In this document: in pieces, positions 1 to 64,000 of the stretch
Numbering within the stretch: position 1 is the first letter of the stretch
Layout of the letters: the number at the start of each line of letters is the position of its first letter
DNA from: Octopus bimaculoides
Taxonomy: Eukaryota
Length of the DNA stretch: 64,000 bases
NCBI RefSeq assembly: GCF_001194135.2
Contig: NC_068982.1
Location: forward strand, 6,307,114 to 6,371,113
Direction: 5' to 3'
Made by a program: the position numbers and the translations under genes
Notes under the pieces: model-generated
The model's input: only the letters and a program-made list of their open reading frames with translations
The model's database searches: none
Told to the model about the DNA's origin: nothing

Positions 1-164
1 CATACCTTTTTAATAATACTGCAAGAAATTTGAAATAATTACGCAGTAACATTTCAAGTATAAATACTGAAAGCATTTACCATCACATATATTCAGTGCC
101 CTCTTTACACACATACTAACAAGCACACATAATTTCCACATGAACAGTGACGTAGACCGCCTCT

Positions 165-272
165 AAGAACCCACAGTACGGTAGACACCATATCCTCCCA
201 TAATAAAATGGAGTGTTGGTGGAATGCTCCAGTGAAAACTTCAGTAAAATGTAAACACAATAGACCTAACAG
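165..272 (+). mobile_element. Fragment of RLE-type (R2/NeSL/R4 group) non-LTR retrotransposon endonuclease region
   Basis: Translates THSTVDTISSHNKMECWWNAPVKTSVKCKHNRPN; the WWN...KHNRP(D) segment precedes the catalytic PD of restriction-like endonucleases. A homologous copy lies at 53741-54045. Confidence 0.7.
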
Positions 273-279
273 TCACTCT

Positions 280-810
280 CGACCCGCAAGCGCGAGAAAG
301 GGCTACACTAATTTGGATCAGAAATCTCAAGTGTTTTGGAAATTATGTAACTCTTTAATTGTTTCAAATCCTACAATTTTCCTGTTAATCAATAAGGCTG
401 TATTTTCGGGGGATCTGTCCATATACCAGATTATAGGGAGAAAATCAGTTCCTAACTAATTGTGACAGAGAGGTGGTGTTTTACTTGTTTCCCGCTCTAA
501 ACTATCTGAACGAGTGTATGTGGTGGATGTATCGACTCTTAAATGTATTTACGGTAACCCAACATCGTTCTAACACAATTATAGTGAGATACAATTCTTT
601 AATTAGGGTGCCTGAGGAGCTTTCTGATTATACATGACTGATGTTGGATAGGGCTGCCTTGTTGTATGTGAAAACAAGGAGCTAATGTTGCCCGAACACG
701 AATAACCGACATCAAGGTTATTGGTGTTGAAATCTTTGTAGTATTTATGTAGTTTTGAAATCAGGTCGGTCTAGAGATAGAAAAGTTTGGTCTGTATTTA
801 TAGCAACATT
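280..810 (-). mobile_element. Decayed Penelope-like element, linker plus GIY-YIG endonuclease region
   Basis: Frameshifted minus-strand peptides NVAINTDQTFLSL, YKDFNTNNLDVGYSCSGNISSL, VTVNTFKSRYIHHIHSFR and NTTSLSQLV match the order and motifs of PLE C-termini (KIFNRNxxKxSYSCxxN; GxTxNTFKxRYxxHxxSF; TxLS). Confidence 0.75.
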
Positions 811-884
811 CATTTCGTCCACTATTTTTGATGTTGCACTGTGCCATTTACGCCCATATTCTATTCTCAATAAAATCATATCTT

Positions 885-932
885 AATAGTATGGACTTAT
901 AATAGTATGGACTTATAATAGTATGGACTTAT
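885..932. repeat. Tandem repeat, 16 bp x3 (aatagtatggacttat)
   Basis: Three exact consecutive copies. Confidence 0.95.
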
Positions 933-2936
933 AAGAAACTATGTGCATAGTTTCTTAGTTTGATCCCAAATCATCTACAGGAAGCCAGAACACAACTTAC
1001 GATTGCATCAACAAATGTCAATCACTGAGAGATACCAAAAACCCGACGCAGCACTAAAAATTGTCGACCTCAGCCTCACCTGAGCGACTATGTTCAGAAC
1101 TGAGAGGTGTGAGATTCTAAGACGCTCTACGGGGTTTTGGACGTTGTTAACAGTAATGAGAGAAACAGGGAGGACATAAAGGGTACTCTCTTGGAATATA
1201 AAGGAGAGGAATCTCTGTCAGGAGTTTCACTGTGGTACAGTAAAATTCAGACATTGATACACGATGTTCATTGTGGTATTCCTTCATCTACGGACAATAT
1301 CCCCAGAACAGCAGTCTAGCAGATTATTACTCTTTACATGAATCCGCTCCAACCAGCTTGGAAGACATTGCACTGGTGAGGTTTGCTTGTAGTTGGTTCC
1401 AGAGTCTAATGTGATCTGTAAAATGTCACTAATGATGTCATCAGGAGAACAGCAATAGTGACTATCAAACTGCTTTGCACTTCATAATCTTCAATGCATC
1501 CATTCCGATTTATGATGCTAGGGAAGTGGCAGAGATAATTTTATATTTGAAAGAAGCATTGAATTGTGCTTAATCTAATTAGAATATGTTGCAAAAATAA
1601 TTGTAAAGGAATGCAATAAATATATTTCATTGCCTATATTGTTAAAATGTAATTTATAATATCAAAGAAATAAAAATCTAAATTGGCATTTTAATGACTT
1701 TTAAACATGATATGAGTATACGAAGCAATAGGACCAAACAATCGTGGTACATATTTGTCTCTGTTTGCCAAAATATTCAGATGCAAAATTTGTTTCTTCT
1801 GATATTTCTGCAACATTTTATGAAGATTAGACTAAATATAAAACAATTTAATCAAAAAAATAAATATTTAAATGCAAAATCCAGGCTTATCCCGGAGTTG
1901 CATTTAAGAGACTCACATATATATCTTCGTGTAACTTTAGGACCGCAAATTTATCAGCCAACCGCATGGGTGAGATCTGAGGAAGATTTGGATGCTCTTT
2001 ATAATAAATTGGATTTCTTCGTGGACTCATTTTATAACAGTATTAAAGGAATGAGTAAGATGCTGATTAAAATGTCTCGCAGTATTTCAATACATGTTAC
2101 TACGTCATGAATTACAATCCACCCAAAGGCGATTTAGACTTTCATTATTCCATGCTGCACAAATGAGTAGCATTCATATACTAAAGAATTTGTCATATTA
2201 TATCCCGAGTTAAAAACCTCTATAAAACAGTAAACTTCTCACAAAATACAGGACAAACGAAGATTTTACTTGATGTATCTATAAATACTTTGAAAATTTT
2301 ACCCTATGACAAGCGATAGTTCAGTTAGTATTGGTATATTTGGAAGAGATCACTAAAATTATAACCAGAATGAATTATGTGGTGAAAATAATAGAAAAAA
2401 CAAATATTAGCCACTGGCAAATACTTCAATCATTTCGAAAAGTGTAAACCTTGCTAATGAGATAAAATTAACAATAACTTTTAACAGGTTAACTTTTTTA
2501 AAGGTCATAATAGCACCAAATACTAATGAGATTATAATAATACCAAGCGATAAGCGAATAAACATTACAAGATTAACTTAAAACAGTTTATTTTTTGAAA
2601 TTTTCTATCCATGTATCAAATTAAAATATGACAAAATGTTGCAAGAAAAATGGTATGATACACTATTTACAAAGAAGAGAATAAAACGTTCTTAGGCATG
2701 GAATGAAATAAGTCAGTGACTAAAACCACCGCATGGCACAAAAGTTTTTTTTTTTAGATAAGAGTTATTTTTTTAGTTTTTTTTTTATGAACATGAAATC
2801 CGTTTTGCTCCGTTTCGTCTATGTTTTTGTCTACAAGACTCCTCATCTGCTACATTTGCAGAAAAAAAGTGTCTAATCTTGCAAATATACCATGTAATTT
2901 ATTAATGTATTAAACTACAATTAATGGAATCAACGT

Positions 2937-3314
2937 CGCACTCCGTCGATTACGACGACGAGGGTTCCAGTTGATCCGATCAACGGAACAGCTTGTGCAT
3001 GAAATTAACGTGCAAGTGGCTGAGCACTTCACAGATACGTGTACCCTTAACGTAGTTCTCGGGGAGATTCAGTGTGACAAAGAGTGTGACAAGGCTGGTC
3101 CTTTGAAATGCAGGTACAACAGAAACATGAAGAAAGAGTGAAATAAAGTTGTGGTGAAAGAGTACAACAGGGTTCGCCACCACTCCCTGCCGGAGCCTCG
3201 TGGAGCTTTAGATGTTTTCGCTCAATAAACATTCACAACACCCGGTCTAGGAATCGAAACCGCAATCCTACGACCACGAGTCCGCTGCCATAACCACTGG
3301 GCCAATGCGCCTCC
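2937..3314 (-). mobile_element. SINE family C (tRNA-like head), near full length
   Basis: Reverse complement of the copies at 25641 and 58394; tRNA-like A/B boxes; ends ...cgacggagtgc. Confidence 0.9.
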
Positions 3315-3359
3315 ACTGTTTTGGAATATCTCGAAGCACACACACAAAGCATAAATAAA

Positions 3360-3577
3360 GGTTTCCAATTTCGGCACAAATATTTCGGATATTTCGAAGT
3401 AGGGGTATTGTGAATTACATCGACCGCAGTATCCAGCTGGTACTTATTTTATCAACACCGGAAGGATGAAGGACAAAATCAGCCTCTGTCAAATTTGAAA
3501 CCGAAACATAATGTTGGAAGAGATGCCGCTAAGCATTTTGCTCGACGTGCTAACAGTCCCGCCAACTCGCCGCCTTT
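3360..3577 (-). mobile_element. SINE family A, diverged
   Basis: Reverse complement of aaggcggcgagttggcggga...gttagcacgtcgagcaaaatgcttagcggc, shared with >10 copies in the window. Confidence 0.85.
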
Positions 3578-3644
3578 ACAAGGCATAAATATAAGTCCTG
3601 TAAATACTGTTTTCAGCGTAATATTTTCCCCTTTTTACTTTATC

Positions 3645-3850
3645 GAGGCATCATCCAGTCAGGCTGTTTCCCCAGGCAAACCTGACCACCTCTCTTTATC
3701 CCTCCCGATCTTCCATTAATGCTTCTAGGTTTGCAACTTGGCATCCAACATCTTCTGAAAGCCGTTCTATGTACGTCTTACACGTCTTCCAACCGTTGTA
3801 GTACCATGATTCGGTGTCCACAGCAACACATTACTCACAAATTCTTGTGC
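3645..3850 (-). mobile_element. RTE-clade LINE 3' end fragment
   Basis: Translates EFVSNVLLWTPNHGTTTVGRR / KTYIERLSEDVGCQVANLEALMEDREG*REVV, typical of RTE ORF C-termini (LLWxPxHG..GRP.KTY...MxDRxxWR). Confidence 0.8.
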
Positions 3851-5016
3851 CTAATATTTACACATTACTTATAACTTTATGTGTGTATTTTAAGATATTC
3901 CAAACCAGAATTATTTCACTTTCTCTCGAAAGTTCATAACATTTTTATTCATATTTTAGTTTCTGGGATGCTCTCTATTGATATCATTAAGCTAGAGAAA
4001 AACAGGCAATTATTATTTATAAAACCATGATACTATCAGTTCAAAACATTACGGCTCTGAATATCACAGAAAAATTAATGTTTTCATATATTTATGAAGG
4101 TGATATTCCATATGGTGCACCTGATATGTACTGGAATTCTTATCGATTACGCCAGAACTATTGCATAATTACGATATTCCTTCTGTTGTGATAACAATAT
4201 ATCGTTATTGACATTTTCCCAAAATCTAAATTTAAATGTGGCACATATCAAGTTGTACGATCTAAAAGATTGTATGCGACATATATTCATCAATATGTCA
4301 CTGACAAATGAAACATAAGATATAGCCATTCAGTATCTAAACAGGATTCTCCTTCGATTATTGATAAACATTTATTTTTCAGTAACAATTATTATTCTGA
4401 TAAGAATGTTATTTTATTCCGTTCTTAGATTCCGTCGTTGGGTTTCGTCTAGATTAGGGCTTCGCCTTCAAGGATTTTAGTCAGATATATCTACGCTAAT
4501 ATTTCTTTTAGCCTCTACTTTATAGATCTGTAGATTACCGCATCGGTATGTTACAATGTTCCATAGAATCATGTCTCCGACACCAAGCATAAGCACCACA
4601 CATGCATGCACACGCACACACATACAACATACATAAACACATACATATGTATTCGTAAACACACACAGATGATGGAACTGGAACTCTGTGTTTGCCTTAG
4701 GGAACGTCTCAGCCACATGGCTATGCATGCACCATTTTTGATCACGTGATAATGCGTTGTTACATTTCAATAGTGGCTTAAATTCCGCTTTACTTTACTA
4801 ATTAGACATTTTACAAAGCTATTAACTGAAAACTTAAAATGACGAGAGCTATGAATTGAACCTAAGGCTGCGAATTGTATTGGGTTCTGCAAATAGGACA
4901 AAAAATTAAAGTATCTTGGATGACATACGACATACATACGCAAGCGTACACACGCACTCACACACGTCGACACGCACACATATATTTATATATGTATGTC
5001 ATTACTCAGTTTTATT

Positions 5017-5236
5017 AATGCGGCGTGCTGGCAGAAATGTTAGCACGCAGGGCGAAATGTTTAGCGGTATTTTGTCTGTCTTTACGTTCTGAGTTCAAAT
5101 TCCGCCGAGGTCGACTTTACCTTTCATCTTTCCGGAGTCGATAAATTAAGTACCAGTTGCGTACTGGGATCGATGTAATCGATTGGCCCCCTCCCCCAGA
5201 ATTTTGGGCCTTGTGCCTCGATTAGAAAAGGTTATT
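5017..5236 (+). mobile_element. SINE family A, full length
   Basis: gcggcgtgctggcagaaatgttagcacg...ttctgagttcaaattccgccgaggtcgac...gggccttgtgcctcgattagaaaag. Confidence 0.92.
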
Positions 5237-5384
5237 CAGGTTTTATTTCAAGATTTCTTGCTAATATCCTAGATCCAAGGCTCCCCTCATTGGAATTTCA
5301 ACAACATCAACAGGGTATTTTTGTATGTATACGTGCAGATTTATATGCTTTGTTTTATGTATGTACCTTCATTCATGTATGTAT

Positions 5385-6002
5385 CTTGGCGATCTTGGGC
5401 GAGGAAACATTCAAGAAAACCGACTGGATTTGCTTCAAAAAGTGCCAAGTTCACCTGCGACATGACCAGCCTGGTGTGCTTTTGATCCGGCGTCAAAAGT
5501 TGTGGCACCAACCGAGCTGAAACCTTCGACATGCCAAGTTCGTTATGCAAAATGTTCTCAATTCGTTCACGGGAGATGCCTACAGTATTAGCTATCTGAT
5601 TAACATTTAAACGTCTGTCATTCATCACCATGTGGTGAACACGGTCGATGTTTACTTGGGTGGTGACTGTGGCAGGACGTCTGGACCTTGGGTCATCTTC
5701 AATTCAGCTGCCCACTTTTGCATAGTTGATAATACTGGAACTTCAACCCCTAATGTCCTTGGGGGCTAACCCCTTTTTCTGCAGATATTTCGTAACATCA
5801 CGGTGCCAAATTTTATCCATTTTCACGAAATGTCTCTAGTACCAGTTTCCCAAGTCCTCAATTCCGTATCCAATGTGGGTTTTTCTAGAACGAAAACATA
5901 CATTTAGCATCAGTAAAGATTGAATTTAATGCATGCCAAGTTTAATTACTGTATGATAATTCTTTCATAGTCATCCTATGATCTTTCCAGCCCACCCTAG
6001 TA
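5385..6002 (-). mobile_element. Mariner transposon 5' half: TIR plus N-terminal transposase with internal deletions (pseudogene)
   Basis: ATG at 5820: MDKIWHRDVTKYLQKKGLAPKDI, then DDPRSRRPA, MVMNDRRL...ELGMSKVSARLVPQLLTPDQK (WVPxxL linker motif). Truncated before the catalytic domain. TIR-like ta-ctagggtgggctggaaag at about 5983-6002. Confidence 0.92.
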
Positions 6003-6737
6003 TAAACACAGAATGAAGTACTTCCTTCCTTCACTAGTAGAAGCACCTTCTTAGAATCTAAAGCGATATCCAAATAAGGGTAACATGAATTTTCGGCAGC
6101 ACAGGTTTTCATTTCACCTTCCCTTTTCAAATAGTGTTTCTCAAGTAATGTTTCATGAATTTTAAATAATTTCCCATATATAGAAATCTCTCCAAGATGG
6201 ATGAACCTTTAAAAAAAAAATCATCTGAAACGAAATCAAGTTTTATACCTTTTATTTGATCCTCACATCTATGCACAGCTGCACTGCATTACGAAAATGC
6301 TGAGTGGATCAAGTTTGCCTTTAATGGAATAATTATCCCCGAAAATGACTTGGAATATGTTTTTAAAGTAAAGGCGTTCTATTTTGGTTTCAGGGCATAC
6401 ATTCATTCTGCATATATATCAGTGTTCTGTAAGATTTGTAATATGCCACTAAGGCAAAATGTGATATGAAGAGATAATAGTGTATGACGTGAAAAAAATA
6501 TAAGTAATAAAGACCTATCCCTTTAAGAGTTTTCCTCTATCCCTACCAAACCATTATTTGGAACACATAAAGAAGATAATTAGGGTTCGTATTATTTAGT
6601 AGCAAGGACACAGTATTTAGTTTTGCGACCATACTATTCTACCACGTATATTAATATTTTACAAGTCAATATTGAGCTTTACTTGTGTGTTAGCAGTGCG
6701 TTGTCTTCATTTTTAATTTTATCTCCACAGATTTTCT

Positions 6738-7147
6738 GCAGGAGCGGCTGTGTGGTAAGTAGCTTGCATACCAACAACATGGTTCCGGGTTCAGTCCCAC
6801 TGCGTGGCAGCTTGGGCAAGTGTCTTCTACTATAGCCTCGGGCCGACCAAAGCCTTGTGAGTGGATTTGGTAGACGGAAAGTGAAAGAAGCCCGTCGTAT
6901 ATATGTATATGTATATATATATATATGTGTGTGTGTGTGTTTGTGTGTCTGTGCTCCCCCCACCCCCCATAACATCGCTTGACAACCGATGCTGGTGTGT
7001 TTATGTCCCCGTAACTTGGCGGTTCGGCAAAACAGACCGATAGAATAAGTACTAGGCTTACAAAGAATAATTCCTGGGGTCGATTTGCTCGACTAAAAGT
7101 GGTGCTCCAGCATGGCCGCAGTCAAATGACTGAAACAAATAAAAGAG
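6738..7147 (+). mobile_element. SINE family B (tRNA-like head, internal TA/TG microsatellite), full length
   Basis: ggctgtgtggtaag A box, gggttcagtccc B box, tail gctccagcatggccgcagtcaaatgactgaaac; imperfect flanking direct repeat atctc(c/t)acaga. Confidence 0.92.
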
Positions 7148-8488
7148 TATCTCTACAGAGTTTCAATCTTTACAAATTTTCTCTCCACAAACGCCTTGCA
7201 TTCGTGGATTGTTGCTGGGTTGGATGTGGTGCTGATAAAAGAGTAATAACTCTTAAAGTACACCCGCTAACTATTTTTTCTGTCTTCGATCGCATTGTTT
7301 ACATAGACGTATTCATATAAGAAACAGCATAACATTCAGCGCTGCCTCTGAACTCTATAGAAAAGCAGGTGGAGATAAACTTAAAAATTAGGGTTCTGTC
7401 CGAATGTTCCAGAGTGTGATAATTAGAGCATTAGAAATATTATCTCCAACCTACTCCAATTGTTATACTTGACGTTGGTCTATTGAATTTCTTTATAACA
7501 GTTTCACTTCATATCAATTCAGTAAATCAGAATATTCCGAACTTCCCAATAGTTAATTCTTCAAACAACTGGATACGAAATGAATTTTCACACGTGAGCT
7601 TCTATCCTGCCCTTTTCACCTACATGCAATTGCACACAGGCATATATTTTAACAAAGAGATACATCCACAAGAACATACAGGCGGAAACATACGGCACAC
7701 GGACACGATGATATATACATCAACCATAGCAAATAAACACTGACGCATAAACAAACACACACAGACGATGTAATAGTCATGAAGACATACAACCACATTC
7801 AAAGACAGGAATAAGAAATGTTACCCGAAGAGTCACTCTGTGGCGAAATCAAATTAGTTGTAATATAATTAGATGATATAAAGATTATAATAGCAATGTG
7901 TATGTATATCTTGGTATTATTAAACGGATAACAGATCGTTACATAGCGTCTACTACTTTAGGTTTGCCATTTCACTCGCACACGTATATACGTCGTTCTT
8001 TCTCTCAGAGTGTGTGCCTGTGTGCATGTGTACACGTATGCCCGTGCATGTGTGTGTCTGTGCATGTCTTTTGCAGCCGTAGAAGACTCAGACCATATTA
8101 TTGCCAGCAAAATGACACATGAAAATAACTTTGGCTTCAGTTTTCAAGAGCAATTATTCAAAAGAATATGAAATAAATTGCTTAGCAGTCTTAAAATCAA
8201 TAATCTATTGGATTTCAAATAATTTCTTGCAAAGAACACATTCTATTCATTATTAATCGAGAATATTAATTTCACACGTTGAAATATTTTGCAGTAAAAA
8301 AAAAAAAAAAAAAAGAAACGAAATTTAAAACTATAAGAAGGCGAATTGAAAAATAGAGATTTTTTCCCCCCGATTAACATTTTACGGAGAAGAAAATTCC
8401 AATTCTTTGTTAAATTACCTCACTTATTCTGTTTTTGAAACTCTTCCACTGAATTATATCACATGTATTCACACACGCACGCATAATA

Positions 8489-8595
8489 TCATCATCATCA
8501 TCATCATCATCNNNNNNNNNNNNNNNNNNNNNNNNNNNNNNNNNNNNNNNNNNNNNNNNNNNNNNNNNNNNNNNNNNNNNNNNNNNNNNNNNNNN

Positions 8596-8643
<48 letters not shown>

Positions 8644-8707
8644 GTATATACACACACGCACACATATATATACACACATGCATACACACACACATACATA
8701 CACACAC

Positions 8708-8738
<31 letters not shown>

Positions 8739-8801
8739 TATATATATTTCATATCTGTCTGTTTGTTTGCCTGTCTCTATGTATATATGCATGTATCTAT
8801 G

Positions 8802-8830
<29 letters not shown>
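8489..8830. repeat. Compound microsatellite (ATC)n, gap, (AT)n/(ATGT)n/(AC)n
   Basis: Directly visible; explains the overlapping low-complexity ORFs. Confidence 0.95.
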
Positions 8831-8833
<3 letters not shown>

Positions 8834-9236
8834 CTTATGATTACACATGTCTGGTGTGCGTGAAGGAAAATAATAGCAAAAGATTTATAAACATTCATAC
8901 ACACACCACACAAACACACAACCGTATTTCAGATTTCGCCACGAAAAAAGTAAAGCTAAAAAAAAAACCTATTGAAACGTATAACGAACAAGTGATTTGT
9001 ACGATGTCCCTTTGTAAAAAGATTCTATCAAATATTTTGACTGGTCACCTGTCTAACTGGCAACTAAATTTAATGAAGATCGGGTCATCGAAAAGCACCC
9101 CAATTTTAATGCATCAACTAAAATGAGGTTGCCTGAGAAAGTGTCTTCACATTAAACGAAATAAGATCAAGCAAAAAAAAACATAATAATTAGAATATGA
9201 AACTGATGATCATCGCAACAATAGTTCTATTTTGTA

Positions 9237-9239
<3 letters not shown>

Positions 9240-9312
<73 letters not shown>
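9240..9312. repeat. (AT)n microsatellite
   Basis: About 36 uninterrupted AT units. Confidence 0.97.
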
Positions 9313-9315
<3 letters not shown>

Positions 9316-9511
9316 TAAAGTAAAATTTAGAGGTAATACTTGACAATTGTAAGCACCTGTGTATGCCAGCTCGTGTTTGAGGTGAAAGAATAAATTGTTT
9401 ATATATATATATATGTATATTATTCAAAAGAATTCCAACTCTCTTTTTTTATGTTTTATTTATATTCTTATAATATTAATGTAGGATATAGAATATATAG
9501 TATATGTGTGT

Positions 9512-9552
9512 GTTGGCACCCCGTCGCTTACGACGTCGTGGGTTCCAGTTGA
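9512..9552 (-). mobile_element. SINE family C 3' terminal fragment
   Basis: ttggcaccccgtcgcttacgacgtcgtgggttccagttgat matches the reverse complement of the family C end. Confidence 0.7.
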
Positions 9553-9789
9553 TTTCGGCTGGTTATACTCGAGATTGCTCCAGTCTGGCTAATATACGGC
9601 AAGAAGAAAATGGAGGGGATCCAGAGGTAGTATGCATCAACTGTTAGACATTATATTATCTCAATTTATTTATTTTAAACAATTATGAGAATATATATAC
9701 ATGTGTAAAGATTGTTATACATAAATAAGTACCAGTAATTTCTAGAGTAGAGAAAGAAGAACAGTTTCTTACAGCGTCGTATATTTATA

Positions 9790-10017
9790 TAGGCATACAT
9801 GTTTGTGTGTCCATGTTTGTCTCCTCCCCCGCCACCATTGCTTGACAACCGATGCTGGTGTGTGTACGTCCCCGTAACTTAGCGTTTCGATAAAAGAGAC
9901 CGATATAATAAGTACTAGGCTTACAAAGAATGAGTCCCGGGGGGGGGGGCGATTTGCTCGACTAGAGGTGGTACTCCAGCATGGCCGCAATCAAATGACT
10001 GAAATAAATAAAGGAGT
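9790..10017 (+). mobile_element. SINE family B 3' half
   Basis: gcttgacaaccgatgctggtgtg...aagtactaggcttacaaagaat...ccagcatggccgcaatcaaatgactgaaa. Confidence 0.88.
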
Positions 10018-10701
10018 AAAAGATAGATATATATATATATATATATACATATATACACATATACATATACATACATATACAGAGAGAGAGAGAGGGGGAG
10101 GGACGGAGAGAATGACATGAACTATTATGTACTGCGTTCTCTACAATCTGAGTTCAAATTGACATTATTTGCCGAAATGAATAAAAACAATTTGCACCAG
10201 TTATGCACTGGATGTATTTTGATAGGCTACCATTCCAATTGTATGTGAAACATTGTGCAAATATTAGAAATCAATGTTCATCATTTAATGTGGAAGAGCG
10301 CATTCAGCCAAATCGCTGCAGCACCGGACAACCCATTGAAACATCCGCAATTTAATATCCTCTCATCGATAATTCTTTCGGTTTCCTAGGATTTGTAATT
10401 GTAATCATAAACTGAAAAGCAAACTCATAAATTATGTCACATGCCGCATGACGAATTGTGATGTGACATTTCGAAACTCACCCTTCATCTCAGAGAACAA
10501 AAGTAAATTACTTTATACGAATGGATAGTACTGAAAATGTATTATGTATAAAGAGATGCTGAAGAGAGGGAGAGAAAACATACAAAGCGAAGCTTGTCAT
10601 AGGTAGCAGAGCGTGGACGTATATGCTCTTTATAGTTCTAATTAGTTACTAACCCTATATGCTGGAATATTTCACTATGAAATAATCAGGTAATTCAACC
10701 G

Positions 10702-10766
10702 AAATACTCATTTGAAATACTCCTTTTAAATACTCATTTGAAATACTCCTTTTAAATACTCATTTG
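10702..10766. repeat. Tandem repeat, 26 bp unit of two alternating 13-mers (aaatactcatttg / aaatactcctttt), 2.5 units
   Basis: Directly visible. Confidence 0.9.
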
Positions 10767-12107
10767 GACGTTGCGTTTTTATATTCCATTCCTCTCAACA
10801 AACCTGTAGAATTTGCAGATTAACAACTGTCTAACAAAAGTAATCATCTTTTAAAATGTCAGGACGTTAGAAACATTTAAATTCCTTCTGAAAATATATC
10901 CGAAATTAAATAAATATTGTAGAGTGAAGAGTGGTATAATTTTGTGCAGAAGTGAAAGGGAACATGGCATGAAGCTACGTAATCGAATACTGAGACACGT
11001 CTGAATTCAAAGAATATAGGACTGGTGATAGTTACGGTGAAGGGGTTATCGGGTAACAGTTGGACACCTCTTCATTGCAAGTAATAATACTTGAATATAA
11101 TTCACAGTCAACCAACTTTTTGAGAGGATCTTTGCGTAAGATAGTCTCAAATTTTATGTTGATGTCACGAACGTGGCACCGATGTTAATGAAAGTGTCGA
11201 GAGCTTCATATAAACGCGGTTATGTTCGAATATTTGGCTTTACGATAACAGTATTAGTCGTTACTGAACAGGGAGGTAAACTTGCTGCATAATGCGATGA
11301 AAGTGATGTACAGAGTCAATATTTCTCCTCAAACTAATAAATATTACTCGTTCAACTGCTACTATCAGCGATTTAAGCATTTTGATGCTTTGCAATTGAA
11401 GTAACATGAATAGTAATATACTGAAGTCGATTCACTTCCCTGTAAAGTTTCTGAACAGTTGTGTGACTGACAAAGCCACTATACTTACGCCCAATATTGT
11501 GTAGTTACACACACAATCATACATATATACATACATATCTACATACATACATACATACATACACACGTATGTATTTGTATTATAATATCTATCTATCGAT
11601 TTACATATCTATCAAACTTTCTCTTCGTCTCCCCCTTCACCCCCACTCTCTCACTCTCTCTCTTTCTATATATATATATGTATGTATACACACACACACA
11701 CACACACATATGATTTTTAAAGAAGATAACAAACGTTAAGGCAAAACAAACATCTCAAGTCATACATTATTGTTATTGGAAAAATATTTCGAAGAATTAC
11801 AGTTGTTTCTAGGATGTCCCAGAGTATGGAATATTCCATCATGGGAAACAAATAGGGAAAATGAGAAGGGTATAGATTGATGAAATGATGACATAGCGGT
11901 CAGGAGAGAAGGAATACGGAGATAAAGAAAGGGAAGGAAAAAGTGGCATTAAAGTTCACAATTCAACTTCCCGATATTGTAGAAGTAAGTTCGTAAACAG
12001 ACGCAAACATATCAACTTTCAATAACAGAATGTTAACGGAGATAAGTAGTAAGGGCTCACCCATAACTTGTAGTTCTACAGCCACTGACCTTAACCAGAA
12101 CGGACAC

Positions 12108-12211
12108 AAGCACTTACTACTAGATTTCCTCTCCAAGCACTTACTACTAGATTTCCTCTCCAAGCACTTACTACTAGATTTCCTCTCCAAGCACTTACTA
12201 CTAGATTTCCT
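12108..12211. repeat. Minisatellite, 27 bp x ~3.8 (aagcacttactactagatttcctctcc)
   Basis: Exact copies; produces the KHLLLDFLS and KSSSKCLER repeat ORFs. Confidence 0.95.
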
Positions 12212-12654
12212 CAATAGTGACTACATGAATACCACTATCACCTATTATTCTCTTTAAATTCCTTTCATTTCACTTTATTCTGTTTACTTTGTTCTTTTTA
12301 CATTATCTTACTTTACCTCCTCTCTCCTTATTTACCCTTATATGTTTATTCATTTATTTATCTTCTTGGTTATTTTTATACACTATGTTCTTAGACGCTA
12401 TATCTTTATATACCTTATTTTATCCTTAACGCCAATCCTTAATTTCCTCCCTCACTCTCTCTACTCCTAGTTCTAATTACTCATTTTTCTTTCTTTTTAC
12501 CACTTAATAGCCATTCTGCTACCATTCTGTTATTGAACGTTGATATGTTCGTGTCTGTTTCTGGATATTTACACTATCAGAACTTTAACCTACATGGATT
12601 TACATAGGATTGCACCTAAGGACTTTTGGACTTACTTCTATATGTTATTTACAT

Positions 12655-12857
12655 AATTTACATTTGATGGATATTTGTCCGCCTTTTGTTTGTTGTTAAC
12701 ACAACGTTTCGGCTGATATCCTCTCCAGCCTTCACCAGGTGTCATGGGAAAATTTTCAACCGGGGTTCTCATTCCTAAAGTATTTTAGATCTTGTTATTA
12801 TTATTATTATTGAGGTCACTGCTTGGAATCGAACTCGGAATCTTGGGGTTAGTAGCC
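12655..12857 (-). mobile_element. SINE-like family D (tRNA head, AAT tract, HHR-bearing tail), head 5'-truncated
   Basis: Matches copies at 24112, 44319 and 59243; the HHR core reads CUGGUGA (A6G). Confidence 0.88.
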
Positions 12858-12862
12858 TAGTA

Positions 12863-13078
12863 GCCGCCCTATTATCCAGAGTTCTTGTCCGGTACAGGAT
12901 CGATCGCAAAATCTAAACGGTTCCTGCCAGTCACGAGGCCAAACATCCCTGAAAGTTTCATCAGAATCCATCCAGCAGTTCTTGAGATATCATGTCGATG
13001 GACAAACGAACAAACAAACGCGACTGAAAACAATACCTCCACCTTAGTGAAGGCAGAGGTAATAATAATGAAATACCA
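12863..13078 (+). mobile_element. Probable Helitron/Helentron-type non-autonomous element 3' end
   Basis: aagtttcatcagaatccatccagcagttcttgagatatc...acaaacaaacgcgactgaaaacaata followed by a terminal hairpin tacctccaccttagtgaaggcagaggta (13034-13061), restorable to a perfect stem by reverting two CpG-type changes. Resembles HINE/DINE-like ends as I recall them. Confidence 0.55.
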
Positions 13079-15769
13079 GTCTAGTAAGAAGATCGATTAA
13101 ATTAGCGATAGTTTATATGAAGCACCGGTCGCGGCGAGTTTCATAAAACCATAAATGTCACTATTTTTTTCATTTACGTAGGACAAAAAATAATAAATAA
13201 AATAAACACAGAGAAGTAATTTTACATATATTTCATTATACAATGCATTGTTAAGTTCTCGGTTTACAAAATTTGTCTGGCTGTTATGAACAAACACAAT
13301 TACATGTATATGACGGGCCATGAAATTTTCTATCAATTTTGTCAACTGCATTCTGACAAGACTAAACCAACAACACTTCTCGACCTCCGGCAGAAAGTTT
13401 GATATTGATACCATAATAAAAAAAAACTCTTTCCCAATAATGGTTGAATTCTTTTGGTAATCCTTCACTATCACACCTTCTGTCTCTTCAAATGGATACG
13501 TTTCAGTTTTTTTGATTTCTAGACGTCCTCATCTGACTTATGCCTTCCCTCTCTCAAGCAAAGGTAGCACTCATTCAGTTTTTGCTCCCGCTTACTGTCT
13601 TCTTTGGTACACCATTTCTTTCTTTCGCTCCTCCTCCTCCTCCTCCTCCTCCTCCTCNNNNNNNNNNNNNNNNNNNNNNNNNNNNNNNNNNNNNNNNNNN
13701 NNNNNNNNNNNNNNNNNNNNNNNNNNNNNNTCTCTCTCTCTCTCGCTCGCTCGCTATGTCTTTCAGTTTACATACAATTTCCCTTTCTTTTAAAAGCTAT
13801 TAAGGAAAGTATGAGCATCACTACATCCCAGTTCTTTTATTCTTCTTTCCTATCAATTTGAAGGTCCTTTTTTAAGTAAAAATAATTCTAGACATAATGC
13901 AATTTATAAAACATGTAAATTCAATTATACGCTATTGAAAAGGAAAGTTAATTTTTGAATTTTTTTCTCGCAGCGACTTTACAAGTTACAAATATGTTAC
14001 TACGAGAATGGCTACTACCTGACAGTATATTTTTAGAGATAATTATTGATTCACTCTCACGACATATTTGGAGAAAAAGAAATCTGTGAGAAACCATTCC
14101 CCCTGAGTTAGTTCAATATGTATCGATTTTATTCAACTCACTTTGCATTCTCATGCTATCTCACATGAACAAACGCGAAACAAACGCCAAACTAATAATG
14201 AGAATGGCATTATGCTCGACATGTATGCAGTTTAGCTTTGATGAGGTTGAATTACGTCTTGTTGTGAAATTTCTGGAATGATTTATAAATTGTCATAGAA
14301 TTTTTAACTATTTTAAAGTAGTTAAGTCTTATTTATTGTTCACTATTGAATTAATGAAAACATGGTAGGACTGAATTGGCAATAAATAAAAGAACACCTT
14401 TTCAAAAGAATGACAAGCCTTATTGATGTTGCGTGAACACAAAATCTATGTCATGCAAGAAAAACTTTCTGGTTACACGATACATTCTGGTTTCCGATCT
14501 AATTGTATTAAATTATAAAACAGATTGGTTTCATCAAACAGTACTTGCTTATATACATATGCACGTGTACACATGTATGTATGTATGTATGTATGTATGT
14601 ATGTATGTATGTATGTACGTATACGTGCATGTGTGCGTGTCTGTNNNNNNNNNNNNNNNNNNNNNNNNNNNNNNNNNNNNNNNNNNNNNNNNNNNNNNNN
14701 NNNNNNNNNNNNNNNNNNNNNNNNNNNNNNNNNNNNNNNNNNNNNNNNNNNNNNNNNNNNNNNNNNNNNNNNNNNNNNNNNNNNNNNNNNNNNNNNNNNN
14801 NNNNNNNNNNNNNNNNNNNNNNNNATGCAAGAAAAACTTTCTGGTTACACGATACATTCTGGTTTCCGATCTAATTGTATTAAATTATAAAACAGATTGG
14901 TTTCATCAAACAGTACTTGCTTATATACATATGCACGTGTACACATGTATGTATGTATGTATGTATGTATGTATGTATGTATGTATGTACGTATACGTGC
15001 ATGTGTGCGTGTCTGTGTGCGTGTCTGTGTGCGTGTCTGTGTGCATGTTTGCTTTGTGGATGAAAATAATGTGAAAGCGATTTTCACGAGGTTAATCCTT
15101 TTTACACATGCTAGTCTCTACTGATATAATCTTATCCAAATAAGGTATTAACGCTTTACCTGCATTGGTTAAGAAGTTATGAAGAATTTATTTGCTAATA
15201 ACATGCTGTGAGATACCATATTGATGTGAAATTGTAATCCCTTGAGACTTCAATGCTACACTTGAATTAAGCTATCCTATATGGAAAAGTAATCATTGTC
15301 CCACGGGAGACCTACTTTACAATAATCAAAGCTTTTTGTTCACTGTTAATTCTTAGTTTGAGTACAAAAATTATTGATGACACGTGTCAGTCTTCGATAG
15401 ATTTTGCTTGTAGAACTGTCATAGTGAGAAGTAAACTTATCTGCGCTGATTATTACGTCACTGAGCGTTGCAATTGTATGTATGTATGTGTGTATATATA
15501 TACATATCAGACGCAAGTCAAAAATAATAGTCATTACATATAATTCCTTTATCAGAGCAAAATAGGCTTACAGTTGTTTCCCGTAGTCCGACTTGAGAAA
15601 ATTAATGCCAAGTTTGGCAGAGCCATTGCTCAATAATCTAAGTAATATTGTTAGCCTGGTGTGCCAACAGAGAGCTTATGAAGTATTTTGCCCGGATTGA
15701 TAATCGTCACTATTTGTTCTCTCTCTCTTTCTCTCTCCCTCTCATATACATATATATATATATATATAT

Positions 15770-15950
15770 GGGAGAATATACAAAAAATAACAACAGACGA
15801 GGACAGGTGGTGTAAATAACAAAAGTATATATTAGTATGACGCTCGGGAATACGGAAAGTCTTTGACGTTTCGAGCTACGCTCTTCAACAGAAAGAATAC
15901 GGAGACAAGGAGAAAAACACGGAGAAAAAAAATTGAATAGTGTTCAGTCA
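15770..15950 (-). mobile_element. Penelope-like terminal repeat fragment with HHR-like fold at 15860-15896
   Basis: Minus strand: tcttt-CTGTTGA-a-GAGC-gta-GCTC-GAAA-CGTC-aaaga. Confidence 0.65.
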
Positions 15951-15971
15951 ACGGTCAATATATATATACAT

Positions 15972-16014
<43 letters not shown>

Positions 16015-16281
16015 CATACATACATACATACATACATACATAATTTTATAATAAACATTTCAGTACCGGTTTCGGTCATTGAAACCTTTTCAATTGTAAG
16101 TATGGAAAACAAGTTTTGGAAAAATTAAATGAAATGTTTTTTAAAAGAATACTTGCATAGTATTCAAGCACAAGGGGCATTTTACTTGTCTCTGCCTGTC
16201 TCTGTCTCTCTTGTTTACTCGTGGGGTCGAGGTCGTGGTGAATTCTTGGCAGAGAAGAAGAAGAACCTTCTACACACACAG

Positions 16282-16350
<69 letters not shown>

Positions 16351-19339
16351 CACAAATATGATTCAAAATGTCCATTTGAATCAATTATGTCTTCTTGGCT
16401 TACAAAGTTGTTATATCTTATTTGTGCAAATACAATCGTTAAAACTTTCACGTAGACCTTGATTAAGGACACACGTCATTCAAATGGGAAACTCCCATCG
16501 TGAATGCATTAGACCTATTGCATCTCCTGTTAGATTGGTAAAACATTTATTGGCTGCCCTTCATTTATATATCTTATAATTCATTTCCAGCTAATCTGCT
16601 GTAAATTAATGTTTACTGTAAACATATCGATAACAGATTTTCTTAGCACATGGTCAAATAACAGTTGTCATTATGATTGACTTCTTAAACAGTCAGTTTA
16701 CATTAAGGTTCCAGCGTACCTGATACTGTCACAATTTTTATGGCAAAGAGTACCGAAATATATCGTTCTAAATAATTAAGTAATCGTTAATCCGCTATGA
16801 CTCTGTCTATGGTGAGACTAAGATGATACAACACCTAAGAGTTAAATTAGCGTATGATCAGTTATAAGGAACAATACTCCTCTCTAAAAATATATTACCC
16901 CAAAGATAGAGTAGTTCTAGAATGGTATTTGTTGCATATTCACCCGCTGAGGGCCAGATAAAAAGAAGATCCGTTCAAATCAGAATTACGACAGAAACGT
17001 AACAATATGTTTTATATTTTCATAATTTCTAAGTATTTTTACTATTGATGTGACAAAAAAATATAGAATAAGGCGTCTATATATAGGAAAATACATATCT
17101 AATCATATACGGTCAATTATTATTGAACAAAGTTGCTTTTATAAAGATTTTCTGAATGTTCCCCTGTTGCTCAAAGGCTTGGGGATTTCAGTTGGTTAAC
17201 GAGGGGATTTCTATTGCTTAACATTTTTCTATTTGATTAGATATTTTTCATTTCAATTTACAAAAATATTTTCTGAGCAGTTTCTATCTTTATAACTTTT
17301 ATTCAGAACTCACTTTTGGTTTTGCACATCCATATCAAAAATAGCAATTTCGTATATATTTTTGTAACAATAAACTGTTTGTAAACAAAGTTCAGCGAGA
17401 TGCATCTAAAGAAACGAACAATATTACCTAATAAATACAACTGAATTAAGTTTTCCCAAATGATAAAAATATCTGATTTTGATTGCAGATATTAAATACT
17501 GGTCGGAAACAGACTCCAATTTCATATATTGTTTATTTTTGTAAACCAATTATGTGATGAATTCAGACGTCATTCTCTCAATAGATTAGCTTAAAAAAAA
17601 ATCTCTGACAAACGAGCTCTGAAAACGGCATCGAAATAGCAAATTTCTTTAGTGGTTTTAATATATTGATTTCTTTTGATAAGATTTGTCCTTTACTTTT
17701 TATTCTATTAGCTGTCTAGCTTTCTTCTGTTTCCTTCTATATTTTGCTTATTATCGAGATTAAACTATTAAAACGTTTTTTTTTTACATGCAAAATTTTC
17801 TTTTACTTTTGAGTTGGTGCGGTTTTTAAAATGTATTATTATTCATGAGAAACTGTCATAAATGTGTTTCTAAGAACTTTTCCCAGACATTTGATTGGTT
17901 TGTCATTTACGTGGTTAATAATTACATTTCATGACATAGTAATTATATAAAAAAATATGCATAAAATAGAAATAAATCTGTTCTAGACATTTGATATATA
18001 GATACAATTAAATTCTGGACATGAAACGAAGAGTTTGGTGTGATTTCATATTTAACAGTCGTTTAGTAATTTTCTGTTCTGTGTCAAGTTTTCAAGATCG
18101 CAGAATTAAAACAATTTATGCAGAAGTGTCAAAAACTTCAATGTCCATAAAGATTTTAAAACATAACTTCTATAACAATTTACTTTTTTGTACAAGAGTG
18201 CCGAAAATTTTTCCGGATATGGACTCTGTCTATCCTGCATATAATGAATACATTTAACCCATACAGTTTATGCGACTTAGCTGCTTCTGTTCAGCTCTAA
18301 ACGAGCAGTTTTATAAGCAAAGACATTTCGACCCTGGCCGTTCTATCTTCCTTTTACGCGTAGTCATGCGGAACCGCTTTATTCAATCTGGTTTCCCTTT
18401 TACAAAACAGAGTGAACTGTTTGAAGGAGACATGGCTATTATTTGTTGTAGAACGAGCAATTTTGTAGACACCTCGCTTTCACACGATACATATGCAGTG
18501 AAACAGCACGGTTAATGTTTGTAATAGTAAATTCAGAATTAAAAAAAGTATCTGGCAACTATATGTTGCTAGGCTATAAGAATGCTATCCAAAGAATCTG
18601 TTGATCATGTTTCATAAACAAATGCAAAGCTTTATAAATAGATGAGGTAAAAGTAACTGTCAGACAGAGAAAAGCATTATTTTTCATTTCGTCACAAAAC
18701 ATATAAATATTTCATTGATAGGAAATGCAATATTTACATATTCACGTAACAAAACAAATATGTAAATATTGTGAGAAGCATGCTATTACTAAAGCATCCA
18801 GTTAGCACTTCAGACTGATGTGCTTCTAATTCTTTCGAGGAAAGTTAATACACGACTGATCAAAAATATATATAAGAATGTACATTTAGTCTTCAGGAAA
18901 ATTAGACTAAAATAGTTATTCGTTGGTTATCACACCTACATATTCTCATTAGAAACTTTAGATATATTTTCGAGTAAAACTGCATATGCGTTCCTATATA
19001 GAATTAATTACTTTCTTAATTATATATATTTTCCTAATTAAGATACACCGAGTCAATGTATGTGGGCGGGTATTTGAGTGTTTCTGCGAATGTGCGTCTG
19101 TATGAGACTCTTCGTGTGTGTTGAGATCGATTATGTGTTTTAGATCGATTGTGACAGCTAACACTTAACTTGTAATTTTCATTCGTTCATTGAATAAATG
19201 TACTTTTCTTTTGATGGACATTACGATATTTTTTTAGCTTTGTTTAAGAATAGACCTTATTAGTCAACCTATCAAAAATATATTTGACTTCAAACAACTA
19301 AATTGACACATCTGTACATATCCTCACTGACACAGACGC

Positions 19340-19373
19340 ATATATATATATACATACATACATACATATATAT

Positions 19374-19451
<78 letters not shown>

Positions 19452-19487
19452 CATATATATAAGTATATATACATATATATGCATATA

Positions 19488-19518
<31 letters not shown>

Positions 19519-19737
19519 GCATATATATATATACATATATATACCTATATTCATAAATATATATACATATATATATACACACACACACACACCTACGCAA
19601 AGCGAGAGAAAAAGAAAGAGATACATATATACCCACCCACCGCCACACACACATACATATACATACATATATACGTGTGAGTGTGTGTGTGTGTGTGTGT
19701 GAGTGTGTGTGTGTGTGTGTGTGTGTTTGTGTGTGTA
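19340..19737. repeat. Long compound (AT)n/(AC)n/(GT)n microsatellite
   Basis: Directly visible. Confidence 0.95.
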
Positions 19738-20409
19738 AGTTTATTGCATTTTTATTAAAATAGTCTAATAATAATTTAGTAGCTTTGAAGAAATAAACTT
19801 TAAAATGTCTAAAACAACAAAACCAGTGTTAGTCGCAGAAAGTCATGTTTAAAATTTCGTCACATGACATATAAATGTTTTATTGATGGAAAAAAAAAAA
19901 CTGAAATTACACAAAAGGAAAATGGCTGATGTGTTTTAATATTATAGAGTCATTTTGAAATATCAAAGCAAAGCAATAATATGTGTTGATAAAAAGATAA
20001 CACTGATAAGATGTTGAAATATGAAGAATGATATGGTAATCGTATAATATACATAAGATAGTTTAATGTTCCGTGACTTTTCTGACCACATAAGAAAGTA
20101 AAGAGACGAATAGCTTATTGAATAATAATCTGTAAAAATGGTGACAATAAGCTGGAGCGAAGGAAAAGACGATAATTTATGCAGACATCGTCTGTCATTT
20201 ACTCATTTGTATCATTAAATGTTTCCGTAGATATGAATTATTTATATTAAAACGCATTGAAATAAAACTATTGTACCATTCCTTTGGAGCATCTATTTAC
20301 ACTCCAATTAACGTTCTCAAGTTGTCCCCCCACCTCACAAACACACAGACACACTCACACACACGCATTCACTCACTCACTTACACACTTACTCACACAC
20401 ATACACATG

Positions 20410-21290
20410 CACACCATGAGATTACAATCGGCTGAATTAGTGAACCAGAAATTAGGGTTGGTGAAGTCGTAGAAATTCTCTGGCAAACACTTCTGATATT
20501 TTTCGGAAGTGTACCAAGGACTCTAATCCCGTTACCACACATATGACCTTCGAGCAGCATTCTTCTCCATCCACGATTTGATCAATATCTCCAGCAGCTT
20601 CACACAGCCTTCCGAATTGAGCATAACGACCAGTTCAAAGATGTTGGCGGCACGATTTCACCCTCCCTGAAGACACATGCAAAGACCAACGCAGTTTGTT
20701 TTTCATGATGCGTGGGACGTCACATAGATTGGTATGCAAACCACTTGTTGCTCTGGATGCTGTGCAACTGGTCCTGGCAGAAGTTATTTTCATCTGAGAA
20801 GAACCAAATTATCCTTGCATCAACAGGGTGCCTCAGATTCTTCAGAAGTCACATTGCCTCCATCAAGCAGTTCTTCTTATCCTGAGGTTGGTATGCTATA
20901 TTCCTTGTGCCTCTTCTACGAGCGGTAGCGATGGTCCTCATTCAGGACCAACTTCATGGGCCGACTCTTTCATTTCTCCCACCGAGTCTCAGATTCCCTG
21001 GCTCGTATCTTCAATTACCTCGAGCTGCAGTTGCTGGATGAATTCCGGGATGTGAGCACACTCAGAACGCCTGCCGTTTCCCTTCCTGTTTGCCACCACG
21101 GCTCCGTAGACACCATTGCAGCTGTTCATGTCATATTTCACAGCCTTTACAGTGCTCAACGAGCATTGTATAGAAGTCACGCTGTTGGCATTTTGACACC
21201 CGGCCAAAATCATGACACAGATAACTGTTTTCCAATATTCAGATGGCTTCCAGTCTTACATCACAGCCAACATCTTCGCAACTACAATTT
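20410..21290 (-). mobile_element. Decayed Tc1/mariner transposase, DD41D (rosa/Visitor-like) type, nearly whole ORF with stops and frameshifts
   Basis: Minus strand: RRSECAHIPEFIQQLQ, EDHRYRS, IWFFSDENNFCQDQ (first D), DVPRIMK, YVW*RD*SP (second D, QQDSAP), ENFYDFTNPNFWFTNSADCNLM (SPDxNPxD). Family assignment is from recalled motif similarity. Confidence 0.88.
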
Positions 21291-21509
21291 TAATCTTTAA
21301 GCTATGCAAAGTCGTTGACTGTTCACCAATACATCAAACAGTTCCTGATAAAAAGCAGACATATAAAAAAACACTCTGTATGTATATGCTTACGCACACA
21401 TACATACACTCTCCCCCCACACATATATAGACGTAGGTTGTATATACTATATATACTATATATATATAGTATATAATCTATCCCTATGTACTAATCATAT
21501 ATATATATA

Positions 21510-21919
21510 TGATAATAATATTAGGGATAAAAATCAAAATTTACAGGAAAAAACTCAATTTAATTTAATTTATCAAAACTTAAAGTTAAATTAAGTTTCA
21601 CAGTGTATAATATATAAATATATAATTTAGAGGAAAGAACCACAGTTCCTGAACTCATCCATGAAAATCAACAGTCACATATAGAAAAATTTATAAGTAA
21701 AATATATTCATTTCTAGATAGAATGGGGATATCCTTCAAAGATGAATTCCAAAACAGCGGCTCTATTCTACCTGTAAATTCCATAACTAACGAAAATTGA
21801 AAGTTAAATACAAACAATAAACGTTAATTATAAATTGAAATAAAATAATTATGATAAAAGTTTTCTATATGTAACTGTGGATTTTCATGGATGAGTTCAG
21901 GAACTGTGGTTCTTTTCTC
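21510..21919. repeat. Interspersed repeat with ~70 bp inverted arms (21630-21698 vs 21851-21919), running into a gap
   Basis: gaggaaagaaccacagttcctgaactcatccatgaaaatc recurs as its reverse complement about 150 bp downstream. Confidence 0.85.
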
Positions 21920-24111
21920 NNNNNNNNNNNNNNNNNNNNNNNNNNNNNNNNNNNNNNNNNNNNNNNNNNNNNNNNNNNNNNNNNNNNNNNNNNNNNNNNN
22001 NNNNNNNNNNNNNNNNNNNNNNNNNNNNNNNNNNNNNNNNNNNNNNNNNNNNNNNNNNNNNNNNNNNNNNNNNNNNNNNNNNNNNNNNNNNNNNNNNNNN
22101 NNNNNNNNNNNNNNNNNNNNNNNNNNNNNNNNNNNNNNNNNNNNNNNNNNNNNNNNNNNNNNNNNNNNNNNNNNNNNNNNNNNNNNNNNNNNNNNNNNNN
22201 NNNNNNNNNNNNNNNNNNNNNNNNNNNNNNNNNNNNNNNNNNNNNNNNNNNNNNNNNNNNNNNNNNNNNNNNNNNNNNNNNNNNNNNNNNNNNNNNNNNN
22301 NNNNNNNNNNNNNNNNNNNNNNNNNNNNNNNNNNNNNNNNNNNNNNNNNNNNNNNNNNNNNNNNNNNNNNNNNNNNNNNNNNNNNNNNNNNNNNNNNNNN
22401 NNNNNNNNNNNNNNNNNNNNNNNNNNNNNNNNNNNNNNNNNNNNNNNNNNNNNNNNNNNNNNNNNNNNNNNNNNNNNNNNNNNNNNNNNNNNNNNNNNNN
22501 NNNNNNNNNNNNNNNNNNNNNNNNNNNNNNNNNNNNNNNNNNNNATATATGCATGTATGCATGTATGTATGTACACATACATACATTTATTATATTATAT
22601 ATTTATTCACTTTTTCTCCTTTCTAAAAACTAAAAACCTGGTACCGAGATGATTTATATTTCTAGAAAATTTCTATAGTATTTATTTCGTAAATTTATTA
22701 GAACGTTTTTATTTTAGGTCTTACTTAACATATTTAGTGAAAAGTTTATCACTTTAGAATTTGAACTTATGATGTTTAACTTCGTAGCCCAATATAATCA
22801 CCAAGCATCGCACATTACACGGCCATTATATCACTTGAGATCATCAAATTAGTTTTATTTTTGGAACGATTTGTGTTTAACCTCATCAGGTATTGCTTTA
22901 TCGTGATTTTGTTTGTGAAACAATTTCATTTGCTATAATGTTCGTCACTAATGAGATACGAAGATGTATAATCTCTGGGGACCTCCTAATAGATTTTAAC
23001 CTCAGGCTAGAGATTTAAAACAGAAAAAGGAATATCTGGAGATAAAATGGACTGAGTGAATAATTCTGTTTCAGTATTTCACCTTCAATTCACAGCAATC
23101 AAGAACGCATATCGGAACCTCGCACTCCTAAATCAGAATTGATTGTTTTCTGCATTCTGAGTCCTAATTAGCTATTTGCTTCCGACTCATAATCGTTACG
23201 ATCATTTGTGGCTCACTCTTCAGATCTCAAGCAGAGATGAGCCAAAACGTGTCAAAACGTTTCTTACAAAACCTCTATTTGCTATGAATTTTCTCAAAAA
23301 ATATCAATTAATGTAATCTTTCAAACCATTATATTGAATCGACTGATTTTGTGAAATTACAAAACTTTTTGTACAACATTTCAATTTATGATTGATTTGT
23401 TGTTGATTAGGCTAAACTATACCCAGTTGATCATTACCACATCTTAATAAAAAAAAATTACTTGAGATTACAGCTTCATAAAATGATTTGCAACGTCTTT
23501 GAAATATTCTTCATACAAACAATTTTCAATCTAACAAAAGTGTCTTAACTAAGTTAGAATGGATTTTATTACTTATTGCCATCAATAAACTTTCATTTGA
23601 GCGTATACATTCCTCCTTCCTCCGTTGTTAAAGCCTGAGTAGGCTAGAGTAAATTTTGAAGCAATTGTTTAATATAAGTCTTAAATTACATTTATATTTA
23701 TTTCACTTACTATCTGTAAACTTTGCCTTTTACATTAAAATATTCGGATTAAATAATGCAATCGGAACTTTTCTCTAATTCGGCCGCTTAGTACGCTTAT
23801 GTTTTTTTAGATTTGTCAGCATTAAAATAACTAGAGTTTTTATTATTTTTAAATTCATTCGAAGCAAAAGTAAAACGATGGCACGACAAAAGTGACTCTA
23901 GCTTCAGCAGTGAATCTACTAAATTTGATAGCTCCTTCTTCGATTTCGAAGATGAACACTCAGTTGTTCGATTAACTGAAGTACATAATCATTAAAATAG
24001 GTTGTAAGTGACTGAGTATTCCAAAGACATATTTAGCGTTTCCATAATTCTAGGCCGAATCAGCATAAGTTTGAACACAGGTCGAATCTGTGCGACAAGT
24101 ATCAGTGCTAC

Positions 24112-24356
24112 ATTATTTACATTTGACGGATATTTGTCCTCATCTTGTTTGTTGTTAACACAACATTTTGGTTGATATACCCTCCAGCTTTCATCAGGTG
24201 TCTTAGGGAAATTTCGAACCTGGGTTCTCATTCCTAAGGTATTTCTCGATGATGATATTATTATTATTATTATTATTCAGGTCACTGCCTGAAATTGAAC
24301 TTGGAATCTTGGGGTTAGTAGCCCGCGCTCTTAACTACTACGCTATATGCCTGTGG
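24112..24356 (-). mobile_element. SINE-like family D, full head plus tail
   Basis: Head reverse complement ccacaggcatatagcgtagtagttaagagcgcgggctactaaccccaag; HHR at 24157-24202 with G12A and C15.2U changes. Confidence 0.9.
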
Positions 24357-24369
24357 GTAATTATGGAGT

Positions 24370-24571
24370 GAATAATAATAACAATAACATCGAAAAATAC
24401 CTTAGAAATGAGAACTCAGGTTCGAAATTTCTCCGAGACACCTGATGAAAGCTGGAGGGTATATCAGCCGAAACGCTGTGTTAACAACAAACAAGATGAG
24501 GTCAAATATCCATCAAATGTAAATAATGTACATAATTTCTCATCTCTTAAATATAGAACTGAAGTATCAGC
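24370..24571 (+). mobile_element. Family D tail without head, inverted relative to the adjacent copy
   Basis: AAT/AAC tract, then catcgaaaaataccttag...gacacCTGATGAaagctggagggtatatcagccGAAAcgctgtgtt (HHR 24437-24482). Confidence 0.9.
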
Positions 24572-25249
24572 GCTGTTTCCGTCCAAGGATTTTACTCACA
24601 AGGACTGGGGAGACCTGAGGCTAGGGTTTAAAGTTATCGTGCAGTGGGATCGAACGCTACATCTCTTGACTGTGTTTCTAAATTTGTAACCACTGGGCCA
24701 TACCTGCGTCCACTGTACTGAATGCACAATAAAAGAAAAAATAAGAAATAAGAAAAGGACAAGGGTACATTAAAATGTAAATTCATCCCAAAAAGACAGT
24801 GAGAGAGAAGGAGAGAAAGTGAGAAAGAGAAAGAGAAGAAGAGAGAGTGGGAGAGAAGGAGACAAGGGGAAGAGAGAGATACAGAAGAATTCAAAGGAAG
24901 AGGGTAAAGAATGGCACTTTGATCATTTTGCTCTCTAAAAATTTCTGTTCAAGTTTATTTATATTGGAAATGTCTATTTTTTCTTGAGAACTTATTCAAT
25001 AGAATAAGACTGCTCAATCTGCATTCATTCAGAATGCTTCTTTGATCACTGAAAAGAAATCCTTTTGAGAGATAAAAATCATTGCTTGCCATTGCAATTA
25101 GTTACCAGAAAAACCAATTCCATTACTTTAGTGACCTCAACATTAGGAAAACAAGATTTAAAGTTATTGAAAACTCCTGGTCATCTTGATCACTAAAAGC
25201 GATCCAAAATATAACACAATTGCAGAAAATATTTTCTTTATTCCTGTAA

Positions 25250-25410
25250 TTTGATATTACAAGTTCATATCCTGACCTGTAAGGAAGCAGGAAAATTGCA
25301 AGTGGATACACATAGGGTAGAAGGTTAAAGAAAAAGGAAACTTGGCCTATCTGCGTAGGAATTTCCTTGTTGTTCAGACTTCTGGTCAAATAGGTTGCAT
25401 CAGTTCACCC
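25250..25410 (+). mobile_element. Possible very old RTE-type reverse transcriptase fragment
   Basis: Frameshifted HILTCKEAGKLQVD, KEKGNL and GISLLFRLLVK*VASV resemble CWEEGxxPQD...KKG...YRGISLLSxxGK. Confidence 0.4.
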
Positions 25411-25640
25411 CATCATTTTCAGAAGAGTAAATACAATATGCAATATATCTTTTTGTTTCTTAAAACGGTCGGTTGTAGTATGAGGGCATTTTAGCTGCAA
25501 TTTCTAACAGAGCACCATCCTAGAGGCTACTTTTTTGTTTGGTGAAAGTGTGTCTATGTTAAGAAATAACCGTTAACAGGTTATTAATGTGTAAATTGAA
25601 GTGAAAGCGGAGTCCTTTCACATTCTATATCAATTAGGGT

Positions 25641-26003
25641 GGAGGCACAATAGCCCAGTGGTTAGGACAGCAGACTCGCAGTTATAAGATCGCGGTTTTG
25701 ATTCCCAGACTGGGCGAAAACACTTAAAGGCTCCACGAGGCTCCGGCAGGGGGAGGGGAACCCTACTGTATTCTTTCACCACAATTTTCTCTCACTCTTT
25801 CTTCCTGTTTCTGTTGTACCTGTATTTCAAAGGGCTAGCCCTGTCACACTCTGTGTCACGCTGTGTCTCTGTCTCACCGAAAACTACGATAAAGGTACAC
25901 GTATCTGTGAAGTGCTCAGCCACTTGCACGTTAATTTCACGAGCAGGCTGTTCCGTTGATCGGATCACTTGGAACACTCCTCGTCCTAACCGACGGAGTG
26001 CCA
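25641..26003 (+). mobile_element. SINE family C
   Basis: ggaggcacaatagcccagtggttaggacagcagactcg head; shared body and tail ending accgacggagtgcca. Confidence 0.9.
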
Positions 26004-26134
26004 CGATATCAATCGGGAAGAGGAAGAAGAAATGCAGGTTAATTTTTGTAGCGAACGTATTTAACGAGATTAATGAGAATAAGATTTAATTTGCAGTTTT
26101 ATAGGATGTTTTTTAATTTATCTCTTATATTTTA

Positions 26135-26350
26135 CTTTGTTCCAGCCTTCAGATTATGGCCATGCTGGAGCACCTCCTTAAGGAATTTTAGCTGAATGAA
26201 TTGAACCCAACACTTTTTCTTTTTTTAAAAGCCTAGTACTTACTCTCTTGACTTTTTTGTCGAACCGCTAAGTAACGGTGACGTAAAGACACTAACACCG
26301 TTCGTCAAGCAGTGGTGTAGAACAAACACAGACACAAAGACACATATACA
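26135..26350 (-). mobile_element. SINE family B 3' part, diverged
   Basis: atggccatgctggagcacctcc...gcctagtactta...cgaaccgctaagt is the reverse complement of the family B tail. Confidence 0.75.
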
Positions 26351-27550
26351 TGATTAGTCCCAACGCACGAAGCTCTCGGATTTTGAATCACTCTGTTCTG
26401 CTAAATATTAATAAAAATATAACTTAATGGCATTCTATAGGATGCGGTATGTTTTTGTGTGTGTATGCGTGTGTATGTGTGTGTATATACATGTGTGCTT
26501 ATATGTGCGTGTGTGTGCCTGTATCAATAGTATTCCAGTTTAGTTGAAGTGGAAATTTGTCTGGACGGTTAGTAATATAGGAAGCCTTGTGTTTGCAATG
26601 CGTTGATTATGAGCGGACATAGTTATTGTTTCGCCCCAGAAATATGATAAAGGCACGCCGGCAGTGAATATCTTATTATTTTGTGTATCGAGCCCTAAGC
26701 TGTCCAGTATTCCCTTACTTCTAAGGCGGAAGGTATTTTTCTTTCATAGTTAAGGAAGAGTTGGCTGCTATCTATAATGGATCGAACTTCGTTGGTTTGT
26801 GTGAGGTTGTCATGAGAGATCATTAACGATTGTGAAGCCAAGTGTTTATATAGAATTTGATGGTCTTAATGGTACGTTGGTCAAGTGTAAAATGGCGAAT
26901 TACAAAATTGTTTCCCTGACACAAAGCAATTGTTAATAGGTATTTTCAAAAGAAACTACGTTGTTATATGAACACTGAAGGGTATTTTAATGTCTCGCTT
27001 CATAGAAAGACTGTAATTATGGACGGTTGAAAGTAGGTTTCCTACAGATTACTTCTGTCATAGTTTTTCGACCTGCATAAAAATGCATATAATGTCATGT
27101 AGATTTTTCAGGTACAGAAGAAAATCACAACTAGAACCGAACAGTCATTTAATTCATTTAATGTAATTGATCGAATATGGGTGGTGATCAGCCATGTTAG
27201 AGAGCATTATAGCAGAGACGAGACAGCAAAATTACGATCCTAGGTATTTCAGCGAAGAAGTTTATTTCGGTGATTCTGCTACTCCACACATCCAAAAACG
27301 ACGTTTTCGATAGGAAGTATTTGAGAGAATTACAGTCTCAAGGAAATTAAAGAGTAAGCGTTCATGACCAAATAGCAGAAGAACGAAACCATTGTTAGTA
27401 AGGATCCAAACCTATATCTTTGAACATGTTCTAAGAGTTGATATTTACAGCCCACTGTCACCAAAATTTAAGACAAAAAGAGTAAAATCATTATAGTAAC
27501 TGATTTTATGTCATTATATATTAGTAAAGCAGCAATATACCCACAAATGT

Positions 27551-27765
27551 AAAGCAGCGAGCCGGTAGAATCGTTAGCACGCCGGGCGAAATGCTTAGCG
27601 GTATTTCGTCAGTCTTTGCATTCTGAGTTCAAATTCCGCCGAGGTCGACATTGCCTTTTATTCTTTCGGGGGTCGATAAATTAAGTACCAATTGCGTACT
27701 TTCGTCGATCTAATCGACTGGCCCCTCCCTAAAAATTCCGGGCCTTGTACCTAGAGTAGAAAGGA
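27551..27765 (+). mobile_element. SINE family A with 12 bp target-site duplication
   Basis: Flanked by atacccacaaat at 27537-27548 and 27768-27779. Confidence 0.92.
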
Positions 27766-27944
27766 AAATACCCACAAATAAATCTTATAAAAATTGATGT
27801 GTTATAATCGAGCTTATTAAGCATTGGTCGGCCGCATATATTTTAGGAGTAACTAAGATTACACCTGCCAGTTTGTTTTCACATTTTAAATTGGTGGAGT
27901 CTGATTCAAAAGAGATTAAGTTTCTATTTTAAGCAAGTTGAAAA

Positions 27945-28285
27945 AAGTAGCTGCGTGGTAAGTAGCTTGCTTCCCAGCCACATGGTTCCGGGTTCAGTCA
28001 CACTGCGTGGCACCTTGGGCAAGTGTCTTCTACTAAAGACTTGTGAGTGGATTTGGTAGACGGAAACTGAAAGAAGCCCGTCGTGTATATGTATGCATGT
28101 GTGTATCTGTGTTTGTCTCCCATCATCGCTTGACAACCGATGTTAGTGTGCTTACGTCTCATCAAAAGAGATCGATAGATTAAGTACTAGGCTTACAAAG
28201 AATAAGTCCTGGGGTTGATTTCTTCGACTAAAGGCGGTGCTGCAGCATGGCCGCAGTCACATGACTGAAACAAGCAGAAGAGTAA
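27945..28285 (+). mobile_element. SINE family B with small internal deletions
   Basis: Head, body and tail match the 6738-7147 copy. Confidence 0.9.
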
Positions 28286-28520
28286 AACGAATTTTAATTG
28301 GTAAGATATAAGAATAGACAGAACAAACATATAAGCGAACCAACTCAACAGGGGTTTTTCTTTCCACGTCAATTAAAAAGAAAGGAGACATTAATGTCTA
28401 GAGGAAGACATTTGCAAATTCAGAAACAGAAATTAATATAAAGTGTAAGACTCACACAAACGCACCCAAAGAAACAGACACACAACACACAAATATATAT
28501 ATACGCACACATATGCATCA

Positions 28521-28562
<42 letters not shown>

Positions 28563-29869
28563 TTAGGGTATCTAAGAAATACCACCATGCTTGAAATAGC
28601 AGCCAAAACCTTGATTCTAAAANNNNNNNNNNNNNNNNNNNNNNNNNNNNNNNNNNNNNNNNNNNNNNNNNNNNNNNNNNNNNNNNNNNNNNNNNNNNNN
28701 NNNNNNNNNNNNNNNNNNNNNNNNNNNNNNNNNNNNNNNNNNNNNNNNNNNNNNNNNNNNNNNNNNNNNNNNNNNNNNNNNNNNNNNNNNNNNNNNNNNN
28801 NNNNNNNNNNNNNNNNNNNNNNNNNNNNNNNNNNNNNNNNNNNNNNNNNNNNNNNNNNNNNNNNNNNNNNNNNNNNNNNNNNNNNNNNNNNNNNNNNNNN
28901 NNNNNNNNNNNNNNNNNNNNNNNNNNNNNNNNNNNNNNNNNNNNNNNNNNNNNNNNNNNNNNNNNNNNNNNNNNNNNNNNNNNNNNNNNNNNNNNNNNNN
29001 NNNNNNNNNNNNNNNNNNNNNNNNNNNNNNNNNNNNNNNNNNNNNNNNNNNNNNNNNNNNNNNNNNNNNNNNNNNNNNNNNNNNNNNNNNNNNNNNNNNN
29101 NNNNNNNNNNNNNNNNNNNNNNNNNNNNNNNNNNNNNNNNNNNNNNNNNNNNNNNNNNNNNNNNNNNNNNNNNNNNNNNNNNNNNNNNNNNNNNNNNNNN
29201 NNNNNNNNNNNNNNNNNNNNNNNNNNNNNNNNNNNNNNNNNNNNNNNNNNNNNNNNNNNNNNNNNNNNNNNNNNNNNNNNNNNNNNNNNNNNNNNNNNNN
29301 NNNNNNNNNNNNNNNNNNNNNNNNNNNNNNNNNNNNNNNNNNNNNNNNNNNNNNNNNNNNNNNNNNNNNNNNNNNNNNNNNNNNNNNNNNNNNNNNNNNN
29401 NNNNNNNNNNNNNNNNNNNNNNNNNNNNNNNNNNNNNNNNNNNNNNNNNNNNNNNNNNNNNNNNNNNNNNNNNNNNNNNNNNNNNNNNNNNNNNNNNNNN
29501 NNNNNNNNNNNNNNNNNNNNNNNNNNNNNNNNNNNNNNNNNNNNNNNNNNTATATATATATGGGTGTACACGCATGTGTTTCACGCGAGTGTGAGTGAGC
29601 ATATGCATATATAGCATGTGCGTATTTTAGACGTGTATTTGAAGATAATTGTGTGTGTATGGGTATGTGCACATGTGTGTGTGTGCGCGCGTGTGTGCAG
29701 ATATGTATGTGTGTATATGCATGGTTGCATATATATGAGCATATATAGGCGCATATGTGGGTGTGCATATATTAATTTCACGCGAGTGTGAATGATCATA
29801 TACATATAGACACAAGTACGTGGGTGTGCGTGTGCGCATGTGTATGTATGGACATGCGCGCTTACGCGA

Positions 29870-30130
29870 TTTCTGGGAGCATTTTTATTTCCTTACTTGT
29901 TTACTTTCTCCCCTTCGGTTTTTTCCCTTTATCTAACGGTCATTCTAATAGCTCTTTTGTCTTAATAACGGTCAATTACATAGTAATTTCCCTCTGTTTA
30001 ACGGTCATTTTCATAGCATTTTTTTGATTGCCTCTTTAGCTGACGAGATGCCGGAGCAGTTTCCCGTCCCGACATCCGAAACTCGGAGTCTTATTATGGC
30101 AACCAAATAATTGTCATATATTTTATTACA
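29870..30130 (+). mobile_element. Penelope-like terminal region with HHR-like motif at 30037-30093
   Basis: Pyrimidine-rich with three taacggtca repeats, then CTGACGA, a long imperfect stem II, GAAA, CTCGGAGTC. Confidence 0.6.
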
Positions 30131-30607
30131 GATATATATATATATATATNNNNNNNNNNNNNNNNNNNNNNNNNNNNNNNNNNNNNNNNNNNNNNNNNNN
30201 NNNNNNNNNNNNNNNNNNNNNNNNNNNNNNNNNNNNNNNNNNNNNNNNNNNNNNNNNNNNNNNNNNNNNNNNNNNNNNNNNNNNNNNNNNNNNNNNNNNN
30301 NNNNNNNNNNNNNNNNNNNNNNNNNNNNNNNNNNNNNNNNNNNNNNNNNNNNNNNNNNNNNNNNNNNNNNNNNNNNNNNNNNNNNNNNNNNNNNNNNNNN
30401 NNNNNNNNNNNNNNNNNNNNNNNNNNNNNNNNNNNNNNNNNNNNNNNNNNNNNNNNNNNNNNNNNNNNNNNNNNNNNNNNNNNNNNNNNNNNNNNNNNNN
30501 NNNNNNNNNNNNNNNNNNNNNNNNNNNNNNNNNNNNNNNNNNNNNNNNNNNNNNNNNNNNNNNNNNAGTTCTTGAAACTTGGTTATTTTCCCTAAAACTA
30601 TATATTT

Positions 30608-30640
<33 letters not shown>

Positions 30641-30666
30641 TTAAGGAAAGAGAGACACACGGACAA

Positions 30667-30667
<1 letters not shown>

Positions 30668-30743
<76 letters not shown>
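30668..30743. repeat. (AGAT)n tetranucleotide microsatellite
   Basis: Directly visible. Confidence 0.95.
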
Positions 30744-30744
<1 letters not shown>

Positions 30745-31399
30745 GCAAATGTCTGAGTGACACTGCTTGTTCGTTTGAGTAAGACCATTCCTTCAGTTAT
30801 AAATAAGAGTGAATAAGAAGATTTTTAGAATCTTTCCACAAGACAAATTGTCTGCGTTGAGATACGATACAGCAAAAGAGAACTTGTACATATATATCGT
30901 ATTTATCCAATCAATTATTTCACTTCAATTCTGACACTATGTACTACTGCATGCTTGTATGTGTGTGTATCAAGTTCACAATTTCAATTAATTTTATTTT
31001 CTGTTTCTTGAAATTGTGCAAGATAGTGAAAATATTTTCAGTATAATTATTTAAAAAAAAAAGTAATATACTGAAAATAGTTTTACAAATAGCAATCTAT
31101 TTCTCATGATAACAAATCTATAGAGTGAAAGGCTTTAAATAGATAAAGGTATTCTGTTTCACATATACTTTTCCTTTAGTTGTCTCAGAAAGAAATATGC
31201 GCAAGTGTTTGTAAAAAAAAACACCCTTCATGAAATGGTATCCATTAAGTTACAATCAAAATTGTTCATATAAAGCATAAGCTGATTAGGAACGAATGTA
31301 TTTTATTCACAGTAATAATGGTTTTTATTGCAGATCGGCTCTGATCGAACAAACATAGAACTTAATATTCTAGTCACGATCATCACATCGTTTTTCATA

Positions 31400-31700
31400 T
31401 GTGTTGGAAATCCAGGTTCAAGTTATTAAGTGTATCTTTTCCAAAACGGTGTGATTTGAAAAAAGATTTCGTTGCTGTTTGCAGCTGGTTGAGTGAAAGA
31501 TAACGTTGGACTGGTTCTAGCTCAGATATTGGAGAAGATGCAAACCTCGTTTCCAGAATAGGCAAACCCCGTTTCCACATTTTTTAAACCATTTTGCGTG
31601 TGATGTCCCTTTCGCAACAGTTTGTTGTTAAGATCACTTTCATTAGTTCAGACTTTCCTCCGTTTATTTCGGTCAAAAACAGTTGAAATGCCTCACAAAG
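31400..31700 (-). mobile_element. Possible highly decayed mariner N-terminus
   Basis: Frameshifted TEINGG, CER..RK/WFKKCGNG and HRFGK loosely follow FxRG...ERTxRxWFKKFRNG...HLxxxGK. Confidence 0.4.
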
Positions 31701-31890
31701 ACGTTCAACTTTTGACACTGCCCACTGTTTGGTTAGACAGATAATTAATGGAAAACGTGTTGCATCATCACGTTTTTGTTACTCTTTCCAATCAGTATAT
31801 TAGGATTTACTATTTACATCCGTTATCTATCTGTCTGTCTGTCTGTCTGTCCGTCCGTCCATCCATCCATCTATCTATCTATCTATCTAA

Positions 31891-31929
<39 letters not shown>

Positions 31930-32232
31930 GTGAGTTAGAGATTGAGAAACCAACTAAGGGATAGTACCTATCCAATATACTGCTGGTAGTGTACCCAATT
32001 ATTCATACCCAAGTGCTAGTTATTGCGTGGCAATCTCGCAATTGTGTGTTATATATGGGCGGGGATAAAAAGTGGTTTACCCTTAATTTATACTGCAAAT
32101 AAGAAAATGGAGAGGATACAAAAACGACTAGTACATGTGTATGTATTCTTCTAATACATTCTAATACAATAGAATAATGTCTACCGGCTGATGTATGTCG
32201 CTTTTGCATCCTCTCCATTTTCTTATTTGCCG

Positions 32233-32263
<31 letters not shown>

Positions 32264-32351
32264 NNNNNNNNNNATATATATATATATACATATATATATA
32301 CATGCATACAAACATACATAAGTACGTGCGTACATGGCATACATACATAAA

Positions 32352-32737
32352 TGGCAGTGTGGTAATGAGTTTGGTTTCCGTACATGGGGTTTCAGGTTCA
32401 GTTCCACTGCATGGCATCTAGAGAGAGTGTCTTTTACTATATCCCCAACTTACCAAAAGCTTGCGAGTGGATTTGGTAGTCAAAAAGTAAAAAAACGCTT
32501 GTACATGTGTGTGTGCGCGCGCGCGCGCGTGTGCGTGCGTGTGTGTGTGCATGCGTGCGTGTGTGTCTTTATATTTGTCCCCAAGGAGTGCTTGACAACT
32601 GGTGCAACTTAATGTTCAGTAAAGCATGGCTGATAGAAAAACCATCATGTTTAAAAAGAAGTACAGGGGGCAAGCTGTTCGACTAAACCCTTTAAGGCAG
32701 CGCCCCAGTATAGCCGCAGCCCAAAAGATAAAAGATC
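32352..32737 (+). mobile_element. SINE family B, old diverged copy
   Basis: ggcagtgtggtaatgagtttg...ggttcagttccactgc...gcttgacaactggtg...gactaaaccctttaaggcagcgccccagtatagccgcag. Confidence 0.8.
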
Positions 32738-33900
32738 ATTTATATTTTTCTGTATTCGCTATCTGTTCCTCGTTCTTAGAACATCTATAAAGGAATAAAT
32801 GTCGTTTTCTATTGCTTTTGCCTTGTAAATCCTGCCAACTCCTGCATTTGTATTTCTTAGTCTTGTTTCTCCTTTTGGATTAAACATCGATTTGCACCTC
32901 AAGATTCATCAATTCCAGTACATGAAAAGGAATCAGAAAAAGAAAAGAGATATTTATTTGTAGTTTTGTGTCGTTGTTGTTGTTGCACTCATCAGATTCT
33001 TTTTCCAAAACGATAGCTATGGATTCTTTCTGTGTTCAATTTTAGTGTCGTTTATTGTTTCAAGTTCTTCTGTCTTTTCTTTACGTTTAGATACATTCAT
33101 TTACTTCTTGTTGTTACTATAACTGTTGTGATTCCATTTCTGCTGTTGGTTATAATAAACGTCAATTTTTTCGAAACCGTCAGATAACTTTCGAGCAATC
33201 CCTGCTTCCATACTTCGCTTTATAGCACTTTGACTTCTTTCCAGCAACTAATACACGAATGTCATGTAGTATATAACACAACACAACACAGGCTTGCAGG
33301 TGTTAGCATATCCCCAACCTTCGATTTATCTCCAACCAGGCAGTTTATGAATATTTCATCGAACAGTGATAAGCTAAAACTCTAAGTATTAGTAAAAAGA
33401 TATCTGACGTGCAAAAGTCGATGGAATACGTTGTCTTGTATTCTTCATTACACAACAAAATTTATTCCAAAAGTTTTCATGAAAAACCATTCGGCGCTCT
33501 TCGTTTTGTTAAACCTATTTTAGGCGACATTCTTAGAAACCCATTTTTCTTCTTCCCTCGACAGTTATATTGCTGGATAAATATATACACGGGGAAGCTT
33601 AGTGAAAGTGGATTTTGTTGGATAAAATTTTCTGTACAACGACATGCATCTTCAGCCAGCTGGTGTTGCTATTTCAGGTTGATGACGAACAATGACTCAG
33701 AAACATGTCCCTGAATGCAGATTAGGCTGGGTGGGGGTGCTTGTCTCCCCCTCGCAAATATAAGGACACAGGAAATGTGTCAAAGCCGACAGGAAGCGGT
33801 CCAGCTACCTAGGGCTAAATAGCAGCAGTATAATTCTCTTATTGGGACTGTCACATTAAGTTGACAGTATACAAATATGATTTAACATGTCTGAAAGGTA

Positions 33901-34068
33901 TAAGGCGGTGAGCTTAGCAGCACTTCGTCCGTCTTTATGTCCTGGTTTCAAATTCTACCGAGGTCGACTTTGCATTTCATCCTTTCGGTGTCGAGCTCTG
34001 GGCACGATCTAATCGATTTCCCCACCCACCCTCTAAATTGCTGGGCTCTTACCAAAATGTTAGACCAA
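33901..34068 (+). mobile_element. SINE family A with internal deletions
   Basis: aaggcggtgagcttagcagcacttcgtccg...aggtcgactttgcatttcatcctttcgg. Confidence 0.8.
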
Positions 34069-34157
34069 TGTATCTGAAACATGACATCATTTATTCTTTA
34101 AATATAAGAAGTGAATGATTATGAAGATTCCTTGTTGCTGGTAATAGATATTTAAAG

Positions 34158-34285
34158 CTTCTTCTTCTTCTTCTTCTTCTTCTTCTTCTTCTTCTTCTTC
34201 TTCTTCTTCTTCTTTTTTTCTTCTTCTTCTTCTTCTTCTTCTTCTTCTTCTTCTTCTTCTGATGATGATGATGATGATGATGATG

Positions 34286-34327
<42 letters not shown>
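34158..34327. repeat. Compound trinucleotide repeat (CTT)n-(GAT)9-(CAT)n
   Basis: Directly visible; source of the poly-M/I/R/E and poly-D/H/K/R ORFs. Confidence 0.97.
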
Positions 34328-34839
34328 TTGATGAGTGAGTGATGGGAATGGGGTGCTGATGTTTAACACCTGGCCTACCTTCAGTCAGCGATACACGTGA
34401 CATTCTAATTAAAATTTTGTCCTTTTATTGATTTATTTTTTCTTAAGATAGAGGCAGGTAGGCTTGAGGGACATTTAGTTGCTTGTTTTAGCAGGTGAAA
34501 TGACCAGGAAAAGATTATTTTGCCGGCTCGTAAAGAGCTGTGAAATCGGTTTGGATTATTGTCGGAATTACAAGCAAGCTAAACGGCAAAATACAAATGT
34601 ACGTACCTGTGCTTCAGAAGTTTTGTCACACGATTCTAAGAGACATGTGTGTTCGTTGGATCTGTTACGACATAGGTGCTGCAGGTTCCATTAAAATATT
34701 TAATAAGCTGAAGATTAAGCTGGCAACAGAAGACAGATATATTGGAATCTGATCTAAGTGTATTTGACCTCACAGAATTTAACAAATACAGAATCTGACA
34801 AGTTGAGATTCATAAATAAGAGAATAATTTAACAGCATT

Positions 34840-34856
34840 TGTGCGTGTGCGTGTGC

Positions 34857-34918
<62 letters not shown>

Positions 34919-35183
34919 CAGAGAAAGAGAGAGAGGGAAAAGGAAGGGAAGAGTGAGCGAGAACAAAGGCTGAAAGGTAAATAGTGAAAAGTGTGGGCGC
35001 ATCAGTATGTTTGTAAGGTTAGGCTTGGTGCGCGCGCGCGTGTGTGTGCGTATGCCTTGTCTGTATTTGATTCAATAAGACTATGAGAGTTAGATTAAAA
35101 TATATACACATGAACAGGTGCAAATCAGTGCAGGAGGTTAAGGTATCAACGTTCATGACAGACACATAGAAAAATAGACAGAT

Positions 35184-35234
<51 letters not shown>

Positions 35235-35257
35235 TAGATAGATAGAGAGAAGGAAAA

Positions 35258-35306
<49 letters not shown>

Positions 35307-35352
35307 AAATAGATAGATATAAATAGATAGATAGATAGATAGATAGATAGAT
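34840..35352. repeat. Cluster of (GT)n, (GA)n, (AGAC)n and (AGAT)n microsatellites
   Basis: Directly visible. Confidence 0.9.
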
Positions 35353-36359
35353 TCTAAGAAATACTAGTGTTGCATTCTTCAGTAATTCTATTTCGATTTT
35401 CTTGGTTCAATAAATGGTCATGCATTATAATACATTTCTTTGATTTAAGTAAATCTTTTTGATTCTGGGAATCTAAATTACTGTTTGGATGAAAAGTCAA
35501 CGTTGTCTTTGTAGTTTATTAATTTCCATAATCTTTTAATACAAATAAATCTATTCTCATATTTCTTTGTGAATAGAACATATAAACTTTGATTCTTAAT
35601 ATGTTTTCTGATACATATTTGAAAAAAAAGTAGAGGAATTTGCTACGCTTATCATTTCAACATGAATAAATCCGCCAGGCACGAAGCAGTAAAAGAAACA
35701 AAAAAAGAAAGAAAATGCATAATCAAAGAGGTCAGGATGTAAACAGTTTCTTTTTTTCCATTGAAAGCTGATTCAAGGAATCGTCCAAAGGCAAGATTGT
35801 TGCTTTGCTCTTCCATTTATAGCAGCCGTTTGTTCTTTCGTTACTCAGGATTCCCGAAGGAGACTCTTCAAACAGAANNNNNNNNNNNNNNNNNNNNNNN
35901 NNNNNNNNNNNNNNNNNNNNNNNNNNNNNNNNNNNNNNNNNNNNNNNNNNNNNNNNNNNNNNNNNNNNNNNNNNNNNNNNNNNNNNNNNNNNNNNNNNNN
36001 NNNNNNNNNNNNNNNNNNNNNNNNNNNNNNNNNNNNNNNNNNNNNNNNNNNNNNNNNNNNNNNNNNNNNNNNNNNNNNNNNNNNNNNNNNNNNNNNNNNN
36101 NNNNNNNNNNNNNNNNNNNNNNNNNNNNNNNNNNNNNNNNNNNNNNNNNNNNNNNNNNNNNNNNNNNNNNNNNNNNNNNNNNNNNNNNNNNNNNNNNNNN
36201 NNNNNNNNNNNNNNNNNNNNNNNNNNNNNNNNNNNNNNNNNNNNNNNNNNNNNNNNNNNNNNNNNNNNNNNNNNNNNNNNNNNNNNNNNNNNNNNNNNNN
36301 NNNNNNNNNNNNNNNNNNNNNNNNNNNNNNNNNNNNNNNNNNNTATATATATATATATT

Positions 36360-37060
36360 ATTTATATCATTATATGATCGAATGCCACGCATCCATTTCC
36401 AAGTAAGTTTTATCTTAATAATTCCGATGCGACACTATTCTATCACTATCTGTTTCTCTCTCTCTTCTTCCTTCTATATTCTTTTTTCTCTCCCACCATT
36501 CCTCTAATTCTTCTCCTCCCCTTAACCATTCTCTATCTGTCCCTCACTCTTCCTCCTTGACTTTCGCATTGCTCACACGTGACCAGCGGCCATCTTTCTT
36601 CTCCTAACTCGAATTCCTTTCTTTCTTCTCGTTCAGCTACAAGGGAAGCTCGCATTTTTGTCTGTCTTTTGTCAAAGCTTGTTTCTCCAGCGTTTTCCAC
36701 TTCACCTCGTTATGGCTTAACAGCCCTTACCTTTGTTTTAACTGTCCTGTTTTTGTTACTATCTTCGACCGTCCGCAAATCGCAAATTTTATTTAATTTG
36801 CTTTGCGGAAGCAGTTGTTTTTGACGAAGAATCATCTTGTCCTAACGCTCGAAATCCGGAGTAGATAAAACAGTGGACAACTGATGAAGGGATTGTTCTT
36901 TATGTCGCCTGTCTGGTCTTTCTATTTGTTTCTTTCGATGTTCACAAAAAGAATTCGTTTTCCATGTTTTTGTATTTCATGTTCTCATTTTTCATGTTGT
37001 TTACATTTTTTTGATGTCCTGTACCCATATATGCATGTGTCTATACATATATGTGTAGGT
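36360..37060 (+). mobile_element. Probable Penelope-like terminal-repeat remnant with degenerate HHR-like motif (36815-36870)
   Basis: Pyrimidine-rich tract, then ttgacga-a-gaat...gctc-GAAA-tccgga-GTA-gataaaacag. Confidence 0.45.
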
Positions 37061-37064
37061 ATGT

Positions 37065-37468
37065 ACATGTAGGTATGTGTGATAAGTAGCTTGCTAACCA
37101 ACCATGGTCCTGGGTTCAGTCCCACTGCATAGTATCTTGGACAAGTGTCTTCTACTATAGCCTCGGGCCAACTGAAGCCTTGTGAGTGGAATTGGTAGAC
37201 GGAAAATGAAAGAAGCCCATCGTATATATGTATATATATATGTGTGTGTGCGTGCGTGTGTATATGTTTGTGTGACTGTGTCCCTCCCCCCAGCATCGCA
37301 TCACAACCAATGCTGGTGTGTTTACGTTCCCATAACTTAGCAGTTTGGCCAAAGAGACCAAAAGAATAAGTATTAGGCTTACAAAGAATAAGCTCTGGGG
37401 TCGATTTGCTCGACTAAAGGCGGTGCTCCAGCATGGCCGTATTCAAATGACTGAAACAAATAAAAGAG
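37065..37468 (+). mobile_element. SINE family B
   Basis: Matches the 6738-7147 copy along its length. Confidence 0.9.
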
Positions 37469-38167
37469 CATATATATATATATACATATATGATTATATA
37501 TATAGATATGATTGTATATATANNNNNNNNNNNNNNNNNNNNNNNNNNNNNNNNNNNNNNNNNNNNNNNNNNNNNNNNNNNNNNNNNNNNNNNNNNAAGA
37601 ATAAGTATTAGGCTTACAAAGAATAAGCTCTGGGGTCGATTTGCTCGACTAAAGGCGGTGCTCCAGCATGGCCGTATTCAAATGACTGAAACAAATAAAA
37701 GAGCATATATATATATATACATATATATACAATCATATATATGTTCACAAACACACACACACATATATACTATATACATATATTTACACACTCTCATACT
37801 CATAGATAGATAGATAGATAGATAGATATGAGTTTCGAAGAACACTGGGTAAACAGAACTGAGTACATGAGTATATATATTTTATGGCTTTTGTCGGTAT
37901 AAGTTCCAAAGAGAATCAAGGGCCGAAACTTTCGTGCGGCCAATTAAGTCACTTAGTAACTTGAGCCGATGACAATCGCTTTAGTCCCTTGCTGTTCTGG
38001 AGTTTTAACTACGTGTACCAGGAGTCATCAGTTAAGTTATGGCTCAAGATATAACTGTGAGTCACTTGTCCCACGATCATGTGAATACTCAAGCGAAATT
38101 CCCAAGAAGCAAGAGATTGGTATATTCTTTGGATACTTTAATTTCGTATGTTTTATTTCCATCATTC

Positions 38168-38382
38168 TTTTCTACACTAGGCGCAAGGCCCGAAATTTTG
38201 GGGGAGGGTGTCAGTCGACTAGATCAACTCCAATATGCAACTGGTACTTAATTTATCGACCCCGAAAGGATGAAAGACAAAGTTGACCTTGGTGGAATTT
38301 GAACTCAGAACATAAAGACAAACGAAATACTGCTAAGCACTTCGCCCGGCGCGCTAACGTTTCTGCCAGCTCACCGCCATTT
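38168..38382 (-). mobile_element. SINE family A
   Basis: Reverse-complement full-length copy flanked by ccatcattc direct repeats. Confidence 0.92.
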
Positions 38383-38444
38383 TTATTCCCATCATTCCGT
38401 TTATTTCTATGGTTACCAAGGTACTTTTCATATGTATTCAAGTA

Positions 38445-38537
<93 letters not shown>

Positions 38538-38545
38538 TGTGTGTA

Positions 38546-38960
38546 TAGGCATAGGTGAAGTTGTGTGGCGAGAAGATTCCTTTCCAACCACATACTCTTA
38601 GGTTCATTCATTTGCCTCGCACTTTGGGAAAGTCTCTTCCACTATAACACCTGGGGCCGACCAAATCCTTTTGAGTGGATTTGGAAGACGGAAACTGGAA
38701 GAAGCCCGTCGTATATAAATGTATACCGATGTGTGTGTGCGTGGGGGTATGTCTGTATTTGTCCCCCACCACTGCTTGATTACCTGAGGTGATAATCTGT
38801 TTATGTCTCAGTAACTTAGCGTTTCGGCAAAAAGAGACAGACAGAACAAGTGCCAGTCTTAAAAAATAAGTACTGTAATCGATTCATTCGACTAAAATTC
38901 TTCAAGGTGGTGATCCAGCATGGCCACATCTAATGACTGAAACAAGTAAAAGAATGAAAG
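38546..38960 (+). mobile_element. SINE family B variant
   Basis: Diverged head; tail variant gactaaaattcttcaaggtggtgatccagcatggccac. Confidence 0.85.
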
Positions 38961-39084
38961 AATGAAAGAATACGGTGCATGCGTAAAATGTCTACACTAC
39001 AACATTGTTCCGCATCTCATAATGGTACATTATAAATTCCTCTGAATGTTGATGCTTTACCTGTGTATGAGAAGACATGAAGAC

Positions 39085-39400
39085 ACGTGGCTAAGTGGTA
39101 AGGGCATTCGGCTCACGACCGTATGGTCATGGGTTCAATTCCTGGCGACGCATTGTGTCCTTGAGCAAGACACTTTATTTCACGTTGCTCCAGTTCACTC
39201 AGCTGGCAAAAATGAGTAGTACCTGTATTTCAAATGGCCAACCTTGTTACATTATGTGTCACGCTGAAGTTCCCAGTGAACTACGTTAAGGGTACACGTG
39301 TCTGTGGAGTGCTCAGCCACTTGCACATTAAATTCACGAGCAAGCTGTTCTGTTGATCGGATCAACTGAAACCCTTGTCGTTGTAACCAACGGAGTGCCA
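39085..39400 (+). mobile_element. SINE with family C 3' half but a different tRNA head and central segment
   Basis: gtggctaagtggtaagggc A box and gggttcaattcc B box, then tgtgtccttgagcaagacacttt...; joins family C sequence at gtacctgtatttcaaa (~39218). Confidence 0.85.
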
Positions 39401-40691
39401 GTATGAAAGGAAGATCTCTTTGTTAAATGAAGTTAAACAGATTTTTTCAAATATTGCTTACTCTTGCCAATCCAATTTTCTCTGTGTTTTTTTTTTTTTA
39501 GCAAGGCATTGTAAAACAATATAGCATCTAATTTATGGCATCTGCACCTGTTTATTGTCTAGGAGGACAGATAACAGCCAATGGAATCTCTCCACTTTAC
39601 TGATTTGCGAAAAACTGGAGAAATGGTATTTTTTGGTTACCTTGAAGCAAGTATGAAAACAACAAAATGCCAAATAGAGCTCCTGGGATTAGAAGTCAAC
39701 AAAGATGGCTATATTTAACACATCTTAGCAACACCTAAGTAGTACAACGAAGTAGAAACCAACTCAGAATGTCTGTTATGTTTTCAAGATCATCAACACC
39801 CGTGCAGCAGCCTAGAAATGGCAAGCACGGAATAGATTTTCAACAAATGAAAACTTAACAACAACCAGTTCGAACTTTAACAGATTGAAATGTAGTTAGA
39901 ACTGTATCTCTTATGTTAGTCTATTCATTCATCATTGATACTATTTGCATTATCAGAACATTTTCATTATTCTTGTCATGTTCAAAGTGATATCATTGAT
40001 ATAGTGTCCAATGGCTTTTCTAACAAAGAATAGAGTTGTTTCATGTTGCATTGTTCTCATAGCGATGTAGTCTAAAAATGACCCCTGGCAACCTTGGCCC
40101 CTTTAACTCATCATTTATGGCAACTGAGACATCCAAGCTTTCGCGTGTTGCTCAGTAACACCAATAACGTCAACAACACAAACTGCTTGGTCATATCTGT
40201 TGTAATGCATTTACTAACACGGTGCTTAAAAGATTATAAATTATTTTTACAATACCACTAACGATTTAATATAGTCTATTTAGTCATCTTTAACATTATT
40301 ACCAACATCCACACTGCACTCTGCAAGTAATAACAGAAAACAATTTCTTTAAGCATTATTTATTTTCAAGTTTGTTTACTTTACGCAGTTGTTTGTTCTT
40401 TTAATTCTTTTGATATTTTATTTTACGAAGCTCTCATTTTCTCATTTTATTTCACTTTTTTACCTTTTTTCCCCGAATTTCTTAATCAAATATAAATTTT
40501 GAATTTTCTCATATTTTTTTCTCTTGTTGGTTGCTTTTTTTTTTATTTTTTTCGTTTTTGTTTGTTTCTTTAAATTTCAATTTTTTTTTATTTACTTTCC
40601 TTTCGATAACGAGCCAAAATTTTATTTTATTTACTCTTGATCAATGCCTTGCAAAGTGAGTATTGATTAATAATTTCCTTCAAAAATAAAT

Positions 40692-40731
<40 letters not shown>

Positions 40732-41702
40732 GATGGAGGAAAAGGATGTTGACGATGATGGAGACGATAAAAATAATATTAATATTACTAATACGTGAAT
40801 AAATGAATAAATAAAATTAAAAAAAAAACAACCATAAAACATCCTTCTTCCTTGCAAATTGTGTAATTACGTAATCCTTTTTCATACAATACTCTTTTTC
40901 CTTTCTTCTTTTTACTGCACTATTTTTAATTATATTTTATATTTTTATTTCCAAAATTTCATTCTCAGTCATTTGCTAAGAAATAATATGCTGAAAAAAG
41001 TTTGCAATTCATACAACATTATATTAAATTGCAACTTTTCGCTACGAGTAAATTTTTCTCTCTGTCAATAACAGATAACATCTAAGTCAACATAATCAAG
41101 ATTTTTAAAGGCAATGGAGTGGTAACGATTATAGAGGACTAAAGGCCTTAATGTATTTGGTTTCATCCCCGCCACGTTTCTGATGATATGCTAGCGAAAT
41201 TGTCCTTGCTTTCCTTCTTCTTGGATCAATAAAATATGTATCAGTCATGTATTGATGATTAATCAATTAAAAAAACAAAACAATCATTAAATATCTATAT
41301 GTATACATATATATAAATTCGTTTAAGCCCTAACTCTCAAACTGTTTAAACTGTGATAATGAAAGGACACGCTTAAGTATTTTACAATAAATATGCTTTG
41401 GTGGCACAATGATGATGGTGATGATGATGGTGACGACGATGACGACGATGATGATGATGGTGATTGATACGAGAATGAGGGAGAAAGAGGAAGAAGCAAC
41501 AACTTATGCTGGGATTTTTTTTTTTATCTAGTCAGATGAAGGTGGTAAACTGACATAGTCTGTAGAGCGACAGAGGAAAGACTTGTGATATTCTGAAATT
41601 TTAGGTTCTGAATTCGCTCCTAGATCAACTTTGCCTTTCATCTTTCCACGATTTAGAATATTAAGTAAAACTTGTGGTCTTTTGTCAATATTAGAGATAT
41701 CT

Positions 41703-41926
41703 GAAGGCAGTGAACTGGCAGAGCCATTGGCACGCCGGGCAAAAGGCTCAGCGGCATGTCATCAGTTTTTATGTTCTGATTTCAAATTGCACTGAGGTCG
41801 ATTTCGCCTTTTTCCCTCTCAGGGGTCGATAAAATAAATACCAGCTGTACACTAGAGTCCATACAATCGGCTTACCCACTGTCTCGAACACTTGCTGGCC
41901 TTGTGCCAAAAAATTGAAACCAAACC
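41703..41926 (+). mobile_element. SINE family A, old tail variant, with TSD
   Basis: Flanked by caatattaga(g/a)ata at ~41686 and ~41926; a partial copy lies at 41596-41660. Confidence 0.85.
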
Positions 41927-43241
41927 AATATTAGAAATAATTATTCATGTCGGCGGATTGAATGAGGGACAGTGTATTTTGGGAAACCATCTCGAACTGG
42001 TAGATCGGTAGAAGAATGTTTAGCCTGATCTGTAGACTAACATTTGTTGGGAAAATTGGGTAGAGAAAGCATACTAAATGACTGATGACTCTAGTTGTTG
42101 GTAGAAAGTACTGAACAACATATTTAGTGAAAACCTTCGATAATGAGATACAGTACGGATGGAAATAAGAGAAGACCAATTTATCGAGTAATTAAAAACT
42201 TGATTGCTTGAATGAGGAGAAGTCTTTGTATCTGTAGATGTGAATAAAATAAGAAACAAAAATAAAATTGCAGATTTGAGAATCGAAAGCGTTGGTGAGT
42301 GACTCATGGCTAATCAAATGAATGAACTTAGAGTCATGAGGCTTAGAGTACTAGTTGTGAGTTCTGAAGTCGTGTGGCACATAAACAGCGATAATCAAGC
42401 AGAGCCATGACACAAAAGTAGCATTCTTCCCTTTTCTGGGACTTCCACATTAAGTTGGCAGCAAACCATCACTTTATCATGCTGCTACTATATAAGTCTC
42501 TCTGAGAGATTTAGAAATGCAATATTTCTAACAAAAGTAGTCGATTGAAAGACTACATGCAGGAACTTTTGCTCCACATATATCATGCCTCTGCCTAGTC
42601 ATGAGCCATACTAAATATTTTGAAATAATATTACTAATCGTATGATTATTAACTTTATGACAGCAGTAATGCGGTCTAGACACAATGCGTCAGTAGATAA
42701 GGTTGACGACAGCAGCGGAGTGTGTAACAGAAATTCTTTCCAAAAATAATAACTTTATTCCAGCGAAAATTATACTTGGAATCCGTAGATGATTGCCGGT
42801 TGGTTGAAGCTAAAGTATTTTCTAACTCTAAACAAGTAGTCTCGCTTTTAGAATACAGTTTCTGTGCTGTTATAGAAAGATTACTGAAGATCATTACAGG
42901 TTGTAGCAACTGTGAAAGACTTTTCTGTAGTTAGTGTTTATTGTTGAAAGACTCTGCTTAGACAATGTCTTGGAAGTGTTCACAGTGACTAGGCTGTCAT
43001 TCAAATATTTGAAGAATTTTTTCCCGGTTAATAAAGGGTCTCAACATTTCTATTAATTGACGCATTTCATGTTTAGTGGAAGTTTCCTGTACAGGCTGCA
43101 TATGGCGCCTGTGTCTAGATTGCTATATAAAAGTAAAGAACAGCCTCGTTTGCCAGGTTTGAAGCAAAATCATTGTTGCAGAGATAAATTATTTTCAGGC
43201 TTTTCTAAATTCAGAAATGTGTGAGAATATTAGATCTTTGA

Positions 43242-43921
43242 CACATTGACTGCCAACTACGAGTTATCTCGAAGTTGGCAATCTGTACAATGTTTCCTGG
43301 TACGAGCATACTCGTAGTATTGTAAGATGCTCAAAATGAACTGGCGTCTGGAACTAACATTGTGAGTGTGCTGGAAACACTAAAGACACCTTTTATTTGC
43401 CCAATGATACGAGTTAACTCGGATCATGGCACCTGCCAGGAAATATATTTAGTAAAACATCTATAAATATCAGGTATAAGTATTAGATGTCGATGCAGTT
43501 GGTGCCGGAGAACATGGTGCAGTTGGTGCGTTGTCTCTTACGACCTCGACCAAATAATTGTTCATCTTCATCAGTAGAACTGGCGTCACTGATATTACTT
43601 CCACTGGTATTTGCTACATAATTTTTATCCTCAGCATCTGAGTATTCACTCTGATTCTAAGATATCATCTTCCGATAGTTCATTTTCCGCAAGTTCCTGA
43701 AGCATTCCAGCAATTTTTTCATTGGAAAGGCTTTTTGGCATCTTATATATTACAAATCAAAATTTATTTTTTCAGATTCATAAAGAACTATTATAAAGAA
43801 AACGTTATACAATGAAGAGACATAGTCAAATAATGAATATCATACCTTCAAAGCCTTCATAGCAAACCAATCTGAGCATTTTGCATTACTATGAGATAAC
43901 TCGTATCACGTCACTGTAGTG
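43242..43921 (-). mobile_element. Internally deleted piggyBac-like element
   Basis: Ends cac-N13-tacgagttatctc at both sides with equal spacing, bordered by degraded TTAA (ttga / taat). Acidic N-terminal remnant MPKSLSNEKIAGMLQELAENELSEDDILESE (43741-43646) continues after a frameshift as EYSDAEDKNY...DASSTDEDEQLFGRGRKRQR. Confidence 0.65.
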
Positions 43922-44318
43922 TAATTACATGTATTATGTACCTATATACCACCTCACAAAATATTTCAGCTTTCTGATTTGCGAAAGTTAATAAAACCCC
44001 TTCTGGCAAATAGAAGCAGATCATATCGATATCCTGTGGCAGGCAACGTGTTAATAACATAAGGGACATGTAAATGGTATATGTTGATTGATATATAGTT
44101 TTTAATTAATCTGATAGGATGCAAAGCGTCTATCCGGGTTAATGTTTTGTTTTGTTTCTTGGATTTTTTTTAGATGTTGAAGAGTCGTTAATATAATGTG
44201 AAATGATCGTGTGGATATTTAAACACTAATTCAAGGATTGTATGTTCCCTGGAAATACTTTTAATGAAAAGCTGAAGGAAAACAGACAGAGAAACCAGAG
44301 TTATTATCAACGCTATAA

Positions 44319-44393
44319 CCACGGGCATGTAGCGTAGTGGTTAAGAGAACGGGCTATTAACCTCAAGATTCCGAGTTCGATTCCAGGCAGTGA

Positions 44394-44473
<80 letters not shown>

Positions 44474-44722
44474 GTCTCTTGAGGTCTCTGGGTGAGACTT
44501 GGATCCAACTTGTACAAATGCAAAACAAAAGTTAAACATAAAATAATAATAATAACAACAACAACATCGAAAAATACCTTAGGAATGAGAACCCAGGTTA
44601 GAAATTTCCCCAAGACACCTGATGAAGGCTAGAGGGTATATCAGCTGAAACGTTGTGTTAACAACAAACAAGATGAGGAAAAATATACGTCAAATATAAA
44701 TAATGTAAATAATGTACATAAC
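44319..44722 (+). mobile_element. SINE-like family D, complete copy with extra ~70 bp module
   Basis: tRNA-like head 44319-44397 (A box tagcgtagtgg, B box gagttcgattcc), (AAT)25, module 44473-44540, tail with HHR 44614-44659. Confidence 0.92.
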
Positions 44723-44734
44723 TATTTGTTGTTC

Positions 44735-45083
44735 ATGTAACATATGAAGTTTGCTTCCCACATAGATCCTGACTCAGTCCCACTGCATGGTACCTTGGAC
44801 AAGTGTCTTTTTACTATATCCCCGGCCGACGAAAGCCTTATAAATGGATTTGGTAGGCAAAAACTGAAAGAAGCCCATCGCATACGTGCGCGCGCGTGTG
44901 TGTCTTTGTGTTTGTGTATTTACTCCTCCGTAACTTAGTGGTTCGGCAAAAGAGACTGCTAGAATAAGTACCTGATTTAAAAAAATAAATACTTTGTCGA
45001 TTTATTCGACTAAGATTCTTCAAGGTAGGGCTCCAGCATGGCCGCAGTCTAATGACTGAAACAAGTAAAAGATAAAAGATAAG
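44735..45083 (+). mobile_element. SINE family B variant
   Basis: tcagtcccactgcatggtaccttggacaagtgtc...gctccagcatggccgcagtctaatgactgaaacaagtaaaagataaaagat. Confidence 0.85.
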
Positions 45084-45221
45084 GTGTGAAAGCAAGGATC
45101 TATATTGAACGTTCGTCTTCTCTCTCTCTAAAAGTCAATATTTCACCTCAACAATTTTTTAAAGATAATATTTTGTTTAATTTTGTTGATTAAGTTTTAT
45201 TTACAAATGCTTGAAGTCGGA

Positions 45222-45275
<54 letters not shown>

Positions 45276-45899
45276 TATATGCATAAATAAACTAAATATA
45301 AGGTTATTATCAGTGTGAGGCCAATAATTTTATAACAATATAAAATAACAACCTATAAAAGATATTAGTTGTAAACGTCCAATAAGTTCCGGAATATTAA
45401 TATATACGAAGAATGAAACCGCATTTTTGATATAAAAACTGAATAGACCAGTGATCTTTTTCAACGCTTCTAATAGTTTCAAAATCAAAGTTATCCCTCA
45501 AAGGTATATTATTATGTCATTTTTATTCTATCTTTTATCAGAATAGCCTACTTTCTATCTATAGACAAGTATCAATAGATGCAAAGGTTATGTATGCAAC
45601 AGTGAATATATTTACATCGAGTGCTAGGAATAGACTGAACTAACTTTGGCCTTGCAAGTAAATAAATACATGAAAGTCAACATTATACTTTTGTGTTTAT
45701 ATATTTGATGCTTTTAACTGAGAAAGATTCTTCTATAAATTTAGAAAAATTAATGCCTCTTTGACTTTGAGAGAGAGTTTTTAAATATTAAAATACTGAA
45801 AGATAAGATAAAATCTCCAGAAAACAGAATACGTATTATTGTTCTGAAAGCGTAAGGGGCTTTGAAGAGGGGTAGTAACTTTGGTGTCTAGAATTTGTA

Positions 45900-46390
45900 C
45901 CTTGCCAGTCATGGCTCGGTGGACAGGCATCACTGGTTTTCATTCAACTTCTAATCTCCCGATGGCACTTAGCGTCACACTCAGTGCCCCTCTTCAGTTG
46001 ATGGACTAAATCAAGTGAGGAGATGGTGTTAACACTGCACCAGAAGGTGAAATACTCCCAAGATGTTCCCAGCTAGGACGGAGAGAGAAACATGGTCTGA
46101 TCAACAGCTTAGTGTTTTGGGCCAAGGCGTGTCTTGGGTAAGAGGCATACGGTTAACAACTTGTAGAAGAATGGGCTTCCCTGAGCTAACTTGTCCATAA
46201 TACATTCATGACGATGACAACCAGACCAGAACTCATAACGGATCGGTTGTCACCGGGGTTGACATCAACGAGTGAACAGGGTTCAATTTCACCAACTCAC
46301 AGAGGGCAGCCGAAGACCGAGAGAAGTGGCGAAATTTGGTTGTGACGTCATCAACCAATGTCTCAAACGACCACATGGTCAAGAGATAGG
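45900..46390 (+). mobile_element. Old element ending in an RTE-LINE 3' terminus (possibly an RTE-tailed SINE)
   Basis: 46260-46390 translates DINE*TGFNFTNSQRAAEDREKWRNLV (RTE end: DNIKEWTG..SQRAAEDRxxWR). The upstream part shows no ORF similarity. Confidence 0.65.
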
Positions 46391-46970
46391 AAGGAAGCTT
46401 CAAACTTTTAACTTTTACAATCAGACACCCAATAAGGCTTTTTTAAAGTTGTAACACAAAGTAATCATTAATAATTCAAACAACTACTTATGGAAAGCTA
46501 AATCAAGTAAATTATGAATGCAGTTTTAAAACTGCTCTGTCAGTTTCAATAAATAGCTTCTGTTTTGGGTGAGTTAATAGTATTATTATGCAATACAACA
46601 AAGACGAAACTGAGAAAAAAGGTTTTGGAAGAAAGCAATGAACAGACATAACAGATTTAATGATCGTTTAATTTTCCATAAACTATTCTCTCTCCTATTC
46701 ATACTTAAAAGCGCTTTATTTATCTTATTTTTCTCTATTTCAGATGTGTTGACAATGCAAAACTTAAATTCACTGTGCAAAGACAATATTTGACGAAAGT
46801 GTGAGATTTTAATTTTCAATTATTATCTTATTCATACATATATATATTTGTATACATGGTGGTCTAGTAGGTAAGGGTGTTTAGAAGTAGAGACATAAAA
46901 AAAACACAAGCGAAAGTTTCAGATCTCTGCCAGGTATTACAAGGGATCTTTTTAAATATTTTCATTTTAT

Positions 46971-47131
46971 AGGCGCAGGTGTGGCTGTGTGGTAAGAAGC
47001 TTGCTTTCCAACCACATGACTCAGGGTTCAGTCCACTGCGTGGCATTTCGAGTGAGTGTTTTCTATAGCCTCAGGCCGACCAAAGCCTTGTGAGTGGATT
47101 TGGTAGATGAAAACTGAAAGAATCCCGTCAA

Positions 47132-47199
<68 letters not shown>

Positions 47200-47731
47200 T
47201 TATATATAACGATGACCACTAAAGTGGACATTTAATGTGCTAGAAGAAGATCACATGTTGTGTCTACTAAGACCTAATGGTTCTCAAAAGAAATTCAGCG
47301 AAATACCAAACCGTATGCGGGCAAGACAATGAAAATTACATAAATAAAACATTATTATTCATGCATCGGTTTCGAAATTAACACTCTTACCGAATATCTG
47401 TTTCTCTTCAGCATGAATTGTAAGGAAATCATATTTCTCAGAATCTTATACAAGTTGTTAACCCCTAGAGGCAAACATGTATATGGTTCTGCTAATTACA
47501 ACTTAATGGCAAAAATCATATAAATATATTTATGTGTATGTCTGTGATTGTCCCCCCTCCCGCTCTCGCTTGACGACCGATGTTGGTGTTTATGTCCACG
47601 AAACTTAGCGGTTCGGCAACAGTGACTGATAAGTACAAGGCTTACAAAGAATAAGTCCTGGGGTCGATTTCTTCGACTATAGGCGATGCTCCAGCATGGC
47701 CACAGTCAAATGACTGAAACAAGTAAAAGGA
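46971..47731 (+). mobile_element. SINE family B split by a ~310 bp insertion in its central microsatellite
   Basis: 5' half 46971-47135; 3' half resumes ~47520 (ctcgcttgacgaccgatgttgg...). Confidence 0.88.
47205..47520 (-). mobile_element. Penelope-like terminal fragment with HHR-like motif at 47357-47418
   Basis: Minus strand: attcatg-CTGAAGA-gaaa-(23 nt)-tttc-GAAA-ccgatg-catgaat. Confidence 0.65.
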
Positions 47732-49621
47732 AAAGAACAAAAGAATTAAGACTTGTTCATAAATTGATGCCACATATAGCACTAGGTGGTTGGAGCTTCA
47801 AGCAAAGACAAAGTATTTCAAATATGGTCCAGGAAGGGTCGACTGGAATGATTAACTTCTTAAAGAAGCTTTACAACTTAAGCAAAACCATTTTTAATGG
47901 CAAAATGTTTGCAATGACGATCTGTAGCCATTTTTTCCGGCTCACTTCTATTGCGATATTATTATCAATCATAACACATGCGTCATTTGTTTCCTCCAAC
48001 ACAATTACTCCTCAAACCCATGTTATTGCTGACCCGTACCAAGCCCAATCTGTCAGCCAAACATCCATGAATCTACCATGTAGACGCCTGTCCTGAGGCT
48101 GGATTCCTTTCGGAGTCATCTCCCACCTTATACCGCAACCACTTCAGTACAACTTCCAAATCTGCTGGTGGAAGCGTATATACATATCGGTGTATATGTA
48201 CATGTGTGTCTGAAAATGAGGATATAAATGCATGTGTATATGCAAGCATGCGTCTATGCGATACTGTGTATATGTTCATGTGAGCTATTCTGATAAGGCC
48301 GTTTGTTATTTTCTGAACTGTCACATATTTGAACATATACGAGTGACTGTTAATGTTTTAGTATTCATTGTATGATTATCTTTTCTTTCCGTGTATATCT
48401 TAGTTACCATTGATGATTGAATATTTCAGTCATTCAAATTCATGAATATTCTATGGTTGTCTTTATCTTTGAATTGTTATTTTTTTTAAAATTATCTTTT
48501 TGCTTCCCGTTCCATCTATTTCTTAGTTTTTCTTAAACTTCTCACCTTATTTGAAATCTTATTTGCAACATTGGCTCTTTCTACTTTAATTCATAGCTTC
48601 TCTCTATGTTCACTTCACATGCTATTTTTCTTTCTTTCGACCTTTCCACCCCTCTTTCTCCTCGTCGTTAATTTAATTTTTACCATAAATCTGCGACATA
48701 TATCCCAGTTGATAACATCATCTTTTTACCTTTTCTTCATTCCAAACCTCAAAAACGTTAGATTTTCCACTACTCACAACAGCTGAACGTATTCTAGGAA
48801 ATCACATTGATTAAATTGTTTCCAACATATGCTATCACATGTTTCCACCTGTTCCAGATTCTATCCTCTAGTTATAAAAACAATTTAAATTCTACCATGC
48901 TGTTAGAATTCGGCTCACTTCTATTGCGATATTATTGCCAATCATAACACAATAGTTGCTAAGAAAAACTGCAGTTCATATTGAAACTCTTTAGCAATGC
49001 ATTTCATATGGATTTTCATTGGACCACATATTACAGAAGAAATACTGAATTTGAGAATTAATCCAAATCTAAATACCTTTAGTAGATGAGCTTGTCACTC
49101 TTATCTGGAGAGATCTAGAGGAGCTTACCTCAATAAAATTAAGATTATAACTCACAATGGCTTTTGACACACTTCCAACTATAAGTGAAATCGGCTTGCT
49201 GTCTGTGAGTATTAAAGATCTCTGAAGTAACCCTGATAGAACTATCAGAGTTAATCCCGCAGACGGTGTCTTATCAAACTCTGTTAAATCTACTGAAGCT
49301 TGAACATCCAGTCTCTGACCATGTATTACCACTGGATCTAAGGGGTTTAGACGACTCAGAGCCAGATTGGTTTCACACAACATTTGTAATAAGCGCTTGT
49401 TTTGAAGCCATCATTTCTCCTACTGTTTACTAGACATAGTAATTTCAGTTTTAAAGAGGGAGCGGGGTTTTGTTAGAATTTAACTCTTTAATGGTATTAC
49501 TGAAATAAAACAGAAGTCGTTCTGTGTTAATATACAAAACTAGCATATCGGGCAGAATATGTAGCGGCCATTTTTTCCGGCTCTATACATTCTGAGTTCA
49601 AATATAGCAGTGGTCGACTTT

Positions 49622-49837
49622 AAAGGCGGCGAGCTGGCAGAAACGTTAGCACGCCGGGCGAAATACTTACTGGTATTTCGTCTGTCCTTATGATCTGAGT
49701 TCAAATTTCCGCCGAGGTCTACTTTGCCTCTCAGCCTTTCTGGGTCGATAAATTAAGTACCAGTTGCGTACTGGAGTCGATCTAATCGACTAGCCACCTC
49801 CCCCAAAATTTCGGGCCTTGTGCCTAGAGTAGAAACG
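49622..49837 (+). mobile_element. SINE family A, young-looking copy
   Basis: Close to the apparent consensus: aaggcggcgagctggcagaaacgttagcacgccgggcgaaa... Confidence 0.93.
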
Positions 49838-51016
49838 AATATACAAAACTGGACAGATTCTTGACCTTTTTGACTACTTTACTGTATAGATATGTTTCAC
49901 GAATCATATAATTTTATGATTTCATGAATTGTGACTGAGAAAATGCAAAGCTCCCTTTAAACATTTACGATTTTCTATATTACACAATACTCTTTTTGTT
50001 TTTAACTATCATTTGTTAAAATTCATGTAAAGCTTGTAAAGCTAATAGAATATTTTAGCAATAAAACATTAACCCCGGGCATATGAAGAAGGAAATATTT
50101 CTAAGGTTTTATTCAAATCTATTTGTAATGTATCAGAACATTTCTTTGTTTAATGTTTGCATTTGTGTTAGCCAATTTGAAGCTGCAACTTCAAAAACAA
50201 ATAAATACCAAATATAATAAATACTTTGAGAATGAAAATGAATAAAGTTGTTGAACAAAGACGAAGAAAGATAAACTGAGGCAAAAATGTTTTCACAGTG
50301 AATAACTTGTTGTCAATGCAACTACATATCTGCAAGGAAAATGCCGAAAGCCTGACACTTACACTTCAATTAATAACTGTCCTAACAAGTTATTATCATC
50401 AATTTTACTCTTTCTTCCAAAAATAAAAATGCATATCAGATTCCAGTCCTCAAACAAATCATCAATTATTACATTTCAGTTCATTTATTAAATTATCGAT
50501 ATATTATTATGCAAAATCAGTGTTCATATTTCTTTTTGTCATGGAACTAAGCATAAATTTTTTAAATATTTAAATATATGATGTCATTTATTTCAAGTAT
50601 AAAATTAAAAGAATCTTTCCATGCGAATAAAGCTGTTGACTTCAGAACACTTAAAAAGTACTTTAAAAATATAAAGATGTTGTTTATTTGTTATTTGTGA
50701 GTTCAGTTAAGTTACAAATATGATTCACAAACGCAAAGAAAAGCAAATATTTGACGGAGTTTATTTCATCGGGCCATTTCTCTAACAGCCTTTCTATTCT
50801 TCACTGATTTGTCATATAAAACTAACAGATTAATCCTTTAAAAGAGACTTAATGCCTATACGCTTCTTCTGCTCCTAAACAGTCTAACTTTTGCATTTAT
50901 CAGTTGCCTCAACCTGCCACCATTGTTTCCATGCTAATCATACGCTTTTGTATGTGATAAGAAGAAAATTTTAGTGTTTGGTAATCGTTAATGATTTCAT
51001 ATTTTATTGACTTTAT

Positions 51017-51205
51017 AGCATGCCAGATAAAATGCTTAGCGTCATTCCGTCCGTCTTTACATTCTGGGTTCAAATCCCGCCGACGTCTACTCTGATGTCA
51101 TCCTTTCGGGTTCGATAAAATAAGCACCAGTTAAGCACTGGGGGTCGATCTAATCGACTTACATTCTCTCCTGAACTTGCTGGCCTTGTGCCAATATTAG
51201 AAATA
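51017..51205 (+). mobile_element. SINE family A, 5'-eroded, first of three tandem copies
   Basis: aatgcttagcgtcattccg...ctggccttgtgccaat. Confidence 0.85.
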
Positions 51206-51222
51206 ATTATTTTATTGGCGTT

Positions 51223-51436
51223 AAGGTGGCGAGCTGGCTAAATCATTAGCCCGGCGGACAAAATGGTTGGTATTTCATCTGCCTTTGTATCCTGAGTTTA
51301 AATGCCGCCGAGGTTGACTTTGCCTCTCATATTTTCGGAGTCGATAAAATTAATACCAATCAAATACTAAGCCCAGTGTAATCGAGTACCCACTCCCTCA
51401 AAATTTCAGACCTTGTGCCTTTAGTAGAAAGGAATA
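51223..51436 (+). mobile_element. SINE family A, second tandem copy
   Basis: aaggtggcgagctggc...gaccttgtgcctttagtagaaagg. Confidence 0.88.
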
Positions 51437-51450
51437 TTCTGTTGGCGTTT

Positions 51451-51672
51451 AAGGGGGCGAACCAACAGAATCGTTACTGCGCCGTTAAAAATGCATAACA
51501 ACATTTTTTCCGACTTTACGTTCTGAGTTCAAATGCCACCGGGGTCGAGTTGGCTTTTCATCCTTTCGGGGTCGATAAAATAAGTACCAGTTGATCACTG
51601 ACTGGGGTCGACACAATCGACTTATCTCTTCCCCTGAAATTGCTGGCCTTGTGCCAAAATTTGAAATCAATA
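51451..51672 (+). mobile_element. SINE family A, third tandem copy
   Basis: aagggggcgaacc...gctggccttgtgccaaaatttgaaatcaat. Confidence 0.88.
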
Positions 51673-52174
51673 TTCGGTTGGCGTTCTCTATTTCAACGAA
51701 AAGAACTAAAAAAAAAGTCCCGATTCTCTTATATTATGTCTATTATAAGTTTGGAAATCAAGATTTTTCACAAACTCTATAACAAGCCATATTTTCAACT
51801 GTGTCAAAACACACAGAAAAGACTAGGTTTCTACTTCTTGTTTTACCCTGGGTCATCCCTGACTGGCCAATCTTTCGAAAAGTAAAGCTCAAGTTATTTA
51901 CATCTCCTTTTTACAATTAATTTTAATTTCCAGGTCATGTTTTGATAATTTCTTGGGAAGAACAACCCTCAAGATGAACTACGAACGGGACACCACAAAT
52001 ATTTTGATTACAGCCTTTCGAATTTTATACAGTCCTGTAATTTCTTGTTAAGTCCTTGTAGCAAACGTTATGTACTGACACCAAGAATTGCTCTTCAGTC
52101 CGCTCAAGTTTCAAACTGTGCAACAGCTGATATTAATCTGTAAAATCTCAATCATTGTACTACTATGCCTTTGA

Positions 52175-52198
52175 ATCTATCTATCTATCTGTCTATCG

Positions 52199-52250
<52 letters not shown>

Positions 52251-52498
52251 GTCTATCTATCGATTGATCTAATCTATCTATCAATCCATCTAATCTATCT
52301 GTCTATCGATCCGTCTCTCGATCTATCTAATCTATTCTATTCTATCTAATCTAATCTAACTAGCTAATCTAATCTATCTAATCTAATCTATCAACCTAAT
52401 CTAACTAATCTAATCAATCTATCTAATCTATCTATCTAGCTAATCTATCTATCTAATCTAATCTAATCTAACTATCTATCTATTGATCTATCTATCTG
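52175..52498. repeat. Degenerating (ATCT)n / (ATCTA)n simple repeat
   Basis: Directly visible. Confidence 0.93.
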
Positions 52499-53467
52499 TC
52501 CGTCTGTTTGCCAGTCTTTTTATCTCTCAATAAGTATCAATGATTTCTATTGAGTCATACTTCCCAAGCAGCTCAATCAGTCCAGTGTTTTCATACACAA
52601 TAGCTTAAATGATAAAAGTAGGGCAAAGTAAGAAATCCTTAGACCGTCAAAACCACAGTTGTAAGATCTAATAAGCGCCACTTAACAAATGGAAATACAG
52701 GTCGCCCTTCCAACGACACCATACTTGATTATGACACAGCCCTGCAAACAATAGAACTCTTGTTTAGAAGTGCTCAAAACCAACTAACCATTCGCATGCA
52801 ATAAACAATGTTGAAGCAAAGAAATGAATCTAACTTATGCTAAGCATGCTTTAGTCGAATGAAAATGAATTCGATTAGAAGTACTCTTAGACGATATATT
52901 TCCATGAGAAATTATGTAGAATATCAATGAAAAGTTAAATTATTGTCATTATTTTCACATCTTGCGTAACTTCGTATAAAACTAACGAGGGTTGAAATAG
53001 AATATTTTAACGTAGCGGATCAAAAAGATTATTTCTGTCGATGAAGAATCATTCAATTCAATGTTACATGATTAGAACGATATCAAATGTCATGATCACT
53101 TGCGTAAAGGTTTTCCTATTTTCTTTAGCACCATTAATGGGGAAGACTTCAATATGTATCACTAAAAGAGAATTATTTTATATAAGTATGCAGCAAAATG
53201 CTCACATTATAAAAATAATTTTCTGACAATATTTTCATTTGATGTATGCGTCAATAAATGTATAACCATTAATACATATTCATCATTGTTGTTATTGTCG
53301 TCGTAGTCATCTTCATCGTCACCACCGTTGTTGATATTCTCATGATCACCCTCCAACTTCCCCACCAGCACCATAATATGCGCCATAGAAATAACGCTCC
53401 CAGCGCATCAATGATTTGTTGTGTGACATAAAAACAGAAAGGCTATTAGATACTTCACACATACAAC

Positions 53468-53507
<40 letters not shown>

Positions 53508-53597
53508 NNNNNNNNNNNNNNNNNNNNNNNNNNNNNNNNNNNNNNNNNNNNNNNNNNNNNNNNNNNNNNNNNNNNNNNNNNNNNNNNNTATATATCA

Positions 53598-53735
53598 CTG
53601 GTTGTGTAGTAAGAAGTTTGCTTCTCAACAACATGGCTTCGGGTTCAGTCCCATTGTGTGGCATCTAGAGCAAGTATCTTCTATAGCTTCGGTCCCGCCA
53701 TAGCCTTGTGTGTGGATCTGGTAGACAGAAGCAAA
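53598..53735 (+). mobile_element. SINE family B 5' part, diverged
   Basis: ggttgtgtagtaagaagtttgc...gggttcagtccc...gtggatctggtagacagaa. Confidence 0.8.
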
Positions 53736-53740
53736 AAGCA

Positions 53741-54045
53741 TGTCCACGGTGTGGTGGAAACCATAGCCACTCATAATAAAAAGGAGCACTGGTGGAATGT
53801 CTCAATGAAAGCCTCAATAGAATGTAAACACAATAGACATGATATAATGATTTGGGATAGAGAAGAGAAACTGTATAGTTGTGGCTGAACTAGCGAGAAA
53901 TTTGCAATTACTCTTTCCATATTACAAGTTCAGGTTTATACCTGTAATTATTGGGGCCCTGGGATTTGCAACACACGGCCTAAACAGTAATCTTGAGCAA
54001 TTAGGCTTTTCAAAACCAGAAGGGCAAAAGCTAATTCGAAGACTA
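53741..54045 (+). mobile_element. RLE-type non-LTR retrotransposon C-terminal fragment
   Basis: THNKKEHWWNVSMKASIECKHNRHDIMIWDREEK, then after a deletion ELARNLQLLFPYYKFRFIPVIIGALGFATHGLNSNLEQLGFSKPEGQKLIRRLQI; the IPVIIGALG...IRRLQ segment is typical of RLE domains. Confidence 0.85.
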
Positions 54046-56559
54046 CAGATTTGAATATATTGTGTCTTAAAAATTTCTAATACCAATGAATACGATTTTG
54101 AAATGCATAAACAGAAGCTTGATATTTAGAGTTCGAATATTGCTCTTCCTCCAAAGAAGTTCAGTATTAAAAATATCCAAAACTAACAGTTACATCACAA
54201 ATTAGGATGACAAATTCACTGTTTTGCGGAAGAATATATGAACATGATAAATAACCTTAAATTTGTTTTTGAAACAAACAGGTGATCACCGATCAATACT
54301 CTTATACAAAAGTTTGAGTATAAAATGTTCGCATTCGAAACAACTATCGATTTTAGAAAACAATCTCTATCTGTCAAAACTGAATAGAAAATATAACGTA
54401 AATACGTAACTTGCGAAACATATACGTGTATTGTAACAGAGATAAAATACATATCAAATAGATATAACGTAAGTCCATTCATTTCATTATGAATTCGATT
54501 AGCAGAGTAAAAACAAAGCTGCTGCAGCATTTTAAGATCACTAGCCGTGGCCAGAATATATTCATAACCAGAGTTTAATCATCGCATATTAGAAAAATAG
54601 TTCACATTAATCCTCTCAACTATATAAAAAAAAACATATTTTAATTTCAAAATTACGTGTTTATATATATATATATNNNNNNNNNNTATATTAATTTATA
54701 AATCCTGCGAAATTAAACATAAGTAAAATCAACAAGAATCCTCTGCTGCCTAAGATTAAGAAAGTTTTCCATGCGAAACAAATTCATATTTTCATTAATT
54801 ATTGATTCCAATCATTTCTGAAACCCTGAAGTTTTATGATTTGTTATTAAGGTTTACAACGAATAAATCATTAAAACCTTTATTTATGCATGCTCTAATT
54901 TAAACTGGTTCTCTTTCTAAAATCGAACCATACAGTCGACAAGCCATTTGGGAAGGTGTCTTTCTAGTGTCTGAAGGAAAATCGTGCGATTTCAAAGGTT
55001 GATAGTGACGTAGGGTAACAGACATATACTTTATGTTATACTGAAGTAAAGTATTGTTTTATGAATTGATCCTATTATTAAGAACATAATTTGTATATGT
55101 GTGTGTGTATGTGCTCGCGCACGTGTATACGTATATATGTGTGTTTGTGTATGTATGTATATATATATTTATTTGTACATATATATATAAATATTTATTT
55201 GTACATATATATACATATATACATAAACACACATATAGGTGTAATAAGATACTAACGATTTGTTTTCCTTTGCTCTGACTGATATTATCATAATGAACGG
55301 TTTTTAAACTTATAATAATGGTAAATTTGCTTCCTATTCCAAACACACAACTTCAATTTATTATTGATCTTATGCTACAACAAAGCAAATACATTTAAAC
55401 ATTTGGTAAAGGCTGATTGGGAGGTTGGGCCATTTCGTGATTCTTTAGAAAAAAAAAAGAAACAAAATAAAACAATAAAAAATATAACACTCAAAGTAGT
55501 TAGGAATGAATAGATCAATGCAAATGATACAAAATCACGAAACTTAGAAATTAAGAACCTTTGGAAATATATATCATACAAAACTATCTCTCTACAGACA
55601 ATATACTGAATGCAACACACAAATTAAGTTGCAAATAGAGTGTTTGAGCGACGAAATTACAATGAACACAAACAATAAACAAACAAAAAATGAATGAAAA
55701 AACATCGGCACTAATATTGATTTTTCATTTAATTCATTGAAAGGGAAAACATTTTTCTCTGTTCATTGTTCTTTCTATCATGTTTTTTTTTCCCGATAGT
55801 TTATGAAGAAGATGAAGATTTTTCTTTTTTTTTTTCAAGAAAGAAAAACGTCATAAATGTGTCAATATGTTAAGATAATTTCAGTATCATTCTCGAGTCG
55901 TACTAGCAGAGAGATACATAAAGTTATTTCCAGAAGGAAACCCAGGAAGCAACTACGGCTATGTTTGTCTCAATAAGATGGTTTGTTTTCTATATGGTTG
56001 TAGAAGTGATTTTTATTTGAGTGTCCCCTTCTACCTGAGAAATTTGACCATGCTTGAGATGCAATGAAAGGGATTGAAGCATAAAATTGGATGGCTTATT
56101 TTCCCAATACTGTTAAAAGAGTCACTTTTATGATCCAAAAATTGAAGTACTTAAGGGATGACTTGACTTGTTGAGAAATATTACCAGTTAAATCTACTTC
56201 AATTCTCAAGCTGTTGGCCGTAAACGAAACAGAGGACATTTTGGATAATACAGCTCTATATTTAATATTCCCCAATAAAAATGGAACAGTCAGAGCTGGA
56301 ATCGATTTCATTATAGGTCCGCTTGATCTATGAAGTCCCGGGGTGGTTCAGGGAAAAGCATATGTGTGTATGTATGCATATATACATATATACACATACA
56401 TATATACATACATTCTTATATAAATAGACAGATAGATACATACTTACATATGTACATACAAATTTAGATACGCACACACACACATCCGGTTTTAACTATA
56501 GGACTTGAAGTATATAAAGATATAGATATAATTATAATGGTAAACGTAGGTGAAGTTTG

Positions 56560-56925
56560 TAATCTCACTACTCATAAGCTGTCTTTCAAAACAATTATCA
56601 TTGATCATGTTCAAACAGTTCAGAGACATCATTTCAAGTGTGTTCCTATTCAAAAATATTTTTGTGAGTCAATCATTGATCGATTCCTTGTTATCTGCCA
56701 ACCTCTCAGAGGTCTCACCGTTGTTTTTCTTATAAACACTTTCAATGCATATCGTACAAATCCACTTCCCAGAAAGTTCATAGTATCCCTTCTTAATTAA
56801 TACTTCAGTCTTTGCTATGCTGATATCCAGGCCCCAGAATCCTAAATCATACTTTTATGCTTTGAATTTTTTCTAGAACCATTCAAGAAACTTTGTTCTT
56901 TGAACCACGTCGTTAATATATGCAA
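56560..56925 (-). mobile_element. Ancient non-LTR RT remnant (YxDD through thumb region)
   Basis: One minus frame with in-frame stops: AYINDVV...WGLDISIAKTEVL...LTKIFLNRN. Spacing from YxxD to KTxV (~36 aa) matches YADD...GLxINxxKTKVM of RTE-like RTs. Confidence 0.5.
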
Positions 56926-57189
56926 CATTTCAAAGACATTACGTCTTCAAAACTTATTTAACAGCCTTGGGAATTACAATCGATAGAAGGATATCCTAGA
57001 CGAAAATTCTTTAAGATCAAAACACTAAATTTGCCTTACTGCCACATGCTTAACCATTCTAATACCATTCAAACTTATGCTTTCTATAGTTTCGAGGAAT
57101 CATGCACTTACGTCGAATTCTTTTTTAGCATCAACCAGACAACTCAACGAGAAGCATGTTAGGTTTATTTCCTTTTTTCATATTTACGA

Positions 57190-57228
<39 letters not shown>

Positions 57229-57242
57229 TATGTATATATATA

Positions 57243-57280
<38 letters not shown>

Positions 57281-57867
57281 ATATGTGTGGTGTGTGCATG
57301 TATGTGAGGGTAAGAAAAAGAAAATATCTTGAAAATGCACTTGGTGTTTTATATTTGTTTAACCAGTTTCACAATTTAATGATGTTTTTTAATGGTAGTT
57401 TGAGACAGAAAGATCTTTCGGGTGTTTTAATAATGCAAAAAATACAATTATCAAAACCACCATCCACAAACGGACAGATTGGTGCCATAAACCTAAGAAG
57501 ACAAACATATCTTTTAATCCAGAATGAAGAATCGGCTCAAACATTTGGAATTTCATAACTTAAAACAAACAAGAATGCTACTTGAAAGATTATACCCAAC
57601 AAAGTTGATTGAGAGCGAAACAGAATTTGCCAAAAGATATAAAAATTTCAATTTACAAAGGAGAAAAAAAAAAACCTGAAATATACTAAATGCACCAATA
57701 TATATCGCAACACACAACACAAGAAACACAGAAACATATTTCGTTTTTGGATTTGGTTTGCAAGATTCTTTATGTGAGTTCGTGTGTTGAAGCATATTCT
57801 GTTGTGTCTGGGGAGAGTTATTGTCTTTTGGTGTCTTATAATTTAACACTCACCGGTAAAATTTCCA

Positions 57868-58051
57868 CTTATTTCTTTTTTATTTTTCTAAAATTTTCGT
57901 TGCATCTTGCAACCTTTTCAGTAGTTTTGACTCTGTCCGTTTGTCACTCTGTGGGATCTTGCACAGAGTGAGTAACAGACAGTCAAAACTATTGAAAAGG
58001 TTGCAAGACGCAACGAAAAGTTTAGAAAAAAACAACCGAAACTGAAATAAG
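57868..58051. repeat. Near-perfect foldback palindrome (core arms 57883-57953 and 57962-58030)
   Basis: Arms differ at about 6 substitutions and one 2-nt indel; 8-nt loop ggatcttg. Confidence 0.93.
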
Positions 58052-58156
58052 AACAATAATAAATCTGCAGCGAAGAGCAAATATACAGTGCGTGTGTTTA
58101 TTTGGCAAAAAAAATGACCGTTCCGAAATATAACAATTATAATAATCAATATTATT

Positions 58157-58372
58157 AAAGCGGCGAAGTGGCAGGATAGTTAGCACGCCAGGTGAAATGC
58201 TTAACGGTATTTCGCCCGTCGCTACGTTCTGAGTTCAAATTCCACAGCCTGTGACTTCACCTTTTATCTTTTCAGGGCCGATAAATTAAGTGTTAGTTGA
58301 TCACTAGAGTCGATGTAATCGACTCATCCTCTCCCAAGAAATTTCAGGCCTTGTGCCTATAGTAGAAACTAT
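58157..58372 (+). mobile_element. SINE family A
   Basis: aaagcggcgaagtggcagg...ggccttgtgcctatagtagaaa. Confidence 0.9.
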
Positions 58373-58393
58373 TATTATTATATGTGATATTTG

Positions 58394-58778
58394 TGGAGGC
58401 GCAATGGTCCAGAGGTTAGGGCAGCGGACTCGCCGCTGTAGGATCGCGCTTTCGATTCCCAGACCGGGCGTCCTGAGGGTTTATAGAACGAAAATACCTA
58501 AAGCTCCATGACGTTCCAGCAGGGGGCGGTGGCGGACCCTGCTGTACTCTTTCACCACAACGTTCTCTCACTCTTTCTTCCTGTTTCTGTTGTGCCTGTA
58601 TTTTAAAGGGGCCAGCCTTGTCAAACTATGTGCCACGCTGAATCTCTCCACTGAGAACTACGTTAAGGATACACGCGTCTGTGGAGTGCTCAGCCACTTG
58701 CACGTTAATTTCACGAGCAAGCTGTTCCGTTGATCGGATCAACTGGAACCCTCATCGTCTTAACCGACGGAGTGCCAC
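58394..58778 (+). mobile_element. SINE family C, full length
   Basis: ggaggcgcaatggtccagaggttagggcagcggactcg...ttcgattcccagaccggg...accgacggagtgcca. Confidence 0.92.
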
Positions 58779-59242
58779 GACGATATGTGGTACTTATTGA
58801 TTCACTGATTGCTTCCTTAAATCAAGATACGATAATAACTCAGAGTAAATGTTTATCAAGTGATATTTCTTTCTTCCACCATGATATGACCTTTATCATG
58901 AACTGAAATATTTCTCCGTTTTCTGTAAATTGTGAACACATCACCTGATGACTGGATGCTCAGCTAATTGTTAAGCATTTAATGGTAATTTCATATTAAT
59001 TACGTCGCACATCACATCATTCTGAATCAGCTGTTTTCCAATTACATTAACAGCCAAATAATATACTCGTTCATTCAATAGTCAACTTGCCTTAGGTATT
59101 TGCCTTTTTGTTTATCAGTTGCAATCAATCTCTTTACATACGTCATTACTTGTAGTTCCGTTGTTCAAGTGGCAGATTTCAAGAACTTGTTTTCAAATTT
59201 ACTTTTCATTAGATTCCAGACCATTTCAGATATAAAGAACCT

Positions 59243-59387
59243 TATTTACATTATTAACGTTTGATGGATATTTGTCCTCATCTTGTTTGTTGTTAACACA
59301 ACGTTTCGGCTGATATACCCTCCAGCCTTCATCAGGCGTCTTGGAGAAATTTCTAACCTGGGTTCTCATTCCTAAGGTATTTTTTGA

Positions 59388-59421
<34 letters not shown>

Positions 59422-59500
59422 TTATGTTTGACTTTTGTTTTGCATTTGTACAAGTTGGATCCAAGTCTCACCCAGAGACCTCAAGAGACAACAAGTTAGA
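59243..59500 (-). mobile_element. SINE-like family D (extra-module subtype), head hidden in gap
   Basis: Tail, AAT tract and the same ~70 bp module as at 44473; runs into the N gap. Confidence 0.9.
59295..59340 (-). ncRNA. Putative minimal type I hammerhead ribozyme with intact catalytic core
   Basis: Minus strand: GACGC-CUGAUGA-A-GGCUG-gaggguauau-CAGCC-GAA-ACGU-U|GUGUU. Stem I 5 bp (2 G-U), stem II 5 bp, palindromic ACGU stem III, GUU cleavage triplet. Activity untested. Confidence 0.75.
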
Positions 59501-60241
59501 NNNNNNNNNNNNNNNNNNNNNNNNNNNNNNNNNNNNNNNNNNNNNNNNNNNNNNNNNNNNNNNNNNNNNNNNNNNNNNNNNNNNNNNNNNNNNNNNNNNN
59601 NNNNNNNNNNNNNNNNNNNNNNNNNNNNNNNNNNNNNNNNNNNNNNNNNNNNNNNNNNNNNNNNNNNNNNNNNNNNNNNNNNNNNNNNNNNNNNNNNNNN
59701 NNNNNNNNNNNNNNNNNNNNNNNNNNNNNNNNNNNNNNNNNNNNNNNNNNNNNNNNNNNNNNNNNNNNNNNNNNNNNNNNNNNNNNNNNNNNNNNNNNNN
59801 NNNNNNNNNNNNNNNNNNNNNNNNNNNNNNNNNNNNNNNNNNNNNNNNNNNNNNNNNNNNNNNNNNNNNNNNNNNNNNNNNNNNNNNNNNNNNNNNNNNN
59901 NNNNNNNNNNNNNNNNNNNNNNNNNNNNNNNNNNNNNNNNNNNNNNNNNNNNNNNNNNNNNNNNNNNNNNNNNNNNNNNNNNNNNNNNNNNNNNNNNNNN
60001 NNNNNNNNNNNNNNNNNNNNNNNNNNNNNNNNNNNNNNNNNNNNNNNNNNNNNNNNNNNNNNNNNNNNNNNNNNNNNNNNNNNNNNNNNNNNNNNNNNNN
60101 NNNNNNNNNNNNNNNNNNNNNNNNNNNNNNNNNNNNNNNNNNNNNNNNNNNNNNNNNNNNNNNNNNNNNNNNNNNNNNNNNNNNNNNNNNNNNNNNNNNN
60201 NNNNNNNNNNNNNNNNNNNNNNNNNNNNNNNNNNNNNNNNN

Positions 60242-60318
60242 ATATCAGCCGAAACGTTATGTTAACAACAAACAAGATGAGGACAAATATCCGTCAATTG
60301 TAAATAATGTAAATAATA
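60242..60318 (+). mobile_element. Family D tail end, inverted relative to 59243-59500
   Basis: atatcagccgaaacgttatgttaacaacaaacaagatgaggacaaatatccgtc immediately after the gap. Confidence 0.88.
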
Positions 60319-60364
60319 TGATAATTCCAAATGTCTTAAAATTAAAACTGTATTATATAAAGAA

Positions 60365-60539
60365 CCGAAATTTTGGGAGAGGGTGCCAGTCGATTAGAGC
60401 GACCCCAGGACGCTAGTGGTACTTAATTTATCGACTCTGAAAGGATGAAAGGCAAAGTCGACCTCGGCGGAATTTGAACTCAGAACGTAAACACAGACGA
60501 AATACCGCTAAGCATTTTGCCCGGCGTGCTAACGTTTCT
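60365..60539 (-). mobile_element. SINE family A lacking its 5' ~20 bp
   Basis: Reverse-complement copy cut at gctaacgtttct by the next element. Confidence 0.88.
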
Positions 60540-60750
60540 TATTTCCTTATTGCCCACAAGGGGCTAAACATAGACGGAACAAACAAGGACAGACAAAGGG
60601 ATTAAGTCGATTACATCGACCCCAGTGCGTAACTGATACTTAATTTATCGACCTTGAAAGGATTAAAGGCAAAGTCGACCTTGAACTCAAACGAATTACC
60701 GCTAAGCATTTCGCCCGGCGTGCTAACGTTTCTGCCAGCGCGCCGCCCTT
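60540..60750 (-). mobile_element. Family A head/body with a different tail and internal deletions
   Basis: Tail reverse complement ccctttgtctgtccttgtttgttccgtctatgtttagccccttgtgggcaataaggaaataag. Confidence 0.85.
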
Positions 60751-60961
60751 AATGTAGTAATAGCAAAACCATATTGGATAGTAAAATATCAAGTGGAATA
60801 CAAAAAGTGAAATGAGAAAGGTGAAATCACAAAAGAAAGAAATTACTCAAGTGTTTGATGTCAACACGGAAATGAACATATGACATTTCTTTCATAATTT
60901 CATTCGATTTTATTTTATTTATTACATATACTACTAACTATAGCAATAGACAATACTAGAT

Positions 60962-61350
60962 GTGCCAGGCTCTTCAATAGCACCATACCACCCGCGCTCT
61001 TATACCAGAGTGAGACGTCGACTACTACAAAAAAGGAGAACGTCAATTAGCTACGAGGAAAAGGGCCGTAGAAAGATCCAGGCTAGGAATATCATTCTGA
61101 GAGCATATTCGAGACAAGATAATAGTGAACGATGTGATCACAAAATACGGAAAGCAGAAGTTCCACTGAATCGGACATGTCACAAGGTTCACAGTTGCTG
61201 TGTGATATCCGAAAGATTGGAAAAGCCACTTGAAAGGCTTCTACGACAATGGGAAGTTGGTTTAGTTAAGCAATTTGTGTCAAGATGGAAAAAAAACGGC
61301 ACAATCAAGACAGAATTGGAAGCGTATTGTAAACAGTGAAGTACAACAGC
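60962..61350 (+). mobile_element. RTE-clade LINE 3' fragment (pseudogene)
   Basis: LFNSTIPPALLYQSETSTTTKKE / RQLATRKRAVERSRLGISF*EHIRDKII...KFH*IGHVTR...YPKDWK...AQSRQNWKR matches RTE C-termini (LLYGSETW..QRAMERxMLGISLR..WAGHV). Confidence 0.88.
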
Positions 61351-62168
61351 TCCTGATGATCTATCAGTATAATACTGTGATTACTTATAGTTAACAATTT
61401 ATTTACTTCACTCGCTATAATGTTATCAACAAGAACAAATTTTCATATCAAACTCATACAAAATGCAAAGAGTAAGCTGTGGTTAATGTAATACAACCCC
61501 TATGAATTTTGAGAAAAAGCTGACCTCCTCATCTTGTTAATGAAATTTGATTTATGATTATTTCTTAACAGGTGAGTAAAATGGTGGTGGGGCGCTATGT
61601 AAATGCCCAGCGTATACCCATCACTCAATTCAGATGGCTTTTTAATATTTTGTACTTAACGTGTGGTGAAATGTAGATGTCTCTTTCTATCTTAGTGTAT
61701 TCACATAAACACACACAGACACACATTTGTATGTGTGCGTAGGTAGAAAAATATCATGTAAATAAAACAAGGAAGATTATGCGGCAAGAAGATGAGAAAA
61801 TAAAGCTTGAAATCAGAGAAGTAAAACACTGGCTTCAAACAGTGTAGAAATATGAAAAGAAACAACAGAAATAAAGACTGTGTACAATGAAAATACGCTG
61901 ATGAAAGAAACAGAAGAGAATCTCTCAAAAAGAAAAGTTATAACAGAAGAAAAAGAATCGATACCAATTTTACTCCTTTTTACAAATGTATTTCTGTTTA
62001 ATTCTGATATTGTATTTAAATCATTTGAAATCATAGTTAAGAAATATGTATAACAGGTACGTTATGAAAGTTTGTTGCTACTGTGTTTGTAGTCTTGTAC
62101 TTAGAGAAATAAGAACCTTACTTAAAACATAACGAAATCGTAATGTAAATTTAATTTCATGGTGCATC

Positions 62169-62388
62169 AAGATGGTGAACTGACTGAATCGTTAGCACTT
62201 TGGACAAAATGCCGAGCGACATTTCGTCCGTTTTTTATGTTCTGAGTTCAAATACCGCCTGGATCAACTTTGCCTTTCATCCTTTCGGAGTCGATAAAAT
62301 AAGTACCAGTTGGACACTGGGATCGATACAATCGACTTATTCCCTCCTCACGAACATTCTGGCCTTGTGCCAAAATTTGAAACCAATA
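62169..62388 (+). mobile_element. SINE family A, old tail variant
   Basis: aagatggtgaactgactgaatcgttagcac...ctggccttgtgccaaaatttgaaaccaat. Confidence 0.88.
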
Positions 62389-64000
62389 TCACGAAGCAAT
62401 GATCACTTCCCTCGGAATTTAGAATAAAGACGACTTGAACATTCGTCTCACAAGTCAACGTTCAATATTTCACTGTTATAATCAGTGAACGTCATCGCAT
62501 GTTGTGAACTTCATTTGATATACTTTAAAACTGTTTCATATCAATTTCAAGCAATAAGTACTATAACTAAATTTATACAGTTCGAATACATACAAGAAGA
62601 ATTAAAATTCACCACGCGTAAAGTTGAAATTATTTGATAGAATCAACGAGGAAAATATTGGCTGGATTACACCAAGGTGTCACGACATGAAAAGTGAAAC
62701 ATTATCTGGAATGTATATTATCCACTGGAAATGAAATTTTATCTCTTGATGGAAAATAATGGTTATATAAAAATTAAATAATGTTTTCCAATGGTATGTG
62801 TGAGATTGAACCTACAATCTAAGAAGTTGCATTTAAAACAGACTTTGAAGATAAATTCAGTATCTAGTATATCTAGATGATTTTTTATCCAGGTGTTTTG
62901 GAATATTTAAGTATTTCTTAGATTGTGGTGCGTATGCATAATTATGATTTTGTAAGTAACAGTTTACGTGGTTTGAATAGAAGCAAGATATTGAAACAGG
63001 ATTGGTAGAATCACTGAAGGCTTTGGTATATATAAATTGGATATTAACGTTGCAACTTCCTTATTCAGACAAAAAAAAAATGATCAGTGGCATCTTGCGA
63101 GATTTTCTTTAATTTGTCTTTTCCATTCATTTCCTTAACCAGAGCTTGGCAACTTATTTCCCGTTGCACTATTCAAGCAAAACCTATTTCACAAGAATTA
63201 TCCTTCATATTTTTAACATAAAGGAACACAAAGTGAAAGATTTCTCCAATAAATACTTACAATTAATGCTTTCACTATCTTGATGTTATTTATATTTGAG
63301 TAAAATTCATTGCAAATTATATTCACTGAGAAAATAACCTATTGAAAATAAATTAGAAGTGATTACACTTGCAGCAAAGAAAGTAGGTAAACTTGTAACA
63401 TCAGCTCTTTCTTAAATGAGCGCCATGATTTTGGTAAGGGCTAAAAGGAAGTAGTTGATAGCAATATTTAGTTTTACGAATTAAATCATTAACATTTGAT
63501 GACATTTAGTATTTTAAGTCCACTTTCTTAATAATAGTTGAATTTGAATTCAATGATGGACACTCCTCTCTTCTTTGCTTTGTCGAAATAAGTTATTATT
63601 AACCACATTAACGCAATATTCAAGAGAATTTGGTAGAATGGAAAACCGCAGAAGGCTAATAAAACTTACGCTTATCAAATGTGCACTGAATCTATCTATC
63701 TGCCTATCTATCTATCTATCTCTCTATCTATCTCTTCTCACGGACGTGCTGTCACATCGGCTGCGAAGGTAAACGTTTATTTGACCTTTTACTATCCACA
63801 TTTTGTTGGAATTTTTAAATAATTTTGTTGCGAAGCACCTAGGCTTCATTTGTGTGTATTTTCAAGGGCAGGAATTGACCCCCAGGGGCAGTTTCGGCCC
63901 TAGCAAAATACAAAAATTTCCTTCTTGACATTTGAAAAATGTCGAGAAACATAATTTTGGAACGCTTGTCTTGTTCTTTTGACAAGCATTTCCCGAGGCT

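Follow-up and report, generated by a model that had tools for sequence, protein, structure and literature searches.

The tRNA-headed sequence at 44319-44722 in the analysed stretch of the Octopus bimaculoides genome (64 kb, hereafter the window) raises the question of which retrotransposition machinery could move a short element that starts with a tRNA-type head and ends with a ribozyme-like tail. This element, designated family D, is a tRNA-headed short mobile element whose tail bears a minimal hammerhead motif of the type found in Penelope-like elements (PLEs). It is probably a SINE that borrows the Penelope machinery and not that of a LINE.

Organization of family D and its copies in the window

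Family D is non-coding, approximately 250-400 nt in length and built from two parts. The copy at 44319-44722 (c44) reads as the first-pass annotation had described it, with boxes, (AAT)n, module and hammerhead tail (Table 1). The combined A/B box pattern matched only twice in the window, in c44 and at 24291-24345(-), and in none of 100 shuffles. A head with tRNA-type A and B boxes, oriented like the tail, was found in three copies, against six tails, and a B box is also present in c12. ARAGORN, used at thresholds from 100 to 80%, detected no cloverleaf in the heads, and Rfam gave no tRNA match in family D at E ≤ 10; heads of this degree of degeneracy are common among SINEs. The optional module of about 70 bp, which had been said to recur, is found again in c59 with 98.6% identity over 72 nt.

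Table 1. Features of family D in the window.
Feature	Position	Strand	Remarks
c44, tRNA-related head	44320-44397	+	no cloverleaf fold now
c44, A box	44330-44340	+	TAGCGTAGTGG
c44, B box	44375-44384	+	GTTCGATTCC
c44, internal (AAT)n microsatellite	44398-44473	+	linker of head and tail
c44, optional module, ~70 bp	44474-44542	+	second copy at 59418-59489(-)
c44, (AAT)4(AAC)4	44543-44566	+	follows the optional module
c44, tail	44567-44716	+	terminal GTAAATAAT repeats
c44, CATAAC	44717-44722	+	may be first bases of a 3′ extension
c44, minimal type I hammerhead motif	44614-44659	+
c44, helix I	44614-44618 / 44655-44659		paired
c44, CUGAUGA	44619-44625		extra A at 44626
c44, helix II	44627-44632 / 44641-44646		paired; GAAA at 44647-44650
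c44, ACGU	44650-44653		predicted cleavage between 44654 and 44655
c12	12611-12892	-	oldest copy; diverged head, (AAT)n, tail (12796-12636); hammerhead ~12743-12698 with A6->G
c24m	24109-24369	-	full-length; head, (AAT)n, tail (24270-24109); A and B boxes 24345-24291; hammerhead ~24202-24157 with G10.1->A, G12->A
c24p	24371-24530	+	5′-truncated inverted twin, begins within (AAT)n; tail 24383-24530; hammerhead ~24437-24482 with G10.1->A, U16.1->C
c59	59242-59500	-	tail (59394-59242), (AAT)n, optional module; 5′ end enters gap; hammerhead 59340-59295 fully intact
c60	60242-60354	+	3′ half of tail (60242-60317) and 37-nt extension (60318-60354)
24-kb twin, left TSD	24097-24108	+	AAGTATCAGTGC; adjoins 3′ end of c24m
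24-kb twin, 3′ extension	24531-24561	+	CATAATTTCTCATCTCTTAAATATAGAACTG; 31 nt, PLE-style 'tail'
24-kb twin, right TSD	24562-24573	+	AAGTATCAGCGC
59/60-kb twin, left TSD	59230-59241	+	ATATAAAGAACC
59/60-kb twin, right TSD	60355-60366	+	ATATAAAGAACC; 12/12

All the six tails counted in the first-pass annotation were found in the 64 kb. The 5′ part of the last one falls in the assembly gap at 59501-60241, which lies between c59 and c60; c60 is the inverted twin of c59, and its 5′ part is in this same gap. An intact hammerhead core was observed in only two of the six copies, c44 (44619-44659) and c59 (59335-59295), and the core changes in the remaining copies are inactivating, as expected for decaying dead copies. 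None of the six is a direct tandem (pLTR) copy; all are dispersed or inverted.

In every copy that extends that far, (AAT)n occupies the identical head-tail junction. This constancy could be taken to mean that there are two separate elements, namely PLE-derived non-autonomous tails (solo pLTR or retrozyme-like) that prefer the (AAT)n of an independent tRNA SINE, given that an insertion bias for microsatellites is known in PLEs (PMC8557442). The extra module, which can sit inside the microsatellite (c44, c59), fits such an origin, as do the tandem arrays of a distant group described below, which have no head in each unit. However, the tail starts at the identical base (ATCGAAAAATACC) in 5/5 copies, although PLE copies are usually 5′-truncated at variable points, and the tail is not followed by AAT repeats, which a microsatellite TSD would have to leave there. 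Furthermore, the TSDs of the 24-kb twin enclose the head of c24m, heads of family D type without a tail are absent from the window, and head and tail are linked in the same orientation in 3/3 window copies and in 6/6 copies on external contigs. We therefore regard two separate elements as quite improbable and retain the composite that the first-pass annotation proposed, a tRNA-box head with a hammerhead tail.

The hammerhead motif of the tail

Taken as a consensus, the six copies give an intact minimal type I hammerhead, gacac-CUGAUGA-A-GGCUGG-loop-UCAGCC-GAAA-CGUU↓guguu (arrow, predicted cleavage), in which helix I (GACAC/GUGUU) has 5 bp and helix II (GGCUGG/UCAGCC) has 6 bp. One additional nucleotide stands after A9, G10.1 pairs with C11.1, helix II is long and helix I short, and the place of helix III is taken by a palindromic ACGU. 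The core, C3 U4 G5 A6 N7 G8 A9 ... G12 A13 A14 ... A15.1-U16.1 H17, is intact in the consensus and in c59. In c44 (gacac-CUGAUGA-a-GGCUAG..UCAGCU-GAAACGUU-guguu) it is intact except for a G.U pair at 10.1/11.1, where C11.1 became U by CpG decay. The extra A after A9 is invariant in 15/15 copies. These sequence features assign the motif to the PLE minimal type I class, in agreement with the first-pass annotation.

The motif is not a chance resemblance, because a strict PLE-type descriptor gave no match in 20 Mb of composition-matched random sequence; the analytic estimate of the chance expectation is about 0.1 per 2.7-Gb genome. Family D matches the traits of PLE hammerheads that Cervera & de la Pena 2014 (PMC4209133) found to emerge independently of the descriptor used in their own search. 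RF00163, named in the first-pass annotation as a means of verification, did not recognize the motif: no Rfam hammerhead was found at the gathering score in the 64 kb, nor at E ≤ 10 on 551 bases. This miss is compatible with the minimal class, since the models require helix III, which the class lacks.

Helix cells were paired in 93% of cases among the window copies and in 82% over 15 copies, compared with 18-48% when the partners were slid. Stems I and II of the consensus hammerhead are within 0.6 kcal/mol of the MFE, and the thermodynamic z-scores of single copies were unremarkable (-2.0 to +0.2). A competing hairpin, GUUGU-GUUA-ACAAC, overlaps the predicted cleavage site and is part of the MFE structure of 4/5 folded window copies. 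Compensatory pairs in the helices numbered zero among the window copies and three across taxa, which is not above shuffles, so that covariation was not significant. The sole U-A / C-G exchange in helix II amounts to a pair of CpG transitions; when compensatory selection on this pair was examined in 117 protein-inferred units, the counts fitted independent CpG decay. By hand count in the window alignment, copy-level mutation was about 5% in the hammerhead and 4-7% in the flanks.

The lack of covariation and of an Rfam match, together with the competing hairpin, would also suit a non-catalytic relic or a chance resemblance that is kept, for example, as a protein-binding site or as a recognition hairpin of the RT. 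PLE minimal hammerheads cleave poorly in vitro (PMC4209133), and Naiad PLEs proliferate without hammerheads (PMC8557442). Besides the descriptor statistics, which exclude chance, the pattern of conservation argues against this reading: N7 is variable (U 9, C 3, A 3), all other core positions are kept in at least 12/15 copies from three groups, and across lineages variation is thus confined to the sole core position that a hammerhead leaves free. In addition, no segment is better conserved than the hammerhead when the two most distant groups are compared (see below). A relic or chance resemblance appears very improbable to us. Having no helix III, the family D hammerhead would need to dimerize through the ACGU palindrome for any activity that it may have.

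Head-to-head twins share one TSD and a one-sided extension

The first-pass annotation reported no clear TSD. This has to be corrected, as 12-bp TSDs exist; they flank head-to-head pairs plus an extension of 31-37 nt, and for this reason they were missed when single copies were viewed. Two head-to-head inverted pairs account for four of the six tails, and each pair is one insertion within one 12-bp TSD. The arms of the 24-kb twin (24109-24268 and 24371-24530) are enclosed by AAGTATCAG[T/C]GC repeats, and the c24p arm is 90% complementary to c24m over 160 nt. Those of the 59/60-kb twin (59242-59316 and 60242-60316) lie within the ATATAAAGAACC repeats and straddle the assembly gap.

The conserved extension of 31-37 nt occurs at one end only of each twin insertion, and c24m has none. 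The extensions of the 24-kb twin and c60 are identical at 23/30 positions, a score reached by 0 of 2000 shuffles. A 34-nt extension of c12 (12644-12611) is partly homologous to the others (p = 0.006 versus that of c60), and a homologous extension at c44 was unsupported (p > 0.19). For these two solo copies only 5-8-bp TSD candidates were found, none convincing; that of c12, which is tentative, is ATCCTGTA / ATCCTATGTA (12900-12893 and 12610-12601). We also considered the 3′ extension as a terminal redundancy that repeats the 5′ leader and head, and rejected this idea because the similarity was not above shuffles.

PLE insertions are characterized by an inverted 5′-truncated copy next to the 5′ end, a tail of 30-40 bp at one end and assembly problems (Craig et al. 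2021, PMC8557442), and the twins and extension of family D match this published signature. The three clear targets, AAGTATCAGCGC, ATATAAAGAACC and TAAACTACATTAAGT (in L001, an external relative), are unique sequence and no microsatellites. This mismatch is a weak criterion against PLEs, since a bias for microsatellites is clade-specific among them.

These structures bear on another reading, in which family D is an ordinary LINE-dependent tRNA SINE, its tail is a LINE 3′ UTR with an incidental or captured hammerhead-like sequence, and the pairs result from twin priming. Twin priming is known for L1. It yields non-overlapping segments when one RNA is primed, whereas both twin arms here hold the same 3′ region, overlapping by 160 nt. 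The short tandem repeats at the 3′ end, (GTAAATAAT)n, are like those of many CR1/L2/RTE-type tails, and octopus has abundant, active LINEs of the RTE, CR1 and Dong-R4 groups (PMC13282606); in addition, a PLE partner was not found in the window. Nevertheless, the tail matched only its own family in the 64-kb window, with neither a LINE partner nor an A-rich end (the 3′ end is ...AGAACTG), and both a one-sided conserved extension and partial tandems have been described as PLE-specific (PMC8557442). Because the motif also has the full trait set of PLE minimal hammerheads (PMC4209133), dependence on a LINE is unlikely in our judgment, and we continue with PLE-type mobilization.

Relatives beyond the window

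Profile searches with the spurious ORFs over the tail yielded 2389 proteins, and in Logan read assemblies the module from the hammerhead to the 3′ end was found to follow other tRNA-like heads. The relative L003 is a solo element with a tRNA head, a body and the same hammerhead module, and in L004, L005, L006, L015 and L016 the module stands downstream of tRNA-like heads of three or more kinds. A further head-to-head pair is L006. The extension segment of the 24-kb twin is conserved at further loci and in further species, being contained in L004, L005 and L015 and, in translated form, in O. bimaculoides protein P0001. The module also forms 129-nt partial tandems, which were found in an unrelated genome; L001 and L002 have such tandems, and L001 is an inverted/tandem unit within a 15-bp TSD. 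In the distant group, at least 10 ORFs contain 2-3 units with a period of 43 aa, and the module is also arranged as tandem arrays with no head per unit. Records of module relatives include ERZ21867824, GCA_052426985.1 and SRR11869384-94. The first-pass annotation had taken the family to be cephalopod; the module is in fact also present in at least one further eukaryote, which has no other repeat in common with the window. A conserved 22-mer gave 0 matches when metagenome, viral and prokaryote collections were scanned for its exact pattern.

Between octopus and the distant group, identity was 79% in the hammerhead, 65% in the next 45 nt, 26% upstream and 20% at the 3′ end. Between octopus and the Logan group it was 73% in the hammerhead and 75% in the next 45 nt, and here the hammerhead was not better kept than its neighbor.

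We put forward, tentatively and with less confidence than the PLE dependence of family D itself, that the approximately 130-140 nt from the hammerhead to the 3′ end may be a portable cassette that recruits the PLE reverse transcriptase and was taken up several times over by tRNA-derived heads of different kinds in the genomes of distant animals. It might then define a ribozyme-marked SINE superfamily that parasitizes PLEs and not LINEs, that is the source of many among the thousands of 'orphan' minimal hammerheads of metazoan genomes and that requires the hammerhead in cis for mobilization.

Comparison with known elements

The systems closest to family D are the PLE minimal hammerheads and Sm-alpha of schistosomes. 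The former share with it the CUGANGA / GAAA / UH core, the absence of helix III, the palindromic 15.2-16.2, the unpaired nucleotide after A9, G10.1-C11.1, a long helix II and a short helix I, as well as thousands of dispersed copies and opposite-strand pairs a few hundred bp apart (dual motifs at 100-700 bp; PMC4209133). They differ in location, being in the pLTR of an RT-encoding element, whereas family D is a short element with tRNA-type promoter boxes of its own. Lunse, Weinberg & Breaker 2017 reportedly dealt with PLE minimal type I hammerheads as well. Published dispersed minimal hammerheads were assumed to be truncated PLEs (PMC4209133).

According to the summary of Ferbeyre et al. 1998 and Laha et al. 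2000 in PMC2770079, Sm-alpha and Sj-alpha are likewise tRNA-derived, high-copy and SINE-like, with a hammerhead on the sense strand. Compared by description only, the hammerhead of Sm-alpha is of the canonical type I, has helix III and loop-loop contacts and is recognized by Rfam-type searches, whereas that of family D is minimal and missed by Rfam. We know of no report of a PLE-type insertion signature for Sm-alpha.

Metazoan non-LTR retrozymes (Cervera & de la Pena 2020, PMC7229834; see also the preprint of Li, Clavereau & Pollet 2026, 10.64898/2026.07.22.740005) are similarly non-coding and hammerhead-bearing, and are proposed non-autonomous partners of PLEs. Short retrozymes form head-to-tail arrays, as do the 129-nt distant relatives of family D. 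Retrozymes are tandem repeats of 170-400 nt, usually with a classical type I hammerhead, are expressed as circRNA and have no promoter of their own (PMC7761336); in contrast, the window copies of family D are dispersed and tRNA-headed, with promoter boxes and no direct tandem, which sets the family apart from non-LTR retrozymes. MRC1 and the non-autonomous Chlamys elements of Chlamydomonas (PMC8557442) are also short and non-coding and reproduce PLE insertion structures. They have their 3′ end in common with PLEs, but possess neither tRNA head nor hammerhead.

The LINE-dependent tRNA SINEs of cephalopods (tRNA-Core and tRNA-Deu, PMC8967140; OK/OR) resemble family D in the A/B-box head, the length of 250-400 nt, the 5′ truncation and the very high copy number. 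By description, family D differs from these SINEs, OK, OR1 and OR2 among them, in the ribozyme-motif tail, the twin/inverted insertions and the one-sided extension, and in the window its tail is neither A-rich nor LINE-matching. The OK/OR families of octopus are said to have been reported by Ohshima & Okada 1994.

A model for mobilization and its significance

We consider it likely that family D is a non-autonomous retroelement consisting of a degenerate tRNA head that keeps its A and B boxes and a PLE-derived 3′ module, and that it is mobilized by PLE machinery. The 3′ module, of about 190 nt, follows the (AAT)n linker, and in this model its last 140 nt or so, from the hammerhead to the 3′ end, would probably stem from a PLE 3′ end or pseudo-LTR. 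Pol III would transcribe from the head through the whole element; a T4 terminator is lacking in the consensus. A PLE reverse transcriptase / GIY-YIG endonuclease would then recognize the 3′ module and carry out target-primed reverse transcription, in which both nicked target strands could prime, one at the true 3′ end (...AGAACTG) and the other about 31 nt further in, inside the GTAAATAAT repeats. Two such priming points would produce head-to-head twins that lie in one 12-bp TSD and bear the extension on a single side.

The view of the first-pass annotation that PLEs and not LINEs mobilize the element thus gains from the inverted twins in one TSD, the one-sided extension and the pLTR-like partial tandems in relatives. 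An autonomous PLE with a matching 3′ end was not found: no RT or GIY-YIG was detected in the window by a Pfam scan of all ORFs of at least 74 aa, and no autonomous PLE, RT or GIY-YIG was found next to the fetched relatives. PLEs have been recently active in Octopus, with 31 families in O. vulgaris (PMC13282606). As to the hammerhead, we favor that it is retained because the PLE machinery needs the RNA module, for recognition or processing, and not for self-cutting of the SINE. A processing role is not obvious, because cleavage at GUU↓G would sever the head from the 3′ end needed for priming.

Two open questions are concerned, the role of PLE minimal hammerheads and the origin of the odd tandem/inverted insertions of PLEs, and the authors of the 2014 and 2021 papers state that an experimental system is lacking (PMC4209133, PMC8557442). 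If the model is true, family D would be a compact natural substrate for PLE experiments, 250 nt long, promoter-carrying and non-coding, and would add a third class of autonomous partner to the SINE concept. Some of the large 'unclassified SINE' fraction that octopus genomes contain would also be accounted for; in O. vulgaris, 11.6% of the genome consists of SINEs, and the recently active families include 893 of unclassified SINEs (PMC13282606). Likewise, many dispersed 'orphan' hammerheads would have to be re-annotated as SINE tails. Twin insertions are, moreover, a practical warning for assemblers, as one of the two in the window sits on an assembly gap.

Structure of the family D copies

On reading the sequence, the element at 44319-44722 (c44) was as the first-pass annotation had described it, a tRNA-headed SINE-like element with a hammerhead motif in its tail, and BLAST within the window using the head, middle and tail as queries reproduced its count of six tails in 64 kb (c44, c12, c24m, c24p, c59 and c60, named by position). 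The head is visible in three copies (c44, c24m and c12) and always lies on the strand of the tail, which starts at the identical base after the (AAT)n linker in the window copies. The combined A/B-box pattern matched only two sites in the window and was found in 0 of 100 shuffles. No tRNA fold was detected in the head by ARAGORN with the threshold lowered to 80%, and no Rfam tRNA model matched; therefore, the head is tRNA-derived only as regards the promoter boxes. A T4 terminator is absent from the consensus, and the first T-run occurs 90-110 nt downstream.

The optional module inside the (AAT)n linker has its own small hairpin (gtctc...gagac) and is 98.6% identical between c44 and c59, whose tails are only approximately 91% identical. 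It may mark a subfamily or have been inserted separately.

Features of family D copies and other repeats in the window
Feature	Position	Strand	Remarks
c44 A box	44330-44340	+	TAGCGTAGTGG; matches combined A/B-box pattern with B box
c44 B box	44375-44384	+	GTTCGATTCC
c44 AAT run	44398-44473	+	~25 units
c44 optional module	44474-44542	+	~70 bp; followed by (AAT)4(AAC)4
c44 hammerhead motif	44614-44659	+	gacac-CUGAUGA-a-GGCUAG-AGGGUAUA-UCAGCU-GAAA-CGUU-guguu
c44 hairpin	44652-44665		GUUGU-GUUA-ACAAC
c44 tail	ends 44716	+	150 nt; terminal GTAAATAAT repeats
c12		-	84% identity; oldest copy
c24m / c24p arms	24109-24268 / 24371-24530	- / +	copies head to head, 26 bp apart; inverted arms of 160 nt, 90% complementary
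Second A/B-box match	24291-24345	-	
c24 flanking repeat	24097-24108; 24562-24573		AAGTATCAGTGC; AAGTATCAGCGC
c24 extension	24531-24561		31 nt
c59 / c60 arms	59242-59316 / 60242-60316	- / +	inverted, head to head over assembly gap
c59/c60 flanking repeat	59230-59241; 60355-60366		ATATAAAGAACC at both
c59/c60 extension	60318-60354		37 nt
c59 optional module	59418-59489	-	
Assembly gap	59501-60241		741 N
A/B-family copies, partial	44748-45134, 6682-7146, 36988-37467, 38611-38961, 27964-28287, 47028-47736, others		SINE-like
Mariner-like transposase remnant	5344-5703	-	

Twin insertions and target-site duplications

The first-pass annotation saw no clear target-site duplication (TSD) for this family; TSDs appear once each head-to-head pair is taken as one unit. 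In both units the 3′ end of the minus-strand copy meets the left repeat with no base between, and on the plus-strand side 31 or 37 nt separate the copy's apparent 3′ end from the right repeat. The two extensions so delimited are homologous (23 of 30 positions identical, ungapped, a score reached by none of 2000 shuffles), and the extension was also found in the Logan contigs L004, L005 and L015 and, in translated form, closes the UniProt entry A0A0L8FV75 from O. bimaculoides (P0001; ...NVNNVHNSSSLKYRTI), a spurious ORF across another family D copy. The extension is thus the element's genuine 3′ terminus (...AAATATAGAACTG), absent from one arm per twin. Under a null drawn from real window sequence with no positional constraint, repeats this good had P = 0.055 and P = 0.015, and chance is negligible once one repeat must abut the element end in both units. 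Two derived bases are common to both c24 arms and unseen in the remaining copies. For the solo copies c44 and c12, the search gave no convincing TSD. The twin structure is exactly the pattern reported for Penelope-like elements (PLEs), in which 5′ truncation is frequent, insertions give rise to assembly problems and an extension (tail) of 30 to 40 bp is present at one end only (Craig et al. 2021, PMC8557442).

The assembly gap lies exactly between the arms of the c59/c60 twin. The window has 12 N runs per 64 kb, and inverted twins may be a recurrent source of gaps in this assembly.

Class of the hammerhead motif

The consensus of the copies, GACAC CUGAUGA A GGCUGG AGGGUAUA UCAGCC GAAA CGUU GUGUU, has a complete and intact hammerhead core, a helix II of 6 bp closed by G10.1-C11.1 and a helix I of 5 bp. 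After GAAA there are only C15.2, G16.2, U16.1 and U17, and A15.1-C-G-U16.1 is a 4-nt palindrome. The Rfam hammerhead models, including RF00163, gave no match when the whole window was scanned at gathering thresholds or when 551 bases were scanned at E ≤ 10, which is expected because the motif is without helix III. The features of PLE minimal hammerheads that emerged outside the search descriptor include a conserved G10.1-C11.1 pair, a palindromic 15.2-16.2, helix lengths of 6-8 bp (II) and 4-5 bp (I), and motif pairs on opposite strands 100-700 bp apart (PMC4209133); every descriptor-independent feature of that report is present in the family D consensus. A PLE-type descriptor, strict or relaxed, had no match in 20 Mb of random sequence generated by an order-1 Markov model with the window's composition, and the analytic chance expectation of the strict form is approximately 0.1 occurrences per 2.7-Gb genome. 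The consensus fold with helices I and II lies within 0.6 kcal/mol of the minimum free energy (MFE), and the folding z-scores of individual copies were unremarkable.

All six copies also have, at the same site, the hairpin GUUGU-GUUA-ACAAC, which spans the predicted cleavage site, covers the 3′ strand of helix I and thus competes with helix I and excludes the hammerhead fold. Five window copies were folded, and four had it in the MFE structure; the sequences of distant relatives allow a comparable hairpin whose loop is longer. It might act as a conformational switch.

Three copies carry an inactivating single change (A6>G in c12, G12>A in c24m and U16.1>C in c24p), and both c24 copies have G10.1>A. 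By hand count from the alignment, substitutions amount to approximately 5% in the hammerhead and 4-7% in the flanking tail, so the inserted copies decay neutrally, which has no bearing on the master copy. Neutral decay is the expectation for dead SINE copies.

Relatives in other sequence collections

Public DNA collections without cephalopods gave 0 matches, and the accidental ORF running through the tail served as the search handle. The c24p ORF gave 43 representative proteins in a full HMMER scan, and their profile gave 2389 proteins in two groups. These database entries, at least 2389 (ENA, NCBI, Logan and one UniProt entry; P0001-P0161), are spurious translations of the hammerhead module and make up a recognisable contaminant family of protein databases. 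The whole sample is six copies in one window and approximately 15 external copies; external sampling by ORF is biased to less decayed tails and unbiased as to heads.

The members of group 1 derive from Logan assemblies (runs SRR11869384-94); they are like the octopus tail, extension included, and their DNA is 70-81% identical to family D. L004 is a complete solo element with a tRNA-like head, an AT-rich linker, a tail with CUGACGA...GAAACGUU and the extension; L005, L015 and L016 have the module behind tRNA-like heads that are partly different, and L006 is a further head-to-head pair. With its ORF anchor in the tail, this sampling takes no account of the head; all six evaluable tails have an upstream head or B box on the same strand. 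Together with the three headed window copies, this supports the linkage of head and tail that the first-pass annotation assumed.

Group 2, from large contigs of ENA analysis ERZ21867824 and NCBI assembly GCA_052426985.1, is a different SINE. In L003, a tRNA-like head and body precede the module caCCUGAAGA-A-GGCCGG-AGGACAUA-UCGGCC-GAAA-CGUU/GUGg and the end ...AAATTTAGACAAC. L001, L002 and at least 10 ORFs carry the module, from hammerhead to 3′ end, in head-to-tail arrays with a period of 129 nt; these are partial tandems like the pseudo-LTRs (pLTRs) of PLEs. L001 further holds a complex unit of an inverted 5′ part with head, a 5′-truncated module and a full module, enclosed by a 15-bp TSD (TAAACTACATTAAGT). 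No further repeat is shared between L001 (20 kb) and the window, so the L001 host is not a close octopus relative.

The flanking repeat of the L001 unit (9760-9787 / 10226-10253) runs past the TSD, and the 13 nt that precede the left TSD (AAAAATAGCAAAT) are similar to the element's own 3′ end (AAATTTAGACAAC). This likeness hints at priming through target/template microhomology, which was not seen at the two octopus twins. In L003, a perfect 19-nt tandem duplication (AAGTTACACTCGTTTCATG, 9833-9872, spacing 21) lies directly 5′ of the solo full-length element, with no counterpart on its 3′ side, and may be an aberrant target duplication.

Conservation and covariation

In an alignment of 15 copies from the octopus and the two external groups, the hammerhead is the best-conserved segment in both comparisons with the distant group 2, but not between octopus and group 1.

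Identity between groups by segment
Comparison	Hammerhead	Next 45 nt	Upstream	3′ end
Octopus vs group 2	79%	65%	26%	20%
Group 1 vs group 2	67%	53%	24%	37%
Octopus vs group 1	73%	75%	54%	30%

No core position is retained in fewer than 12 of the 15 copies, and the extra A is present in all 15. Lineages differ at position 7, the only one unconstrained in hammerheads: octopus has U, group 2 has A and three Logan copies have C. No other sequence evidence speaks more strongly for conservation of the hammerhead itself in the active lineages.

The helices showed no covariation among window copies, and the three pairs changed on both sides across groups were not above shuffles. At the fourth pair of helix II, octopus has U-A and group 2 has C-G, but both changes are CpG transitions, and the four-state counts among 117 protein-inferred units (RR 49, WR 21, RQ 15, WQ 7) fit independent decay.

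Possible mechanism and comparison with known systems

In the mechanism we propose, Pol III would transcribe the family D unit, which carries the PLE-class motif on its sense strand, the RT/GIY-YIG enzyme of a PLE would recognise the 3′ module, and both nicked strands would prime on two templates, one at the terminus and the other approximately 31 nt further in. Recent PLE activity is documented in Octopus (31 families in O. vulgaris; PMC13282606); no autonomous partner was found in the window or alongside the retrieved relatives.

The least secure point of this model is what the hammerhead does. Each SINE RNA could be self-processed by the predicted hammerhead, but the predicted cleavage at GUU/G would part the head from a 3′ piece of approximately 105 nt, helix III is impossible within a single copy, and PLE minimal hammerheads cleave poorly in vitro (PMC4209133). 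We therefore rate above it the reading that the hammerhead is retained because PLE machinery needs the RNA module.

PLE minimal hammerheads share the motif class but are not described with a tRNA head. The schistosome Sm-alpha/Sj-alpha elements are likewise tRNA-derived and SINE-like, although their hammerhead is canonical (PMC2770079), whereas metazoan non-LTR retrozymes, argued to be PLE dependants, are tandem and promoter-less (PMC7229834, PMC7761336, 2026 Xenopus preprint). These three, together with the non-autonomous Chlamys elements (PMC8557442), are the closest analogues. No paper tying octopus or cephalopod SINEs to hammerheads or PLEs was found in the searchable literature. In the curated repeat annotation of O. 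vulgaris from 2026 (PMC13282606), the recently active families include 893 labelled 'unclassified SINE', and ribozymes go unmentioned. Family D may already bear a name, Repbase, Dfam and the 1994 OK/OR sequences being outside the comparison; what appears novel is its reading, from sequence comparison, as a PLE-dependent, hammerhead-bearing tRNA SINE.

Other repeats in the window

The other SINE-like family (A/B of the first-pass annotation) is far commoner, with at least eight partial copies in the window, one of which begins approximately 30 bp downstream of c44.

Follow-up and report, generated by a model that had tools for sequence, protein, structure and literature searches.

The question raised by this locus is whether a hammerhead motif on the minus strand, flagged in an initial annotation as catalytically intact-looking, is an active and maintained ribozyme or one more copy of a dispersed repeat. 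Based on analyses of the whole stretch of Octopus bimaculoides DNA that surrounds it (64,000 nucleotides, hereafter the window), we conclude that the motif is an ordinary member of a very abundant known class and not a special active ribozyme locus. The earlier wording holds in that all catalytic nucleotides are present, but it overstates the locus, which is of a dimer-only type, has a misfolding-prone flank and retains its motif by chance. The feature in question is the following:

Positions 59295 to 59340, minus strand: minimal type-I hammerhead motif of the repeat copy c59, identified by direct reading, descriptor scan and folding.

Read from 59340 to 59295, the minus strand is 5'-GACGC CUGAUGA A GGCUG GAGGGUAUAU CAGCC GAA ACGU U GUGUU-3'. 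Helix I is formed by GACGC (59340-59336) and GUGUU (59299-59295), with five base pairs in the order G-C, U.G, G-C, U-A and U.G. The core nucleotides C3 U4 G5 A6 U7 G8 A9 occupy 59335-59329, and helix II pairs GGCUG (59327-59323) with CAGCC (59312-59308), i.e. the five base pairs already described, with a possible sixth G.U pair and a 10-nt loop. G12 A13 A14 follow at 59307-59305, and A15.1 C15.2 G16.2 U16.1 at 59304-59301, where the palindrome ACGU replaces helix III. U17 (59300) completes a GUU cleavage triplet, about which the initial annotation had rightly raised a caveat, and its placement of the predicted cut between 59300 and 59299 is correct on our reading. Hence, the conserved hammerhead core (C3-A9, G12-A14, A15.1-U16.1 and H17) is complete in c59 by direct reading and by descriptor scan, and the motif is a genuine hammerhead that lacks none of its catalytic nucleotides. 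The family, too, has G10.1-C11.1 as its majority pair closing helix II (G 59327 and C 59308 in c59). At position 2.2, c59 has G (59337) in place of the majority A, which converts a U-A pair of helix I to U.G with pairing kept. An unpaired A (59328) separates A9 from G10.1, and A is found there in all five complete copies described below. This nucleotide, the SINE nature of the repeat and the published motif type of Penelope-like elements (PLEs) had all gone unmentioned before.

Three helices within one molecule are not available to c59; the 4-nt ACGU has no loop, is a palindrome only and is unable to close in cis, as had been noted. No hammerhead match was returned by Rfam, either in the whole window at gathering score or around c59 and the related copy c44 at E<=10. 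This is expected, because the curated models require a helix III hairpin; the curated hammerhead families are types I, II, III, HH9 and HH10.

The missing Rfam match could be taken to mean that a stretch of a repeat resembles a hammerhead merely by chance, as could the lack of compensatory covariation in helices I and II, where the five complete copies show 0 such changes and one-sided changes or breaks only. We regard this as scarcely credible. In a strict descriptor, CUGANGA and 0-1 extra nucleotide precede a helix II of >=4 bp closed by G10.1-C11.1; GAAA, U16.1 and H17 are likewise required, as are a palindromic helix III without a loop and >=4 bp of helix I. In the window this descriptor matches c59 alone, and it found 0 matches in 2000 dinucleotide-preserving shuffles. 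A relaxed version matches c59 and c44 in the window, against 30 matches in 2000 shuffles, and the simple pattern CTGATGA-N(8-38)-GAAAC occurs 3 times against 0.21 expected. The extra 9/10.1 nucleotide, the G10.1-C11.1 pair and the ACGU are moreover those of published PLE hammerheads that cleave experimentally, and the minimum free energy (MFE) fold of the family majority consensus consists of the hammerhead helices (ddG 0).

The motif lies in a repeat. When the neighbourhood of c59 was compared to the window by BLAST, a module of ~150 nt was found six times, five of them with a complete hammerhead. The copies and their parts are:

Positions 59239 to 59394, minus strand: c59 copy of the ~150-nt 3' module, a short form without 3' extension.
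Positions 59388 to 59425, unstranded: (AAT)n/(TAT)n microsatellite between the central and hammerhead modules.
Positions 59422 to 59489, minus strand: 68-nt central module (GTCTCTTGAGG...CATAA), common only to c59 and c44.
Positions 60242 to 60317, plus strand: c60, a partial copy placed head-to-head with c59 across an assembly gap, with G1.1A.
Positions 44316 to 44715, plus strand: c44, a full-length composite SINE.
Positions 24109 to 24359, minus strand: c24a, with head, (AAT)n and hammerhead module, without central module, short 3' form.
Positions 24370 to 24570, plus strand: c24b, a 5'-truncated copy, inverted and ~10 nt from the 5' end of c24a.
Positions 12645 to 12857, minus strand: c12, with 5'-truncated head, (AAT)n and hammerhead module, without central module.

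Within the element, the hammerhead occupies the sense strand, ~60 nt from the 3' end. In c59, the 3' module runs from ATCGAAAAATACC through the hammerhead and an AC-rich stretch to a GAUGAGGA/UCCAUC stem-loop and a (ATGTAAATA)n tail. Upstream of the c59 central module, 11 nt of unrelated DNA are followed by a gap of 741 N (59501-60241). The complete architecture is provided by c44, in which a Pol III head (44316-44398, with box A at 44330-44340 and box B at 44373-44384) is followed by (AAT)n, the central module (44474-44541), (AAT)n(AAC)n, the hammerhead module and the (ATGTAAATA)n tail. This head of ~80 nt occurs three times in the window, each time upstream of a hammerhead module, on the same strand and joined to it by (AAT)n. 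Box A (TAGCGTAGTGG) is perfect and box B (GAGTTCGATTCC) near-perfect, with 32 nt between them in c44, and the same is found in c24a. The element is thus a composite SINE, in which a head with box A and box B is joined to a hammerhead 3' module. Its sense strand is devoid of a T4 run, i.e. of a T4 terminator. The head was not called as a tRNA by ARAGORN, nor by the Rfam tRNA model at E<=10 around c59 and c44, and the label tRNA-derived therefore comes from the promoter boxes only. Same-strand head-to-tail copies were not detected in the window by BLAST, and TRF finds only the (TAT)n tract, in agreement with the earlier remark that no same-strand tandem partner is visible.

Beyond the window, the open frame through the hammerhead module, when translated and compared to 5.8 billion proteins, gave one match, UniRef A0A0L8FV75 of Octopus bimaculoides (51 aa, 86% identity). 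This entry is evidently a gene annotation placed on a further copy of the repeat; it implies a pyrimidine at the extra 9/10.1 position, where the five window copies have A. Other repeats in the window resemble what we take to be abundant octopus SINEs. Neither the hammerhead pattern nor the invariant 23-mer had an exact match in metagenome, viral and prokaryotic genome collections.

The lesions of the remaining copies, as listed in the initial annotation, are real, although that list was in part incomplete. In c44 (hammerhead at 44614-44659), the reported C11.1U is accompanied by G10.5A, which had been omitted. The c24a hammerhead (24157-24202) has four lesions (G10.1A, 11.3 G>A, G12A and C15.2U), of which G12A alone had been given. 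In c24b (24437-24482), both U16.1C and G10.1A are confirmed, and the stem I mismatch reported for the copy at 60242 corresponds to G1.1A of c60. The A6G of c12 is likewise real and located at 12735, and loop changes accompany it, but the coordinate 12655 assigned to that copy was wrong, the hammerhead being found at 12743-12698. CpG-type transitions, said to be several, account for only 3 of ~11 lesions (C11.1U, G12A and C15.2U).

Does the intact state of c59 reflect selection? Compared to the family consensus, 13 of 252 positions are substituted in the hammerhead (5.2%), 21 of 242 upstream and 20 of 321 downstream (flanks 6-9%). The hammerhead region thus decays as fast as the flanks of the repeat, i.e. 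neutrally. At 5.2% per site, ~0.17 of copies are expected to keep all of the ~33 constrained positions, which amounts to ~1 intact copy among five, and one of the five, c59, is intact. As this matches the chance expectation, intactness of c59 is no sign of selection, and c59 is a neutrally decaying dispersed copy in which the motif was kept by chance.

Folding points to a further weakness of this copy, in which two hairpins compete with the hammerhead:

Positions 59320 to 59346, minus strand: upstream hairpin CUCCA-AGAC-GCCU-GAUGA-AGGC-UGGAG, from folding.
Positions 59289 to 59302, minus strand: hairpin GUUGU-GUUA-ACAAC, from folding.

The first sequesters the CUGAUGA box together with the 5' strand of helix II. 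The second, which had been anticipated as a GUUG...CAAC competitor of stem I and is recovered here by folding, sequesters G16.2, U16.1, U17 and the 3' strand of helix I, and is nearly invariant in all copies. The upstream hairpin is completed by T 59345, common to c24b, and G 59337, private to c59, and is for this reason strongest in c59; these two substitutions account for the different folding of c59 and the family consensus. Since all of the hairpin precedes the 3' strand of helix II, it would form first during transcription. For the isolated 46-mer, the hammerhead helices have an energy of -10.8 kcal/mol compared to an MFE of -12.2, and in contexts of 76, 156 and 251 nt the MFE structure is a non-hammerhead fold. 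In these contexts, forcing helices I and II costs 6-7 kcal/mol, predicted pair probabilities of the hammerhead are ~0, and the hammerhead fold of c59 is less stable than its MFE structure by 6.0 kcal/mol. Two 46-mers joined as a domain-swapped double hammerhead reach -19.9 kcal/mol compared to a dimer MFE of -29.2, the latter using an 8-bp quasi-palindrome in loop II. Nearest-neighbour energies ignore the tertiary contacts of hammerheads, and these values therefore argue for poor folding competence and do not prove inactivity. As c59 lacks a same-strand partner and two of its substitutions favour a non-hammerhead fold, we expect, on these models, no cleavage of the monomer and at best weak cleavage in trans or as a dimer.

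Taken together, these data bear on the possibility that c59 functions here as a self-cleaving ribozyme maintained by selection, for example by processing a host transcript. It is the only copy with all core nucleotides and both helices intact, and its sole change in helix I preserves pairing as G.U. Nevertheless, such a function is very unlikely, considering the one-in-five chance expectation, the lack of helix III in cis and of a same-strand partner, and the 6 kcal/mol by which c59-specific substitutions favour another fold; single minimal hammerheads have also shown no detectable cleavage in vitro (PMC4209133). More generally, copies with an intact sequence can be fold-incompetent, as predicted for c59, and censuses of hammerheads should hence score the flanking context too. 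Many animal genomes are known to contain thousands of minimal hammerheads linked to PLEs, and one more intact copy changes little.

How, then, was the element mobilised? The arrangement of the copies is informative. c24b starts in an (AAT)n tract, inverted ~10 nt from the 5' end of c24a, and both arms carry the 3' module. c59 and c60 are likewise placed head-to-head, separated by the gap of 741 N. Downstream of the shared module, a 3' extension is present in c24b and c60 (~40 nt in the latter, to about 60355, and similar to that of c24b) and absent from their partners c24a and c59, which end at the short tail. Stringent scoring of the flanks gave nothing; gentler scoring with a shuffle control revealed the similarity of the c24b and c60 extensions, with 20 of 26 positions matching and a score above those of all 300 shuffles. 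The c24b extension (TTCTCATCTCTTAAATATAGAACT...) recurs in A0A0L8FV75, an independent O. bimaculoides copy, so that the evidence for the extension comprises three or four copies only. By eye, no target-site duplications were seen around c44 and the c24a/c24b unit. The window contains no PLE ORF: long ORFs are lacking, and Pfam gave a weak HTH match only and none for RT or GIY-YIG.

Frequent 5' truncation is a hallmark of PLEs, and so are a 5'-truncated copy lying in inverted orientation directly next to the 5' end, a "tail" of 30-40 bp often present at only one end, a bias towards microsatellites and the assembly problems that result (Craig et al. 2021, PMC8557442). The tail has been attributed to two adjacent internal start sites of the RT and called unique to PLEs (PMC11167929). 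The inverted pairs, the one-sided 3' extension, the (AAT)n tracts and the assembly gap fit integration of the PLE type, and the insertion features favour mobilisation by a PLE enzyme. No PLE ORF lies in the window, and the dependence on a PLE is read from the insertion architecture only. Twin priming by a LINE was considered as a source of the inverted pairs and discarded: it inverts an internal segment without duplicating the 3' end, whereas here the same 3' module is present in both arms.

Alternatively, the element may be a tRNA-SINE of the ordinary kind that depends on a LINE of CR1, L2 or RTE type, in which the hammerhead-like segment is secondary or a relic and the inverted pairs arise from local insertion preference. 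The tandem 9-mer tail (ATGTAAATA)n does resemble LINE/SINE tails, and short tandem tails of this kind are also typical of SINEs mobilised by CR1/L2-type LINEs. Octopus genomes are rich in tRNA-SINEs, which dominate them together with RTE/CR1 LINEs, and also contain Penelope elements (PMC8967140); the lack of a PLE ORF in the window is compatible with a LINE partner as well. We nonetheless consider a LINE-dependent origin unlikely, as the inverted 5'-truncated copy abutting a 5' end, with the 3' end in both arms, is a PLE hallmark (PMC8557442), the one-sided 3' extension is of a kind described as unique to PLEs (PMC11167929), and the motif matches features of PLE minimal hammerheads that lie outside the rationale of the search descriptor.

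We therefore favour, as the probable explanation of the locus, a PLE-type minimal type-I hammerhead in the 3' module of a composite octopus SINE with a Pol III head, c59 being a decaying copy, and propose that such an element would operate as follows. The SINE, consisting of a tRNA-like head (box A and box B), (AAT)n, an optional 68-nt central module and the ~150-nt 3' module, would be transcribed by Pol III from its head. The 3' module would mimic the 3' region of a partner PLE and is most likely the portion of the RNA that the RT/GIY-YIG enzyme of the latter uses for target-primed reverse transcription. The outcome observed here includes 5'-truncated insertions, head-to-head inverted pairs, the optional 3' extension and association with microsatellites. 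By analogy to published PLE ribozymes, an active site would be created only through ACGU pairing of two copies, i.e. in a domain-swapped double hammerhead. Cleavage after U17 would then leave ...GAAACGUU>p, a 2',3'-cyclic phosphate, and release a 3' fragment of ~60 nt starting with 5'-OH GUGUUAAC, again as in the published PLE ribozymes.

A more far-reaching proposal is that the element is a true "PLE-SINE", i.e. that the 3' module with its hammerhead was copied from a PLE and is mobilised by a PLE RT/GIY-YIG enzyme and not by a LINE. We put this forward tentatively, as a plausible reading that falls somewhat short of probable. If correct, PLEs would have driven some of the SINE expansion specific to octopuses, and the hammerhead region would belong to the sequence that is recognised or processed by the PLE enzyme. 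Hammerhead mutants had no effect on PLE insertion in vitro (PMC11167929). The ~150-nt module would provide a compact substrate on which recognition by the PLE enzyme, and any contribution of the hammerhead to mobilisation, could be studied.

Several components of this picture are already published, namely minimal PLE hammerheads, short non-autonomous PLE derivatives (PMC6685494; PMC8557442) and SINE-like hammerhead elements with a Pol III promoter (Sm-alpha). What is somewhat new is that, in a cephalopod, a PLE-type motif without a loop occurs together with a Pol III head and with insertion signatures in the style of PLEs. No description of this combination in a cephalopod was found in the literature searched.

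The octopus motif can be compared first to the minimal hammerheads (min-HHRs) of metazoan Penelope-like elements (see also Lunse, Weinberg & Breaker 2017). These were defined as type-I motifs without a helix III loop, with a helix I of 4-5 bp and a long helix II (Cervera & De la Pena 2014, PMC4209133). They number thousands per metazoan genome, most of them solo and some in pairs 100-700 bp apart on opposite strands, and single min-HHRs show no detectable cleavage in vitro, while dimers and trimers cleave weakly (PMC4209133). c59 shares with them the lack of loop 3, the palindromic 15.2-16.2, the one unpaired nucleotide at 9/10.1 and the G10.1-C11.1 pair, as well as the type-I topology, the 4-5 bp of helix I, the occurrence as dispersed single copies and opposite-strand pairs, and the expected dimer-only action. 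Its helix II of 5-6 bp is at the low end of the min-HHR range (6-8 bp; 7-8 bp in Schistosoma families), and its cleavage triplet, GUU, sets it apart. The octopus motif also differs in its location, which is the 3' module of a short Pol III-headed element instead of a pLTR flanking an RT/GIY-YIG ORF.

The hammerhead of Poseidon_Ac (PAc) from Anolis carolinensis, for which C3/G8-dependent cleavage has been reported (PMC11167929), served as a positive control. Taken from the unit junction given in the supplement of that paper, it reads CCU CUGAGGA U GCCUGC-loop-GUGGGC GAA ACGU C AGG, and it is recovered by the relaxed descriptor with parameters identical to those of c59, i.e. one extra nucleotide and ACGU as helix III. 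Both motifs contain CUGANGA, one extra nucleotide, a helix II of ~6 bp and GAAACGU followed by H17. The likeness extends to the AC-rich stretch and stem-loop downstream, and to two alternative 3' ends some tens of nt apart. In contrast to the octopus element, Poseidon_Ac is autonomous, with an ORF that starts inside the ribozyme, and it has C17, a contiguous 3-bp helix I and no Pol III head. Its cleavage has been measured, whereas that of the octopus motif is a prediction.

Animal non-LTR retrozymes are similar to the octopus element in being small, AT-rich and non-coding, in carrying a type-I hammerhead and in their proposed dependence on PLEs (PMC7229834). This likeness raises the possibility that the copies described here are solo units of a retrozyme, a tandem-repeat element that gives rise to small circular RNAs through hammerhead cleavage at both ends of the unit. 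The unit size of ~150-400 nt, the low GC content and the type-I hammerhead would agree with such an origin, as would the proposal that retrozymes are PLE derivatives (PMC7229834; bioRxiv 10.64898/2026.07.22.740005). It is nevertheless highly improbable: retrozymes form head-to-tail tandem arrays yielding circular RNAs, and no such tandem copies are found anywhere in the window; the Pol III head present here is lacking in retrozymes; and the hammerheads of invertebrate retrozymes are canonical, with a stable helix III (PMC7229834).

The composite SINE with a PLE-type motif finds another relative in Sm-alpha and Sj-alpha of schistosomes (Ferbeyre 1998 and Laha 2000, as reviewed in PMC6765202), which are likewise short non-coding retroposons whose sense strand carries a type-I hammerhead preceded by a Pol III promoter. 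The Sm-alpha hammerhead is canonical, with a short helix III and loop, is often found in tandem and cleaves in vitro (PMC6765202), whereas the motif of the octopus element is minimal and loop-less, and its copies are dispersed or arranged in inverted pairs. The octopus element would be the cephalopod counterpart of the schistosome Sm-alpha and a clean natural case of a SINE that parasitises a PLE.

The composite SINE is variable in its internal make-up. Upstream of the 68-nt central module, the full-length plus-strand copy carries the (AAT)n tract (44399-44473), and the copy with the sequence-intact hammerhead (59239-59394, minus) carries unrelated sequence, TCTAACTTGTT (59490-59500). On its 5' side the latter copy runs into the assembly gap. 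The central module is missing from two further minus-strand copies, c24a (a member of the first inverted pair below) and c12, and the (AAT)n tracts seem to be sites of SINE module shuffling or deletion. Two pairs of copies are arranged head-to-head.

Head-to-head inverted SINE pairs
24109-24570, first pair
59239-60355, second pair

Read-through transcription of either pair, if it occurs, would yield double-stranded RNA hairpins of ~150 bp, on which the RNA-editing or RNAi machinery of an octopus could act.

The same SINE also appears in UniRef: the annotated 51-aa 'uncharacterized protein' of Octopus bimaculoides, A0A0L8FV75_OCTBM, is the translated hammerhead module together with the 3' extension, and is probably a spurious gene model. 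Within the window, all 'ORFs' of >200 aa are artefacts that read through N gaps. There are 12 such gaps (3689 N altogether), and the majority have microsatellites or repeats at their edges. A 96-aa ORF at 5341-5631 (minus) gives a weak helix-turn-helix match in Pfam, and looks like what is left of a mariner/Tc1-type transposase, namely its DNA-binding N-terminus. Additional box A and box B heads, members of different SINE families, and copies of other repeats were also observed; we take the latter to resemble very abundant octopus SINEs.

Other repeats in the window
24590-24720, minus, other-family head, GGCCCAGTGGTTAC...GCGTTCGATCCCACTGC
39088-39142, plus, other-family head, TGGCTAAGTGGTAAGG...GGGTTCAATTCC
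44760-44900, other repeat, ccttggacaagtgtct...ggatttggtaggc...
60350-60700, other repeat, ggtgccagtcgattaga...gtcgacctcggcggaatttgaactcagaacgt

Two RNA structural elements lie in and near the sequence-intact hammerhead.

Structural elements
59312-59319, minus, quasi-palindrome GGUAUAUC in loop II
59262-59281 (and equivalents in other copies), minus, stem-loop GAUGAGGA-CAAAUA-UCCAUC, 3' of the AC-rich stretch

In cofold prediction, two copies paired via loop II form an 8-bp intermolecular duplex including G.U pairs, and the quasi-palindrome could either aid dimerisation or compete with it. The stem-loop is well conserved, and an A/G polymorphism within it (CAUC/CGUC) retains pairing, as U-A or U.G. 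It is loosely similar to the AC-rich stem-loop that serves as the RT start site in Poseidon_Ac, a Penelope-like element of Anolis carolinensis with a cleaving hammerhead.
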